Below, piece after piece: positions 1 to 64,000 of a DNA stretch of 64,000 nt (positions within the stretch are counted from its first letter, which is position 1; each line of letters starts with the position of its first letter). Origin of the DNA: an uncultured Armatimonadia bacterium. Its GTDB lineage: Bacteria; Armatimonadota; Zipacnadia; CAVVLO01. Below the pieces are notes generated by a model. The model was not told the origin of the DNA. It saw only the letters and a list, made by a program, of their open reading frames with translations, and ran no database searches. The translations under genes were made by a program, and so were the position numbers. The stretch spans positions 416,001 through 480,000 of the forward strand of contig CAVVLO010000001.1 in the NCBI GenBank assembly GCA_963749155.1. Reading direction: 5' to 3'.

Positions 1-3
1 GAG

Positions 4-639
4 GTGCCCTTCGACCCCCGTCTCAACCTGGCTGGCCCCTATACCCTAGAAGCCTGGGTCTGCCCGGAGCAGTTTGCCGAGGGCGGCAGCCGCCTCATCG
101 ACAAGGTCACCGCTGGCGTTGATGACGCTTATCTCTTCGACACCTACCCGAGCGCCAGCCTGCGTCTGATAACCGAGCGCGGCCATCTGCACTTCGAGGC
201 AGGCCTGCAACTGAATACCTGGGTTCACCTGGCGGCGACTTACAATCCCGAAGGAGAATTGCGTCTCTATGTTAACGGCCAGCTTGTCGCTTCAAGCCCC
301 GCTGCTCACGTTAACCTGACCACTCCGGTCCCCTGGCCCAAGGTCGGCGCCTTCTACCAACGTCTAGTAGGAGAAGGGCTTTCCGATACCTACGAGGCAG
401 CTCACGCCCGGTTGCTACTGGACTATGTGGAAGCTATGCATCAAAGAGAGAGCCTGCGCGAGGCTGGCATTCTTGCGCCTCTGCCGCCAGAATCGCAGCT
501 TGCCGCCGACAAGAGCTATGTGGATGCCGCCAACCGGCTTGTCCAGGGCCTGGCCCAGCATATGCAGGCGCTCGAAAGCTCCAAAAATCCGAGAGAAGCG
601 CAGCTTGCTGCCTTCTGGCGCGAAGCCCTGGCGGACTAG
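4..639 (+). CDS. C-terminal part of a LamG/concanavalin-like domain protein, probably starting left of the window
   Basis: LamG-type motifs YTLEAWV, WVHLAATY, LRLYVNG; stop at 637-639. Confidence 0.65.
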   Translation: MPFDPRLNLAGPYTLEAWVCPEQFAEGGSRLIDKVTAGVDDAYLFDTYPSASLRLITERGHLHFEAGLQLNTWVHLAATYNPEGELRLYVNGQLVASSPAAHVNLTTPVPWPKVGAFYQRLVGEGLSDTYEAAHARLLLDYVEAMHQRESLREAGILAPLPPESQLAADKSYVDAANRLVQGLAQHMQALESSKNPREAQLAAFWREALAD

Positions 640-859
640 CTGCTTCTTCGGAAGCCTTTCCGCGAAGCGGCTAGTGGGGGGTGCGGGGGTACTACCCCCG
701 CAGGCCGGAGCAATTCAGCAGTAGTTGGCGAAGGAGGTGCAGGGATAGAACTCTTGATACCATCGTAGAAAAATGCGGTCTTCCAGCCTGATAATCGTCC
801 TTATGCAACTCCGTGAAACGGCGCTGTCAAGCCAATTATTGGGCATCGGATTGTCCCTT

Positions 860-990
860 GTCACTTCCTCGAAACACTTTGGAAACCCCCATCCCAAACC
901 CCCTCCCACCCGGGGCTTCTAGCAACACAAGAAGCGTGCCAAAAGGCGGCTCAGCGTGCCAGTTGGCGAAAGATTTACAAAAGTTTTACT
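860..990 (-). repeat. Copy 1 (inverted) of a ~130-bp dispersed module
   Basis: Reverse complement reads GTAAAACTTTTGTAAATCTTTCGC...TGGCACGCTTCTTG...CCCGGGTGGGAGGGGGTTTGGGATGGG...AAAGTGTTTCG, matching 13855-13990 and 18707-18848. Confidence 0.85.
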
Positions 991-1134
991 GCCTGTTTCG
1001 CCCAACGGCTAGCCTCTGGTCTCGGTGGGAAGGGATCTGAGAGCTATCCAGTATGTCGCCCGACCCATGGCAGGACTGCCCCCGCCCTGCTCGAACTAAT
1101 CCTGCGTTCGGCCAACCAATCTTCGGAGGCACTT

Positions 1135-1824
1135 ATGGAGCGCTCACAACTAGTAAAACCTGGTCTTTTCTCGGTCGGTGTAGCTGCTGATAGCAGGCGC
1201 GGAGAGTTCGATTTCGGCAATGAATCGCTGGTGCTGCAGGGGATGCGCCCCGATTTCGTCTTCATCGGCGACAGTATCACCCATCTCTGGGAGCTGCAGG
1301 CCTACTTTGGCGGCACTGGGAAGGTGCTCATCAACCGCGGAATCGGTGGAGATGTCTCCACTTTCGTACGCAAGCGCTTCGAGGCCGATGTAATCCAGCT
1401 TCAGCCGAAGTGCGTCGTGATGAAGATCGGCACGAACGACCTGGGCTGGGCGCTCGAGCAGCTGAGTCCGGCCATCTCGGAGGTCATCTTCGAGAACGAT
1501 TCGGCGATGCTGGACAGGGCGAAGGCGGCGGGTATTACGATGGCGCTCTGCTCCATCCTGCCTGTCTGGGGTCCGAGCTGGTACCCTTCGGATGAGTTCT
1601 CAAAGCTCAAGAACGCCCAAATCGTGGCGCTCAACGCGAGGCTTAAGCAACTCGCCGAGGAGAAAGGTGCAATCTGGGTGGACTATCATAGTCAGATGGT
1701 AGGGGAGGACGGCCAACTGCGGCCTGAACTCGCTGATGATGGCGTACATCCGCACCACTTCGGCTACGCCATAATGGCCGATGTGCTGCGCAAGACGTTC
1801 TCCGAGCATAGTGTGACCATATAA
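1135..1824 (+). CDS. SGNH/GDSL-family hydrolase
   Basis: FIGDSIT, NRGIGG, GTND and DGVHP catalytic blocks. Confidence 0.9.
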   Translation: MERSQLVKPGLFSVGVAADSRRGEFDFGNESLVLQGMRPDFVFIGDSITHLWELQAYFGGTGKVLINRGIGGDVSTFVRKRFEADVIQLQPKCVVMKIGTNDLGWALEQLSPAISEVIFENDSAMLDRAKAAGITMALCSILPVWGPSWYPSDEFSKLKNAQIVALNARLKQLAEEKGAIWVDYHSQMVGEDGQLRPELADDGVHPHHFGYAIMADVLRKTFSEHSVTI

Positions 1825-1845
1825 AAAAACCGGCGAAGCCGCTAA

Positions 1846-1994
1846 GGGGGGTGCAGGGGGTATGATCCCCTGCGCCTTTCAGTTCTTGGTCTTCCAGCTT
1901 TGGATCTCAAACTGGTGCAGGGGTTTTTCCTGCACCCTTGCTTTTCAGCCTTTAGCCCTTACTTTTGGCGTGTTTCGGGAGCTTGCTCCCGAAA
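1846..1994. repeat. REP cluster: GGTGC(A/G)GGGG-type palindromes plus one GTGTTTCGGGAG..CTCCCGAAAC hairpin
   Basis: The same cluster layout recurs, degenerate, at 4220-4355; single GGTGC(A/G)GGGG palindromes at ~676, ~10431, ~11945, ~49709. Confidence 0.75.
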
Positions 1995-2018
1995 CTAGAA
2001 GTCGCATCCGTTGGCCTT

Positions 2019-2456
2019 TCAGCCTTCCGTCCTCGCCCGCAGTTCAGCCAGCCAACGGGTGTTGTCGCGCGCGATGAAGGCCGCCTCGCGCCCATCGCGC
2101 AGCCTGACCACGAGAAACTTGCGCCCGCCTTTCCAGTTGCCGCGGAAGGTAGTCGTCTCCTCAAGCCGCGCCACGTCTGCGAGCGGCAGTATAATTTCTC
2201 CCCCGAAAGGTTTACGGAAGATCAACCGAGCCTCAGTCAGCGCCAGCGTCCCGTCGGTCTTCACCACACCGAATCCCTGCCCAGGCGCGAAGTGGGCAAC
2301 TTCCGGCCCCAGTATCGGCGGCTCTCCACCCAGGATTAGCTCCTGCCCAAGCTGCTCCGCCTTCTTGCGAAACTGCACAGCAAGCAGCCCGAACACCAGC
2401 GCTAGTAGGGCCAGTATTACGATACTTAGGAGTATCCAGGGTGTCGCGTCCATCAC
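2019..2456 (-). CDS. Hypothetical membrane-anchored protein with a PH-like beta domain
   Basis: N-terminal TM helix; GTLALTEARLIF segment. Confidence 0.55.
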   Translation of the reverse strand: MMDATPWILLSIVILALLALVFGLLAVQFRKKAEQLGQELILGGEPPILGPEVAHFAPGQGFGVVKTDGTLALTEARLIFRKPFGGEIILPLADVARLEETTTFRGNWKGGRKFLVVRLRDGREAAFIARDNTRWLAELRARTEG

Positions 2457-2511
2457 AACTCACCAACCTAAAATGGCGTGTTGAGGGAGCTTGCTCCCGC
2501 AACCTGCCTTA

Positions 2512-3354
2512 TTAGTCTATCACCCGCGCTTCCCCATCGCCCGGATGCAGTACGAACAGTGTAACTTCCGGCCTGCACAGGAAGCGCGCGGTGGGCATGG
2601 ACATCCCCAGCCCGCGACTCACATACATCAGTGCCTGCCCCTCCCGATACCAGCCCGAGATCCACTTCGACCTGAAGAGCAGTCCCGGTATCCAGTTGCG
2701 CGGGATGGGCGGCACTAGCACCTGCCCGCCATGCGTGTGACCGACGAGCAGCAGGCACGAGCGGTCCACGAACCGCGCCGATGACTTCGGGTCATGCGCC
2801 AGCGCGATCAGCGCCGTGCCTTTGGGTACCTTATGCAGCGCCGAATCCTCATCAGGCCTGCCGCTGCTCTCATCATCAATCCCCGCCACCCAAAGGCCAG
2901 GCGACACCTCGGCGGCATCATTATCGAGCAGCTGGATTCCGTGCGCCGTCAGCGCTTCCTTCGCGTGGGAAGGTCCAGCCCAGTGGTCATGGTTACCCAG
3001 CACGGCGAACGCGCCAAGTCGAGTCTGCACCTGCGCAAGCAGCGCCGCAGAGGGCTCATAATCTCTCTTGTCCTGCCCAGCATAGTCACCTGTCAGCACC
3101 AGCAGGTCGGGGCTGGTCGAGTTCGCCATCGCCACCCCGTGCGCGATCAGCGAATCCGACAGGCGCGTATGACGATGCGGGTCGGTTATCTGGCAGACGC
3201 GCAGACCGTCCAGTTCCGCCGGTAAGCCCGGCAGAGCTATATCATAGGTGGTTAGCTGAGGGTGGCGCGGCTCCCACCAGAGGGCATCTCCCGCCAGCAG
3301 GGCTACCATGACGAGGACTACTGCCACCAGAACGCGACGCTTCTGGCCTCTCAT
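2512..3354 (-). CDS. Calcineurin-like metallophosphoesterase (YkuE-like), copy 2
   Basis: ITDPH, LTGD, LGNHD, GHTHGGQ motifs; ATG at 3354 followed by a TM helix. Confidence 0.85.
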   Translation of the reverse strand: MRGQKRRVLVAVVLVMVALLAGDALWWEPRHPQLTTYDIALPGLPAELDGLRVCQITDPHRHTRLSDSLIAHGVAMANSTSPDLLVLTGDYAGQDKRDYEPSAALLAQVQTRLGAFAVLGNHDHWAGPSHAKEALTAHGIQLLDNDAAEVSPGLWVAGIDDESSGRPDEDSALHKVPKGTALIALAHDPKSSARFVDRSCLLLVGHTHGGQVLVPPIPRNWIPGLLFRSKWISGWYREGQALMYVSRGLGMSMPTARFLCRPEVTLFVLHPGDGEARVID

Positions 3355-4207
3355 TGCTGCACCTGGGGCTCGCCCTGCCCCGGATGCAGCACGATAAAGT
3401 GTAACTTCTGACCGGCACAGGAAGCGCACAGTTGGAGTTACCATCCCAAGTCCCCGATTCACATACAGCAGCGCCTTGCCTTCCTGATACCAGCCCTCCA
3501 CCCACTTCGAGCCCAGCAGCCCAGGCAGCTTGTTGCGGGGGATGGGCGGAAGTTGCACCTGCCCGCCGTGGGTGTGGCCCGAGATAATCAGACAGGGCAC
3601 CTTCAAAAATCGCTTCGAGGACTTCGGGTTATGCGCCAGCACGACCAGCGCCTGCCCGGGAGGTATTCCTGCAAGAGTCCTGGCTTCGTCAGGCTTGCCC
3701 GCCCATTCATCGTCGATGCCCGCAAGCCACAGTCCAGGCGCGAGCTCGACGTTCGAGTTGTCCAGCAAGGGGAGGTTATGCGCTCGCAGTGCCAGCTCCG
3801 TATGTTCGCGCCCGGCCCAATGGTCGTGGTTGCCCAGTACCGCGAAGCTGCCCAGCCGCCCCCGTGCCTCTGAAAGCAACGCCACACAAGGCTCATAGTT
3901 TTCCGGATCGCGCCCCGCGAAATCTCCAGTCAGCACGACCACATCGGGATTGGCGGAATTTGCCAACTCGACGGCCCGGCGGATTACTGGATCAAAGCTG
4001 GCGCTTCGCCTGTGCGGATCACTTATCTGAAATATCCGAAATCCGTCCAGTTCAGACCGGCAGCCCAGGCAACGCCACATCGTAGGTCGTTAGCTGAGGG
4101 TGACGCGGCTCCCACCAGAAGGCATCCACCGAGGCCAGCGCGAAGCAGATGACAAACGCCACCAGCAATAGCGCGCAACTGCATCTCGGTTTCTTCCGCT
4201 CTGCCAT
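3351..4207 (-). CDS. Calcineurin-like metallophosphoesterase (YkuE-like), copy 1; apparent frameshifts at ~4060 and ~3397
   Basis: ATG 4207 with GGAG RBS; ISDPH, LTGD, LGNHD, GHTHGGQ; alternative frame ends IVLHPGQGEPQVQQ* with ATGA overlap into copy 2. Confidence 0.8.
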
Positions 4208-4361
4208 CTTCACTCCAAGGCCGAAGCCGCTAATGGGGGTGCGGGGGTACTACCCCCGCGAGGTTTGTCCGTAACTGGTGCAGGGGCTTTATCCTGCACC
4301 CTTGTATTTCAGCCTTTAGTCGTTACCTTTGGCGTGTGGGAGCTTGTTTCCAAAACAACCC

Positions 4362-4910
4362 CTAATTGTCCCTCGTTGCCCCTTCGACGAGTGGCAGGAA
4401 CATCCCGCGCTCCCATTCCGTCTCGCCGCTGGCGGTCTGGTACTCTACCTTGCCAAAATACTCAAAACCCAGCTTCTGATACAGGTGGAAAGCCCTGTCA
4501 TTATCGGGCATACAGGTTAGTTCGATGCCGCGCTTGCCCAGCCGCCGCCCGTCCTCGATGAGCTGGTTCATGAAGAGATGCCCAAGCCCCTCGTTCTGCC
4601 AGTCATCTGCGACACCGATGCCCAGCACTGGTACCGGTGCGCCGATGTTCCAGAGGAAGAAGTACCCGACGACAGTCTCACCATCGAAGCCCAGATACAG
4701 CCAGTCCTCGCCGCGCTCGCCCCGCGCCAGCCGTTCGGTGATGACCTCTGGCTCATAGCCATGCGGATGGAAGCAATGCCACGACCGCTCCGAAAGGCCC
4801 ATCAGGAAAGACCTCAGCCCCTCTGCATCCGCCGATGTCGCCCTGCGGACCCAAATTACTCGCCCACCGCGCAGCGTCAGCTCACCCTCAAAACCTGTGT
4901 AGTCACTCAC
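4362..4910 (-). CDS. GNAT-family N-acetyltransferase
   Basis: VADDWQNEGLG acetyl-CoA motif; NDRAFHLYQKLGF. Confidence 0.85.
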   Translation of the reverse strand: MSDYTGFEGELTLRGGRVIWVRRATSADAEGLRSFLMGLSERSWHCFHPHGYEPEVITERLARGERGEDWLYLGFDGETVVGYFFLWNIGAPVPVLGIGVADDWQNEGLGHLFMNQLIEDGRRLGKRGIELTCMPDNDRAFHLYQKLGFEYFGKVEYQTASGETEWERGMFLPLVEGATRDN

Positions 4911-4947
4911 TCGGCTCCCTCCATCAGATAGCAACATCTCTCGTCCA

Positions 4948-5103
4948 GTTGGTGTTTCGGGGACTTCAGCCCCGAAACCAACGCCTCCTCTGGCTCCGCC
5001 CTTGGCCTGGTTTCGGCACTAAAGTGACCGAAACACCAGGCCGGAGTTCGAACTCCTAGGCCTTGCCAGTTGGTGTTTCGGGGACTTCAGCCCCGAAACC
5101 AAC
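4948..5103. repeat. REP triplet A-B-A on the 3' side of RAYT1
   Basis: A = GTTGGTGTTTCGGGGACTTCAGCCCCGAAACCAAC at 4948-4982 and 5069-5103; inverted sister hairpin B = CCTGGTTTCGGCACTAAAGTGACCGAAACACCAGG at 5006-5040. Confidence 0.9.
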
Positions 5104-5113
5104 GTCGCTGCCA

Positions 5114-5638
5114 TCACAGCCCCAGGCTTGGGTCTACGGGGAGCAGTCCCTGCTCGCCATACTCGTAGAAGCGGAAGCTTGACCATGGCCAGTCAGCAGG
5201 CTCGATAACCAGTCCGCGTCGGACGGGATTGAAATGTATGTAATCCACCTTCTCACCCAGTTTGCGGCTCGTTTCCAGCCCAAGTGTGCGGGCTTGCTCC
5301 TTCCAGAACCGCACTTCGCCAGAACCAGCCAACCGGGAAAGTCCCGCCTCGTCGCCATCCGCCCTCAGCCTGGCCAGGACCAGGCGCGCGCTCCGCCCCC
5401 TCCATAGCTGGTTGAACCTGTGAAGCCGGCCTTCTTCAGGAAGGTACACCACCAGATGCAGATGCTCAGGCATCACGACCCAGGCCAGTAGTGAGGCACT
5501 GCACTCGGTAAGTGTCTCCCCCAGCGCTTCGCACACGATGGAGCGGACTTCCACTCGTTCCAGGAGGGGAGCCCAGAAGGCGACTGTACCAGTGATGAAG
5601 TACACTCCAGCTCCAGAGTCTACGTTCTTCCACTTCAT
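5114..5638 (-). CDS. rayT: REP-associated tyrosine transposase (RAYT/TnpA-REP, HUH Y1 family) 1
   Basis: YFITGTV, HUH motif MPEHLHL, YIHFNPVRRGLV, WPWSS; flanked by REP hairpins. Confidence 0.92.
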   Translation of the reverse strand: MKWKNVDSGAGVYFITGTVAFWAPLLERVEVRSIVCEALGETLTECSASLLAWVVMPEHLHLVVYLPEEGRLHRFNQLWRGRSARLVLARLRADGDEAGLSRLAGSGEVRFWKEQARTLGLETSRKLGEKVDYIHFNPVRRGLVIEPADWPWSSFRFYEYGEQGLLPVDPSLGL

Positions 5639-5654
5639 TGGCGCCTCTTCCCGC

Positions 5655-5809
5655 GTTGGTGTTTCGGGGACTTCAGCCCCGAAACCAACAATTCTTCTCG
5701 TTCCGCCCTTGGCCTGGTTTCGGCACTAAAGTGGCCGAAACACCAGGCTTGAGTTCGACTCTTGCGCTTCCCGTGTTGGTGTTTCGGGGACTTTAGCCCC
5801 GAAACCAAC
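5655..5809. repeat. REP triplet A-B-A on the 5' side of RAYT1
   Basis: A at 5655-5689 and 5775-5809; B at 5713-5747. Confidence 0.9.
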
Positions 5810-5817
5810 GAGCTTCC

Positions 5818-6588
5818 TTACCCCTTCCTCAACAGGCCCGACAGTGGCCTGAATAGACCATCCAGCGGCAGTGACTCCTCGCGCAACTCGCCGCGTAACC
5901 AGTACACTCGATACCCCGCCGCCCCCTCGCGCGAGGTCAGCAACCGCCACTCTCCATCAATAATTTCCAGTGCACAGCAGTCGTCCAGCGCGAGCCCCAC
6001 CCCTGCCGTCGTGCGCATTATCCGCGCAAGCTCCGGGCGGCGGTCTTTCTCGGAATCATAATGAGGGCACATCGTCGCCCCGACCAGCCCGAGCGCTCGC
6101 ACCCGGATAAGCCCGCGCGCCGGATTTACTTGCCTGGCGGAACTGCTGCATCCGAACCGGAACCAGCAGATAGCCCCCGCCGAGAGCCCGCTCATAACCG
6201 CGCCGCGGCGCCACGCCACCGCAAGCAACGCATCCAGCCCATGCTTGCGCCAGGCTTGCATCAGCCGCATGGTGTTGCCCCCGCCCACATAGACTGCGTC
6301 AGCCTTCGCAACCTTCTGAGCCAGATCTCCTGCTTCGCCTGGTCTCTTCCCGAACAGCTTCGCCAGGTCGCAAGCGCAACCCAGCAGCTTGCCATACTGA
6401 TGTCTAAAGCTCTCCCAATAACGCTCTGAGTCTCCGCTTGCCGTGGGAAGAAACAACACACGCGGCCGGCCTTTCCCCGTCAGCCGCGTGACGTGTTCAT
6501 CTAGTGCCATCGTGGTAGAGGAGAGCCCAACCCCACCGAGCTCCCCTCCCCCGATAGCAAAAATCCGCCGGGTTGGTCTCCCGCTCAG
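5818..6588 (-). CDS. Peptidase E (S51, class I glutamine amidotransferase fold)
   Basis: FLPTASGD, YVGGGNT, GLSAGA nucleophile, CPHY; frame is open upstream of 6510 through IFAIGGG. Confidence 0.85.
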   Translation of the reverse strand: MSGRPTRRIFAIGGGELGGVGLSSTTMALDEHVTRLTGKGRPRVLFLPTASGDSERYWESFRHQYGKLLGCACDLAKLFGKRPGEAGDLAQKVAKADAVYVGGGNTMRLMQAWRKHGLDALLAVAWRRGAVMSGLSAGAICWFRFGCSSSARQVNPARGLIRVRALGLVGATMCPHYDSEKDRRPELARIMRTTAGVGLALDDCCALEIIDGEWRLLTSREGAAGYRVYWLRGELREESLPLDGLFRPLSGLLRKG

Positions 6589-7625
6589 AAGTACACCCGC
6601 TTGCCCTGCTGGTTCGATTCATAGCAGGCCAGCATCATCCGCAGCACGTCCCGCCCTTCCCGCGCGCTTGCAATCGGCCCGCGTTTGCCGTGGAAGAAAT
6701 CCGAAAGCGGTTCCGCCAGCCCTGCGATACGTACACCCTGGTGGGCGACCTCTGGTACATCCGGGACAGTCCAGTTGCCATCTTTTGCCAGGTAATACTT
6801 TAACTGGATGGCCCCCTCCGGCCGCGGGATGCCGCTGCTCGGGCCATCGCCATAGTTGCCGATGATGCAACCGTTTTCGCAATGGATCTCCAGGTTGTTC
6901 TCCCCGCCCACTTCGACGAAGGTGCTGGACACCTCGCCAATTCTGCCGTCCGCATAGCGGAACAGTGCGATACCGTTATCGTTGGGGATCTTCGGGTTCA
7001 GCACCGTGGTCATCTCGCAACTCACGCTGACGGGCATCCCCATCATCCAGTAGATGAAATCCATCGGGTGCGAGGCGTCATCGGCGAAGATGTCGCGGTT
7101 CATCGCCGGGTCCACATGCCAGGTGGTCTCGAAATTGCCCATCGCCTGCGTGGTGAGGCAGTGACGCCGCCTGATCATCCACACGCGCCCAAACTCGCCG
7201 CTCTGGACGAGTTCCTTCGCCTTCACATTATGCGGATCAACGCGCATCTGCCAGGCCATCGTGAAGGGCACGCCTGCCTTCTCGACGGCGGCTACGATGC
7301 GGTCGGCCTGGTCCATCTCGAGCGCCATCGGCTTCTGCAGGCTAATCATCTTGCCCGCTGCCGCGGCCAGTTCGACCATATCAGCGTGATAGGCCGTCTC
7401 GGCCGAGATATGCACCGCGTCGATGTCATCGCGCGCGAGCAGCGCCTCGGCTGAGTCCATTACTTCCATACCGTTGGCCTCGCAACTGGTTTTGGCGCGT
7501 TCGGCGTCATGATCCCAGCCCGCGACCGCCTTCATCGCCAGTTCTGGGCGCTCTCTCCACTGACCCAGATATGCGAATACATGCCCGTGCGCGAGTCCCA
7601 GCACTCCGATCCTGATCTCGTCCAT
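6585..7625 (-). CDS. Gfo/Idh/MocA-family oxidoreductase
   Basis: IGVLGLAHGH, LQKPMA, DDASHPMD. Confidence 0.88.
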   Translation of the reverse strand: MDEIRIGVLGLAHGHVFAYLGQWRERPELAMKAVAGWDHDAERAKTSCEANGMEVMDSAEALLARDDIDAVHISAETAYHADMVELAAAAGKMISLQKPMALEMDQADRIVAAVEKAGVPFTMAWQMRVDPHNVKAKELVQSGEFGRVWMIRRRHCLTTQAMGNFETTWHVDPAMNRDIFADDASHPMDFIYWMMGMPVSVSCEMTTVLNPKIPNDNGIALFRYADGRIGEVSSTFVEVGGENNLEIHCENGCIIGNYGDGPSSGIPRPEGAIQLKYYLAKDGNWTVPDVPEVAHQGVRIAGLAEPLSDFFHGKRGPIASAREGRDVLRMMLACYESNQQGKRVYF

Positions 7626-7685
7626 CTGTCTCCCTGCCTGTATAAGTAAACTAGGTGCAATACTCTTGTAACCAATCTCATTGTG

Positions 7686-7780
7686 TTTGTGTTTCGGGAG
7701 TCTTCGCTCCCGAAACCATGGTCCACAGCCCCGCTCTGCCTTTGTGTTTCGGGAGTCTTCGCTCCCGAAACCATGGTCCA
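7686..7780. repeat. Two REP-C hairpins within a 40-bp direct repeat (period 55) on the 3' side of RAYT2
   Basis: TTTGTGTTTCGGGAGTCTTCGCTCCCGAAACCATGGTCCA at 7686-7725 and 7741-7780. Confidence 0.9.
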
Positions 7781-7798
7781 TGGTGGGCATCTAGCCCC

Positions 7799-8335
7799 TC
7801 AGAGTAGCAGGCTCGGGTCAACTGGCAGCAGCCCCGGTTCGTCAGTCGAATAAAATCCGAAGCTTGACCAAGGCCACTCTTCTTCAGTGTCGACCAGGCC
7901 TCGCCGGATAGGGTTGGCGTGGATATAAGCAAGCTTCTGCTCGAGTTTCAATTCACCTTCCAGCGCCAGTGCCCTCACCTGCTCCTTCCAGAAGGCATAC
8001 TTCCCGCCCGAATGGGCATGTTCGGCCAGGACTGCCAGCGTCGTCTTGTCACCTTCACACTGCAGCACCTGCAGGCAGCGCCACGCGCTCTGACCGCGCC
8101 ACAGGCGGTTAAATCTGTGCAGCAACCCGCCGTCAGGCAGGTAGACGACAAAGTGGAGATGGTCAGGCATGAACACATAAGCCAGCAGAGACGCTTCGCA
8201 TCGGGTGAGCGCAGCTTCGATCGCCTCACAGACCACTTCACGGATACTAGGACGCTCCAGCAAGGGCATCCATTCAGTGACTGTACCTGTGATGAAGTAG
8301 CATCCTGCCCCGAGGTCCAAATTCTTCCACTTCAT
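7799..8335 (-). CDS. rayT: REP-associated tyrosine transposase (RAYT) 2, paralog of RAYT1
   Basis: MKWKN start, YFITGTV, MPDHLHF, YIHANPIRRGLV, WPWSS. Confidence 0.92.
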   Translation of the reverse strand: MKWKNLDLGAGCYFITGTVTEWMPLLERPSIREVVCEAIEAALTRCEASLLAYVFMPDHLHFVVYLPDGGLLHRFNRLWRGQSAWRCLQVLQCEGDKTTLAVLAEHAHSGGKYAFWKEQVRALALEGELKLEQKLAYIHANPIRRGLVDTEEEWPWSSFGFYSTDEPGLLPVDPSLLL

Positions 8336-8356
8336 TGGCAGTTACCTTGCCCTTGA

Positions 8357-8510
8357 TGTTTCGGGAGTCTCTGCTCCCGAAACCACGGTTCACTCCGCCC
8401 TTCCCGAAACCATGGCGCCACACCATGCCCTTCCCGAAGCCACGGCTCACATCCCGCCCTTGGTGTTTTGAAAGTCTGTTTGGTTTCGGGAGCGAAGACT
8501 CCCGAAACAT
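8357..8510. repeat. Inverted REP-C pair enclosing half-REP fragments, 5' side of RAYT2
   Basis: REP-C at 8357-8384, inverted copy at 8482-8510; GCCCTTCCCGAA(A/G)CCA half sites at ~8397 and ~8427. Confidence 0.85.
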
Positions 8511-8568
8511 AAATTGTGAGCACTGCAGCTGCCTTAGTTGGCGTCTTCTGGGTGGTTCTTGCCCACTC

Positions 8569-9333
8569 TCACGCCTTCACTTCATACCCTTTGTCCCTGA
8601 GGAAATCCTTCAAATCGGGTATGGCGATCATCCCGAAGTGGAAGACCGACGCCGCGAGCAGCACGGTCGCGCCAGCCTCGGCCGCTTCGGCGAAATGCTC
8701 CAGCGTGCCCGCGCCGCCCGAGGCCACGATGGGCACGTCGGTCAAAGCGGCCAGCGCGCGAAGGAGGGGCAACTCGTAGCCCGTCTTCGCCCCATCGCCC
8801 GCCTTGCTGGTCGGCAGCAGGCAGCCCACCCCATACCCCAGCGCCTGTTTCGACCACTCTACGGCGTCAGCGCCCGTCGCGGTCCGTCCGCCATCGATGT
8901 AGACCTCATAGCCCGAGGGCATCGCGCTGTTCTGATCCACGTCTATTGCGATCGTAACGCGGTCCGAGCCAAACTCCTTCACCATCTCGCCGAGGACTTC
9001 AGGCTTGCGGAACGCCGCGCTGCTCGTGGAGATCTTGTTCGCCCCCGCCTCCAGCACTCGCCCCGCTGTTGCGACATCCGAGATGCCTCCACCGACCGTG
9101 AACGGCACGGTGGTGACGACCGCAACGCGCCGCACGACCTCGAGCATCGTCTCGCGTCCCTCGACCGTCGCTGTGATGTCCAGCAACGCGAGTTCATCCG
9201 CCCCCGCTTTGCAGTATGCTTGCGCCGACTCGACGGGATCGCCCGCATCGCGGATATCCACAAAATGGATGCCCTTGACCACGCGCCCGTTCTGCATATC
9301 CAGGCACGGCATTATGGAAATGCTTTTTGCCAT
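8569..9333 (-). CDS. hisF: Imidazole glycerol phosphate synthase cyclase subunit
   Basis: IMPCLD..GRVVKG, GADELALLDITA, PFTVGGGI, PIVASGGAG, LAASVFHFG. Confidence 0.92.
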   Translation of the reverse strand: MAKSISIMPCLDMQNGRVVKGIHFVDIRDAGDPVESAQAYCKAGADELALLDITATVEGRETMLEVVRRVAVVTTVPFTVGGGISDVATAGRVLEAGANKISTSSAAFRKPEVLGEMVKEFGSDRVTIAIDVDQNSAMPSGYEVYIDGGRTATGADAVEWSKQALGYGVGCLLPTSKAGDGAKTGYELPLLRALAALTDVPIVASGGAGTLEHFAEAAEAGATVLLAASVFHFGMIAIPDLKDFLRDKGYEVKA

Positions 9334-9454
9334 AAGTCCACCCTCCCAAAGCGTTTTGCCTAGTTTGGCTTGCGGCGACCTTTCTCCTGCCGCAGGAGCC
9401 GGGGCTCTCCTGGCGAATCCCCACTGCGACTTGGACCTCGGGAGGTATTCCTTA

Positions 9455-10417
9455 ATGAACACCAGGTTCTGGAAGCTCTTCTCATCCGACTGGCAGGCCA
9501 ACTGCCTCGCCTGGCAACACTGTCCCGCCAATCCAGTTGTGCCTCCTGGCCAGCCTGCGTGGAAATCTCGCTGGACCGCCAACCCGCATTTCTTCGAGTG
9601 GGAGGGTCGCTTGCTGCTGGCTTATCGGGGGAATGGCGAAGCCCAAAATCGCCCGGGCGAGTTACACGACCGCATCGCGATCGCCGAGGTCCTCTCAATC
9701 GGCCCTGAAGGCCTCTCAATCCGCGACCTGAACGACGGCAGTTTCGCCATCGACTGCGGCGCCCCGGGCCAGTTCGACGACCAGGAAGCTCTCGACCCCG
9801 CGCCTGCGCTCTTCAAGGGCCAGGTGTGGCTCTACTACTCCGCCGTCGGGACAGGCCAGCCCGACAGCCTGGGCCTTGCGACCAGCCCCGATGGAGAACA
9901 CTTCACCAAGCGCGGCCAGGTGATGGTCGGCCGGGCGCCCACCGTCCTCGTGCGCGGAGAACGCCTCTATATGGCCTACCAATTGCAGGATGAACAGGGC
10001 AACTACGTCCCGGTGCTCGCAAGCTCCGAGGATGGCTTCCACTTTGAGCCAGTCGACGACGGCAAGATTCGCGGTCTAATCCTGCCTGACACCTGGGCGT
10101 CTCTTTCAGTCGGCACGATGCGTCTCTACGACGACGGTGACTGGGCCTACCTGCTGTATGGCGGAAGCTCCTACCTGGCCGATGAGCCCGACTTCTTCGG
10201 CCTGGCGCGCTCGAAGGACCTTCTGAACTGGGAGCAACATCCTGGCAACCCAATCTTTGGATGCGGCCCGAAAGGCGCTGCCGACGGCGGGGCCATCTGG
10301 TCGGCTGCCTGTATCGAGTGCGAGGAGGGCTACGCGCTGGTGCACGAGGGCAGCCCTGGGAAATACTCCTGGGCGCTGGATTCGCATATCTGCCTGAGCT
10401 GGCTAAAGAAAAGCTAA
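9455..10417 (+). CDS. Five-bladed beta-propeller glycosidase/phosphorylase-like protein (GH43/GH130-like)
   Basis: GGAGG RBS; NPVV, DP..., Asp-box-like ATSPDG and ARSKDLLNW repeats, GNPIF. Confidence 0.6.
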   Translation: MNTRFWKLFSSDWQANCLAWQHCPANPVVPPGQPAWKSRWTANPHFFEWEGRLLLAYRGNGEAQNRPGELHDRIAIAEVLSIGPEGLSIRDLNDGSFAIDCGAPGQFDDQEALDPAPALFKGQVWLYYSAVGTGQPDSLGLATSPDGEHFTKRGQVMVGRAPTVLVRGERLYMAYQLQDEQGNYVPVLASSEDGFHFEPVDDGKIRGLILPDTWASLSVGTMRLYDDGDWAYLLYGGSSYLADEPDFFGLARSKDLLNWEQHPGNPIFGCGPKGAADGGAIWSAACIECEEGYALVHEGSPGKYSWALDSHICLSWLKKS

Positions 10418-10483
10418 CCCAGACAATCACAGGGGGTAGTACCCCCTGTACCCCCATACTGGCTCCGCCCGTCGGAGGTTACT

Positions 10484-11909
10484 GTGAAGGAAGCTAGCTT
10501 GCTCGTTTTACTGCTGCTTATGATTCTGGCCTCGCTTGCTTCTGCGTGGGAGCCTGTCGCCGAGGGCATCGAGTACCAGACCTTCACCTTGCCCGACCCC
10601 AACAACCTCTATGTCGCCAGGATGGACCGCGCTAATCCTGCCGTGATGATCGAGAGCAGCCTGCCGCAGGGCAAGCTGTCGGGCGTCCGCGAGACCGTCG
10701 CCAGGCAGTCGGCCCGACTCGATGATGCCATCGGCTATTGGGATCGCGAGTGGGGGAGGCGCAATCAGGTCGTCGTCGCCATCAACGGCGACTGGATCAA
10801 CCTCGATAATAACGTCGTCTTCGGCGGGCAGTTCCACTCTGGCTGGTATGCCAAGCAGCTTCAGGGCATCTGGGGAGGCTCCACCTTTGCCTGGACTTTC
10901 GACCGCCAGGTGCATTTCAACGCATGCAACGAGTTCACCACCGACGTCCTCACAGTCCATTACCACGCCACTGGACGTAACTCAGACCGCCCAGGGCCTT
11001 GGCCGGCCGCGCGGCGAAAACGAACTTGTGCTCTACACGCCCCAGTATGACGCCACCACCGGCGCCGATGCCACCGGCGTTGAGGTCGTCATTCAGCTTG
11101 CTACGCCGACTCTGGCTCTCTCCCCGCCAGACGAAGTGACCGGGCAAGTGGTCGAAGTCCGCGTGGGGAAGGACGCCGCGCCCCTCCCCTTCGACTGCCT
11201 CGTGCTGTCCGCAACTGGCGAAGCCGCCGAGATGCTCCGCGCTAACGCGCCCCTTGGCAGTCAGGTGGGCCTCTCGCAGCACATCATCGGAATCGGCCTC
11301 GATGGCGCCACTCCTGACGGCTTCGACTGGCGGAACACTTATGCGGCAGTCCGGGGCAACCATCTCTTCCTGCAGGAGGGCCAACCCGTTGGCGGCCCGC
11401 ATGACCTGGCCCAGCGCCATCCGCGCACGGCCGTTGCCTGCAACGACCAGTATGTCTTCTTTATCGTGTGTGATGGCCGCTCTGAGGTGAGCCGGGGGAT
11501 GACCGCCATCGAACTGGGCGAGTTCTGCCGCGACCACCTGGGCGCCACCTGGGGACTGAACCTCGATGGTGGCGGCTCGTCCACGATGATTATCAAGGGC
11601 ACCGTGATGAACATGCCTTCCGACGGTCGTGAGCGTCCAATCGGCAACGGTCTGATGATGGTGAACCCGCAGCCGAAGCGCACCTCGACCGTTTTTGGAG
11701 CGGGGCAGACCGTTGCCACCACCACCGAAGCCAACCTGCGCCTCGGCCCTGGCACAAATTACGCTGTACTGGCGACTCTGCCGGTCGGGACAGAAGGCAT
11801 CCTGCTGCCGCACCAGCTTGCCGGTGTCTTCGCCAAGGGTGACTTCTGGTGGAAGGGCCTCTTCGCCGGTCAGTCCGGCTGGGTCGCCGAGTCGCTGCTG
11901 GCGCCGTAG
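10484..11909 (+). CDS. Secreted phosphodiester glycosidase (NAGPA/DUF2233) with C-terminal SH3-like domain; frameshift at ~10975
   Basis: Signal peptide; VAING, HPRTAVA, NLDGGGSS; ANLRLGPGTNY...GWV; ORFs 10484-11050 and 10722-11909 join. Confidence 0.8.
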
Positions 11910-12071
11910 ACTTGCATCCTGGTTTTGCCCGCCCTTCCCAGATAGGGGTGCAGGGGTGAGTCACCCCTGCGCCTTTAAAGCCTTCGCTCTTGGTGCCGAT
12001 CTCTGCAGGAGAAGATCACTCGACGCCGTAAGTGGTACCAACGCTCACTACAATGACAAGGAGAGTGACTT

Positions 12072-12950
12072 ATGAGAAGACTGTTCTGGATGCCCTTGCT
12101 GCTGATCGCCGCTTTGACCTTGCCTGCTGTGGCTGCACCTTCGCTCGGTGTGCCTTCAGGCTATCTCTTCCTGCCCAATGCCCAGGTTGCCCCGATGGAG
12201 GCCTGGGACGTAGGCCTTGCCTATGTCCACACCGCTGGTGACAATCAGCTTGGCGCCCTCGACGTAAGCGGTGGCCCACCTTGTGACAGCGACGGATTTG
12301 TCCTGCGCGGCATAACTGGCCTGTCCGAGACCGTAGAGGTCGGCGCCGGCCTGCAATATGTAGACAAGAGCTACGGCAGCGCCACTGCCTATATCCTCTC
12401 CGCCAAGGCTCAGGTCTGGGACGATGCCGCCCAGGGGCTGTCCGCCGCGGTTGGGCTCCTCTATCGCGACTGGAACGCCAACATGAGCTTTGATACCTTC
12501 AGCGGTTCCATCGATATGGAACTGCCCTCGATTTTCTCCGCTTACCTGGCTGTCGACAAGGCCTGGGGCGGGGAAGACGGCGAGGCGGCCGGCCTGGCAA
12601 CCCTTGGCCTGATGTACGACCGCTTCAAGAGCGCCAGGCAGCTCTCCAATACTGGCTGGGTGGTAATGCCGATTTCATGGCCTATCGATTTCGATGGGAC
12701 GGTCCAATCGAAGACTGCTTTGACACCCTTCCTGGCAATCCAGGTGACCCAGGATGATCTGACCTTCCTTGGTGAATACAAGCCGAAGATCGACGACAAC
12801 GGCTTCAACTATGCTGATGACTTGTGGGGGCTTGCGGTCCGCAAGCAGTTGAATCCAGACCTTACCCTTACAGCCGGCGTGACCAGCTTCAACCTGCCCT
12901 ACACTGACGCCGATATGGGCTTCTATCTGGATGCCGCCTGGGTGTTCTAG
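12072..12950 (+). CDS. Exported protein, probable outer-membrane beta-barrel
   Basis: AAGGAG RBS, signal peptide, alternating beta pattern, C-terminal aromatic YLDAAWVF. Confidence 0.55.
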   Translation: MRRLFWMPLLLIAALTLPAVAAPSLGVPSGYLFLPNAQVAPMEAWDVGLAYVHTAGDNQLGALDVSGGPPCDSDGFVLRGITGLSETVEVGAGLQYVDKSYGSATAYILSAKAQVWDDAAQGLSAAVGLLYRDWNANMSFDTFSGSIDMELPSIFSAYLAVDKAWGGEDGEAAGLATLGLMYDRFKSARQLSNTGWVVMPISWPIDFDGTVQSKTALTPFLAIQVTQDDLTFLGEYKPKIDDNGFNYADDLWGLAVRKQLNPDLTLTAGVTSFNLPYTDADMGFYLDAAWVF

Positions 12951-12967
12951 GTAAACCATCCTTGCTT

Positions 12968-13823
12968 GCGTGTTTCGCGAACTCGTTCCCGAAACCCAGC
13001 AAAGATTGAAAAAATACGATGGTGCAGGGGTTCTGCCCCTGCACCCGCCTTCTTACTTGCGTGTTTCGGGAGTCTTGCTCCCGAAACCTGGGCTCGCTGC
13101 ACTGATCCTTGCCGCGAAGCGGCGGGTCTGGAGCCTCTGAGCTTGCACCTGAGGTGCCTTTGCCTTATGTAGGGGCGGGTCTGAGATCTCCGCCCAGCCC
13201 GAGGCCGTTGGAGCCGAGGCTCCTGAGCAGGCGGCTGCCAGGCCTTGCCTTATGTAGGGGCGGGTTGAGACCGCCCAGCCCGAGGCCCTGAGGCTCTCGA
13301 AGGGCCAATCCAATTACCTTGATGCAAGTGAACCGGCAAAGAATCGATGGTGCAGGGGTTCTACCCCTGCACCCGCCTTCTTACTCACGTGTTTCGGGAG
13401 TCTTTGCTCCCGAAACCTTGGAGCCTGGCTTGCACCTGACGCCTTTGCCTTATGTAGGGGCGGGTCTGAGACCCGCCCAGCCCGAGGCCCTGAGGCTCTC
13501 GAAGGGCCAATCCAATTACCTTGATGCAAGTGAACCGGCAAAGAATCGATGGTGCAGGGGTTCTACCCCTGCACCCGCCTTCTTACTCACGTGTTTCGGG
13601 AGTCTTTGCTCCCGAAACCTTGGAGCTTGGCTTGCACCTGATGCCTTTGCCTTATGTAGGGGCGGGTCTGAGACCCGCCCAGCCCGAGGCCCTGAGGCTC
13701 TCGAAGGGCCAATCCAATTACCTTGATGCAAGTGAACCGGCAAAGAATCGATGGTGCAGGGGTTCTACCCCTGCACCCGCCTTCTTACTCACGTGTTTCG
13801 GGAGTCTTTGCTCCCGAAACCTT
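12968..13823. repeat. Mosaic REP tandem array 1 (202-bp unit, ~2.9 near-identical copies plus a degenerate leading copy)
   Basis: REP-C at 13061, 13389, 13591, 13793; identical spurious ORFs at 13314 and 13516. Confidence 0.95.
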
Positions 13824-13854
13824 GCAACCTTGGAGCTCTTTCCAGCCAATCCAT

Positions 13855-13990
13855 GGTAAAACCTTTGTAAATCTTTCGCGTAGTCGACCCTGAAACGCTC
13901 GGTCTGGCACGCTTCTTGCATAATATAACCCCCGGGTGGGAGGGGGTTTGGGATGGGATTCCCGGGGGTTGCGAAAGTGTTTCGGAAACC
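13855..13990 (+). repeat. Copy 2 of the ~130-bp dispersed module
   Basis: Matches 18707-18848 and the reverse complement of 860-990. Confidence 0.9.
13905..13920 (+). promoter_or_regulatory. Sigma54-type -24/-12 motif
   Basis: TGGCAC-GCTTC-TTGCA is an exact TGGCAC-N5-TTGCW match; TGGCAT variant at 18757-18772. Confidence 0.55.
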
Positions 13991-14063
13991 TGACAATCCT
14001 TGTTCCCACGAGCTTTTTAGGACGCCTTGAGGCCCTTTACTCGCTCTTTCCAGGTGATGCGCA

Positions 14064-14891
14064 ATGCCCGAACCTGACGCTGGCCAGTCTCAATATGCTT
14101 TTCCCAGGCTCAGCCTCGCCCCCTTTGTTCACGAATACGCACCCAAAGAGACCGTTCGCGTGGACTATACGAGCCTCGTAGATGGCTTCGCCGACTGGGC
14201 CTTGCTCTGTCCTCCTCGCCACGAGTCGCTTTGGCTTGTTTTCGTCCACGGTCATGGCTCAGCGGGCGATCAGCTCTTCGTGCGCGAGGATATCCGGGAG
14301 CGTCTCCTCTTCCCGGCGCTCGAACGTGGCCTCGGACTGCTGATGGTCAACCTGCGCGGCAACGCCTGGATGGGCCCGGCTGCGGCTGAAGACCTGCTCG
14401 CTCTGATCAAATTCATCCGCGGCGATTATGGGGCAAAGAAGCTGATTTTCCCAAGTGGCTCGATGGGCGCAAGCAGTAATCTCATCTTCGCCCGCATGTA
14501 TCCTGAGGAAGTCGCCGGGGTCGTGGCCCTTTGTCCGGCTACTGACCTTGCCTCCTATTGGGCCTGGTGTAAGGAAAAAGCTTCGCCGATTACACTCGAG
14601 ATAGCCAGTGCAATCCAGGAGTCATACGGAGGCGTCCCTTCCGAGCGGCCAGCTCTTTATGAAGTCCACTCCGCGCTGTTTGGGGCGGACCGGCTCAGGA
14701 TGCCGCTCTTCCTCGCCCATGGTACCGCCGATGACATCATCCCTGTGGAACAGTCTCGGCGCCTTGCAGAGCGGCTTGCCACCAAGCCAACGTTCACTTA
14801 TGTAGAACAACCTGGCGGCCACCATGACACGCCACTAGCCCTGGCCACCGAGGCCCTGGACCAGGTCCTCTCCCAGGTCGAAACGGGCTGA
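14064..14891 (+). CDS. Alpha/beta hydrolase (S9-like)
   Basis: FVHGHG, SGSMGA nucleophile elbow, HGTADD, GGHH. Confidence 0.85.
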   Translation: MPEPDAGQSQYAFPRLSLAPFVHEYAPKETVRVDYTSLVDGFADWALLCPPRHESLWLVFVHGHGSAGDQLFVREDIRERLLFPALERGLGLLMVNLRGNAWMGPAAAEDLLALIKFIRGDYGAKKLIFPSGSMGASSNLIFARMYPEEVAGVVALCPATDLASYWAWCKEKASPITLEIASAIQESYGGVPSERPALYEVHSALFGADRLRMPLFLAHGTADDIIPVEQSRRLAERLATKPTFTYVEQPGGHHDTPLALATEALDQVLSQVETG

Positions 14892-14916
14892 AAGCCAGAC
14901 TTCGGAGTCGCGCATC

Positions 14917-15485
14917 GCCCCTGCACCCGCCTTCCGACTCACGTGTTTCGGGAGTCTTTGCTCCCGAAACCTTGGAGCCTGGCTTGCACCTGACGCCTTT
15001 GCCTTATGTAGGGGCGGGTCTGAGACCCGCCCAGCCCGAGGCGCCCCAGGCGCCGAGGCCCTGAGGCTCTCGAAGGGCCTTATTCATATCCCCGCCGAGG
15101 CCGTCAGGCCGCCTTGTCGAAGGACCCTGTTCATATCTCTACCGAGGCCCTGAGGCTCTCGAAGGGCCAATCCAATTACCTTGATGCAAGTGAACCGGCA
15201 AGGAATCGATGGTGCAGGGGTTCTACCCCTGCACCCGCCTTCCGACTGACGTGTTTCGGGAGTCTTTGCTCCCGAAACCTTGGAGCCTGGCTTGCACCTG
15301 ACGCCTTTGCCTTATGTAGGGGCGGGTCTGAGACCCGCCCAGCCCGAGGCGCCCCAGGCGCCGAGGCCCTGAGGCTCTCGAAGGGCCTTATTCATATCCC
15401 CGCCGAGGCCATAGGCCGCCTTGTCGAAGGACCCTGTTCATATCTCTACCGAGGTCGTGAGGCTCGCGAAGGGCCAATCCAATAA
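14917..15485. repeat. Mosaic REP tandem array 2 (~308-bp unit, ~1.8 copies)
   Basis: REP-C at 14943 and 15251; same modules as array 1 with extra GAGGCTCTCGAAGG sub-repeats. Confidence 0.92.
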
Positions 15486-15552
15486 CTTACAGTGTTACGC
15501 CTTTGCCCTCCAGCAGGCTTCTCCTCGCCTGCCGTCGAACCCTTGCTGCATT

Positions 15553-18038
15553 ATGAAGTCAGCCTGGGAAATCAGCTTGTTCGCCTGCCTTGTTCTGGTT
15601 CTCCAGACTACCTTCACCTTTGCCCAGGGGGAGCTACCGATGCCTGATTCTGCCCTTGCCACGCCCCAGCTTTGCACTGGCCCGCGCCTGCTCAAGCTTG
15701 GCGAGAGCCTTGATTTCGAGCTTCACGCCCCCGAGGGAGTCCAGTGTGGCCCGCTTGTGGTTTTCACGCGCTATCTCGAGCAAGCTAATCCGGGCGAAGC
15801 CTTCCAGCTCAACGATTCGCTCGCCTGGGTGGAATCTCAGCCAAAAGTCGAGGTGCCGGTCCAGTGGTCAGGTTCTCTTGGGACAGCCACCTACACCCCC
15901 TCCGAAACCGGCAGTTACCTCGCCAGGTGGACAGTGGGAGAGGAGACCTTCTACAGGTATTTCGCCGCCATCGAGGACGACTCTCTGGTGCTCAGCTTCA
16001 GCCCCTTCTGCCCGCTCGAGCCAACGCCCACGCTCCATTCGACGGGCATCCCGCTTGACTACCGCATGCCCGCCGACCGCCTTCAGCCGGGCGATGCCCT
16101 CTGCGCCAGGCTGCTCAGTTACAACCGGCTTTGGGGCGATAACTTCCTGCCCATCCTGCCTGACACCCCCGACCTCGATGCCGCTGCCAGGCAAGCCCAA
16201 TATGGTGAAGCGCTTGGCAAGGTCAGAGCTTTGCTGCCGGATCCTGCGGATGGGCGCTCTGCCTGGCTCGAATGCAATCACGAACTCGACCCCGGTTATG
16301 GCGACCTCCTGTCAAAACTCGGGATAAACGACCATTGTGGCCTCTGGTGCGCCAATGCCAAGCCCTGGCTGGGGATGCCCGAGTTTCCCTATTTCACCTC
16401 GCCTGCGGATTGCCGCAAGCCTTGTCAGACGGGCAACGTCGGGCTGGTCTCCCACCAGTGGGATTTCTGCGGTGGCTGGCACTTCCTCGGGCCTGTGAGC
16501 TGGCATTTCAAAGTGACCGAGGGCAACTGGTCAAAGGCTGAAAGCTGCATGCTGCAGGGGATCACGGAATACGAGAATCTGACTCAGATGTCCGGCCATC
16601 CTGCCTTCTTGAATCCCCTCTACGAAGCGCTTGATGTCGGGCTGGGTTATCCGAATCCGGATTTTGAAATCGGCACTGGCGAGCCGCGCAACTTCAAAGG
16701 CCTGGTTGATGAGGCCTTTCTGTGCAACCGGGCTCTCACTCACGCGGAGCTTCAAGCCCTTATCGCAGAAGGCCTCAGCGCGCTGGAAGCGCCTCTTGCC
16801 GCCTGGGACTTCGAGGGAGACGGGCTTTCCTTTAACTGACGTCTCAGGTCACGGTCACCACGCCGAACTGATAAACGGCGCCCATCTGGAAGAAGGCCGT
16901 CGGGGTAAAGCTCTCGCGCTTGATGGTGTAGATGACAGCCTGGCCATCAAAACCGCCCTCTTTGTCGACACAACTGACTTCTCAATGGGTTGCTGGGTAA
17001 AGCCTGGCGCGGAGCAAAGGCAGTATGCCAACCTGCTTTCGAGCCATAACGCAGGCGGCAGTGGCCCCTTCAGGGGGATATCCTTCGAACAGGATTCAAC
17101 CAACGCCAACCGGTTCCATCTTATCGCTGGAGATGGTACCGGCTGGTATATCTCCGACAATGTGCAACTCGAAGCAGGTCGCTGGCAGCATCTGGCCGCA
17201 GTGCGCGAGGGCCGGCGCCTTGGCCTTTACCTGGATGGACAGCTTGCCGCCCAGAACGAACTGCCTTCCGAAGCGCCTTTCCCGGCAGCCACAGACGGCC
17301 TGCGGATCGGAGACTGGGTAAGGGGTACGCCTGATGTTAATCGCGCCAGGCAGTTCCTGGATTTCGTCGAGCGCTACCAGCGCTTCATCGCCTTCGACCT
17401 GCCAAAATCGCATAAGCTGGTCTTTGCCCGCTCGCAGGATGTTGCCGATTATTACCGCCGGCACTTTGTGACCACGCCGCGCACCGTCTTCTCAAGCAAG
17501 ACTGACCACGTGACTTATGACATTTGGTGGACCTATCAGTGGGATATGAACCGGTATTTTATGGTCACTCGCGAGCGGCTCCCCTGGCTGACCCGAGTCT
17601 TGAAGGTGCCGCGGATCGGTTACAAGGATCCTCTTTCTTATGAGTTCCTTCTCCTCGAGGACGAGCCGGTGGTCCATCCGGTTCGAGCGCGAGTGCCCGC
17701 ATCCCATCTGGCGTTTCGATTACCGCATGCAGGAGACGACCGAGGAAGGCAGCGCTGTACTCCGGACCGAGCTGCCAGATGTCTACACCCCGGTGCCGAA
17801 GTGGGAGAGGGACGGGGAGGAGTTGGTACTGCGTGTGCGACTGACCTCGCCGGCGCCCTTCGACGATTATGCCCTCTGCATCTGGGCCTTGCCGCCTGAA
17901 CTGGACGCCTCGACCCTTACCTGTGCGGGCGCGAAAGAACTCATCCTCGCCCGCAACACCGATAGCGAGCGCCACGTCGTCCTTTTCTTCGACCTGAAGC
18001 CAAGCCTGGTGTTGGAACTGCGCGGAAAGGCACTCTAG
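15553..18038 (+). CDS. Large secreted protein with an internal LamG domain; frameshifts at ~16830 and ~17665
   Basis: Signal-peptide-like start; three overlapping ORFs (to 16839, 17899, 18038); ALDGVDD, CWVKP, WQHLAAV, LYLDG. Confidence 0.7.
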
Positions 18039-18046
18039 CCCTGGCC

Positions 18047-18676
18047 ACGTGTTTCGGGAGTCTTTGCTCCCGAAACCTTGGAACTCGCTTGCACCAAACG
18101 TCTTTGCCTTATGTAGGGGCGGGTCTGAGACCCGCCCAGCCCGAGGCCATAAGGCCGAGGCCCTGAGGCTCAGGCTGCCAGGCCGCTCTCGAAGGGCCAA
18201 TCCAATAACCTTGCCGCAAGCGTCCTGGCAAGAAATCGATGGTGCAGGGGTTCTACCCCTGCACCCGCCTTCTTACTCACGTGTTTCGGGAGTCTTTGCT
18301 CCCGAAACCCTGGAGCTCGCTTGCACCTAACGCCTTTGCCTTATGTAGGGGCGGGTCTGAGACCCGCCCAGCCCGAGGCCATCAGGCCGAGGCCTGAGGC
18401 TGTCGAAGGACCATGTTCATATCTCCACCGAGGTCCTGAGGCTCTCGAAGGGCCAACCCAATAACCTTGCCGCAAGCGTCCTGGCAAGAAATCGATGGTG
18501 CAGGGGTTCTACCCCTGCACCCGCCTTCTTACTCACGTGTTTCGGGAGTCTTTGCTCCCGAAACCCGGAGCTCGCTTGCACCTGACGCCTTTGCCTTATG
18601 TAGGGGCGGGTCTGAGACCCGCCCAGCTTTAACCCAACCAGGCTAAGTGTTTCGGAGTCTTTGCTCCCGAAACCTT
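18047..18676. repeat. Mosaic REP tandem array 3 (units of 232 and 256 bp)
   Basis: REP-C at 18049, 18281, 18537 and degenerate at 18647. Confidence 0.92.
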
Positions 18677-18706
18677 GGACCCTTGGAGCCTTTTCCAACC
18701 AGCTTC

Positions 18707-18848
18707 GGTAAAACCTTTGTAAATCTTTCGCGTAGACACCCCCGAAACACCCGTTCTGGCATGCTTCTTGCATAATATAACCCCCGGGTGGGAGGGGGTT
18801 TGGGATGGGATTCCCGGGGGTTGCGAAAGTGTTGCGAAAGTGTTTCAA
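18707..18848 (+). repeat. Copy 3 of the ~130-bp dispersed module
   Basis: Near-identical to 13855-13990. Confidence 0.9.
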
Positions 18849-18987
18849 AGCCGCCGCCGACTCACCTTAACGCACCTTCAACCGGATTCGCGCCGGCGAA
18901 GCCACTTCCGATGGTGCAGCGGCAACTCCTGAGCTTTGCTCACGCCGCCCCTGGGGTGTTCTGCCTTTACCCCTGCAAAGTTGGCTT

Positions 18988-20013
18988 TCAGCCTTTCGGA
19001 GGGCGCTCCATCAGTTCCTGGATGATCTCGGCAATCGCCTCCGAGCTTGCTACCTGTTCGAGGCATATCTGTTTTGAGGTCGCATCCTCAATCCACTTGT
19101 GCTCGCCAGTTGCTGCATCGATCTCTACGCGCCAGCCGCGCCTCTCTTTCCACAGGTCGCCTGGCCCCTTCACTGCATAGAGGGCTGCGCACTGGTCCCA
19201 GCTCGAACGCAGATAGGGCGCTCTTAAGGTATAGATCTCATAAGCCAGCCGCACTGGGTTGGCCGCCGGGCCTTCGGTCACCAGCTTGCCTCCGGTCAGG
19301 ATATCCTCCCCCGAGGGCGACACCACGAGTTCTACCGGCCAGTTGTTGACGACCCTCACTGCCGAAGCCAGGTCCGCAGCCCAGTTGAAGGTGTCTTTTC
19401 CCCTTGGCCAGACCCCCATCGCCATCGAGACAAGCCTCTTCACCTTTCGCTGGACCAGTTCTTCACCGCTAAGAGGACTAAATATATCCGGCTGAGAGTC
19501 TAGTAGCCCAGCGATTCCAGACAGTTGGCCTACCGCGCAGATCGTGATGGAGCCATCCTCCGCCCTGGCTAGCAACTTGCGATACTGGGTAACTGTGTTC
19601 GGGATAGGCGCGCCTTCTACGGTCCGAGTGTGAGGGAAGTTTTTCGCTACCGCCTCGACATAGTCGTGGCCGTGTTCAGCTACGTAAGCCGCCGCGTTAC
19701 GATAAAGCTGATACTCGGGCGCCGTCTCGTAATTTGCCCACATCATACCGCCGATGGGCAGCTCGCCTCGCCCATACCAGGTGTTGATGGCGTCGATGCA
19801 GTGGGGCCCGAAGTCCGTCGGCGCCGAGTGAAGCGCGCCAATCAGGTTGACCAGCCCTTCATCCGCCAGCGCGTGCAGTACCGCAAGTGCTCCGCAATCA
19901 TCCACATCAGAGTGCATATCAGTATCGAATATCAGGTCCACAGGCGCCCTCCCACTAACTGCCACCGAGGTAATCCCCAGCATCAGGACAAGTCCAATTA
20001 TCAGATAACGCAT
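18988..20013 (-). CDS. Exported inosine/uridine-preferring nucleoside hydrolase-family protein
   Basis: Signal peptide; IFDTDMHSDVDD (DxDxxxDD-like) motif; SSWD. Confidence 0.85.
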   Translation of the reverse strand: MRYLIIGLVLMLGITSVAVSGRAPVDLIFDTDMHSDVDDCGALAVLHALADEGLVNLIGALHSAPTDFGPHCIDAINTWYGRGELPIGGMMWANYETAPEYQLYRNAAAYVAEHGHDYVEAVAKNFPHTRTVEGAPIPNTVTQYRKLLARAEDGSITICAVGQLSGIAGLLDSQPDIFSPLSGEELVQRKVKRLVSMAMGVWPRGKDTFNWAADLASAVRVVNNWPVELVVSPSGEDILTGGKLVTEGPAANPVRLAYEIYTLRAPYLRSSWDQCAALYAVKGPGDLWKERRGWRVEIDAATGEHKWIEDATSKQICLEQVASSEAIAEIIQELMERPPKG

Positions 20014-20211
20014 TTTTCTCTCACTCCAGCCAAGGGTGAACTGATTCGTGCTTTTGCCCTTGATACCTGTTGAAGTCTGCCTGTAAAATCTCTCTCTCTC
20101 GCCTCGCTCCCAAGCCTTGTTGGTCCTCTGGCAGGAGACAAAACTCTCGCGCCGAAGCAATAATTAGTCTCATATGTGACCTTTCAGATTCCTGTAATTG
20201 GAGTTTCCCTG

Positions 20212-20907
20212 ATGACCCTGCCTGCGCCAGTGGCGCCGCTCAAAGACACTAACGAACTGCGCGAAGAGATAATCGCGGCGGCGCGTTTCTGGACCGAACG
20301 CGACCTTACTATTGGCACCTGGGGCAATATCTCGGTCCGCGTCGAGGAAGGCTTGCTGGTTACGCCCTCGGCGATGGATTATGCCACTCTAGTTCCCGAC
20401 GACCTGGTGGTCGTTTCCTGGGAAGGCGTCCGTATCAAAGGCCACCGGCTCGCTTCTTCCGAAACCCAGACCCACCGGCTGCTTCTGCTCGCGCGGCCCG
20501 ATATGGTCGCATCAGTCCATGCGCATGCCCCCTATGCCTGTATCTGCTCCTCGGCGCACAGGACAATCCCTGTGGTAATGGAAGATATGGCCCAAAGCCT
20601 GGGTGGCGAGGTGCGTTGCTCGGTCTACGTGGCCGGTGGTCGCCATATGGAGCTTGCCGAAGCTGCCGTCGCCGCGCTCGGGCATCATTCCCAGGCGGTG
20701 CTCCTCGCGAATCATGGCCCCTTCGTGCTGGGCGCCACCCTCCGGGCCGCCGCAGTTGGGATCCAGGTGCTCGAGAAAGCTGCTATGGCTTTTGTGCTTG
20801 GAGGCCTCATAGGAGGCGCGGTGCCTATCCCCCCCGAACTCGTCGAGGAAGAACACGATCGCTTCACAAATAAATACGGCAGACCTGAAGACAAATCTAC
20901 CGGCTAG
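20212..20907 (+). CDS. Class II aldolase/adducin-family protein (FucA-like)
   Basis: GTWGNISVR, TPS, SSE..TH, VHAH, LLANHG Zn ligands. Confidence 0.9.
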   Translation: MTLPAPVAPLKDTNELREEIIAAARFWTERDLTIGTWGNISVRVEEGLLVTPSAMDYATLVPDDLVVVSWEGVRIKGHRLASSETQTHRLLLLARPDMVASVHAHAPYACICSSAHRTIPVVMEDMAQSLGGEVRCSVYVAGGRHMELAEAAVAALGHHSQAVLLANHGPFVLGATLRAAAVGIQVLEKAAMAFVLGGLIGGAVPIPPELVEEEHDRFTNKYGRPEDKSTG

Positions 20908-21000
20908 TCGATTATTTGGTATGATTGGCCAATTGGAAATACCCAGCCTCGTTGCTGGTAATAGCCCTGGATTGACTCGGAGAAGTCAGGAGGAAAAGTA

Positions 21001-22344
21001 ATGAGCTGCACTAGACCAACAATGAAGCATGACCCACTTATTTGCACAATGCAGGAAGGCATCAACTACGAAGACTATGTGGTAGCAACCTATATTGTCG
21101 CAAGCGGAATGCGCGCCGATGTACTTTCCAAAGCAGTAGCGCTGGCTGTAGAGCAATCGACAGGCTCCTGGACCTCGGTACCTGGAGAGACCGAAGAAGT
21201 AAAGAGAAGGTCGGTTGGCCGGGTAATCGGCGTCTACGGAGTGCCCGACTACGAGCTTATCGCGACGATGCCCACTGACCAGAAGAAGAGAGATTTCGTC
21301 GTGCGCGTTGCGTATCCGGCCCTCAACTTCTACAACAACATCCCGCTGGTCCTCACAACGGTAATCGGCAATATCTCCAGTATGCCTTTCCTGAAGCTGG
21401 TGGACCTGGAATTTCCCCAGAAGTTCGTGAACGATTTCAAAGGCCCCAAGTTTGGCGTTCAGGGGCTAAGAGATATACTGGGTGTTCAATCGCGTCCCCT
21501 CCTCAACAATATGATCAAACCTTGCACAGGCATCACCCCCGAAGAGGGCGCCGCTCTGCTTTATGAGGCCGCCAGGGGCGGGGTCGACATTGTCAAGGAC
21601 GATGAGGTCATCGGTAGCCCCGCCTTCTCTCCACTGGCCAAGCGAGTCGAGGCCTATATGGCGGCTGCTGCAAAGGCCGACCAGGAAAAGGGCGAGAAGA
21701 CGCTCTACACGGTCAATATCACCGACGAGGTTAACAAGCTAGTCGATAATGCCAAACTCGCTATCGACGCCGGCGCCAACGCCCTGATGGTCAGCGTCTA
21801 CGGGATTGGCCTTTCTGGGCTCAGGCAACTGGCCGAGCATCCCGACATCAACGTGCCGATTATGGCCCATTCCTGCTATGGCGGAGTTCAATTCGCTCAG
21901 GCTTATTCGGGAGTCAGCACTTCCGTGCTGGCCAAGCTGGTCCGTATGTGCGGGGCCGATATGTATCTGAACGTAGCCCCCTCGGCCAAGTTCAATGCGC
22001 TTGAAGAGAAGTTCCTGCGCGTCCAGCAGATTCTGGGCACCAGCTTCTTCCACATCAAGCCCGCGATGGCTCTGATAGGCGGAGGCGTCTCCCCAGGGAT
22101 GGTCCCCTACCTGATCAACGTTGCCGGTCTGGACACCCTGCTTGGCGCAGGTGCCGGCATCCACGGCCACCCAATGGGCGCGAAAGCTGGCGCCATCGCC
22201 ATGCGTAAGGCCATTGATGCAACGCTCGAGGGCGTTTCGCTCGAGCAAGCCGCGCTCGCAAGCCCCGAGCTTAAAGTTGCTCTCGAGGTCTGGGGCGTAT
22301 ACGGCGGCGAGGAATACGACCGGCTGTTCGATCTCGAGATCTAA
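21001..22344 (+). CDS. RuBisCO-like protein (form IV)
   Basis: AVEQSTGSW, GPKFG, IKP, KDDE carbamylation motif, MAH, GAGIHGHPMG; AGGAGG RBS; no small subunit or prk adjacent. Confidence 0.92.
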   Translation: MSCTRPTMKHDPLICTMQEGINYEDYVVATYIVASGMRADVLSKAVALAVEQSTGSWTSVPGETEEVKRRSVGRVIGVYGVPDYELIATMPTDQKKRDFVVRVAYPALNFYNNIPLVLTTVIGNISSMPFLKLVDLEFPQKFVNDFKGPKFGVQGLRDILGVQSRPLLNNMIKPCTGITPEEGAALLYEAARGGVDIVKDDEVIGSPAFSPLAKRVEAYMAAAAKADQEKGEKTLYTVNITDEVNKLVDNAKLAIDAGANALMVSVYGIGLSGLRQLAEHPDINVPIMAHSCYGGVQFAQAYSGVSTSVLAKLVRMCGADMYLNVAPSAKFNALEEKFLRVQQILGTSFFHIKPAMALIGGGVSPGMVPYLINVAGLDTLLGAGAGIHGHPMGAKAGAIAMRKAIDATLEGVSLEQAALASPELKVALEVWGVYGGEEYDRLFDLEI

Positions 22345-22450
22345 TTAAGCTGCCGAAGCGTCAGCGAGGCTTCTCCTCGAGAAGCTGCTGCCCTTCGATT
22401 TGGCTACAGGTAAGCATTAACTGGGCTGTATCGCCAGTTGGAGGTTCAAT

Positions 22451-23353
22451 ATGATAATCAACACGAACCCCAGGATCCTTGGCGCGGGCCTTGCTTGCCT
22501 CGACTATATAGTAGTGTCTCCCCAGGTGCCCTGGGGAGACACTGCCATCGTGACCGAGTTCGATATGCAAGGTGGCGGCCTGGTCGGCACCGCGCTGGTC
22601 GCCTGTGCTCGCCTTGGCGCCAAAGGCACGCTCCTTACCCTGCTTGGGCAGGATAATGTGGCTGACCTGGTGCTCAAAGAGATCGAAGAAGAAGGCATCG
22701 ACACCTCGCGCGTGACTCATATCGCAGGAGGTCAGACCGCCTTCAGTTTCGTCCACGTAGACAACACCAGTGGTGAACGCACCATCTTCCACAGGCCAGG
22801 TTCCAAACACGCCGAACCTCCCAAGATTCCGGATATCAAAGATTATGCGGTCGTGCTGGTGGACGATATGTTCCTGACTTTGGCTCTGGCGACCGCAAAG
22901 GCGGCCAAGCGCGCAGGGGTGCCCGTTGTGGCCGACCTGGGCCCCTCGGAGGGTTGCGGGGCGCTGCTCCATTTCGTAGATGTCCTGATCGCCCCTCGTC
23001 ACTTCGTGCAGGAACTCGGTTATCTCGGCAAGCCCGAAGCGGCTCTCAGCGAGATCCACAAGCTCGGGCCGACAACCGCGGTAATCACCCTCGGCTCGGA
23101 AGGGTGGCTCTATTCCGGACCCTCTGGCAAAGGTCGTGGGAAAGCCTTCAAAGTGGACGTGGTGGACACGACCGGCGCTGGTGATGCCTTCCACGGCGGG
23201 TTCGCCTTCGCGCTGGCCCAGGGCTGGGATACCGCCCAGTGTTGCGAATTTGCCGCCGCTGTTGCTGCCATCAAGTGCACCAGTTTTGGCGGAAGGAGCG
23301 GCCTGCCTTCTCTGGAGCAGGTCGAAGCGTTTCTAAAAGAGCGGAGAGCTTAG
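22451..23353 (+). CDS. PfkB-family carbohydrate kinase
   Basis: GGG..TALVACARLG, ITLGSEG, DTTGAGDAF. Confidence 0.92.
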   Translation: MIINTNPRILGAGLACLDYIVVSPQVPWGDTAIVTEFDMQGGGLVGTALVACARLGAKGTLLTLLGQDNVADLVLKEIEEEGIDTSRVTHIAGGQTAFSFVHVDNTSGERTIFHRPGSKHAEPPKIPDIKDYAVVLVDDMFLTLALATAKAAKRAGVPVVADLGPSEGCGALLHFVDVLIAPRHFVQELGYLGKPEAALSEIHKLGPTTAVITLGSEGWLYSGPSGKGRGKAFKVDVVDTTGAGDAFHGGFAFALAQGWDTAQCCEFAAAVAAIKCTSFGGRSGLPSLEQVEAFLKERRA

Positions 23354-23417
23354 CCAGCTGGTCTGGAGTTTCAGGATCAGTGTGGGGGGAGCACAGGCTA
23401 GCCACTCCGCAAACCCA

Positions 23418-23455
23418 GGGCCGCGCCTTTTAGGCGCGGCCCGCTTCGTTTTTCT
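23418..23455 (+). terminator. Intrinsic terminator between convergent genes
   Basis: GGGCCGCGCC-TTTTA-GGCGCGGCCC stem followed by a T-rich tract. Confidence 0.65.
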
Positions 23456-23471
23456 ATTTTATTTGAGCAGC

Positions 23472-24799
23472 TTAGTCGGCTTCTTCTACTGGTTCCACCG
23501 TGACAATCAAAGGCAGGGGATCCACCAGACAGGGGCTCTCGAACAACTTGGGATTCTCCTGCCCCTCGCGGTCTCCGGCGAAGCTCTGGATGACCTGTCC
23601 AGTTGCGTAATCCACTGTGTAAGCCGCTTGCCTCGTACCCAGCTTGCCCCAGATGAAGGCGAACCTGGCGTGATCGGCTTCGTTAGCGCCAATCAACTCA
23701 TAACCTGCAAGCCTAAGCCGGGGGATCCGTGCGATTACAGTGCAATCTCCCAGAAAGTGCCTCTCGCCGATCTCAACGCCTGGCGCCACCGGGGTTGTCA
23801 CTACCGCTGCGGTATCATCAAACAGGCCAGCGAAAGCCCCCTGTCCGGAGATAGGCGCTGGCCCAATGACCAGCGAGAAGCTCTTGTTCAGCAGCATCGT
23901 CTCTTCCCACTTGAGGGGGGGATAATAACTGCCAGCGGGCGCCCATTTGGGCTCCTTTTCAGAGGTGTCAGCCTCAAGCAATAGCTGTCCATCGGCCTTC
24001 TGAACCAGCACTACAATCTTTTCTCCCGCCCAGGCAACCCTGGAAAGCCACCCCTGCGCGCCTTCCGGCAGAGGCAATACTCTGGCTTCCGATCCGGCCA
24101 AGTATGCCGTATTCCACCTGCCATTCGGCGCCCATCCCGGGCTTTGCGATAACTGCCCAGGCCTCGCCAGCTTCGTTGATAGCCGCATCGCTGTAATCCA
24201 TCGCGCTGCCAAGCAGTCTGGGCTCCTGCTCGCCATCTACCCTCATCCAGTACATCTCGTGAGTAGAGCGCGACATCCGACGCTTGAATACTACCAGTCC
24301 GTTGCCTTGCGGGTAGAAGTCACTGACACTGTCGGCAATTTTGATATGGTTGGTGCCCATAAGTGACGACTGCCAAAGCTCGCTGTTGCCGTTAGGCTCG
24401 TCAGGATTGGGCTGCAGATAGAGCAGCGAAGCTGCCCCACAGCGGTACCGGTCCGCCATATTTGAAATTCCGGTCGCTGGTGGTGTACAGATGCAGCAAC
24501 CCCTTCGCCTCAAACAGCAATTGCCAGCCAGGGGTCATTACTTGAGCGTACATCAGCCCTGGCTCCGGCAGCCCGAGCGAAGTGTCGTTCCAGGTGGTCA
24601 CATAGGCGTCCGTCAGTTGGATATCTTCCTCGGCCACTTCTAGCCGGCCGGCCAGGTCCGCCGCGCACTGGGAAACCAGGTCGCTGCCTGGCTTTGCCTC
24701 TTCAGCCCAGCCGCAGGTCATCAGTCCGAGCAAGCCGATCATCAGCATTAAGGTCAAGCTTGCCACCGTTAGCTTTGCACTGCCTGTTACTCTGGTCAT
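23472..24799 (-). CDS. Secreted hypothetical protein split over three frames by apparent indels
   Basis: GGAGG RBS, signal peptide, WNDTSLGLPEPGLMYAQVMTPG motif; overlapping ORFs 24401-24799, 23974-24513, 23472-24236. Confidence 0.55.
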
Positions 24800-24898
24800 C
24801 TTGGTTGCCTCCTGTTACAGTAGAACGAGTTGGTTCGCTGCTTGGACTGGCTGTTGTCGAAGAAAGTTCCCGGCAGCTTCCTCACCTGGGAGGGCTCT

Positions 24899-25333
24899 AT
24901 GGACATCCGCAGACTTGGAGAAGCCGATTTGCCCGCCCTGGCCGCGCTATACAAGCAATTCAAAGGCGACGACTCCTCGCTGGAAGCCATGCGCGCGACC
25001 TTCGCGCGGATTGCCGACAGCCCGGATTACGCCGTGCTTGTGGCCGAGGTTGAAGGACGGCTTGCCGGCTCCGCAATGGGTATCGTCTGCGCCGAACTCT
25101 ACGGCCAGTGCCGGCCCTTCCTTGTCATCGAAGACGTGATAGTGGATGCCGACCATCGGCGCCTGGGCGTCGGCACCGCGCTGATGAACGCCCTCGAAGA
25201 CTTTGCTCGCGCCACCAACTGTCATTATATGATGCTCGTGACGGACGCGGACCGAACCTGGGCCCACAACTTCTACGCCTCGCTCGGTTTCGGCCGTGAC
25301 ACTCATCGCGGCTTCAAGAAACGCCTGCCCTGA
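24899..25333 (+). CDS. GNAT-family N-acetyltransferase
   Basis: VDADHRRLGVGTAL; AHNFYASLGF. Confidence 0.88.
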   Translation: MDIRRLGEADLPALAALYKQFKGDDSSLEAMRATFARIADSPDYAVLVAEVEGRLAGSAMGIVCAELYGQCRPFLVIEDVIVDADHRRLGVGTALMNALEDFARATNCHYMMLVTDADRTWAHNFYASLGFGRDTHRGFKKRLP

Positions 25334-25479
25334 TTTCCGTTGACGGCGCTCCCTCTTCCCGCACTATATTGAGAGGACAGCCGCTCTATCCGCTCCAGTT
25401 CTTGCGTCCGAGGTCGTAGTTGTCCTTCACACTGCCCCCAATGAAGAGGTCGGCCAGGAAGTGTCCTTGAAGGTGCGCG

Positions 25480-26924
25480 TGATGAGGTTGCGCGCCACTC
25501 AGCTCCGAGCTCCGTCAGCTCAGGCGCGAAGGAACTGGCGAACTTCTCCGCCGCCCGCAACTTGCGCTTCATCAGCGGCTGGAAGAGGCGCTGATTACTC
25601 CGCGAAGGCCTGCTGGTAGTCGCCCTGGCCTTCGCCCGCTCCCCGACCAGTACATAGGCGCCCGCCATCCCGAGCGAAGATTTCACGCGGCCCGGCGCTC
25701 GAGGGCCAAAGGCGGGCATCTCGAACGAGCCACCACCTATCGCCGCTGGCCACCTGTCCAGGTGGATCTACGGCTGACCCTGTCGAGGTAGACCTCCTCG
25801 CACTTGTCCATCCTCGGCCACGCTCAGCCGGGCACTCCCAACCCGCTTCGTCAAACTCTCGGCGCAGCGCCTGTCTTTGCGCTTCCACCTCGCCGAGCTG
25901 GGGTTCGAGCGTAAGGCGACCAGACTTACGTGGTCACAAAGAAGAACATCGTTACGTCCTCGCGCATCGCAAAGCGCACCACTTGCTTGCCCGGCAGTTG
26001 TAAGTCTGTAGACCGAGCTCATCACGAGGCTCGTTGTAGCCGCGCAGCTGTCGAAGGCCGCCGCAACGTAATGTGCCGAGGCTCTTTAGGTCGAACGGTT
26101 CCCACCCTCTGGCAAATGACCTCGACGGTCCAGCGACCAGTCGGCTCCCTGACCGAACTCCTTACCGCTCTTTTTCCCTGTGCCTCTATCACCGGCGCGC
26201 CCAAGTCCGCGCTGCGAGCTTATCGCCGAGGTCGAAGACTCCCGTGAGGCCTGTACGGCGCGATCGGCTACATGGCCCCGAACGGAGACGCCCTTTTCAA
26301 CGTCGCCATCCGTTCTGTCGACAGGCGCACAACGGAGTGATGGACTGCCCCGAACAGCGTCTCGACCTGGGCCCGCCCAGGCTGCCATGAGACGACCTCG
26401 GCGCAGGTGACCGGCACGCGCGGTAGGCTGACGAACCTTGCTCTGGCGTCCTCAAAGGGCTATTTCCTGCGGACGCCCGTCTGTATCACGTGGTCAGTCT
26501 GCCGAACACTTCGATTAAACCTTCGACTACGCACTCGTTGGCCTCGTTCACAGACCTGCGGGATTTCCTCAAGCGTCATCGGGTGCGCTTGGCTTGATCA
26601 GTGGGCGCCTCCAGCTCGCGGCAGGCAAGCGCATCCGCTCCGCCACGCGTGTAGGCCAGGCCCGCGAGACGTCGATTTTATCACAAACCGACCCGCCGCA
26701 GCTTGGGCGCGCGCCGATCGACCTCGATGACGTGCTGCTCTGGAACGACCGGGCGAAGTGACGGAATCCACCATCGCCAATGTGGTGGTCCGCCAGGAGG
26801 GGCGCCTGCTGACCCCGCCTGTTGCTGCGGCCAGCACCGGCTGAAAGCCATAGCGCCGCAACCAGTAGGCAAGCGTGGGTCCCACGACTCCTGGCCCGGA
26901 GATCAGTATCTCGCCTTGTGCCAT
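25480..26924 (-). pseudogene. Decayed, interrupted FAD-dependent monooxygenase
   Basis: N-terminal ILISGPGVVGPTLAYWLRRYGF at 26924; C-terminal fragments SLGMAGAYVLVGE and AAEKFASSFAP near 25500-25700; many frame breaks between. Confidence 0.6.
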
Positions 26925-29787
26925 CCCGTTCGCCTCCCCACCATTACCTCCTCGCTCTCAAACCGCACCCTAAGCACATAGCGCGCCAGTTCTCCATCCA
27001 GGTGAAGCTCCTTTGTCCTCAACAGGGGGCGTAATCCGTCCAATCGGCTCAGCGACTCCTTCTGCGAGCACCTCGACCAACTCGATTGTTTCGCCAAAGC
27101 ATACTTTTGTCGGCTCACTCGCCAGCAGCCGAAGCCTCGCGTGCCTGCCCAAGTGGCTTGCCCTCATCAGAGGCTACAATCAGCCGGCCGCGTTCCACCT
27201 CGCACAGCAACTCGCCGTCAACTCGAAGTTCTCCGCTCCCTTCGATCAGGCGGAAGCCTCCCGCAATCTCTTCTGCCATCGCATATTCTGCAAGCCCCAG
27301 TTCCACTGTATGCCCCTCGTGGGCCAGTTTCACTCGGCGAGAGGGCCCCTCTGCGAATAGTCCATAAAGCGTCCCTCCGACCGTCCGCCTTACTAGCGCG
27401 TCTACGTCTTCGCCAGGCTCGACGGTTACTCTCGGAAGGCGCTCCGAACTCCGCCACTCCTCCCCGTAGCCTTCGTAGACCTCCACCCCCAGCTTGTGGA
27501 AGCGCTCAAGCGTTGCCGCTTTGTCGGGACCCACTCCGGCAGGGCATATCAGCACTCTGGACGTCTCGGGCAAGGCCTCCAGCAGCGCCTCCTGCCACAC
27601 CCCAAAGACCACTTTCGCGCGCCAGAGGTCAGTGATTACTTTGTGAAAGGCGTCATAGTCAGGTTGCCGCCCCGCAGGAGCCAGCACATAGACTTCCTCC
27701 GCCTGGAAACGCCGCCCCAGCCCCTGGCCCATCAGCCCCCAGCGCCCAAGTGCGACCGCCGCCGAGGCGGGGAAGGGCGTCCCATTGTGCAGCGTCCCGT
27801 ACCCGAATCCACTTGGCCAGGCGCAAAGCCCGGCCCCCTCTTCAAAGGTCGCTTCTTTCGCATAGATGGACAAAGGCTCGAACCAGCGCTCATCAGGCGC
27901 CAGTCCTAGTATCTCCCTCAGCGGCTGATACCAATAACACTGCTCCCGCGCGAGCCACGAGACCCCCCATTCATACGACATCAGCGCTGCCGCGCCCCCC
28001 GCCAGCCCATATTGTGCATTGGCCTCATAGTGCGCCGTCGGATTCCAGCCCGCCGCGCCGAACTCCTCAATAAAAAGGGGCCTGTCAGAGCCGATAGGAT
28101 CCAGATATTGGCTCATCATCGCCGTCCAGCGAGGCGGCATATAGCTGTGCCAAGGCGCCAGTTCCGCCTCGGCGTTGCCCAGATACGCATCCCCCCCGCC
28201 CGCTAGCGAAAACAGATACCCCGGCACCACCGGTTGCCTTGCCCCAGCTTCTCTCAAAGCTGTTGTCAGCTCCCGCGCCCACCGCTGGAAGAGCAATGTG
28301 TCTCGCTCGAGGCCAAGCGGCAATCTGGCTTCCTCCCACTGCCGCACTGCTGGGTCCATCTGAGACTCATCCGGGTCCTTCACATATGCCTCATTGGCCA
28401 GGTTCCAGATGACATTCCCTGCCCTTGCATAGCGACTGCCGAGGGTCGCTACATACTCCTTCTGCAGCTCCAGATGACGCAGTGACAAGCTATATATGTT
28501 GAAATCGCCGATGGTGCGGAAGTCCCACAGCACCTTCTCGCCGCTTGCCCGCTCGAAGCCCATCTCTCGCACCCACTGCGAGAAGAGGCAGATGTCCAGT
28601 ACCAGCCCATGCTGGGCCGCCAGCCATACCTCCGCGTCCAGCGCCCGCAGGCTCACCTCGTCCAGCACCGGGTCCACCCACACGCGCACAAGCCGATACC
28701 CAGCCCGCCTGATCGCTGCAAAATCGGTCTCGACCTTCACTGGGCGGAAGTCGCGCCACGGCCAGTCCAGCCACCCGCTCGAGGGATAGTAATGCGTGCC
28801 CACCCAAAAATCTTTGCGCCCCTCGAACTCGATACAAGGACCCTCAATCGCGAAACCAACCTCCGTCTCCAGCCTGTCCGCGAGCAGTGTAAAGCCGATC
28901 TCCTGCCTCAGCAGCGGCTCCTCGCCGCCCACGAGGGTTGGTTTTTCGGCGTTCACAAGGTCCACTGCGACCTCGACTCTGAGCCGCCACAGGCCCTGCT
29001 CGCCCTGGGGAAGGAAATCCAGCACCGCTTCGGTCTCGCCCTCGCCGGGCGCTACTCGACGCATCCGCTCGATAAGGGAGAAGCCCTCCTCGCCGGGCGC
29101 CTGGGCATACCAGCGCGCCTCCAGCGCCCTCGCCCTCGGCCTGCTGTTCGCGACGCGCAGCCGCGCCTGGACGCGCTCGCCGGGCTTCGAGGAGGCGTAA
29201 TTCGTCTGGAGTTCAACCACCTGCAGGCCAGACTCAAAGCGCTGCGCCAGCGCCCCAAGCAGCGCCTGCCAGCCTTCCAGATCGAGGGCCGCCAGGGGCT
29301 CCTCAAATAGGAAGAATATTTGCTGGCTTCCGCCGAACCGTTTGCCCACCAGCGAAGGCGCATAGTGGTTTACCAGCACGCCTGGATAACCGACTACCTG
29401 TCCGAATCGGTCGCGCGCCTCCAGAATCGGCTCCAAATCGAAGCGCAGCTCCTCATCGAGGTTGTGCCTGGGGAAGTCGCCAGGGGGAGAGATAAAGGCT
29501 GACTGCGCCCGCGCGGGCTGGAAGGCAAGCTCCGGCAGCAGCACCGGCGAGCCTTCAGCCTGGGTAAGGGCAAGCTCGGTCTCGGTCGGCTGGAATACTC
29601 CTAGCCACAGCTCTCGCGGCAGTGCCTCGCCTCGGCCAATCCACACGAGGTGAGCGCCTTCGGCCAGGGACGCGACCAGCGCTTCGCCGGCCAGTTCTCC
29701 CAGCGCCACCGGCTCAAACCCCTCCGGCAACTTGCCAACCGCCTTCAGGAAGCGCTCCTCCGCAACAAGCAAAACTCGACGCGCCAT
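26903..29787 (-). CDS. Large clan GH-A glycoside hydrolase-like protein; C-terminus broken by apparent frameshifts below 27140
   Basis: GYRLVRVW, WNLANE (acid/base), PLFIEEFG (nucleophile); main ORF ends at 27115. Confidence 0.7.
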
Positions 29788-29940
29788 ATTGATTCTCCCG
29801 ATGCCCAATTTATGCCGGATTTATTGGCCAGTGCTGGAAACATCCCTGTCTGGTCGGCCGCCCCTCCCAGGCAGGGATTTGGCCGACAAGGTGCAATTGA
29901 AAGGGCAGCTTGTGTCAGGTCATTTGCCAGGAGGCCACCG

Positions 29941-30915
29941 ATGTCAGCCCAGTTCCCTTTTCAGCCTGCCGAGTTTCTGCCTTTCCGCGATGCCGCCGTT
30001 TGCGAGCGCGTCCGGAATATCCCCAAATCCGAGCTGTGCAACCATCCAAATCCCAACTTCAAAATACGGATCATCGAGAGCGATCAGGCCTTCGCCTGGT
30101 CGTATATCATCGACATCGTCTCGAACATCAAACGCGCCCTCGATGAGGGCCGCCAGTTCGTGGTCATCCTGCCCGCGCCCAATCCAAATTATGCTTTCGT
30201 CGCGCAGCTAATCAACCAGTTGCGCCTCCCTTGCCATCACGTCCATACCTTCAATATGGACGAGTACGCGGATGAAGCTGGCAACACTGCCCCGCGCGAG
30301 TGGCGCGGCGGCTTCCAGTACTGGATGTGGAACGATCTCTTCAGCCAGATCGACCCCGCCCTGCGGATGCCCGAGAGCCAGATCCACTTCCCCAGCACCG
30401 AAAACGTGAACGACTACTCCCGGATGCTGGAGGACCTCGGCGGTGCGGACGTCTGCTATGGCGGCATCGGCTGGGCCGGCCACATCGCCTTCTTCGAGCC
30501 CCATCTCGGCGTCGAGTTTGGCGACGATATCGAGGCTTATCTCAACGCAGGCTCGCGTATTGTGGACCTGCACCCCATCACCGTCTGCCAGAACAGCCTC
30601 TTCTGCGATTGCGGCGCCGCCGGCGACTGGTCCAACTGCCCGCCAAAGGCCGCCACTATCGGCCCGCGCGACCTCAAGACCTCCAAACTGGTCAGCTTCT
30701 GGGATGGCTTCGCCTACGGCGATGTCTCCTGGCAGCGGTTCATCTCGCGCCTGGCCGCCCACGGCCCGGTGACCCCGCTCGTGCCCGCAAGCATCTTGCA
30801 GGTGTTGAACAGCGAACTCCTCCTCTCCGGCAATGTCGCCGCCGACTGTGACTGGGAGATCGCCGAGCGCGCCGTGCCAATTGATATCTTCAAGGGGGAG
30901 GGCCGACCCTGGTAG
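29941..30915 (+). CDS. Glucosamine-6-phosphate deaminase/isomerase (NagB)-like protein
   Basis: AGGAGG RBS; HTFNMDEY, GGADVCYGGIGWAGHIAFFEP, GPVTPLVPASILQ. Confidence 0.82.
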   Translation: MSAQFPFQPAEFLPFRDAAVCERVRNIPKSELCNHPNPNFKIRIIESDQAFAWSYIIDIVSNIKRALDEGRQFVVILPAPNPNYAFVAQLINQLRLPCHHVHTFNMDEYADEAGNTAPREWRGGFQYWMWNDLFSQIDPALRMPESQIHFPSTENVNDYSRMLEDLGGADVCYGGIGWAGHIAFFEPHLGVEFGDDIEAYLNAGSRIVDLHPITVCQNSLFCDCGAAGDWSNCPPKAATIGPRDLKTSKLVSFWDGFAYGDVSWQRFISRLAAHGPVTPLVPASILQVLNSELLLSGNVAADCDWEIAERAVPIDIFKGEGRPW

Positions 30916-31917
30916 AGCGCCATCTGACAGCCGCTGACCTCGCTGGCAAGACACTGGATGCCCACGCCCATCTCGGCGTGAGCCTCAAGGCCTATGCCAA
31001 CCTGGAATATCCTTACGCCCAGAGTATCGAGGGCCTCTACTACCGCCAGCGCGCCTCGGGAGTGGACGCAAGTGTCGTCTTCCCCTTCACGCCTGACCTC
31101 TACTTCGACCTGGCAGGGGTCGTGAGAAGCGAACTCGTGCCTGCGAATCCGCCTCTTTCGGAGGCTCCTTATGCGCTGGAGAACCGCCTGGTGATGCAGG
31201 AGGTGTTCCTCTTCTGCCCCGAGTGGAGCGACCGCTTCCTGCCCTTTGTCTCGATGGACCCGGGCCGCGCCGTGGGAGAGCAGACTGGCCGCTCTGGATG
31301 CCCTGGCCGAGGAGTATCCGATCTACGGCGTGAAGATCAGCCCCATCTTCTGCCAGTCGCCCATCACGGCGCTGCTTTCAGAGGGCCGGCCTTTGGTGGA
31401 ATGGGCCGCAGAGCGCGATCTGGGGTTCCTCCTCCACATCAGCGCCGACCCGGACGAGGCCTATTCCCAGGTGCGGGCGACCTTCGACCTGACGCAGGAA
31501 TTTCCCGAAACGCGCTTCTGTCTGGCCCACTGTGCGGCCTTCGACAAGCGGGTGCTGGAAGCCGCGGGCGCCGCGCCCAACGTCTGGGTGGACACCGCGG
31601 CTCTCAAAATCCAGGTGCAGGCGGCGCTGGAGAACAACCCCGCGATGGCCGCGCCAGCCGACCGCTTCGAGACGGATTACACCGACCACCGCCGCGTCCT
31701 TGCCGACCTGGCCGAGGCCTGGCCGGACACGATTGTCTGGGGCTCCGACTCGCCCGCCTACTCGTACATCTGCCGCCGCAAGCAAGCCGAAGGCCACTGG
31801 CTCGATTTCCGCTTGAAGGGCACTTACGAGGACGAGGTCGCCGCGCTGGACAGCCTCGATCCTGCGCTGCGACAGCAGCTGGCAAACACGAACCCTCTGC
31901 GGTTCATCTTTGGCTGA
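30909..31917 (+). CDS. Amidohydrolase-family (TIM-barrel) metalloenzyme; frameshift at ~31283
   Basis: LDAHAHLG in frame upstream of 30978; YGVK, LLH, LAH, VWVDTA, VWGSDSP. Confidence 0.75.
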
Positions 31918-32046
31918 GCCAGACCTTTGGGTTATGCAACAGAAACACTCTACGCCGCCGGCGCCAGGCGACCCCTCGATTGCCCGCGCCGCACGTTGCC
32001 TGGGCGCGCGGAGTCTGGGATAATATCTCCAGTGGAAGGTGAACCG

Positions 32047-32346
32047 ATGAGCCTGCGCCTCGAGGTGAATAGAGACCAGATCGCGAGCTTCTGCAGACGG
32101 CATCACATCTGCCGACTGGCCTTCTTCGGGTCAGTGCTGAGGGACGATTTCCGCCCCGACAGCGACGTGGATGTGCTGGTGGAGTTCGAACCAGGTTTCA
32201 GGCTCGGTCTCTTCGACCTGATCCGGATGCAGCAGGAGTTCTCCCAGTTTCTCGGCCGGGAGGCCGACTTCCGCACCCCCGAGGATCTGGGCCGTTATAT
32301 GCGCGCCCGCATCCTCGCCGAGGCCGAGGTGCAGTATGCTGCCTGA
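32047..32346 (+). CDS. mntA: MNT minimal nucleotidyltransferase antitoxin
   Basis: [21 protein letters not shown] (GSx10DxD). Confidence 0.88.
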
Positions 32347-32677
32347 ACTGGACAAGGAGCGGCTGCTGCACATCCGTGACGCTGCCACAAAAGTCGGCGA
32401 GTTCGTCGCTGGGCTTACGGAGGATGACTTCCTTCAGTCAGAACTAGTCCAGCACGCTGTCATCAACTGCCTCTTTATTATCGGGGAAGCCGCCAGCCGC
32501 ATCAGCGAACAGACGCGCGCCCTTTGCCCTGAGATCGAATGGGACGTGATCCGGGGCCTGCGCAACAGGCTGGCCCATGCCTACTTCGACATAAACCTCG
32601 GGCTGGTCTGGTATTCTGCCACCAAGGACACCCCTCGCCTTCTGGCCGAAGTCGAGATAATACTCGCCAACTCCTAG
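32336..32677 (+). CDS. hepT: HEPN/DUF86 RNase toxin
   Basis: [14 protein letters not shown] (Rx4HxY); overlaps the MNT gene. Confidence 0.88.
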
Positions 32678-32681
32678 AACC

Positions 32682-33656
32682 TTACGCCGCCGGCGCTAGC
32701 GCCTCCTGGCCCTCAATCCAGCGCTCCAGTAGTCGCTTCACAGCGAGGTCTTCAGTCAGCCTGGCATCAATCGGAATCAACTCGCCCACAGCCGCAAGCA
32801 ACCGCCAGCTGTCGGTCTTCTCGAAAGTCAAATCCAGCCGTCCCAGGCACACCCCGTGTTCTCCCGCCTGCACAATCGGCACCAGGCGGCCCTCCGGATT
32901 GAATACATACACTGGCGCGGGCAGAAAAGTATGCGAATCTCCCCCGATGATCGCATCCAGCCCTGCCACCTGGGCGGCCAGCCTCAGGTCGGTCTCATAG
33001 CCAAGATGAGTGACCGCAATCAACACATCACATTCCCTTCGCGCAAGGGGCGCCCATTTCCGGGCCGCTTCGATGGGATCACTTATTGTCCAGCCCTGGG
33101 TCATCGGATAATTCGCCGAGCGCGGCGCCGTAAGGCCCAGAAAGCCGACCCGCACGCCTTCATAACGCCTCACGATGAAGGGGTGGATGCCTTCGAGAGG
33201 CACTCCAGTATCGCCCACGGTCAGGTTCGCCGCCAGCCAGGGGAAGCTGCTCTGCCTCATCAGCGCCAGCATCAGAGATTTCGCGTCTTCGGTCTGGGTC
33301 GCTTGAAACTCGTTGTTGCCCACGCACAGCAGGTCATAGCCGAGTTCGTTGTAAGCGGCGATCTCCATCGCCCCGAAGAAGCGCTGATGCCAGGGCCCCC
33401 GGGCGAAGATATCTCCCGCCTCCACCAGCGCCACCGGATGGTCGATTGTCCTGCGCAACTCGGCAACCAGCGTTGCCCTTCGCGCCAGGCCTCCCGCATC
33501 AGGCCCGGCAAACAGGCCATTCCCCTGCGAGTAATCGAAAGGCAGCACCATCCCGTGCAGGTCATTGGTGTGCAGGAGGGTTATCTGCCAGGTCTCACCA
33601 GCCCAGCAAACGCCAGTCAGAACGAGCAACAGAAGCCCAACGATGATTTTCTTCAT
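32682..33656 (-). CDS. Secreted 5'-nucleotidase-type metallophosphoesterase (N-terminal domain only)
   Basis: LHTNDLHG, AGD, VGNNEF, THLG, GGDSHT. Confidence 0.85.
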   Translation of the reverse strand: MKKIIVGLLLLVLTGVCWAGETWQITLLHTNDLHGMVLPFDYSQGNGLFAGPDAGGLARRATLVAELRRTIDHPVALVEAGDIFARGPWHQRFFGAMEIAAYNELGYDLLCVGNNEFQATQTEDAKSLMLALMRQSSFPWLAANLTVGDTGVPLEGIHPFIVRRYEGVRVGFLGLTAPRSANYPMTQGWTISDPIEAARKWAPLARRECDVLIAVTHLGYETDLRLAAQVAGLDAIIGGDSHTFLPAPVYVFNPEGRLVPIVQAGEHGVCLGRLDLTFEKTDSWRLLAAVGELIPIDARLTEDLAVKRLLERWIEGQEALAPAA

Positions 33657-33704
33657 TTTCGCCTCACAGGCCAGTCGGCCTCAGCTTGCAGCTAAAGGGA
33701 AGCC

Positions 33705-34616
33705 TTATTCGCTTGCTTGTTCTGCCTCGTACCACACGCCCAGGTTGTTGCCGTTGCAGCGTTCGGTGTATTTGAAGTTGAGCCCGCTTCCACTGCCCAC
33801 GGGATAGTTAAGCAACTCGGCGCGCAGATTGCCTTCGAGCCGGGTATTCCACCACACCATCGAGGTCGAGCCGCCTCCATCGAGGTTCAAGCCCGACCAG
33901 GCCCCGAACTTCGCCAGCCACTCGCCGACCTCGCCCAGTTTCGCGCCGAAGCTCCGAAGCTGGCGGCCATCCACCACCAGGAAGTACACATAGCGCGCAT
34001 CCTGGGACAGCCCAATCGCAGTCCGGGGATGCACGTCTTCGCCGCCTCCCACCGACTTGCCTTCCAGCAGCACAAAGCCGGAGCCAGTGACCGCCGTCTC
34101 GACCTGGCTGCAATCGAAGCCTGCCGGCGTCTCCGGCAAAGCCACTGTGCCATCTTTCATCACGAGGAAGGACGCCCCTCCGCTTGCCGGCGAGACCACC
34201 TCGCCGCCCTCCATCGCCAGGCCAATCAGGTTGCCGATGGTCTCCTCGTTCCAGGGCGCAGGCCAGGGGGAGAAGAAATTGGCGTTGATAGCCGCGACCA
34301 GCTTGCGGTCGCTCTCCTGGGAGGTCAGCAGGAAGTTGCGCGTGGTCTGCCGCTTCGTTTCGGAGACATCGGCGACCCAGTCGTCATAGCGCCCTGTAGC
34401 TCGAAAATGCAGCCCGGGCGTCTGCGTGTCGATGCGCAGACAGTTGAGTCTCATCGGGCGCGGGTCATCCACCACCAGCTTCAGATGCTGAAGGCCCGGA
34501 GAGAGTGTCCTGGACGCGCCCCAGTCCACCGCCTGCGCGCTGGCTAAGGAGGCCAGCAGCAGCAGGAGCAAGACCCAACCTGTCACCCTGACTCTACTAG
34601 ACTTCATTCTCTGCAC
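33705..34616 (-). CDS. Secreted phosphodiester glycosidase (NAGPA/DUF2233)
   Basis: AAINANFF, HPRTAIG, VVDGRQ, NLDGGGST. Confidence 0.88.
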   Translation of the reverse strand: MQRMKSSRVRVTGWVLLLLLLASLASAQAVDWGASRTLSPGLQHLKLVVDDPRPMRLNCLRIDTQTPGLHFRATGRYDDWVADVSETKRQTTRNFLLTSQESDRKLVAAINANFFSPWPAPWNEETIGNLIGLAMEGGEVVSPASGGASFLVMKDGTVALPETPAGFDCSQVETAVTGSGFVLLEGKSVGGGEDVHPRTAIGLSQDARYVYFLVVDGRQLRSFGAKLGEVGEWLAKFGAWSGLNLDGGGSTSMVWWNTRLEGNLRAELLNYPVGSGSGLNFKYTERCNGNNLGVWYEAEQASE

Positions 34617-34639
34617 TCTCCCTTGCCCGAAAGGGCTAT

Positions 34640-36871
34640 CTACCGACCTAGACTGAACCAGCGTGTGTCGCCCGCTCCGAAATGGGCGTATATTTGACTG
34701 CCTTCCCAGCGTTCGATCTGCCCGCCCAGCGCGGTTGCCGTTACGCCCTTTGGCAGTTTGATCGCCTTGAGCCCGGCCTTGGCTGAATGGATCATCAGAA
34801 AGGAGCCATCTGTCACGACCACGGAGCCATCGTCAGTCCAGCTATGCGCGCCCGCCTCGACAAATAGACGCCTCAGCACCGGTGCGGTCAGGCCAACGCC
34901 GCCCAGATAGACGCTGCGTATCCGCCCTACTTGCTTCTGGGCCGAGGCCACGGCGCCATCGCTCTTGTACACGCTGAGCGGCTCTGCCGCCGGGTCGCGG
35001 ACGGTGAAGCGGGGAGAAAAATTCATCGGCTGACCGCTCCAGGCACAACTGGCGCCCAGTGTCTCGCCCGCCAACGGGCCGATGCCCTCGCTGACCTGCG
35101 TCCCGTCGTCAGTTGCAATTTCCAGGCCAGTAAGCGCCTTCATTCTGGTGGCATCCGGCCCCTGGGGGCCGAGGTAGCCTGCCGCGTAGTTCCAGATAGC
35201 CGTGGCGCCTTCCCGCTCCAGCCTGGCCCTGATTCCGGCGATCTGCTCCTCGCTCAGCTCAAAGGCATTCGCGAAGAGATACACTTTGCAGCGCGGTACG
35301 ACGCCGCTGATGAAGTCCTCCAGCAGATAGTAGCCAACCGACACGCCGGAGAGATCGCACTCGTTACGCAACTGGCCAAGTGACCAGGTGTTCATGTCCC
35401 AGTCGCTGCGGATACCGAACCGGGAGCGCTCAGCCAGGAGGAAGGCCACCTCGGGCCGATACGGCCTCGGGTGGGCGTAAAGGTCCTCATACAGCTTCAT
35501 CCGCTCCTTCAGCATCCGCCACAGGTTGGGCTCGTTGAAGGCCCCGGCGCCCATCAGATCGCACCACCAGATACCCGCGCGATGCGCAAAGGCCGCAGCC
35601 AGATTACGCTCCAGCATCGTCCGCGTAGCCTGGGGAGTGGCCAGCGTATCATAAGGCTGAGGGACATTCGTAGGGGGGAACCACGCAGGCACGGCTTCCT
35701 TGTCGATATAGGCCGTCCGCATATCGTCCTCGCTGAGCCACAGCTTGCCGCGCGCGTTGACGGAATCGACTGGTGCCATGAAGCCCGCTGGCTCGCCCAC
35801 CTGCCGCGCGGCGTAGGAGACAGGGCTCATCAGCACGTCTATCTCCGGGCACGAGAGCACCTTGTCCAGCGCATAGTGTCCGCTGAAGCTGCCGCCTATC
35901 TCCAGCATATAGCCCTGACAGAACATACTCAGCCGGCGACCGCCTGAGGCCTGTTTCACCGTCCGGGCCCAGTCCATCACCCGGCTGGCCACCAGGTCGC
36001 TGTAATAATCGGAATAGTCCACCCAGGCCTGTTCGGCCGGCCGGTCGTAGAAGACCTTGATCGGGCTGCCGTCACTGACGCTGACCATCGGGAACCGGCC
36101 CTTCTCTGGCCTCGGTATAGTGGCCCCGGCCAGGCTCACCGTCTCATCGCCCCAGGCCTCGCGCAGCGCCTTGCTGGTCTTGTACTTCTCCCGCAGCCAC
36201 TTGCGGAACAACCGCTGGCTGGCTTCGCAGTAGTCAGGCCCTTTGTCCGTGTAGTGCGGAGGGAACATCTCGAACTCCGGCCCGCCCAGGTGATAACCGA
36301 GCATCCGTCCGGCATAGGGGCTGGTTTCGAAGTGGCTGACGATACGCGTTGTCTCTTCCTCAAAGGAGCGGGCGAAGTAGTCCGAGGCGATGGAGATATA
36401 CGGCGCGGCAGTCGTGCCGTCATCGAAAATCATAAACTCGTCCTTCGGCACCTCCTTCCAGTCGGCCCATTGAGGGGTAGGCCAGGGGACAGCGCGCAGG
36501 AAGAAAACCGCCTCTGGGTCAACTTCGATGAAGGTGTCGAGTATCTGCTCCGCCCCGCCAAAGTCGATGCTGATCCCATCAGCCGCGCGAGGGAAGTAAA
36601 TCAACAAGCCGTAGATGTGGATGCCCGCCGCCGCTGCCAGCCTGACCTGCGGATTCTGGAATCGTTCCAGGTAGTCACTCGCCTGGCCCACATTAAACCA
36701 GAAGATGACCGGCGGCACTGGCTTGCCGTTGATAATCAGTTGGGCGACCCCGCTACGACTCTCGATGCGTGCCTGGGTGATAGGCTGAAAACCTTCTTCT
36801 GTGGCGCTGCCTACCTGCCTCAGGGCAAGTATCAGTAGCAGCGTTATCCCGAGCCAGGCACCGCGTTCCAT
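34640..36871 (-). CDS. Secreted beta-galactosidase-like glycoside hydrolase (GH42-like)
   Basis: GGAGG RBS, signal peptide, FRKWLREKY..AL..AWG, WLSEDD, trimerisation-like domain. Confidence 0.6.
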   Translation of the reverse strand: MERGAWLGITLLLILALRQVGSATEEGFQPITQARIESRSGVAQLIINGKPVPPVIFWFNVGQASDYLERFQNPQVRLAAAAGIHIYGLLIYFPRAADGISIDFGGAEQILDTFIEVDPEAVFFLRAVPWPTPQWADWKEVPKDEFMIFDDGTTAAPYISIASDYFARSFEEETTRIVSHFETSPYAGRMLGYHLGGPEFEMFPPHYTDKGPDYCEASQRLFRKWLREKYKTSKALREAWGDETVSLAGATIPRPEKGRFPMVSVSDGSPIKVFYDRPAEQAWVDYSDYYSDLVASRVMDWARTVKQASGGRRLSMFCQGYMLEIGGSFSGHYALDKVLSCPEIDVLMSPVSYAARQVGEPAGFMAPVDSVNARGKLWLSEDDMRTAYIDKEAVPAWFPPTNVPQPYDTLATPQATRTMLERNLAAAFAHRAGIWWCDLMGAGAFNEPNLWRMLKERMKLYEDLYAHPRPYRPEVAFLLAERSRFGIRSDWDMNTWSLGQLRNECDLSGVSVGYYLLEDFISGVVPRCKVYLFANAFELSEEQIAGIRARLEREGATAIWNYAAGYLGPQGPDATRMKALTGLEIATDDGTQVSEGIGPLAGETLGASCAWSGQPMNFSPRFTVRDPAAEPLSVYKSDGAVASAQKQVGRIRSVYLGGVGLTAPVLRRLFVEAGAHSWTDDGSVVVTDGSFLMIHSAKAGLKAIKLPKGVTATALGGQIERWEGSQIYAHFGAGDTRWFSLGR

Positions 36872-36888
36872 ACTGCCTCCCATCCTAC

Positions 36889-38313
36889 TCAAAACTTCCC
36901 AACCAGCTCTGGCAGCTCTGAGGGGCCAAAGTTGGCATGCGCCTTCGCGCTCACGGTGAGCCCCTTCGCCGAGCACTTGCAGGTGATCGTCCACTTGGCG
37001 GGCATCTCAACCTGCCGCATCGTTATCTGAAAAGTGTCAGGCGCCGTCCAGATACCGCTCGAGACGACTTTCTCTGGCCTGAAACAGAGCAGCGCAGTCC
37101 TGCCCGGACGCCACTCCTCGAAGCCGCACTCGACGCTCTGCTTGCGTCTGCCAGCCGCGAGCGTCAGCTTGGCGCCGCCCTCATCGAAGTCCAGTCGCGC
37201 CGAGGTTAGCTTCCAGTCATTGGGCTCGAAGGTAGCCGTCCGCCCCGAGACCTTCGCCGCCATCGCAGAGGTCTTCTTTCCCGCAGGGGGATCATAGCGC
37301 AGATTCGCGAGCCGCTCAGTCAGCGCCCTGGACGCCGTGTCCTCAGGCAACGCCTTCGAAGCGAAGCCGGGCAGCAGATAGTCCCAGACCTTGTTCAGCA
37401 CCGCCTGCATATCGGCGACGCCCGAGGTTATGGCCACCACGGCGTGCTGCTCCGGCATCACGATACAGTACTGCCCGCAAGCGCCATCGCCCCGGTAGCA
37501 GTTATGCCTGCAGCGCCAGAACTGATATCCATAGCCCTGATTCCAGTCGTTACTCGGATCAGGCCCGTTGTCCACCTGTTTGCTGCTTGCGGCCTTCACC
37601 CACTTCTCGGACACCAGCCGCTGCCCGCCGAAGACGCCCTTATCGAGGTAAAGCTGCCCGAACCGCGCGATAGCCTCGGTCTTCACCCGCAGCCCCGAAC
37701 CGCCTACGTTGATGCCAAGCGGGCAAGTGTCCCACCTGGTCTTCGTGATGCCCAGCGGCTCGAAAAGTCGCGGTTTCAGATAATCAGTCAGCTTCTCGCC
37801 GGTCAGCTTCTGCACGATGGCCGACAGCATATACGTGGCGGCTGTGTTGTAGACGAAGTGGGTGCCCGGCTCGTGTTCTACGGGCAGCGAGAGGAAGCTC
37901 TGTACCCAGTTGTGCTGGCTGAAGACAGTCCAGGTTGGGTCGGTATCGTGCCCGGTGGCCATCGAGAGGAGGTGTTTCACGCGCATCCGCTGGAGGTTGG
38001 CGTCAGGCCTGGCCGGCGCCTCGTCGGGGAAGAAGCCCAGCACCTTGTCCTCGACCGACAGCCGCCCCTCGTCCACGGCGATGCCGACCGCCGTCGAAGT
38101 GAAGCTCTTGCTCAGCGAGTAGAGCATATGGACGCGTCTTGGCCCATATGGCGCCCACCAGCCCTCGGCGATGACGACGCCGTTACGCAGCACCATCAGG
38201 CTGTGGAATTCGGGCGCCTCGCGCTCGACTTCGTCCAGGAAGGTGAGGATTGCCTTGGAGGAGACGCCCTGCGCCTCCGGGGTACTCCGGGGAAGCTTCA
38301 CTTGGCCAGCCAT
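36889..38313 (-). CDS. Beta-lactamase-like serine hydrolase
   Basis: YSLSKS (SxxK), HLLSMATG, FVYN, YGYQFW. Confidence 0.9.
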   Translation of the reverse strand: MAGQVKLPRSTPEAQGVSSKAILTFLDEVEREAPEFHSLMVLRNGVVIAEGWWAPYGPRRVHMLYSLSKSFTSTAVGIAVDEGRLSVEDKVLGFFPDEAPARPDANLQRMRVKHLLSMATGHDTDPTWTVFSQHNWVQSFLSLPVEHEPGTHFVYNTAATYMLSAIVQKLTGEKLTDYLKPRLFEPLGITKTRWDTCPLGINVGGSGLRVKTEAIARFGQLYLDKGVFGGQRLVSEKWVKAASSKQVDNGPDPSNDWNQGYGYQFWRCRHNCYRGDGACGQYCIVMPEQHAVVAITSGVADMQAVLNKVWDYLLPGFASKALPEDTASRALTERLANLRYDPPAGKKTSAMAAKVSGRTATFEPNDWKLTSARLDFDEGGAKLTLAAGRRKQSVECGFEEWRPGRTALLCFRPEKVVSSGIWTAPDTFQITMRQVEMPAKWTITCKCSAKGLTVSAKAHANFGPSELPELVGKF

Positions 38314-38404
38314 GATGGATTCTCCAGCACTGCGGGATACATGACGAATAAAGTATAGCAGGAAGGAGAGGGCGCAGGCGCCAGGGCGACCTCCTTTGTG
38401 TCCG

Positions 38405-38501
38405 CCTGGTTTCGGCACTGAAGTGGCCGAAACACCAGGCCTTGGTTCAGCTCTCAGGCTCTCTAGCGTTGGTGTTTCGGGGCTTCAGCCCCGAAACCAA
38501 C
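38405..38501. repeat. Isolated B-A REP doublet (REPIN-like) of the RAYT1 family
   Basis: CCTGGTTTCGGCACTGAAGTGGCCGAAACACCAGG then GTTGGTGTTTCGGGGCTTCAGCCCCGAAACCAAC. Confidence 0.9.
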
Positions 38502-38532
38502 GCCTTGCTTCCCACGCCGCTGCCTCCGGACA

Positions 38533-39715
38533 CTACCGTTCCGGCGGTTCCATACCCTGGTTCATAACTTCGATGTATTCGCCATAACTGAAGATGCGGT
38601 TGCGCTTCTGGGCGGTTAGCTCGCGCACAAGACCGAGATGCGCAAGATGGCCGAGAGCCTTGTTCACGGTCGCTGGCGTGAGGCCCGTCCTGTTCACCAG
38701 AGACCCAGAAGTCGCAAGTGGCTGCTCCATCAACGCGCGGTGCACCTGCAGGGCGGAGTCCGCCGCTCGGCCCAGTCCTGCAAGTCTTACCCTGTCACGT
38801 CGAGCCACCTCTGCCAGCGCCTCGGCGGTCTCGACCGCTTGCAGAGCTGTAACAGCCACAGCCTCGGCGAAGAAGTCAATCCACGCCTCCCAGTCGCCCG
38901 TGAGGCGCACGCGGTTCAACAACTCGTAGTAATTCTCCCGGTGAGTCTTGAAATAGAGACTGAGGTAGAGCAGCGGCGCTCGCAGTACCCCCTGTTCGCA
39001 CAGCAGCAGCGTGATCAGCAGGCGCCCAAGTCGCCCGTTGCCATCCAGGAAGGGATGGATTGTCTCGAACTGCACGTGGGCCAGCGCCGCCTTCAACAAG
39101 GGCGGGGTTGGCTCTGGCTCATCGTGGAGGAACAGCTCCAGTTCGCCCAGGCACCTTACGACCTCGTGGGGCGGGGGAGGCACGAACACTGCGTTGCCTG
39201 GCCGGGTGCCGCCAACCCAGTTCTGACTCTGCCCGGAACTCGCCTGGCGCCTGCTTGCCGCCTCTACCCCCGGCCACCAGCAGAGCGTGCAATTCGCGAA
39301 TCAGCCGTAGCGATAGCGGCATCCCCTCCGCCAGCCTTCGCAGTCCATGCTCCAACGCTGCCACATAGTTGCTTACCTCGCGCGCATCGTCCAACGGCAC
39401 CCCAGGCTCCTGCTCCAGCTCAAACAGCAGCAGAGCTGCAAGCGATGACTGTGTGCCCTCTATCATTGAAGAGAGCACCGCTTCCTTACGCACATACATA
39501 TAGAGGAACAACGCCGTGTCCGGCAGCAGACCTGCAACTGCATCCAGCCGCCCAAGTTCCAGCAACGCCGCATCGAACTTGCTCCGCAACTCGGGGCTCC
39601 ACTCGAGCGGTGGCTTCGGTGGCAAGGGCGCCGGCACGAAGGCCTGCGCCTTCTCTCCGACTGTGCTTATCGTCACGTTGTTGCCCTGCAGCCCGCGTTC
39701 CATATGCCTCGCCAT
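38533..39715 (-). CDS. Fic-family protein with N-terminal inhibitory helix and C-terminal HTH; frameshift at ~39230
   Basis: HPFLDGNGRLGR Fic motif; SSMIEG (S/TxxxEG). Confidence 0.9.
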
Positions 39716-39889
39716 CCTATAATACTTCCGCTTCTTATTATAGTATAACTCACTTATCCTATAATAACGCCCACTCCGACCCCCCGCCACTGCAAGCTGC
39801 CTGACCAATAAGGTATAACTGGTGATGTAGTAATATGGGGGATAACCTGGACTTGCCACCCGCTCTGAGGTCTGGCGAAGGAGAACCAA

Positions 39890-41505
39890 ATGAAATCCTT
39901 TTTGTTCCTGGCAGGCATCGCCATGCTGCCTAGGCACTTCTTGGGATCGTGAAGGCCAAACCGCACCGGTGGCCCTCCACCGCGGGCTCTATGAGCTCAG
40001 CTTCGTGTCGCAGGTTCCTGTCGCCGACCCTTATCTGGGTCTGGAGCTGAAGGTCACTTTCACCCGGCCTGATTCCACTTCAGTCACTGTCGAGGGTTTC
40101 TACGATGGCTCGTTAGAGGGCAAATCAGTTTTCAAGGCGCGCGCCTACTCCGATGCGGTGGGCAAGTGGACCTGGCGCGCCACCTCCAATCTGGCGGACC
40201 TTGATGGGCAGAAGGGCGCCTTCAAAGTGACGCCCTCAGAGCTGCCTGGCAAGCTGCGCAAGCATCCTGGGGATCCCCATCAGTTCGCCTATGATAGCGG
40301 TCAGTGGTTCCTCCATATCGGCGATACCGGTTATCGGTACCTCACCGACACCGAACCCGAGTGGCAAGCCTATATTGATCAGGCCGTCCAGATGGGCGCG
40401 ACGAAGCTACGCGTCTGGTTCAGCAAGTCGCGCAGCGGGGTAGAGGCCCTTCTGGAGCCAGATCGCTCTGCGCTCAATCTCGAATACTGGCAGGAGATGG
40501 ACCGCAGGCTGCAATATGCGCTCAACCACTACCCCCAGGTGATTCTGCAACTCATCCCTTACGGCGAAGACCTCGACGAACTGCGCCGTTACGGCGAGGG
40601 GGATCGGATGGCGCAAGTTCATCGCCGCTTATTCTCAGGCCCGCTTCAGCGCCTACCCCAATGTGCTCTGGTGTGTCTCGAATGACCGCACTCTGGTCGC
40701 TGACGAGGCCGAGGCCACAGGCAACAAGGTGCATGCCTCTCTCATCGACCAGATCGCTCGGGATATGGCAGCGCGCGAGCCCTGGGGCACGCTCCTCACC
40801 AACCATCAGGCGCGCAACACTGGCTATGCCTTCGCGACGGCGCCCTGGTCCGACCTCATCACCCTCGAAGCCCTTGACCAGGTGACTGGCAACCTGTTGC
40901 TGGAATACCGTGAGAAGTCGGATGACCCGGTTATCAATGATGAAGACCGATACGAACTTTATCGCCCGCCGGCCCACCCGCGCTACTTCTTCCGCCGGCT
41001 GATGTGGGCAAGCCTCTTGTCGGGCGGCGCGGCGACTTATGGGGGCGCCAGGACCTACGAGCCTTATGATGGTCAGACGCGCGGGGTGCGGGGTTATTAT
41101 GATCTGAAAAAGGAAGGGCTCCTCTCCGGAGGCGCGGACGACTTTGTCCACATCCATACCTTTTTCGAGAAAACCGGGCTCACTTTGGTCGGGATGGAGC
41201 CTGCTGACGCGCTGGTTGGCGGCGACCCAAACCAGGCCAAAGCCATCGCAAGCGATTCGGCCATCATCGTCTACCTGCCCAATCCGGATGCTCCCTCACC
41301 GGAGCAAGCCACCGCGGCCAGAACCCCTGCTACTTGCTCGCTTCAGCTGCCGGAAGGCAATTGGGCTCTCTCGTGGTTCAACCCGCGCACCGGCAAGGGG
41401 CTGGAGGAGCCTCCTGTCACCGTAACTGGCGGCATTACGCCCTGTCACTGCCAGGCGCCCTTCACGGGAGATGCGGTGCTGGTGGCCAGGCGTACCGGCC
41501 GCTAG
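39890..41505 (+). CDS. DUF5060/DUF4038 (GH140-like) secreted protein; frameshifts at ~39930 and ~40620
   Basis: AAGGAG RBS and signal start; EGFYDG, GKWTW, FLHIGDT, LWCVSND, PVINDE, WFNPRTG. Confidence 0.7.
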
Positions 41506-41517
41506 GCCTGACTCGCG

Positions 41518-42498
41518 CTAGGCTGGCGCCTGCAGGGGATAATCGCCGAACTCGGCAAGCGCTTCCACATAGGCGTTATAATGCTCCTCTGGCCAGGGCA
41601 TCCCCTGGTCGGGAGAGCAGAAGTACCCGCCCTCGCGCCCAAGCAGTCCCAGCAAGCGCTTCACCTCGGCGCGGATTTCCTCCGGCGGCCCGTCCACCAG
41701 CAGCCCCGAGGAGAGCCCTCCCTGCAGGGCCATCCGCCCCTGCGTCACTCGCCGCAGTTCTGGGAGGTCATTGGCCGTCGCCTGGACAGGATTCAGCACA
41801 TCAATGCCAAGCTGGATAAACGTCTCGAGGAAGGGCATCACATGCCCGCAGGAATGGAAGTTGATTAGCACCCCGTGCCGTTTGTAGAGGTCGAAGAGAC
41901 GCCGGTATTCGGGCACGAGAAACTCCTGGACAATAGCGGGGGAGAGCAGCGGGCCGATCTGCGTGCCCAGATCATCGCTGCACCCGACCATCTCAACGCC
42001 GACCGCCAGATAGTGCTGGGCCATCCCAAGCTGGAAATCCATAATCCTGTGCAGCAACTCGCGCATCGCCTCGGGCTCGGAATAGAACGCGCACATTGCG
42101 TTCTCCATCCCGCACAGCATATAAGTCCGCTCCCAGAGCGTGTCCCGGTGGCCGCCCCAGAGGAAGCAGGTCTCCTTGTCCCAGCCTTCGGCTTGCCTGT
42201 ATATCTGCCCCACCAGCCGCTCATCGCTCGCATCGGGCCAGGCATAAGTGGCCATCTCCGAGAGGTCGGCAAGCGGATTGCCTCGCGGAAAACCCATCAC
42301 CCCGGCGTGTTCCTTATGCCAGGTGGTGCCCCAGATATCCCTCCAGGTCGCCCCGACTGGCTGCTCATGCCCAAGCCCCTCGGCGTTCTCGTGGTTCATC
42401 CCGAAATAATTGACGCCCTGCGCAGGCCCAGGCCCGCCAGTGATTCGCTCAGGCTTGCCAAACTGGATAATCTCGAGGCTGTTCTGCTTCTCTGTCAT
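41518..42498 (-). CDS. Uroporphyrinogen decarboxylase/MtaA-CmuA-family protein
   Basis: SDDLGTQ, FHSCG, DVLNPVQ, LQGG, GGYF. Confidence 0.85.
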   Translation of the reverse strand: MTEKQNSLEIIQFGKPERITGGPGPAQGVNYFGMNHENAEGLGHEQPVGATWRDIWGTTWHKEHAGVMGFPRGNPLADLSEMATYAWPDASDERLVGQIYRQAEGWDKETCFLWGGHRDTLWERTYMLCGMENAMCAFYSEPEAMRELLHRIMDFQLGMAQHYLAVGVEMVGCSDDLGTQIGPLLSPAIVQEFLVPEYRRLFDLYKRHGVLINFHSCGHVMPFLETFIQLGIDVLNPVQATANDLPELRRVTQGRMALQGGLSSGLLVDGPPEEIRAEVKRLLGLLGREGGYFCSPDQGMPWPEEHYNAYVEALAEFGDYPLQAPA

Positions 42499-42695
42499 CG
42501 GCGTTTTGCACCAGCTTCTTTGGTATTTCTGGCACTTGCCAGGCGCAAGCAGTATAACAGCAAAGATATTCTGCAGAAGCTGAATCTCCCGGTATTTCTC
42601 CCTTGACTACGCGAGGCGATGAGACTACCCTCTCGCGCGTTGCCGGGCAGTCGTTTCGACTGCTTCCGGCTAGTCGAAGCCAGGACGATTTTTCA

Positions 42696-43601
42696 GTGGA
42701 AAAGCTGCAACTCACAAATCTGAAGACTCTCGAAGCCGAGAGTATCCACATCTTTCGCGAAGTCGTCGCCGAGTTCGAGCGCCCCGTGATGCTTTACTCC
42801 ATCGGTAAAGACTCCTCCGTAATGGTGCGTCTGGCCCAGAAGGCTTTCTATCCGGGCAAGCTGCCCTTTCCGCTATTGCATGTGGATACAGGGCTGAAGT
42901 TTCCCGAGATGTACGATTTCCGAGACAGTTTCTGCGAGGAGATCAGAGCCGACCTGCACGTCTATAAGAATGAAGAAGCCATCGCTCAGGACGCCAATCC
43001 CTGGGAGCTTGGCACGGTGCGGTGTTGCGCTCTCTTGAAGACCCAGGCCCTGCTGCAGGCCTTGCGAGCGGGAGAGCATGATGTGGCCTTCGGCGGAGCG
43101 CGCCGGGATGAAGAGAAATCTCGCGCCAAGGAGCGCATCTACTCCTTCAGAGACTCCTTCGGCCAGTGGGATCCCAAACACCAGCGCCCCGAGCTGTGGA
43201 ATCTCTATAATGGCCGCATCAAGAAAGGCGAGAGCCTTCGGGTGTTTCCTCTTTCCAACTGGACTGAACTCGATATCTGGCTTTACATCTACCTGGAGAA
43301 CATCCCCGTCGTGCCGCTGTATTTTGCCGCTGAGCGCGAGATGGTAGTCCGGGAGCAGCGCCTGATTCCCGTCTACGACACCACGCGCCTGGCCCCTGGC
43401 GAAGAGCCCGAAAAAGTGATGTGCCGCTTCCGCACGCTGGGCTGTCATCCTTGCACTGGCGCGGTGCGCTCGGAGGCGCGCACTGTGGCCGATATCGTGG
43501 AAGAGATGATGGTTGTGCGGCAGTCCGAGCGCATTACCCGGCTCATAGACCACGACCAGGACAGCTCGATGGAGCAGAAAAAGCGCGAGGGGTATTTCTG
43601 A
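42696..43601 (+). CDS. cysD: Sulfate adenylyltransferase subunit 2
   Basis: [36 protein letters not shown]. Confidence 0.95.
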
Positions 43602-45508
43602 TGGCACTGGAGAAGCTGCTCGAGCAGGCAGCCCATACCGAACTCCTGCGTTTTACTACGGCGGGCAGCGTTGATGATGGCAAATCTACCCTCATCGGGC
43701 GTCTGCTGCACGATTCAAAAAACCTTTACGAAGACCATCTGTCCGCGCTTGGCAAGGATTCGCGCTCGGCTGGCCGGGAAGAACTGGACTTCGCGCTTCT
43801 CACCGACGGGCTCAAGGCCGAGCGAGAGCAGGGCATCACGATTGATGTGGCCTACCGGCACTTCGCCACTCCCAGGCGTCGCTTTATCATCGCTGATACC
43901 CCCGGGCATGAGCAATACACGCGCAATATGGTCACGGGCGCTTCCACGGCCAACCTCGCGATTGTTTTGATTGACGCGCGTCACGGGGTGCTTACCCAGT
44001 CCAGGCGCCACGGCTTTATCGCCTCCTTGCTGGGGATCCCCCATCTTGTCGTCGCCATCAACAAAATGGATTTGGTGGATTACTCAGAGGCGACTTTCGA
44101 TGCCATCCGCCAGGAATATCGCGAGTTCTGCGCCAAGCTGCCCATCAGAGATCTGCAATTTATCCCGATGAGCGCTGTCTACGGCGACAATGTCGTCGAA
44201 CGCAGCGAGCGTATGCCCTGGTACAACGGCGCGCCCCTGCTAACGTATCTGGAGACAGTCCACATAGCAAGCGACCAGAACCTGGTGGATTTCCGCTTTC
44301 CTGTTCAATATGTGCTGCGTCCGAAGGCGGATTTTCGAGGTTATTCGGGGACCCTTGCCTCTGGTGTTGTGCGCCTGGGCGAGGAAGTTATGGCTCTGCC
44401 TTCGCGCAAAGTGGCTCGTATCACGCGCATACTGGCCGGCGATGAAGAGGTCGAATACGCCTTCCCTCCGCAGGCCGTCACACTTTGTCTCGATGAAGAG
44501 ATTGATATCAGCCGCGGAGATATGCTGGCACGACCTGCCAACCTGCCCTGGAAGGCCCAGGAGCTCGAAGCCTTGCTTATCTGGATGGATACCGAGCCAA
44601 TGCGCCCTGGCCGTGGCTATGTAATAAAGCACACCACCCGGATGGTGCGCGGGCAGATTTCCAGGCTTGAATACAAGATAGACCCCAACACCTTGCATCG
44701 GCAGCCGGCCGACCAGCTTGAACTAAACGACATTGGCCGCGTCAACCTCGAACTGCTTGGGCCTGTCCTCTGCGATGAATACGCGCGCAACCGCAGCACC
44801 GGCAGTTTCATCGTTATCGATCCCGAGACCAACTTCACTGTCGCGGCAGGGCTTATCATCGACCGCCTGCACAAAATGAGCGCTACCGGTGAGGCGCCTG
44901 CAAGCCAGCTCAACCTTACGCGCCATTACGGGCATGTCTCAAAGGAACAACGCGAAAGACTGTTTGGTCACCGGCCCGTTACACTGTGGCTTACAGGGCT
45001 TAGCGGAGCGGGCAAGTCAACGCTTGCTTACGCGCTCGAGCAGCGCCTTACCGAAGCTGGCCACGCTTGTTTTGTGCTCGATGGGGATAATGTCAGACAC
45101 GGGTTGAATCGCGACCTGGGCTTCTCTCCGGAGGATCGCAGCGAAAACATCAGGCGTATCGCCGAGGTCGCCAAACTCCTAAACGAGGCGGGCCTGCTGG
45201 TCATCACCGCCTTCATCTCTCCCTATCGCGAAGATCGTCAGGGCGCGCGGGAGATAATCGGCGAGGAGCGTTTCCTTGAAGTATTTGTAGATGCTTCACT
45301 TGCCACTTGCGAGCAGCGCGATACCAAAGGCCTTTACGCCAAGGCGCGCGCGGGGGAGTTGGCCGAATTCACTGGCATCTCTTCCCCTTACGAGCCGCCA
45401 GCCAGTCCCGATATCCATCTCGAGACCGACCGGCAGTCCTCGGAAGAGTGCCTTGACGCGGTATTTGTATATCTCCAGCAGGCCGAAATATTCGAGCAAG
45501 GCAACTAG
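43601..45508 (+). CDS. cysNC: Bifunctional sulfate adenylyltransferase subunit 1 / APS kinase
   Basis: [19 protein letters not shown]-terminal [10 protein letters not shown] and LDGDNVR. Confidence 0.95.
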
Positions 45509-46227
45509 TCGTAGCCCAGCTCGCGCATATCCGCTTGCAGGAAGTCGAAATCGCGGTGGTTTACGTCTTTTTGCCAGCGCCCAACCGCTTCTGGCCTTAC
45601 TTCAATCCTGGCCAGGGGTATGCCCAGGAAAGCTTCAAGCCTCTCAAGAGTCTTTTCCTGTTCCAGCACAAAATCCTCGAAGCGCACATCAATCGTATAC
45701 TTCGGCTGAGGGGTGGCCTTAACGATCTCGCGCTGATATTTCCAGCTCATCGCGCGATTGCGCAGCACGTCATCGGTCTTGTCATACGGCACGCCGAAGT
45801 CGGCCAGATCATCCGTCATATGAGCGCCCAGGATGGAATCTCTGGGGTCGCGAGTCCAATGGATGTAGCGGATCTCCGGAAACATCCTGCTTATCCACGG
45901 GTAGATGAGCGTGGTCTCCGGCAGCTTCCAGCCCTTGTTTTCGGCCTCACTGCCCAGCACAGAGGCCAGATATGACTCCACCAGGCGAGTGAATTCCGGA
46001 TCTAGCGGCGCGGCAAGCAGCTCGGAGAAATCCCAATTGACACCGCCCAGATGCTTCACGTGGCGAGCCATAACCCGGCAGGCTTCATACAGGTCGTCAG
46101 GGGGGACCAGGTCACTCGACTTGTTAAGCTGAGCGCCCATATAGACGCCGCTCTCCACAAGCGTGTGGGAGATAGCTCGGGTGCCTCCGTGGCCCCTGCC
46201 AATAATTGTAATCATCATTTGAAGCAT
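45505..46227 (-). CDS. Sulfotransferase-family protein
   Basis: [25 protein letters not shown] (3'-PB-like), VRFEDF. Confidence 0.7.
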
Positions 46228-46416
46228 CGCCTCGATATGCTAATTTTACCTTGTCACTCGCGGCGCTATTATGGACCCGCCCTTTGGCGAAGTAAAGCCC
46301 CTTTAAGGCTTTGTTCAAGGTACAGGACTAGGCTGAGCTACCTGCGAGGCGCGCCTGGTAAATCCGGGAGATTACAAGCCTGGCCAGTAGCAGTCTGTCC
46401 AGGAACCGCTTGACTA

Positions 46417-46822
46417 CTATTCCTTGCCGGAGCCTTCGCTTCCAGCATTTGGCTTGTGCTTGCCCTGTTCTGCCAGTTCAACGATCCGGGATTCCACTAA
46501 CTTGCGAACAAGCCCTGCCCGGCAGGGGCTTGTCAGGCTGGAATCGGATAGTACCTTTGCTGGTATCGAAGTCTTTGAGGTCAGTCTGGTGGGTTGCTAC
46601 GGTGGAAGCGCTCATTGGGTAGAGCGCGCAATGGTGCCTGGCCGCCCCGAAAAGGACCAGCAGCTTTCCGTTAAGCCTGAAGGCTGGCATCCCATAACCC
46701 AGGCCCTCGACAGCTTCCGGCGCTGCGGCCTTGATCCTTTGCCGAAGCTGTTCGAGCGCGCCTCGTTGGTCCTCGGGTAACGCCGCGAGATACTCCTCGA
46801 TGCTCGTGAACTTGCCTTTCAT
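46417..46822 (-). CDS. DUF1801/YdhG-like protein; frameshift at ~46520
   Basis: IEEYLA, YGMPAF, SKGTIRFQPDKPLP; alternative frame continues AGLVRKLVESRI. Confidence 0.8.
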
Positions 46823-47182
46823 ACTCGTCCTCCAGTTGGCCCCACTACCTTACAGGTCCACCTGGCTGTTTTTATGCCTTGTTTGGCCGATTCCACTTCA
46901 AGGAGTGATCTGGGGGATGGGCTTGTTCCTATTTCGCTTTGCTGGCCGAAGCTCAGCCTGTTTCCCCGGAGAAAGAGGCCTTGCCCTCCGTAGCCTGGCG
47001 ACGCAGTCGCCAAAGGCGAAGGGGGGTTGCCATGGGACTTCGCCAAGGCTACGTCCCACACTGGCCGAAGCTCAGCGAAGATACTCTACCGATTAGCTGG
47101 CTTTCCCCCCAAAGCTTTCCACGAAGATACTCTACCGATTAGCTGGCCTGCCAGCCGAAGCTCGCCATCGGCGAGCGAAGGC

Positions 47183-47532
47183 TGGTGGAGGCGGCGGGAA
47201 TTGAACCCGCGTCCGAAAAGCAGTGCTACAGCCACATCTACGAGCGTAGTCCGCCTTTAGGTCTCGCCTGGCTCACCCAGCGGACGCGGTTTACCTGGCC
47301 AGCCCGGTTAAAGTCTCGGTCAACCGTTCGGGCCGCCAGTTGACCAACAAGCCACAGTTTTGTGACGGTTCCCCTCGCCCCCCGTGGCCGGGGCGGGTTC
47401 ACCGGCTGCTAGTTAAGCAGCGATAGCCAGATTGTCGTTGGCTTTTTTAGCTTTGCCACACTTAACGGGCGTCGTGGCCGTCCCGGCTCGCAGCAACTGT
47501 CACTTGGCAATCCGTCGAAGCCGATCGCCCCC
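47183..47532 (-). ncRNA. ssrA: tmRNA; tag peptide ANDNLAIAA* at 47442-47413
   Basis: 5' GGGGGCGATCGGCTTCGAC; 3' GACGCGGGTTCAATTCCCGCCGCCTCCACCA; tag ends in AA. Confidence 0.97.
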
Positions 47533-47554
47533 ACTTGCTGTTACTTCAACACTT

Positions 47555-47563
47555 ATGATAGCA
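47555..47563 (-). promoter_or_regulatory. Extended -10 element for ssrA
   Basis: TGcTATCAT ~23 nt upstream of the mature 5' end. Confidence 0.5.
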
Positions 47564-47605
47564 CATCTGTTCCGCTTTTGGATGGCCTTCTTGCGGTGAA
47601 CCCGC

Positions 47606-47758
47606 CTACACTTGCCCGCTCCAGCCTGCCCGAATCAGCATCACATCGAACTGCCACCAGGGCAGCTCATCCAGCCTTGGATCAAAGGGCCCCAGAAACC
47701 CATAAGCCCGCGCGACCAGCTCGCGCGCCCCAAGCTCTGGAGCCCTCATCAGTTTCCC
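47606..47758 (-). CDS. -1 frame extension (gpT-like) of the upstream ORF, or a 47-aa coupled ORF from ATG 47749
   Basis: Open -1 frame from G GGA AAC: LMRAPELGARELVARAYGFLGPFDPRLDELPWWQFDVMLIRAGWSGQV*. Confidence 0.55.
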   Translation of the reverse strand, partial: GKLMRAPELGARELVARAYGFLGPFDPRLDELPWWQFDVMLIRAGWSGQV

Positions 47759-48420
47759 AGTTCAGCCTCGTTCCTCGGCTCCATCTCCTGATAAGCCTCA
47801 AGCAGCTTGTAGAACACCTCGGGCGCCAGTCCCCGCACTTCTTCGATCTCGGTAAAATACCGCGCGTCCTTCCCTGGCTCGAAGGTCGCCCGCAGCACTA
47901 CCTCGTACTCCCACTCTTCAACGAAAGCCAGTTTGGCCAGCTCGAGGCGACGCGCTTCCACTAGTCGCGCGTCCAGTTCGCCCTCTTCCAGCCTCACCAG
48001 TTCTTCCTCCAGCGCCTCTCTTACCGCCTGCCCATACTGCGCGCGCTTCTCGGCGACTGTTTTGAGTCTCTCCTCGTACCCCTTCTCGGCTTCTTCAAGC
48101 TCTGCTTCGCTTGCGCAGAAGCCCTTCGCTGGATCCCCCAGGGCAGGTTTCGAGGGGGTGGGGAAGCGATGTGACGCTTCCTCCTCGATCACCGGCATCT
48201 GCGCGGCCACGAGATAGCCTGCCTTCTTCTCCGACCGCCACGCAAGCGCCAGATCGTCCCTTGCTTCTTCCAGCCGCGCATCGGCTCGCTCCAGCGCGCT
48301 TCTCAAGGCCGCCTCTCGAGCGGCAACCCCGAGGGTGCGCAATTCTACTGCCTCCACTCCGCCAGCCCCATCCTCAAGTTCCAGCACCTGCTTCGTCCTG
48401 TAGAACTCGCTCAGCCGCAT
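47749..48420 (-). CDS. Putative phage tail assembly chaperone-like protein
   Basis: Acidic helical 223-aa ORF, VELRTL near the N-terminus, ends LGN* on slippery heptamer GGGAAAC. Confidence 0.5.
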   Translation of the reverse strand: MRLSEFYRTKQVLELEDGAGGVEAVELRTLGVAAREAALRSALERADARLEEARDDLALAWRSEKKAGYLVAAQMPVIEEEASHRFPTPSKPALGDPAKGFCASEAELEEAEKGYEERLKTVAEKRAQYGQAVREALEEELVRLEEGELDARLVEARRLELAKLAFVEEWEYEVVLRATFEPGKDARYFTEIEEVRGLAPEVFYKLLEAYQEMEPRNEAELGN

Positions 48421-48444
48421 CGTTTGCCCCTTTCTGCTTCAGCG

Positions 48445-49485
48445 CTACCTTACCGCTGTCGAGATCGTCGACTTTGCGAACGCCATATCGTTCGCCAGTT
48501 CTCTTCCAATCGCCGCGCCTGCATCCCTCGCCACCTTGCCCAGGTTGCCCGAGTAGTCCTGCAGGTTCACGATTACCGTCGGACTCGCTTTGGTGCTGCT
48601 TGCGCTTGTCCCCCCCGACATCGACAGGTTGTACAGGTACGGCGCGCTGTCCCACGTCTGGGGCGCGTTGTAAGCCTTCCCAACCTGTGACTTCGGTTTG
48701 CTCGATTTGCTGCCCCCGCCAAACAAGCTGAGCCCCAGCCCGACAACCGCGCCCACCGGCCCGCCAAGCGCGAACCCCTGCAACGCTCCCGACAGGGGCG
48801 ACAGTCCCCCGCTCTGAGCCTGGGTGTACATATCCGCCAGCCCGAACACCTGAGGCCACGTCCGGTCGCCGCCGATCCCGAAACCCGACAGGCTCCCCGC
48901 CTTTGAGAACTGCTGGCTGATCTGCTGGAACCATCCCTGCTGCCCCAGGCTTGCCTGAAGCTGGTTCGCCATCAACGTCCGAGTGCCGAAATACCCCCCT
49001 CGACTGTTGCCGAGGGCCATCGAGGCTAGCGCCTGCCCCAGGTATCTGTCCGCTGCCGTGCTTGCGGAGGCCGGCTTCTTGCCCGCCGCATCCGGCCCCC
49101 CAAGTTCTGGGATGTCTCCCGCCGCTGTTGCCGCCCACTGGCCTGCTCCCCCTGCCTTGCCACTCTGCCCACTTGCCAGGCCAGGCGCAGCTCCTACCGC
49201 ATCTGCCTGTGGAACACGCCACAGGTCCTTGCCTCCGCTCCCGATGCCGCCACCGCCGCTACTAGCGGCCACCTTCCGCAGCGCCTCCGCGAGCAAGCCT
49301 TCCAGCGAGCCTGTGCTCCGCTGCCAGCTCCCAGGCGATTCTGTGCCCACACCATTTTGCGCCAGCCGCTGGTTTGTCCGCCTCAGTTCCTCCGCAAGCC
49401 GACCGAAAGCCCCCTCGTTCAAGCTTCGCACGCTCTCGGTTAACTCGCCCACCTTTCTCGCTACCTGGTCCTCGCTGCCTGCCAT
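48445..49485 (-). CDS. Gly/Ala/Ser-rich protein resembling a short tail tape-measure C-terminus
   Basis: GGAGG RBS before ATG 49485; N-terminal coiled coil; GALQGFALGGPVGAVVGLGLSLFGG; PTVIVNL. Confidence 0.45.
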   Translation of the reverse strand: MAGSEDQVARKVGELTESVRSLNEGAFGRLAEELRRTNQRLAQNGVGTESPGSWQRSTGSLEGLLAEALRKVAASSGGGGIGSGGKDLWRVPQADAVGAAPGLASGQSGKAGGAGQWAATAAGDIPELGGPDAAGKKPASASTAADRYLGQALASMALGNSRGGYFGTRTLMANQLQASLGQQGWFQQISQQFSKAGSLSGFGIGGDRTWPQVFGLADMYTQAQSGGLSPLSGALQGFALGGPVGAVVGLGLSLFGGGSKSSKPKSQVGKAYNAPQTWDSAPYLYNLSMSGGTSASSTKASPTVIVNLQDYSGNLGKVARDAGAAIGRELANDMAFAKSTISTAVR

Positions 49486-49553
49486 CTTGTCCTGCCTCCG
49501 TTCTTGCGTCTGCCTACACCCTCTTCCCAGCCGCCGCGCCAGTTCTTCACGGA

Positions 49554-49572
49554 TTGTCATATATAATGACAA
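49554..49572. promoter_or_regulatory. 7-5-7 inverted repeat, candidate operator
   Basis: TTGTCAT-ATATA-ATGACAA in an AT-rich divergent intergenic region. Confidence 0.5.
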
Positions 49573-49768
49573 AGCGCCAGCCTCCAATTGCTCCGTAAGG
49601 CAATCTATGAATCAGCGCAATGTATTTATATTGACCAACGCTTGTCAAAAACATCTTATCCTTCGCCTTTGCTGCCTGTCCCCTCTCCCTTCGGAGATAA
49701 GCCTGACCGGGGTGCAGGGGCAAGCTGCCCCTGCCTGGCTGCACCGTTGCCTCGCCTTTCCGCAGGGG

Positions 49769-49797
49769 TTGAACCTCTCTTGCTTCACTGCTATAAT
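49769..49797 (+). promoter_or_regulatory. Sigma70 promoter for tRNA-Val/thrS
   Basis: TTGAAC-N17-TATAAT with TG extension. Confidence 0.7.
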
Positions 49798-49835
49798 CTC
49801 GGAACTACGTCCCTTGGGAGGCGTACCAGTTGAGT

Positions 49836-49910
<75 letters not shown>

Positions 49911-50051
49911 CTCTACTGCACTAGCTGGCCTGCCACCGGCAGGCAGGCCTGCCCTTTGCAGGCCCGGCTTCCCTCGGCAGGCTGCCTCGTTTGTTGCTCC
50001 TCTTTCGTCCCGGGCGCCCAGTAGGTTCCCTTGCACAGGAGTGTGATTTTC

Positions 50052-51980
50052 TTGTCACCAGTAGTTAAAATTACCTTGCCCGATGGCGCGCAGCTTGAGG
50101 CCCCCCAGGGCGCTACATTGCTCGAAGTCATCGCCCAGATAGGCCCCAGGCTTGCCAAAGCCGCCGTTGCCGCAATCGTAAACGGCCAGCTCCGCGATGT
50201 CCGCGATGCGGTGGAAGAAGACGCCACTCTCGAGGTGCTTACAGCCAAGGATCCCCGTGCCCTCGAGGTGCTCCGTCACAGTGCAAGCCACCTGATGGCC
50301 CAGGCTGTCCGACAGCTCTTCCCTGGCACGAAGGTCGCAATCGGCCCTTCCATCGCCGACGGTTTCTACTACGACTTCGACACCGAGGTCGCCTTCACTG
50401 AAGCTGATCTCGAAGCCATCGAATCGCGTATGAACGAGCTCGCCAAAGCCGATATCCCGCTCGAACGGATGATCCTGCCCGTTGCTGACGCCATCCGGCT
50501 TTTTGAAGAGCTGGAAGAGCCTTATAAAGTCGAGCTGCTTAAAGACCTTGAGGTTGAGACGGTCACGCTCTACAGGCAGGAGTCCTTCCTCGACCTTTGC
50601 CGGGGCCCCCACGTGCAGTCCACAGGTGCCCTTGCGGCCTTCAAATTGCTCTCGGTGGCTGGCGCCTACTGGCGCGGAGACGAGCACAACAAGATGCTTC
50701 AGCGCATCTACGGCACGGCCTTCGGCGATGCTGACGGTCTGGCTAAGCACCTGAATCTGCTTGAGGAAGCCAGGCGCCGCGACCACCGCAAGCTCGGTCA
50801 GGAACTCGGCCTTTTCAGCATCCAGGAAGCCGTTGGGCCTGGCCTCGTCCTGTTCCACCCCAAGGGCGCTCTGCTTCGCAAGCTCATCGAAGATTTCGAG
50901 CGCGATATGCACCTGGCCAACGGCTACGACCTCGTCGTCACGCCCCATATCGCCAGTCAGGACCTCTGGGACACTTCTGGCCACACGAAGTTCTATACCG
51001 ACAATATGTTCTTCCTGAACGTCGAAGATCAGGATTATGTCCTTAAACCGATGAACTGCCCCTTCCACATCCTGATTTACAAGTCGTCCACGCGCAGTTA
51101 TCGCGACCTGCCGATGCGCTATTTCGAGCTGGGTACGGTCTACCGCTACGAGCGCTCCGGCGTGCTGCACGGCCTTTTGCGCGTCAGGGGCTTCACCCAG
51201 GATGACGCCCATCTTTTCTGCACGCCGTTGCAGCTTCAGGCAGAGCTTATCAAGCTCATCGCTTTCGTGAAGAATATCCTCGGCGCCTTCGGTTTTTCCG
51301 AGTATAAGGTCTATCTCAGCACCCAGCCCGAGAAGTCCGTTGGCGCCCAGGACCACTGGGATATGGCCACCGAAGCCCTGCGCCAGGCCCTTGAGGCTAC
51401 CGGCCTTGAGTACCAGGTTGATCCAGGCGAGGGCGTCTTCTACGGCCCCAAGATTGACATCAAACTTGTGGATGCCCTCGGCCGCCAGTGGCAGTGCTCG
51501 ACCCTCCAGGTGGATTTCAATATCCCCGAGCGGTTCGATGCCACCTATATCGGCGAGGATGGCCAGGAGCACCGCACGGTTATGGTCCACCGCGCCTTGC
51601 TTGGCTCTCTGGAGCGTTTCATTGGCTGCCTTATAGAGCATTACGCGGGCGCCTTCCCGATGTGGCTGGCTCCCGTCCAGGCTGTCGTCATACCCATCGC
51701 CGAGCGCCATCACGATTATGCCAAGCAGGTTGTGGCGAAACTGAAAGCCGCCAAGGTCCGAGTGACTCTTGATGCTCGCTCCGAAAGCGTCGGCTACAAG
51801 ATACGCGAGGCCCAGACCCAGAAGTTGCCTTATATGCTTGTGGTTGGCGACCGCGAAGCCGAGGCAGGCCAGGTGGCTGTCCGCCGCCGCGATGGCACCG
51901 ACGAAGGCGCGCTCGATTTGGCAGCTCTTGCTCTTCGCCTGGCCGATGAAGGCAAGGCGCCAGAGTTCACGCTGGACTAA
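50052..51980 (+). CDS. thrS: Threonine--tRNA ligase
   Basis: TGS domain, HSASHLMA, DLCRGPH, KPMNCP, RVRGFTQDDAH, FYGPKID; probable TTG start after AGGAG. Confidence 0.97.
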   Translation: MSPVVKITLPDGAQLEAPQGATLLEVIAQIGPRLAKAAVAAIVNGQLRDVRDAVEEDATLEVLTAKDPRALEVLRHSASHLMAQAVRQLFPGTKVAIGPSIADGFYYDFDTEVAFTEADLEAIESRMNELAKADIPLERMILPVADAIRLFEELEEPYKVELLKDLEVETVTLYRQESFLDLCRGPHVQSTGALAAFKLLSVAGAYWRGDEHNKMLQRIYGTAFGDADGLAKHLNLLEEARRRDHRKLGQELGLFSIQEAVGPGLVLFHPKGALLRKLIEDFERDMHLANGYDLVVTPHIASQDLWDTSGHTKFYTDNMFFLNVEDQDYVLKPMNCPFHILIYKSSTRSYRDLPMRYFELGTVYRYERSGVLHGLLRVRGFTQDDAHLFCTPLQLQAELIKLIAFVKNILGAFGFSEYKVYLSTQPEKSVGAQDHWDMATEALRQALEATGLEYQVDPGEGVFYGPKIDIKLVDALGRQWQCSTLQVDFNIPERFDATYIGEDGQEHRTVMVHRALLGSLERFIGCLIEHYAGAFPMWLAPVQAVVIPIAERHHDYAKQVVAKLKAAKVRVTLDARSESVGYKIREAQTQKLPYMLVVGDREAEAGQVAVRRRDGTDEGALDLAALALRLADEGKAPEFTLD

Positions 51981-52000
51981 CCAGCCCAACCAGAACGCAT

Positions 52001-52066
52001 ATTTCGGGAACTCGTTCCCGAAACCTGAACAACAAGTGGCGTGTTTCGGGAGCTTGCTCCCGAAAC
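52001..52066. repeat. Two REP-C-like hairpins between thrS and infC
   Basis: TTTCGGGAACTCGTTCCCGAAAC and GTGTTTCGGGAGCTTGCTCCCGAAAC. Confidence 0.8.
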
Positions 52067-52126
52067 CTTTTAGTCTGGCTGCCTTCCGAATTGCCTTGAC
52101 TCGCGCCTTTCAGGGCGCCAGGCTAG

Positions 52127-52155
52127 TTGACACCTGCTCTAAGGACCCGTATAAT
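52127..52155 (+). promoter_or_regulatory. Consensus sigma70 promoter of infC-rpmI-rplT
   Basis: TTGACA-N17-TATAAT exact match. Confidence 0.9.
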
Positions 52156-52192
52156 CCGACTTCCGAACCAGGCACGACGGAGGTGCTCTGCA

Positions 52193-52801
52193 ATCGATAG
52201 ACGTTTGCGCGTGAACGAGCGCATCAGGGCCAGAGAAGTGCGCGTAATTGGCCCGGAGGGCGAGCAGCTTGGTGTAATGACCTCGCGCGATGCTCTCCAG
52301 AAAGCCCAGGAAGAATATGAGCTTGACCTGATCGAGGTCGCGCCCAATTCGCAGCCGCCGGTCTGCCGTATTATGGATTACGGCAAGTACAAATACGACC
52401 AGCAGAAGAAAACCAAAGCTGCGGCCAAGACTCAGCATACGACCAAGCTCAAGGGCGTCCAGTTCAAAGCCAATATCGCCGCGCGCGATCTTGAGATCCG
52501 CGTAAAGCGGGCGCGTGACTTCCTGGAAGAGGGCGACAAAGTCAAGTTTACCGGCCTTTTCAGAGGCCGCCAGTTCGCCCATACCGACCTTAGCCGAGAG
52601 CAGATGGATCGCATCATCGAGCTGCTCAAGGATATCGCTATCGTCGAGAAGCCTCCCTCAATGGAAGGCCGCATTATGACGATGGTGCTTGCGCCTATTA
52701 AGACCAAAGAAGCCAAACTAGCCGAGCAGGGCAGTCCCAAACCGGCCCCCTCGGAGCCCGAAGGAGCAACCGAAAGTGGCGAAGGGAACGAAGACTCATA
52801 A
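52193..52801 (+). CDS. infC: Translation initiation factor IF-3 (ATC start)
   Basis: RVNERIRAREVRVIG, PPVCRIMDYGKYKY; GGAGGTG 7 nt before in-frame ATC. Confidence 0.95.
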   Translation: MDRRLRVNERIRAREVRVIGPEGEQLGVMTSRDALQKAQEEYELDLIEVAPNSQPPVCRIMDYGKYKYDQQKKTKAAAKTQHTTKLKGVQFKANIAARDLEIRVKRARDFLEEGDKVKFTGLFRGRQFAHTDLSREQMDRIIELLKDIAIVEKPPSMEGRIMTMVLAPIKTKEAKLAEQGSPKPAPSEPEGATESGEGNEDS

Positions 52802-52985
52802 AGGTATTTCCAAGCGGGTCTGGGTTACAGGCACCGGTAAAGTTATGCATCGTAGCGCCTTCCAGAAGAAACATCATTCTGTGAAGACCAGTTCGCACCT
52901 GCGCCGTATTGGCGGGACGAAAGAACTCGAGGGCGCCGACGCCAGAAACGTCCTCCAGCTGCTTCGCGGCTATAAACCTAGCTAG
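52776..52985 (+). CDS. rpmI: 50S ribosomal protein L35
   Basis: KTHKGISKR..TGTGK; lies between infC and rplT; AAGGAG RBS. Confidence 0.9.
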   Translation: MAKGTKTHKGISKRVWVTGTGKVMHRSAFQKKHHSVKTSSHLRRIGGTKELEGADARNVLQLLRGYKPS

Positions 52986-53021
52986 CTTCAGCGCCTAGCG
53001 CTTGATCGGGAGATTGTCACG

Positions 53022-53375
53022 ATGAAAACTACAAACGCAACAGCTCGCAAGAAGCGTCACGATAAGATTCTAAAGTTCGCCAAAGGCTACCGCGGCGCCA
53101 AGTCGCGTATCCTGAAGCGCGCCAAGGAGCAGGTTCTTCACTCGGGCGTTTACGCCTACCGCGACCGCCGCAACCGCAAGCGCGAATTTCGCAGCTTGTG
53201 GATCACTCGCATCAATGCGGCGACTCGCCAGAGTGGGATGACTTACAGCCAGTTTATGTATGGGCTGTCCAAGGCCAGCGTCGAGCTTGACCGCAAGCAG
53301 CTTGCTTTTATGGCTTACGCCGACGAGCCAGCCTTTGGCCAGCTCGTTGAGGTCGCCAGGGCCGCGCTCGCTTAG
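53022..53375 (+). CDS. rplT: 50S ribosomal protein L20
   Basis: [30 protein letters not shown]. Confidence 0.97.
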
Positions 53376-53395
53376 TTTCTCTCCAGTGCTTCTTG

Positions 53396-53431
53396 CGCGA
53401 GCTGCCCTTTCGGGTGGCTCGCGTTCTTTTT
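53396..53431 (+). terminator. Intrinsic terminator after rplT
   Basis: CGCGAGCTGCCC-TTTC-GGGTGGCTCGCG followed by TTCTTTTT. Confidence 0.8.
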
Positions 53432-53458
53432 GACTACCCGCTTTGGGGATGTTACAAT
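53430..53458 (+). promoter_or_regulatory. Sigma70 promoter of pheST
   Basis: TTGACT-N17-TACAAT with TG extension. Confidence 0.75.
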
Positions 53459-53493
53459 CCTCAAGCGGTCGCAAGGCCGTATAACCAAATATC

Positions 53494-53757
53494 GAAGGCT
53501 ATGACGGAGCAAAGTAAGTCCTGACCAGGGCCGCCAGAGAGGGGAATCACTGGCTGAGAGTTCCCCAGGTACCGCTGGACTGAAGTTCTCTCCCGAGCCG
53601 CAAGCTGAACCGCCGCCAGCCCCCGCTGGTCGCCCACTAGGCCGAGCCGGTCGCGCGCCGTTATCGCGCCAGAGAGCCGTCACCCACCGGTGACGGAAGC
53701 AAGCTGGTACCGCGTACCGATCCCGTCTGCGCGCTTGCGCGGCGGGATTTTTTGTTT
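53494..53757 (+). promoter_or_regulatory. Phe-specific T-box riboswitch
   Basis: AGTA (53513), AGAGA, GCTGAG, specifier GAAG-TTC (53586-53588), CCGTTA, T-box AAGCTGGTACCGCG (53701-53714), terminator ATCCCG..CGGGATTTTTT. Confidence 0.9.
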
Positions 53758-53772
53758 GCTGGAGGTTGCCTT

Positions 53773-54819
53773 ATGCTCGATAAACTCACGCAGCTCGAAG
53801 CCGAAGCTCGCCAGGCGCTCGCGGCCGTAGATTCCCAGGCCGCAGTTGACGCCTTCAAGAACGAGTTCACAGGCCGCAATGGAGCGCTCACCGCCCTGCT
53901 CAAAGGCGTTCGCGATGTGCCCGCCGACCAGCGCGCCGCTTTCGGCCAGGCCGCCAACAAGCTCAAGAACGAGCTGGAGGCTGCTCTTGCCGAGAAGGCC
54001 GAGCACCTCAAGCAGGCTCGCGTCGCCGCGCCCACCAGCAAAGCCAAAGGCGCTTCTTCTCTCTTGCCCGCTACGCCCGATGTGACACTGCCGGGCCGCT
54101 CGCGCAGGATGGGCCATGTCCATCCGCTTACCCAGGTGATGGAGGAGTTCCTCGACCTGTTCGTGCGCCTTGGCTACGAGGTCGTCGAGGGCCCAATCGT
54201 CGAGGATTATCGTTACAACTTCGACCTGCTCAACTATGAGGACGGCCACCCCGCTCTCGATGAGCAGGAGTCCTTCTACCTGGGCCCGCGCTGCCTGCTG
54301 CGCACCCAGACTTCGGCCGTCCAGCCGCGCGCGATGCTCGCCAAAGAGCCTCCGATGCGCGTCGTGTCGCCAGGCCGGGTGCATCGCCGCGATGCCGTGG
54401 ATGCCACCCATTCGCACACCTTCCACCAACTCGAAGGGTTTGTGATAGACCGCGGCATCACCTTTAGCGACCTGAAGGGCACGCTGCTCACCTTCGTCCG
54501 GGAGATTTTCGGGCCTGAGACCAAGCTGCGCTTCCGGCCTGACTTCTTCCCCTTCACCGAGCCAAGCGCCGAGGGCGCGATGACCTGTATGCTCTGCAAG
54601 GGCTCCGGCTGCCGCGTCTGTGGGGGCAGCGGCTGGATTGAGGTCTTCGGCGCGGGGATGATCGACCCGAACGTCCTGACCGGCTGCGGGATAGACCCTG
54701 AAGAATGGTCCGGCTTCGCCTTCGGTTTTGGCGTAGACCGTTTCACGATGCTGCGCTATGGCATTGAAGACATCCGCCTGCTCTTCTCGGGCGACGTCCG
54801 CTTCCTCGAGCAGTTCTAG
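53773..54819 (+). CDS. pheS: Phenylalanine--tRNA ligase alpha subunit
   Basis: LLRTQTS, DATH..FHQLEG, FPFTEPS, GFAFGFGVDR. Confidence 0.97.
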   Translation: MLDKLTQLEAEARQALAAVDSQAAVDAFKNEFTGRNGALTALLKGVRDVPADQRAAFGQAANKLKNELEAALAEKAEHLKQARVAAPTSKAKGASSLLPATPDVTLPGRSRRMGHVHPLTQVMEEFLDLFVRLGYEVVEGPIVEDYRYNFDLLNYEDGHPALDEQESFYLGPRCLLRTQTSAVQPRAMLAKEPPMRVVSPGRVHRRDAVDATHSHTFHQLEGFVIDRGITFSDLKGTLLTFVREIFGPETKLRFRPDFFPFTEPSAEGAMTCMLCKGSGCRVCGGSGWIEVFGAGMIDPNVLTGCGIDPEEWSGFAFGFGVDRFTMLRYGIEDIRLLFSGDVRFLEQF

Positions 54820-54834
54820 GGAGGACTTACAATT

Positions 54835-56906
54835 ATGAAAATGCCACTTTCCTGGCTTGCTGATTATGTCGAACTACCGGCCGATACCAAATCGTTCGCC
54901 CATCAACTCACGATGAGCGGCCTCGAGGTCGAGGCGCTAGTGAGGAAGTCACGACCCCTGCGGGGCCTGAGACCGTCTTCGAGACCTCGCCGACCTCCAA
55001 CAGGGGCGATCTCCTCTCCCTCGTCGGCGCCTCCCGGCTGGTCCACGCGGTCACCGGCGGCGCCCTCAAGCCAATTGATGTCGCCTTCACCGAAGGTCAG
55101 GCGCCCGCCAGCTACTATGCGCGGGTCACAGTGGAGGATACCGAAGGTTGCCCGCGTTACACCGCCCGGGTAATCACTGATGTCAAGGTCGCGCCCAGCC
55201 CGCAGTGGCTCCAGAATCGCCTTATCGCCGCCGGCGTGCGTCCAATCAACAACGTGGTGGATGTCACCAACTATGTGATGCTCGAACTCGGTCAGCCGCT
55301 TCACGCCTTCGATCTCGACACCCTGGCTGACCACCATATTATCGTCCGGCGCGCCCGCTCTGGCGAACAGCTCGAGACGCTTGACGGCCTTGTGCGCAAC
55401 CTTACCGAAGACCATCTCGTCATCGCCGATGCCCAGCGTCCTGTAGCCCTCGCGGGGATTATGGGTGGCGAGGATACGGGCGTCACCCAGGCCACCACCA
55501 CTGTCCTTATCGAGTCGGCGCATTTCAAGCCCCAGCTCAATCGCGCCACCGCGAAGGCCTTCAGCCTGTCCAGCGAATCCACTTACCGCTTCCAGCGCTA
55601 TGTGGATGTGAACAACACCTTGCGCGCCTGTGACCGGGCCATCCAGCTCATCCAGCAACTTGGAGGCGGGACGATTGCCGCAGGCCCAATCGACATCTAC
55701 CCCATGGTGAGGCAGCCCGTCCGCCTTAGCCTGCGCCCCGAACGCGCCGATGCAATCCTTGGCCAGCATGTCCCCGCCGAGCGCCAGGTCACTATCTTGC
55801 GTTCGCTCGGTCTTGACGCTGCCCTGTCCGATGGCCTTATCAACGCCACCGTGCCGACTTTCAGGCCTGACCTGACTCGCGAGATAGACCTGGTGGAAGA
55901 AGTCGCCTGTGTCTGGGGCTATGACAACCTTGAGGGCACTCTCCCCGCCATCGGAGGCCTCCTCGGGCGCCTGGGCGAGAAGCACGCCTTCTTCAACCAG
56001 GCCCGCAACTGGCTCGTCGGCGCTGGCCTTGCCGAGATGAAGACCTTCAGCCTGCTCTCTCCCAAAGAAGTGGACGCTGTCGGCTGGCTCGCGGGCCATG
56101 AGGCGCCCGCTCCCGTCACCAACGCGATGAGCGAGGAGTATTCCGTCCTGCGTCCGACTCTCTTGCCTTGCCTGCTGCGCGAGGTCGCCTACAACCTTAA
56201 CCGCCAGCAGACCAGTGTCGCCCTGTGCGAGCTCGATCCGGTCTTCCTGCCCTCTGACGGTGCTTTCCCAACCGAAGAGTTTCATGCTGGGCTCGTCCTG
56301 ACAGGCCGCAATTACACCTCCGAGTGGAACCTGGGCGCTTTCGGCGCCGCCGACTTGTACGAGCTGAAAGGCCTGGTGGAGGAACTCGCTGCCCGCCTTG
56401 GCCTGCTGGAAGTCACCTTCGAGGCCGCCGAGTTGCCCTTCGCCGTCCCTGGCGCCGGCGCTCGCGTCCTGGCCTCAGGCCAGCCGCTTGGGTACCTGGC
56501 CCAGGTGAACGGCGCCACGCTCGGTTTCTGGGATATCGAGCAGCCCGTCTATGTCGCAGAACTCAACCTTGAGGCCGCCTGGGAGCTGCGCGCAGTGGAG
56601 AAGCCCTACAAGCGTCCCCCTGCCTTCCCGAAATCTGAGCGTGATCTGGCCCTGATCGCTCCAACTTCCGTGCCGGTTGGGGCCTTGCTTTCCACTGCAA
56701 ATTCCGCCGGTGGGGAACTCCTCGAGACCTCTGGGGTGTTCGATGTATTCGAGGGGGCTTCCCTGGGTGAGGACAAGCGCAGTGTCGCTTTGCGTCTCGT
56801 TTTCAGGCATCCTGAACGTACGCTCACCGATGAGGAAGTGAACGAGGCGGTCGCCGCCATCCTGACCGCACTCCAAAGTGCCTATGGAGTCGCCTTACGC
56901 GGCTGA
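54835..56906 (+). CDS. pheT: Phenylalanine--tRNA ligase beta subunit; frameshift at ~54940
   Basis: LSWLADYV..LTMSGLEVE then NRGDLLS, RPINNVVDVTNYV, RPDLTREIDLVEE, C-terminal FDX-ACB domain. Confidence 0.93.
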
Positions 56907-59196
56907 GTCTTCAACGTCCTTAGCCTGGCCGAGGGGGGGCAAGCCTGACTTGCTCGCCCTTGCCTGGCTGGCCTTGCTTGCGCTTCTCCTGCTGCTGCCC
57001 GCCCTGCTGCCGGGGCGCTGCCTGCTCGCTGGTGATTATGCTCTGCATCTGGAGCCCTGGGCCTCCGAACTGCCTGATTACGCCGCCCAGCCGACGCCCG
57101 GCTTCAACTCGCTCCTTTGGGATTCGATGGCCCAGTATTACCCCTGGCGCGCCTTCGCCCACCGTTCTATTACCGCTGGCACTGTGCCCCTGTGGAATCC
57201 TCACAGCCTGTGCGGAACGCCTTTCCTGGCCAATTTTCAGTCGGCGCTCTTCTACCCGCTCAACCTGCCCTTCTGGCTGTTCGACCCCGCGCAGCGTCTT
57301 CGGCTGGATGGCTCTCTTCCATCTCGTGCTCGCCGGCTTTGGCGCTTATGCGCTGGCCCGGGTGCTTGGCCTCTCGCGTGTGGCCGCCCTTACTGCCGGC
57401 ACGGCCTTCGAGCTGTGCGGTTTCCTCATCACCTGGCTTGAGCTGCCCACCCTCGTCTATGTCGCAAGCTGGTTGCCCTGGGCGCTGCTCTTCGCCTGCC
57501 AGGCCGCGCGCCTTGCGAGTTGGCGTCTGGCCCTTGTCACTGGCTTCATACTGGGAATCCAGGCCCTCGCCGGCCACCCGCAGATATGGCTCTACTCCGC
57601 GCTTGCGGTGGGCGCGGTGCTGGTCTTCGTCCGAGGCAGCCGCCCGCTGCCGCGCCTGGGCTTCCTGGCGCTGGCCTTTGGGCTGGCTGGCCTGCTGGCT
57701 GCCGTCCAACTCCTGCCCGCGATGGAACTCGCCTCCGAGAGCCATCGCACTAGTGGCGCCACTCTCGAACGCTTCGCCGCTTATCGCAGTTTCGCTCTGC
57801 CCCCGCAGAATCTCGTCACTGCCTTCCTGCCCAACTTGTTCGGTCGACCTGACGCCGGCAACTACTGGGGACTTGGCAATCTCGCCGCGCCCTCCCTGGT
57901 CACTGGAATGTATTCGGAATACTGCCTGTTCGCAGGTGTTGCGGTCTTGTTCCTGGCCCTGGTGGGCGTTGTATGCAGTGCTGACAAGCGGGCCAGAATC
58001 CTCGGGATTCTTGCCCTGCTGCTCCTTTTGCTGGCCCTCGGTACCTGGCTCAATGCGCCACTCTTCTTCCTGATTCCGGGGATGGCCTCCTCTGGCGGTC
58101 CCAACCGGATTGTCATACTTTATCTTTTGGTGATGGCCCTGCTTGCGGCTTATGGCGTAGACGCCCTGCGCGCCCGCCGTGTCACTTCCAGGCAGCTCTT
58201 CTGGATCAAGGCGAGTGTCTTCTTCCTCGGTGTGCTGGCGCTTGCCTACACCTACGTCAGGGTCTCGCCACTGGTGCCTGATCCGCTTGCCCTTTGGGTC
58301 GAGACCGACGCCGTGGGCGTTCTCCGGTCGCTGCTGGCTCTCGGCTTCGTCTCGATACTGGCCAACCTTGTTGTAAAGCTCAAACCGCGCTTTGCCGTGC
58401 TCTTCCCGGTGCTTGTTGGCCTCGAGTTGCTCCTCTTTGCCTGGGGCTTCAATCCGACCTGCGACCGCGCCGTCGTGTATCCCAGGTCGGCTTTTGTGGA
58501 AGAACTCCGCGCCGCTGCAGGCCCGAACCGCATCGCCGTGATGAAGCCTGCCTGGCCACTTCACGAGTACCCCAAGGCAACCCTCCCGCCCAATGCCGCG
58601 CTGGCTTACGGCCTGTACGAGATTGGCGGATACGATTCACTGTTACTAAAAGACTATATCCAGGGCCTGGAAGAACTGGCAGGTCGGTCGCCCTTCCCGC
58701 CTACCAATGGCAATATGGCTTTCGCCGTCGGTACTCCTGGCGATCTGGCCCGGCTGGGCGCTGCCTGTTTCGTATTGCCCCTGCCCGAACAGGGCAAGCC
58801 TGTCTTCCTGACCGACGAGATTGCTGCCCCGACGCGTGCTGTGGCAGCCCTTGGCGAAAATCGTTATGCTCCAGTGTTCAGTTATCCCTCGCCCAACCGC
58901 GTGGATATCGAGCTTGCCCAGCCTGCCACAGCCTTGCTGTTCTCGGATACCTGGGAGCGCGGCTGGCGCGCCTGGCTGGTTGCTGAGGGGCAGGCCGAGC
59001 CACTTGAACTCCTCTCCGACTCACTTGCTCGTCGCCAGATTAGTCTGGCAAGTCCTGCCGAGGGCCTGGTGAGAATGGCATATCGTCCCCCTCCTTCCTC
59101 TTTGGCCTATACTGCACTCTGATAGCGCTCTTTATAGCGGCCTTCTCTCTGGGAGGAACGCTCAGGAGGTCTCTTTATGGCAGAACCAGCAGTTAA
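56884..59196 (+). CDS. YfhO-like polytopic membrane glycosyltransferase (GT-C); frameshifts at ~57290 and ~59090
   Basis: PLWNP..CGTPFLAN.QSALFYP, LAGHPQ, AAVQLLP, IGGYD; alternative frame supplies final TM helix SFLFGLYCTLIAL. Confidence 0.75.
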
Positions 59197-61027
59197 GCAG
59201 CTTCCCGCTGTTAATCCGTATCACAATAGCTTCCAGCGGATGGCCCAGTTGCTTCTGTTGCTCGCTTTCGCGTTCGTCCCGCGCTTCTATGGAATGCAGT
59301 GGGGCCTTCCCAATGCGATGCACTTCTTCTCATATCACCCCGATGAGAACGTAAATGCTGGCGTAGTGATGTCTTTGCTTAACGGAGACGCCAATCCGCA
59401 CTTCTTCAACTACCCCTCGCTCCTGTTCTACCTGACAGCGGGCTTGTACAAGCTCTTCGGGGCGCCATGGGCCGCCGCTCAGGGAGGCGAACTGTGGGCT
59501 ATCAACGCCGCTGTCATCCTCTGCGGGCGCGTAGTCGTCGCCTTTGCCGGCATAATGAGCATCCCCTTCGCCTATTTCCTGGCGCGCAAGCACTGGGGAG
59601 AATGGCCTGGTTTCCTGGCCGGCCTTGCGCTCGCTTTCGCTCCGCTCCATATTGTCCAGAGTCACTATTTCACGGTGGATGTACTGGCTGCTTTCTGGCT
59701 AGTTGTCTGTTTGCATTTCGCAAGTCGCATCTGGGCCGACCGCCCTTACCGTATCGAATACCTTATGGCCGGCCTCACCGCAGGCCTGGCCGCCAGTACG
59801 AAATACAATGCCGCCCTCGTCTTCCTGGCCGTGCTGGTCGCGCATTATTTCCTTATAAAGGACAAGGAGAAAGGCAAGCGCTTCTTCGATGGGCGCCTGG
59901 CGCTGGCGTTTGGCTCTTTCATCGCCGCCTTCGCCCTCACCTCGCCCTATGTGCTGCTGGATTTCGGCGCCGCGTGGAAGGACATCAGCTACGAACTCGG
60001 CCATGTCGCCACCGGCCACGGCTTCGTCTTCACCGGGCTTGGCCCAGGCTGGCTGGTGCAGGCCCAGAACCTCTGGGTCGGCCTTGGCCCTGCCGTACTC
60101 GTACTGGGGCTGCTTGGGCTAGTCTGGGCGCTGGTGAAGAAGGACCGGGGCGCGCTCATAATCTGGGCCTTCCTGCTGCCGGCTTTCCTCCTCATCGCCG
60201 GGGGCAAAGTCCACTTCGCCCGGTACGCTCTGCCTTTGCTGCCCTGCCTGGTCTGCGGCCTGGCCGTGCCCATCGCGCTGGCGAAAGCTAAATCCGCCAA
60301 GACGCTCTGGACGCTGCTCGTACTTGCCTCAATTGCCTTCTCGCTGGTGCTCGCCTGGCCACTGGTGCAGATTGTCTCGCGCAGCGATATCCGCGATGAG
60401 TCAATGCACACCATAGACCACAAGACGCCTCTTTACGCGAAGGTGGGCCTGGTGGAAGAACCCTGGTTTTACTCGCCCCCTATCGCTCGCTATAACGCCG
60501 GACCGCTGACCAGGAAGCTCTTCTGGGAGCATCCCCCGAACACCTATGAGCTCTACATAACCGGTCGCGATGCGAAGAAGCTGGCTGAGGTATATCCCAA
60601 CTACTTCATCACGACCGACTTCGAACTGGACGATGGCGTCCGCGCCCAGGATCCTGCCACCGTCGCCTTCGTAGCCGAACTTAACAAGCTATACGAGAAG
60701 GTCGCCACCTTCACCCGGGACTATGGCCCCATCGAACGCGTCGGCCGGGTGCCGCACGATATGCGTTACATCGCCCCGCGGATAGACATCTGGATGTCTT
60801 ACAAGCTGAGCAAAGAACTGGATGCCGAGGAGAAGGCCGAGGCCGCCAAGGAAGCCAAGAAGCCGAAGGTGCCTGCCGCCAAGGAAGCCAAGCCTGCTCA
60901 TCATCATCACGACCCTTATGCGATCAAGCGCAACTGGTTCGAGAAATTGCTTGGCCTGGGCGATCCCGTCGCTGACGAGATTGAAGCTGAAGCAAACCAC
61001 GAACACGAGGGAGAAGCGCCTCACTAG
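59177..61027 (+). CDS. ArnT/PMT-like (GT-C) membrane glycosyltransferase
   Basis: HPDE, NPHFFNYPSL, SHYFTVD, GLAASTKY, RYALP. Confidence 0.85.
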   Translation: MAEPAVKQLPAVNPYHNSFQRMAQLLLLLAFAFVPRFYGMQWGLPNAMHFFSYHPDENVNAGVVMSLLNGDANPHFFNYPSLLFYLTAGLYKLFGAPWAAAQGGELWAINAAVILCGRVVVAFAGIMSIPFAYFLARKHWGEWPGFLAGLALAFAPLHIVQSHYFTVDVLAAFWLVVCLHFASRIWADRPYRIEYLMAGLTAGLAASTKYNAALVFLAVLVAHYFLIKDKEKGKRFFDGRLALAFGSFIAAFALTSPYVLLDFGAAWKDISYELGHVATGHGFVFTGLGPGWLVQAQNLWVGLGPAVLVLGLLGLVWALVKKDRGALIIWAFLLPAFLLIAGGKVHFARYALPLLPCLVCGLAVPIALAKAKSAKTLWTLLVLASIAFSLVLAWPLVQIVSRSDIRDESMHTIDHKTPLYAKVGLVEEPWFYSPPIARYNAGPLTRKLFWEHPPNTYELYITGRDAKKLAEVYPNYFITTDFELDDGVRAQDPATVAFVAELNKLYEKVATFTRDYGPIERVGRVPHDMRYIAPRIDIWMSYKLSKELDAEEKAEAAKEAKKPKVPAAKEAKPAHHHHDPYAIKRNWFEKLLGLGDPVADEIEAEANHEHEGEAPH

Positions 61028-61168
61028 ACAAGTCACGCAACTTTTTTTGTAAAAAAACTGCCCGGCCTCTGGATTTTACTCGGCGAGTTCGTTATCATCG
61101 GGTTTATCCAGAGGCCGTTTGCTTCTGGCACGAAGCAAATCAAGCTACCTATAGGAGGTGCAGTCTCG

Positions 61169-61318
61169 ATGCTCAAGCCGCGCGCCCAACTCGGCCAGGC
61201 TCTGACACGTGGACTCAGCTCCTCCGGGTTTGCTCCCACCTGCTACGCCCACCGTTTCACCCACCAGGCCCGTTGGGCCTCAGTCGTTGTTGGCTGCTCA
61301 GCGCCCGCTGGCCTCTAG
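61169..61318 (+). CDS. Possible 49-aa small ORF / leader peptide
   Basis: AGGAGGTG 8 nt before ATG; MLKPRAQLGQALTRGLSSSGFAPTCYAHRFTHQARWASVVVGCSAPAGL*. Confidence 0.35.
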   Translation: MLKPRAQLGQALTRGLSSSGFAPTCYAHRFTHQARWASVVVGCSAPAGL

Positions 61319-61448
61319 TGGCGGCAAGCCAGACTTAGACTTACCACCCGCCCAGAGGACCAGCGCCCGCCGAACTTTTTCCGTTCGACTGGATTTTCTG
61401 GCCCATTGCCCTATCGAAACCAATTACCTTTAGAGGAAGGGAAACCTG

Positions 61449-62594
61449 ATGAAAGAGAAGCTCCTTATGATTCCTGGTCCGACCATTACCCCCCCCGAGG
61501 TCGCGGCAGCGCTTGCCAAGCCTCCTCTTGGCCATCGCAGCAAAGAGTTTGCAAAGCTTTTCACCGCCACCGAGAAGCAGCTTCGGGACATCTTCCAGAC
61601 CGAAAACGAAGTGCTTATCTACACCAGCAGCGGTACCGGCGCGATGGAAGCTGCCGTTGTCAACCTGCTCAATCCTGGCGACAAAGCCATCAACGTCAGC
61701 ATCGGCGTGTTCGGCGACCGGTTCGCCAAAATTCTCAAACAGTTCGGCGCCGAAGTAGTCGAGGTAAAATTCCCCGAAGGCGCCGCCGCCGATGTCGAAG
61801 TCGTAAAGGCCGCAATCGCCGCCAATCCCGATGCCAAAGCCCTCTACGTCACCTTCAACGAGACAAGCACCGGTGTAGTAAATGACCTCACCGAGATTGT
61901 CCCCGCAGCCAAAGCGGCCGGCCTGCTGGTCGTCGTGGACGCCATCAGCGGTCTGGTGGCGATGGATTTGCCCGCCGACAAGCTGGGGATTGACGTGGTC
62001 GTGGCCGGCTCCCAGAAAGCTTTCGGCATCCCACCAGGGCTTGCGTTCTGTACCGTCAGCGACGCTGCCTGGAAAGCCTATGAAGGCGCAAAGATGCCCA
62101 AGTTCTACTGGGACTTCGGCGCGATGAGAAAGGCCCAGGCCGAAGGTTCCACCGCCTGGACGCCCAGCGTCTCGCTGGTTTTTGGGCTCGAGGCTGCCGT
62201 CCAGTTGATAATCGACGAAGGCTTGCCTGCCTGTTTCGCTCGCCACCAGCAGAACGCCGATATGGTGCGCGCCGCGATGAAGGCCGTGGGCTTCGAGCTG
62301 TTCGCCGCCGAGGCCAATGCCTCCAACGCCATCACCAGCATCAAGGCCCCCGAGGCTTTCGGCGAGAACGAGCTGCGCGGCATCGTGAACAAGAAATTCG
62401 ACATCGTCACAACTGGTGGTCAGGCTGGCCTGAAGGGCAAGATCTTCCGCATCGGCCACCTGGGCTTCTGCTACCCGCGCGACATAATGGCCACCATCGC
62501 GGCTTTCGAATATGCGCTCTACGAACTCAACTGGGATTTCGACCTTGGCGCTGGCGTAGCCGCCGCCATTAAAGCAATGAAAGGGGCTGACTAA
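61449..62594 (+). CDS. Class V PLP aminotransferase (serine-pyruvate/alanine-glyoxylate type, possibly acting as SerC)
   Basis: MIPGPT, SGTGAMEAA, NETSTGV, VDAIS, GSQK, FRIGHLG; adjacent to serA. Confidence 0.9.
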   Translation: MKEKLLMIPGPTITPPEVAAALAKPPLGHRSKEFAKLFTATEKQLRDIFQTENEVLIYTSSGTGAMEAAVVNLLNPGDKAINVSIGVFGDRFAKILKQFGAEVVEVKFPEGAAADVEVVKAAIAANPDAKALYVTFNETSTGVVNDLTEIVPAAKAAGLLVVVDAISGLVAMDLPADKLGIDVVVAGSQKAFGIPPGLAFCTVSDAAWKAYEGAKMPKFYWDFGAMRKAQAEGSTAWTPSVSLVFGLEAAVQLIIDEGLPACFARHQQNADMVRAAMKAVGFELFAAEANASNAITSIKAPEAFGENELRGIVNKKFDIVTTGGQAGLKGKIFRIGHLGFCYPRDIMATIAAFEYALYELNWDFDLGAGVAAAIKAMKGAD

Positions 62595-62596
62595 AA

Positions 62597-64000
62597 ATGA
62601 AAGTCCTTGTAGCCGATCCACTGGATGCGGCAGGGGTAGAACTGCTCGAGCAGGCTGCCCAGGTCGATGTGAAACCTGGTCTTTCCGAAGCCGAACTCGT
62701 CGAGATTATCGGCGAATATGACGGCCTTATCGTGCGCAGTGGCGTAAAAGTCACCCGCCCCATTATCGAGGCCGCCGACAACCTGAAGATTATCGGCCGG
62801 GCGGGCGTGGGCGTAGACAACATAGATGTCCCGGCCGCGACCGAGAAAGGCATTATCGTGGTCAACTCGCCAGCCGGCAACACCATCGCGGCGACCGAGC
62901 ACAGCTTCGCGCTCATCCTCGCGATGGCGCGTAAAATCCCGATGGCCTATATGTCCATGAAAGAAGGCAAATGGGAGCGCGGCAAGTTCAAAGGCGTCGA
63001 GCTTTACAAGAAGACCCTTGGCCTGGTGGGGCTTGGCGCGTATCGGTATGGGTATGGCCAGGCGCGCGCAGGAGTTCGTTATGAAGGTCGTCGCCTACGA
63101 TCCCTATGTAGACGCTGACTATGCGGCAGAAGCCGGCATCGAACTCGTGGATACCCCCGAGGAGCTTTTCGAGAAGTCGGATTTCATCAGCCTGCATGCT
63201 CCAGCCACCGACAAGACCAAAGGGATGGTCAACACCGCGCTGCTTTCTCATGCCAGGCCCAACCTCAGGCTCGTGAACTGTGCTCGAGGCGCGCTGGTAG
63301 ACCTGGACGATCTGAACCAGGCGCTGGAGGAAGGCAAGCTGGCCGCCGCTGCGCTGGATGTCTATCCAGGCGAGCCGCCGGACTTCAACCATCCGATTTT
63401 CGCCTCTGACAAAGTAATCGTGACGCCTCATCTGGGCGCTTCCACCGAAGAGGCCCAGCTCAATGTAGCGCTCGATGTCTGCCAGCAGACAGTGGATGTC
63501 TTCAAGGGATTGCCCGCTACCTCGGCGGTCAATCTGCCTGCGGTAGATCCCCAGGTATTGGCCTTCGCGAGGCCCTATCTGCTGCTTGCCGAGAAGATGG
63601 GCCGGATGGCCGCGGCGCTTGCCAACTGCCGCATCAACCGGGTCGAGGTGGCCTGCACGGCGGAACTTGCCGATCAGGCGATGACCATCGTCTCGCGCAG
63701 CTTCATCAAGGGACTGCTCGAGCCTATCCTCACGACCAGCGTTAATTTCGTGAACGCGCCAACCGTAGCCCGGGCAAGAGGGATTGAGGTCGACGAGAAG
63801 AAGGTTGCCGAGTCGATAGATTATCCCGACGAGATACGCGCCCTGGTCCAAGGCGAAGACGGCTGCGATGTGACCTTACTCGGTACCGTCTTTGGCGCCG
63901 ACGACCCGCGCATCGTGGCCATCAACAACCTGCGCGTGGATGTTATTCCCGAAGGCTACAAGCTGCTGCTGCCACACGAGGACAGGCCTGGGATGATTGG
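62597..64000 (+). CDS. serA: D-3-phosphoglycerate dehydrogenase, partial; frameshift at ~63037
   Basis: GRAGVGVDNID, GVELYKKTLG; shifted frame RIG..AYDPY, TPHLGASTEEAQ, ACT domain start HEDRPGMI at the window end. Confidence 0.93.

Follow-up and report, generated by a model that had tools for sequence, protein, structure and literature searches.

Long-tailed phages share a conserved G-T frameshift. In phage lambda (PMC5009743), the reading frames for the tail assembly chaperones gpG and gpGT overlap and are linked through an X XXY YYZ heptamer close to where the first one ends, the T extension is short, and the pair is associated with a tape-measure-position gene (gpH); all of these traits recur at the locus described here. 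RcGTA-type gene transfer agents consist of chromosomal phage-derived structural genes without integrase or replication genes. In the haloarchaeal virus HCTV-1, G_GGA_AAC is reported to be the g-t shift site (PMC5009743). We analysed a 64,000-nt stretch of DNA from an uncultured Armatimonadia bacterium, referred to below as the window, in which a trio of ORFs on the minus strand follow each other in the order ORF1, ORF2, ORF3 between the tmRNA and tRNA-Val genes (Table 1). A first-pass annotation of the letters had placed the locus between these two RNA genes, with which the coordinates agree, and had read it as a tail chaperone with a -1 slip site accompanied by a tape measure. This reading was borne out by distant homologues found in canonical order with the slip site aligned, and it seems reasonably probable from the sequence comparisons that the trio as a whole is a retained relic of a siphovirus-type cluster with a G/G-T frameshift.

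Table 1. Features of the trio locus and its flanks, by position in the window
Feature	Position	Strand	Remarks
tmRNA (ssrA)	47183-47532	minus	
ORF3 / T part	47606..47749	minus	47 aa if started at its own ATG; as -1 extension, adds 48 aa to ORF2
Predicted RNA hairpin	47685..47747	minus	Starts 4 nt past the heptamer; the G of the ORF3 ATG lies in its base
ORF2, 223 aa, probable G-like tail assembly chaperone	47749..48420	minus	Profile search, hhalign and relatives' gene position
Slippery heptamer G GGA AAC	47752..47758	minus	In phase, TGA stop directly after
ORF1, 346 aa, probable homologue of tape-measure-position protein	48445..49485	minus	Profile search and hhalign
Promoter-like site TTGACA, 18 nt, TACATT	49619..49648	minus	Upstream of ORF1; 10/12 consensus matches
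tRNA-Val	49836-49910	plus	

The first pass had proposed a comparison with described tail chaperones and tape measures, and direct similarity to such families was found neither in Pfam, PHROGs and NCBIfam nor, for ORF2, by Foldseek. Scans of the three ORFs against the three libraries returned nothing above noise, with no chaperone family matched at E up to 1, and seven members of the ORF2 alignment (A3) matched none at E up to 10. ORF1 had no match at all in Pfam, PHROG or NCBIfam, and thus no tape-measure family model. Neither ORF1 nor ORF2 gave a tblastn match at E <= 10 among 50,697 phage records. The AlphaFold model of ORF2 (pLDDT 69) predicts a beta hairpin followed by helices; it retrieved nothing from BFVD by Foldseek at E <= 0.001, and a wide VIA-align search gave generic helical hairpins with a best Z of 6.2. 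The ESM Atlas offered only PF08748 at 0.83, a lead at most, and one A3 member had a hit (0.0025) to a scaffolding PHROG. Helices were also predicted in the model of ORF1, unreliably at a mean pLDDT of 32. The assignment of chaperone and tape measure thus rests on homology and on gene position in relatives, as no described family matches.

The ORF2 profile A3 was present as a single copy in 13 of 400 other Armatimonadota genomes, 12 of them in family f36 (12 of its 15 genomes, in 10 of 11 genera) and one in f47. When the search was reversed, the relatives' chaperone profile had ORF2 as its only match in the window genome (E 4e-10), and hhalign of the window lineage against the f36 chaperones (A2 vs A6) gave 93.8% with an E of 1.8e-7 over 145 columns, in an alignment that stops at the Leu directly before GGA AAC / CCA AAA. 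Homologues P0007 and P0014 terminate in Pro-Lys-Val, as the f36 type does, and the two metagenome proteins in A3 that are most distant share about 27-29% identity with ORF2. The closer homologues come from contigs of 2.3 kb (P0003/P0005), 5 kb (P0012/P0014) and 19.8 kb (P0007/P0013). No related locus was found with A3 among viral contigs, or with profile A4 among genome contigs; metagenome locus L003, retrieved with A4, sits inside a murE/mraY region and was discarded as a false positive.

ORF1 is composed of a predicted N-terminal helix, a Gly/Ala-rich linker and a conserved C-terminal core with GGPVGA and YLYN motifs, and the 346-aa Gly/Ala-rich ORF with a GGPVGAVVG segment noted at first pass is present as stated. 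Its start, the ATG at 49485, is the same as in homologues P0004 and P0005, and its homologues share 99, 71 and 41% identity with it. The ORF1 profile (A1) matched the gene following the chaperone in three relatives' loci (E 1e-7 to 5e-5), and hhalign of window-lineage ORF1 against the relatives' gene (A1 vs A5) gave a probability of 96.6% and an E of 5.7e-10; the same pairing by BLASTP was weak (E 0.002 and 0.071). The relatives' protein is shorter, at 259-280 aa in f36 and 212 aa at the f47 locus. Searches with A1 of metagenome, genome and viral contigs returned no related loci, and a class-wide A1 match in genome G052, which was marginal, of low complexity and interrupted by a stop codon, was rejected. 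It counts against the preferred explanation that the homology of ORF1 is limited to 58 columns and that the reverse profile, built from the relatives' tape-measure-position proteins, failed to recover ORF1 in the window genome. We nevertheless regard it as very probable that ORF2/ORF3 are a G/GT-type tail chaperone pair and ORF1 a tape-measure-position protein.

In the relatives, the ORF2 homologue is flanked by a tail tube gene and the homologue of ORF1, in the canonical order of tube, chaperone, -1 extension, tape-measure-position gene and tail protein, within a cluster containing portal, SU10 capsid, terminator, tube, tail and endolysin genes. At locus L018, for example, the upstream neighbours are an SPP1-type portal, an SU10 capsid (3e-76), a tail terminator (phrog_4204) and a tail tube (PF18906, 7e-25). 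After the tube come the counterpart of ORF2 with its -1 frame peptide, the counterpart of ORF1, a tail protein of 918 aa (phrog_1887) and lastly an M15 endolysin. As had been claimed, the order in the window is reversed, with the tape-measure-like ORF1 preceding the chaperone ORF2, and this non-canonical order also counts against the preferred explanation. The head-tail-lysis cluster is single-copy, with no integrase seen, in 10 of the 11 genera of f36 (loci L015-L030), and is a candidate gene transfer agent of Armatimonadota, a phylum for which none appeared among the literature records searched.

The 3' end of ORF2 reads CTG GGA AAC TGA, which places the heptamer in phase as X XXY YYZ, and the letters agree with the G GGA AAC previously noted at 47758-47752, at the stop of the 223-aa ORF. 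A slip at the heptamer gives access to 48 further codons and a fusion product of 271 aa; ORF3 is that frame, whose openness over 48 codons had been recognised earlier. Such a heptamer on its own is weak evidence, because in the same genome 39 of 4159 ORFs of at least 200 aa have an in-phase XXXYYYZ within their last five codons, 15 of the 39 also with a -1 frame open for at least 45 codons; among these 15, YYY is AAA or TTT solely in ORF2. The weight comes instead from comparative data. In the relatives, an in-phase C CCA AAA stands at aligned Leu-Pro-Lys codons, with a conserved peptide of 46-73 aa after it in the -1 frame, in 12 of 12 readable junctions (13 genomes), so that the loss of slip site and frame in homologues, which the first pass had named as fatal to its reading, was not what we found. 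A profile of these 12 -1 peptides ranked the ORF3 segment first among 59,444 six-frame segments of the window genome (E 1.4e-4, the next being 0.74), and a Pro-Trp-Trp motif is common to ORF3 and the f36 T peptides. Among the variants listed for the ORF3 segment, five of seven are synonymous in the ORF3 frame, as against none and one in the other two frames.

It could be envisaged that no frameshift takes place, and that ORF3 is a separate 47-aa protein made by termination-reinitiation at TGATG, with the heptamer a leftover or a product of chance. The ATG of ORF3 and the TGA of ORF2 share one base, a GGGA lies 5-6 nt upstream of that ATG, public gene calls give ORF3 as a separate protein of 47-48 aa, and the chance control above shows that in-phase heptamers do arise near ORF ends. 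However, the window heptamer aligns exactly with the codons at which the slip site is conserved in the relatives and uses GGA, which accounts for just 12% of Gly codons in the window genome (in the relatives' loci, CCA makes up 13% of Pro and AAA 20% of Lys codons). The -1 frame, moreover, opens 10 nt ahead of the ORF2 stop, one codon before the heptamer, and in 10 of 12 relatives that frame has no ATG nearby (ATG alone being scored). Reinitiation as the sole route to ORF3 is thus somewhat unlikely, and a working -1 frameshift at G GGA AAC in the window's organism is probable. The 7-bp CGCGCGA/TCGCGCG stem described earlier does exist, within a longer predicted hairpin, but that hairpin did not stand out from shuffled sequences (MFE -43.8 kcal/mol, z -1.87; 10 of 200 shuffles folded equally well) and is not significant alone. 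No covariation was seen in it; among the three variants listed there, two are unpaired and one breaks a G-U pair.

The window genome (7 contigs; marker completeness 100%) was then searched for the remainder of a particle. None of ten Pfam models for HK97/SU10 capsid, two portal and two large-terminase families, tube, sheath, baseplate J and tape measure (PF05065, PF17236, PF04860, PF05133, PF03354, PF03237, PF18906, PF04984, PF04865 and PF10145) matched anywhere in the genome, which extends to the whole genome the absence of particle genes previously noted for the 64 kb. As a control, PF17236 found 11 of 15 f36 genomes and had no match in control genomes. Eight profiles of the relatives' particle and lysis proteins, among them portal, capsid, adaptor, terminator, tube, tail and lysin, also matched nothing, and tblastn with the relatives' cluster proteins returned generic host genes only. 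Since no capsid, portal, terminase or tube is detectable, the window genome cannot build particles from the genes found.

These results bear directly on the earlier proposal of a dispersed GTA- or tailocin-like machine to which the trio would belong. The intact and conserved ORFs with their own promoter-like site would suit such a machine, as would an f36 relative whose head module is separated from its tail module by about 48 kb. However, with the Pfam and custom profiles finding no further particle gene in the whole genome, be it capsid, portal, terminase, tube, sheath or baseplate, the proposal is not supported and is barely credible. Our best reading is that the trio would be a retained relic rather than a component of a dispersed tail machine, although the tube protein, the partner of the lambda T domain, was not found in the genome, which counts against this explanation too.

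Contigs from public runs, about 95% and 98% identical and derived from 12 studies, span ssrA or ORF3 through thrS, and all three frames are intact in them, which upholds the earlier statement that both larger ORFs are unbroken. Sediment, digester and wastewater samples are among the habitats of these runs, and none of the runs listed is of RNA. Every gap listed for these contigs lies outside the three ORFs, and among 23 variants listed inside them 15 are synonymous and 16 fall at third positions (p = 4e-4); these figures refer to the variants and gaps listed, beyond which there are 170 further variants and seven further gap rows. By the variants listed, the proposed check for neutral evolution leans against neutrality. 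ORF1 has five synonymous and no nonsynonymous variants among those listed, and ORF2, with six nonsynonymous against five synonymous, is weakly constrained, a further point against the preferred explanation. The proposed survey of conservation across related genomes gave a divided answer: the trio and its flanks are retained in the relatives at about 95-98% identity, but searches of 78 other genomes from the class did not find the ORF2 and ORF1 families.

That absence, the many nonsynonymous variants of ORF2 and the lack of other phage genes by profile search in the genome would all be expected if the trio were neutral prophage debris that happens still to be unbroken. Such debris is decidedly improbable, however, given the intact frames and the third-position bias, the protein homologues at 71-83% identity whose lengths equal those of the window proteins, and a codon usage within about 1.1 sd of that of the host genome. 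From these patterns, the three ORFs look to be under selection rather than decay.

The surroundings of the trio are housekeeping genes, with ssrA on one side and tRNA-Val/thrS on the other, and it sits at the 5' side of both RNA genes. Repeats of the 3' end of ssrA or tRNA-Val, as possible att sites, were looked for and not found, and the sole two tyrosine recombinase matches fall outside the 64-kb window. Around ssrA in 25 relatives from the class, none of the window's flanking genes was present, so that an empty site is not definable. The promoter region attributed to the trio at first pass corresponds to a promoter-like consensus match ahead of ORF1; by consensus match only, the 3-kb region holds two such sites against 0.5 expected from shuffles.

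The retained relic, as we envisage it, would descend from a siphovirus-type head-tail cluster, a near-complete version of which persists in another family of the same phylum. The window's organism would have kept three genes only, rearranged with the tape-measure-like gene first and now embedded between ssrA and tRNA-Val/thrS with a promoter-like site of their own. Most ribosomes would stop at the TGA to give the 223-aa G protein, and a minority would shift back by one base at G GGA AAC to produce the 271-aa G-T fusion, as for lambda gpG/gpGT. G and G-T may bind ORF1, and the trio may still be useful to its host. A bolder extension, which we consider quite improbable, is that the trio has been exapted as a chromosomal tape-measure/chaperone complex with a retained -1 frameshift, possibly co-transcribed with ssrA, that acts on the tails of others, either as a defence that poisons tail assembly of related phages or as a satellite-like hijack of a helper's tail. 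If true, this would be among the few -1 frameshifts retained in a cellular, non-mobile bacterial operon.

The analysis would define a tail-chaperone family that present phage libraries miss, and illustrates how gene position and a conserved slip site can secure an annotation that profile and fold searches miss. The locus is, in addition, a clean case of three probable phage assembly genes and their recoding signal standing intact in a genome without detectable particle genes, which raises the question of what role a tape measure and chaperone could have alone.

Among the known systems, the likeness to RcGTA-type agents applies to the f36 cluster and not to the window, whose genome is without detectable capsid, portal, terminase or tube. 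In comparison with lambda gpG/gpGT, the relatives' pair is likewise placed between tube and tape-measure genes, whereas the window pair is not. Unlike lambda, the proteins of the window and its relatives match no described chaperone family, and the window G is longer, at 223 aa with a helical insert; the window also has its tape-measure-like gene upstream, a stop directly after the heptamer, an ATG for ORF3 and no tube gene that could be found. HCTV-1 is reported to have a g-t heptamer identical to that of the window (PMC5009743), but this virus is archaeal and its tail module complete, and the comparison concerns the heptamer. The f36 cluster, in contrast, has homologues of all three window genes with the slip site at the same codons, and differs in its near-complete particle set, its canonical order, its C CCA AAA heptamer and its shorter tape-measure-position protein.

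Three minus-strand open reading frames, ORF1, ORF2 and ORF3, are arranged head to tail between tRNA-Val and the tmRNA gene. A -1 slip at the heptamer that ends ORF2 would give 48 more codons; the ORF3 frame is open from just 10 nt ahead of the ORF2 stop, and the ORF3 ATG shares one base with the ORF2 TGA. A hairpin begins 4 nt past the heptamer, its stability not being significant against shuffled sequences (z -1.87). The first-pass annotation had singled out the in-phase heptamer and the open -1 frame, and both are correct as observed. A count across the genome, however, found an in-phase heptamer within the last five codons of 39 of 4159 ORFs of at least 200 aa, with the -1 frame open for at least 45 codons in 15 of these, so that the combination is alone not beyond chance. 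Among those 15 ORFs, A or T triplets occur in the heptamer of ORF2 only.

Coordinates of the trio, its flanking RNA genes and nearby elements
Feature	Position	Strand	Remarks
ORF1	48445-49485	-	346 aa from the ATG used by homologues; protein in tape-measure position
ORF2	47749-48420	-	223 aa, ending CTG GGA AAC TGA; G-like chaperone
ORF3	47606-47749	-	47 aa; -1 frame extension (T)
In-phase heptamer G GGA AAC	47758-47752	-	end of ORF2
tRNA-Val	49836-49910	+	
tmRNA gene (ssrA)	47183-47532	-	
46-nt tandem repeat	47076-47167		85% identity; just beyond ssrA 3' end
Partly palindromic element, 19-21 nt (GCTGGCCTGCCA...)	47140-47160		
Same element, again	49922-49942		just beyond tRNA-Val 3' end
Perfect 13-nt inverted repeat, first arm	47392-47404		inside tmRNA, just past tag reading frame
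Perfect 13-nt inverted repeat, second arm	47594-47606		directly past ORF3 stop, 62-74 nt upstream of tmRNA 5' end
7-bp inverted repeat (TTGTCAT, 5 nt, ATGACAA)	49554-49572		between promoter-like site and ORF1 ribosome binding site
pheT, 112-aa N-terminal ORF	54835-55173		seemingly split gene; parts overlap by ~40 nt
pheT, 591-aa ORF	55131-56906		different frame

Housekeeping genes surround the locus: one flank has cysNC, a sulfotransferase gene, DUF1801 and ssrA, the other tRNA-Val, thrS, infC, pheS and pheT. A frameshift, an assembly error or an ORF-calling artefact could explain why pheT seems split. A promoter-like site lies upstream of ORF1, and no terminator-like site was found on the minus strand between ORF3 and ssrA. 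The 7-bp inverted repeat looks like an operator; of the variants listed near it, 49562 falls in the spacer and 49553 just outside an arm. For the 13-nt inverted repeat we estimate ~0.1 chance match in the region, and neither arm has a variant among those listed. The tandem repeat and the palindromic element are more likely terminator or REP-like than att sites.

Among the sequencing runs listed, at least 20 from 12 studies contain parts of the stretch. A 3.5-kb contig of ~95% identity runs from ssrA through thrS and a 2.5-kb contig of ~98% identity from ORF3 through thrS; the gaps listed for these contigs, seven further rows aside, are all outside ORF1-ORF3. Of the 40 variants listed, with 170 more beyond the listing, 23 are in the three ORFs, and of these 23, 15 are synonymous and 16 at third positions (p = 4e-4). 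Synonymous and nonsynonymous changes numbered 5 and 0 in ORF1, 5 and 6 in ORF2, and 5 and 2 in ORF3, the other two frames of which would give 0/7 and 1/7 synonymous. Codon usage is in line with the host, and the purine excess stems from the amino-acid make-up. Judged from these listed variants, the trio looks retained rather than decaying, in keeping with the earlier view that the ORFs are intact and that prophage debris is the poorer fit.

No match to the three proteins was obtained in Pfam, PHROGs or NCBIfam, nor any to ORF1 or ORF2 by tblastn against phage records. The predicted structure of ORF2 (pLDDT 69) gave no informative fold match, that of ORF1 (pLDDT 32) was unusable, and the unnamed viral clusters nearest to both in the ESM Atlas are a lead and no more. 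Word-based protein searches returned close relatives only, at 96, 93 and 83% identity for ORF2, 99, 71 and 41% for ORF1 and 96% for ORF3, while an exhaustive HMMER search added three distant ORF2 relatives. P0010, a giant metagenome protein of 4044 aa, also has a stretch of 34 residues that resembles the ORF2 profile's conserved C-terminal region (E 1.5e-4).

Searches found no ORF2 in 40 relatives and no ORF1 in the 78 other genomes of the class. A wider ORF2 profile of seven members gave one match each in 13 of 400 other genomes sampled across the phylum, 12 in family f36 and one in family f47. Loci retrieved with this profile are labelled Armatimonadota or Candidatus Hebobacteria, and two of them Bacillota. 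Within f36 the homologue occurs in 12/15 genomes and 10/11 genera. Homology to the f36 genes was tested each way. With 13 f36 chaperone-position proteins as the profile, ORF2 was the sole match in the window's genome (E 4e-10), and hhalign of the window-lineage ORF2 alone against f36 gave 93.8% (E 1.8e-7, 145 columns). In three loci (1e-7 to 5e-5) the window-lineage ORF1 profile matched the gene past the chaperone, and hhalign gave 96.6% (E 5.7e-10), but the alignment takes in just 58 columns, those near the GGPVGA and YLYN motifs; pairwise BLASTP was weak, and the f36 profile of ORF1-position proteins did not recover ORF1 from the window's genome. We read ORF2/ORF3 as a tail assembly chaperone of the G/GT type that belongs to an undescribed family, with ORF1 as the protein that takes the tape-measure position.

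The relatives' homologues lie in a head-tail cluster, single copy in f36 (12/15 genomes, 10/11 genera). At locus L018 the order is SPP1-type portal, DUF1232 protein, SU10 major capsid (3e-76), fused GT4/GT2 glycosyltransferase, Mu gp36-like protein, tail terminator (phrog_4204), tail tube (PF18906, 7e-25), ORF2 homologue, -1 frame peptide, ORF1 homologue, 918-aa tail protein (phrog_1887), 808-aa protein and M15 endolysin. A large terminase adjoins on the upstream side, host genes stand on both flanks, and no integrase was seen at the cluster, which is a candidate gene transfer agent or old domesticated prophage. The ~18-kb cluster (L018, G184:C190:9854-26522, with L027 and L028; also L015-L022) has a small ORF, genes for the large terminase, portal, SU10 capsid, glycosyltransferase and adaptor, and genes for the terminator, the tube, the chaperone with its -1 frameshift, the tape-measure-position protein, two tail proteins and the M15 endolysin. 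The fused GT4 and GT2 glycosyltransferase (688-781 aa; L018:3568-5775, L019:283-2628), which several genera carry between the capsid gene and the adaptor gene, is an unusual passenger within a structural module. In the single-contig genome G200 (C1) the SU10 capsid gene (~1,479,883) and the chaperone/tail module (~1,528,216) are ~48 kb apart, with restriction-modification-like and SMC-like genes in the stretches read between them; next to the tail end stands the same AMP-binding (paaK-like) gene as in G184. L016 (G284:C1:2816869-2833519) has a shortened tail module, in which a 316-aa tail protein past the tape-measure-position gene is followed by a secretin gene; its tube gene, chaperone, slip site and T peptide are all intact, and no SU10 capsid was found in genome G284.

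The window's genome (7 contigs; by markers, completeness 100% and contamination 5.9%) gave no match, in whole-genome searches with sequence profiles, to ten Pfam head, packaging and tail families or to the relatives' portal, capsid, adaptor, terminator, tube, tail and lysin proteins, and the only two tyrosine recombinases in it both lie outside the window. The proposal of a dispersed GTA- or tailocin-like machine thus finds no support, the trio not belonging to any particle machine that could be detected in this genome. Possibly it has been exapted, for interference with, or use of, the tails of other phages.

Junctions could be read in 12 of the 13 relatives, the remaining contig stopping short. 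All 12 carry an in-phase C CCA AAA at Leu-Pro-Lys codons, 3 to 36 nt ahead of the zero-frame stop, and their -1 frame encodes a conserved peptide of 46-73 aa that has a Pro-Trp-Trp motif. Since CCA (13%) and AAA (20%) are minority codons in these loci, the slip-site nucleotides themselves look selected, though the genomes are kin. Against 59,444 six-frame segments of the window's genome, a profile of the 12 T peptides ranked the ORF3 segment first (E 1.4e-4, next 0.74). The hhalign alignment stops at ORF2 Leu221, the Leu of the relatives' Leu-Pro-Lys, and the two codons that follow read GGA AAC in the window and CCA AAA in f36; GGA makes up just 12% of Gly codons in the window's genome. The slip site is inherited by position and not by sequence, so that products of 223 aa and, as a fusion, 271 aa are predicted. 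Reinitiation at the overlapping ATG, instead of or besides frameshifting, is a live alternative for ORF3; 10 of the 12 relatives have no nearby ATG in the -1 frame, ATG alone being checked. On this comparison of junctions, -1 frameshifting appears to be a trait of the chaperone family, and G_GGA_AAC is reported, in a review that sets out the lambda G-T mechanism, as a g-t shift site of a haloarchaeal virus (PMC5009743).
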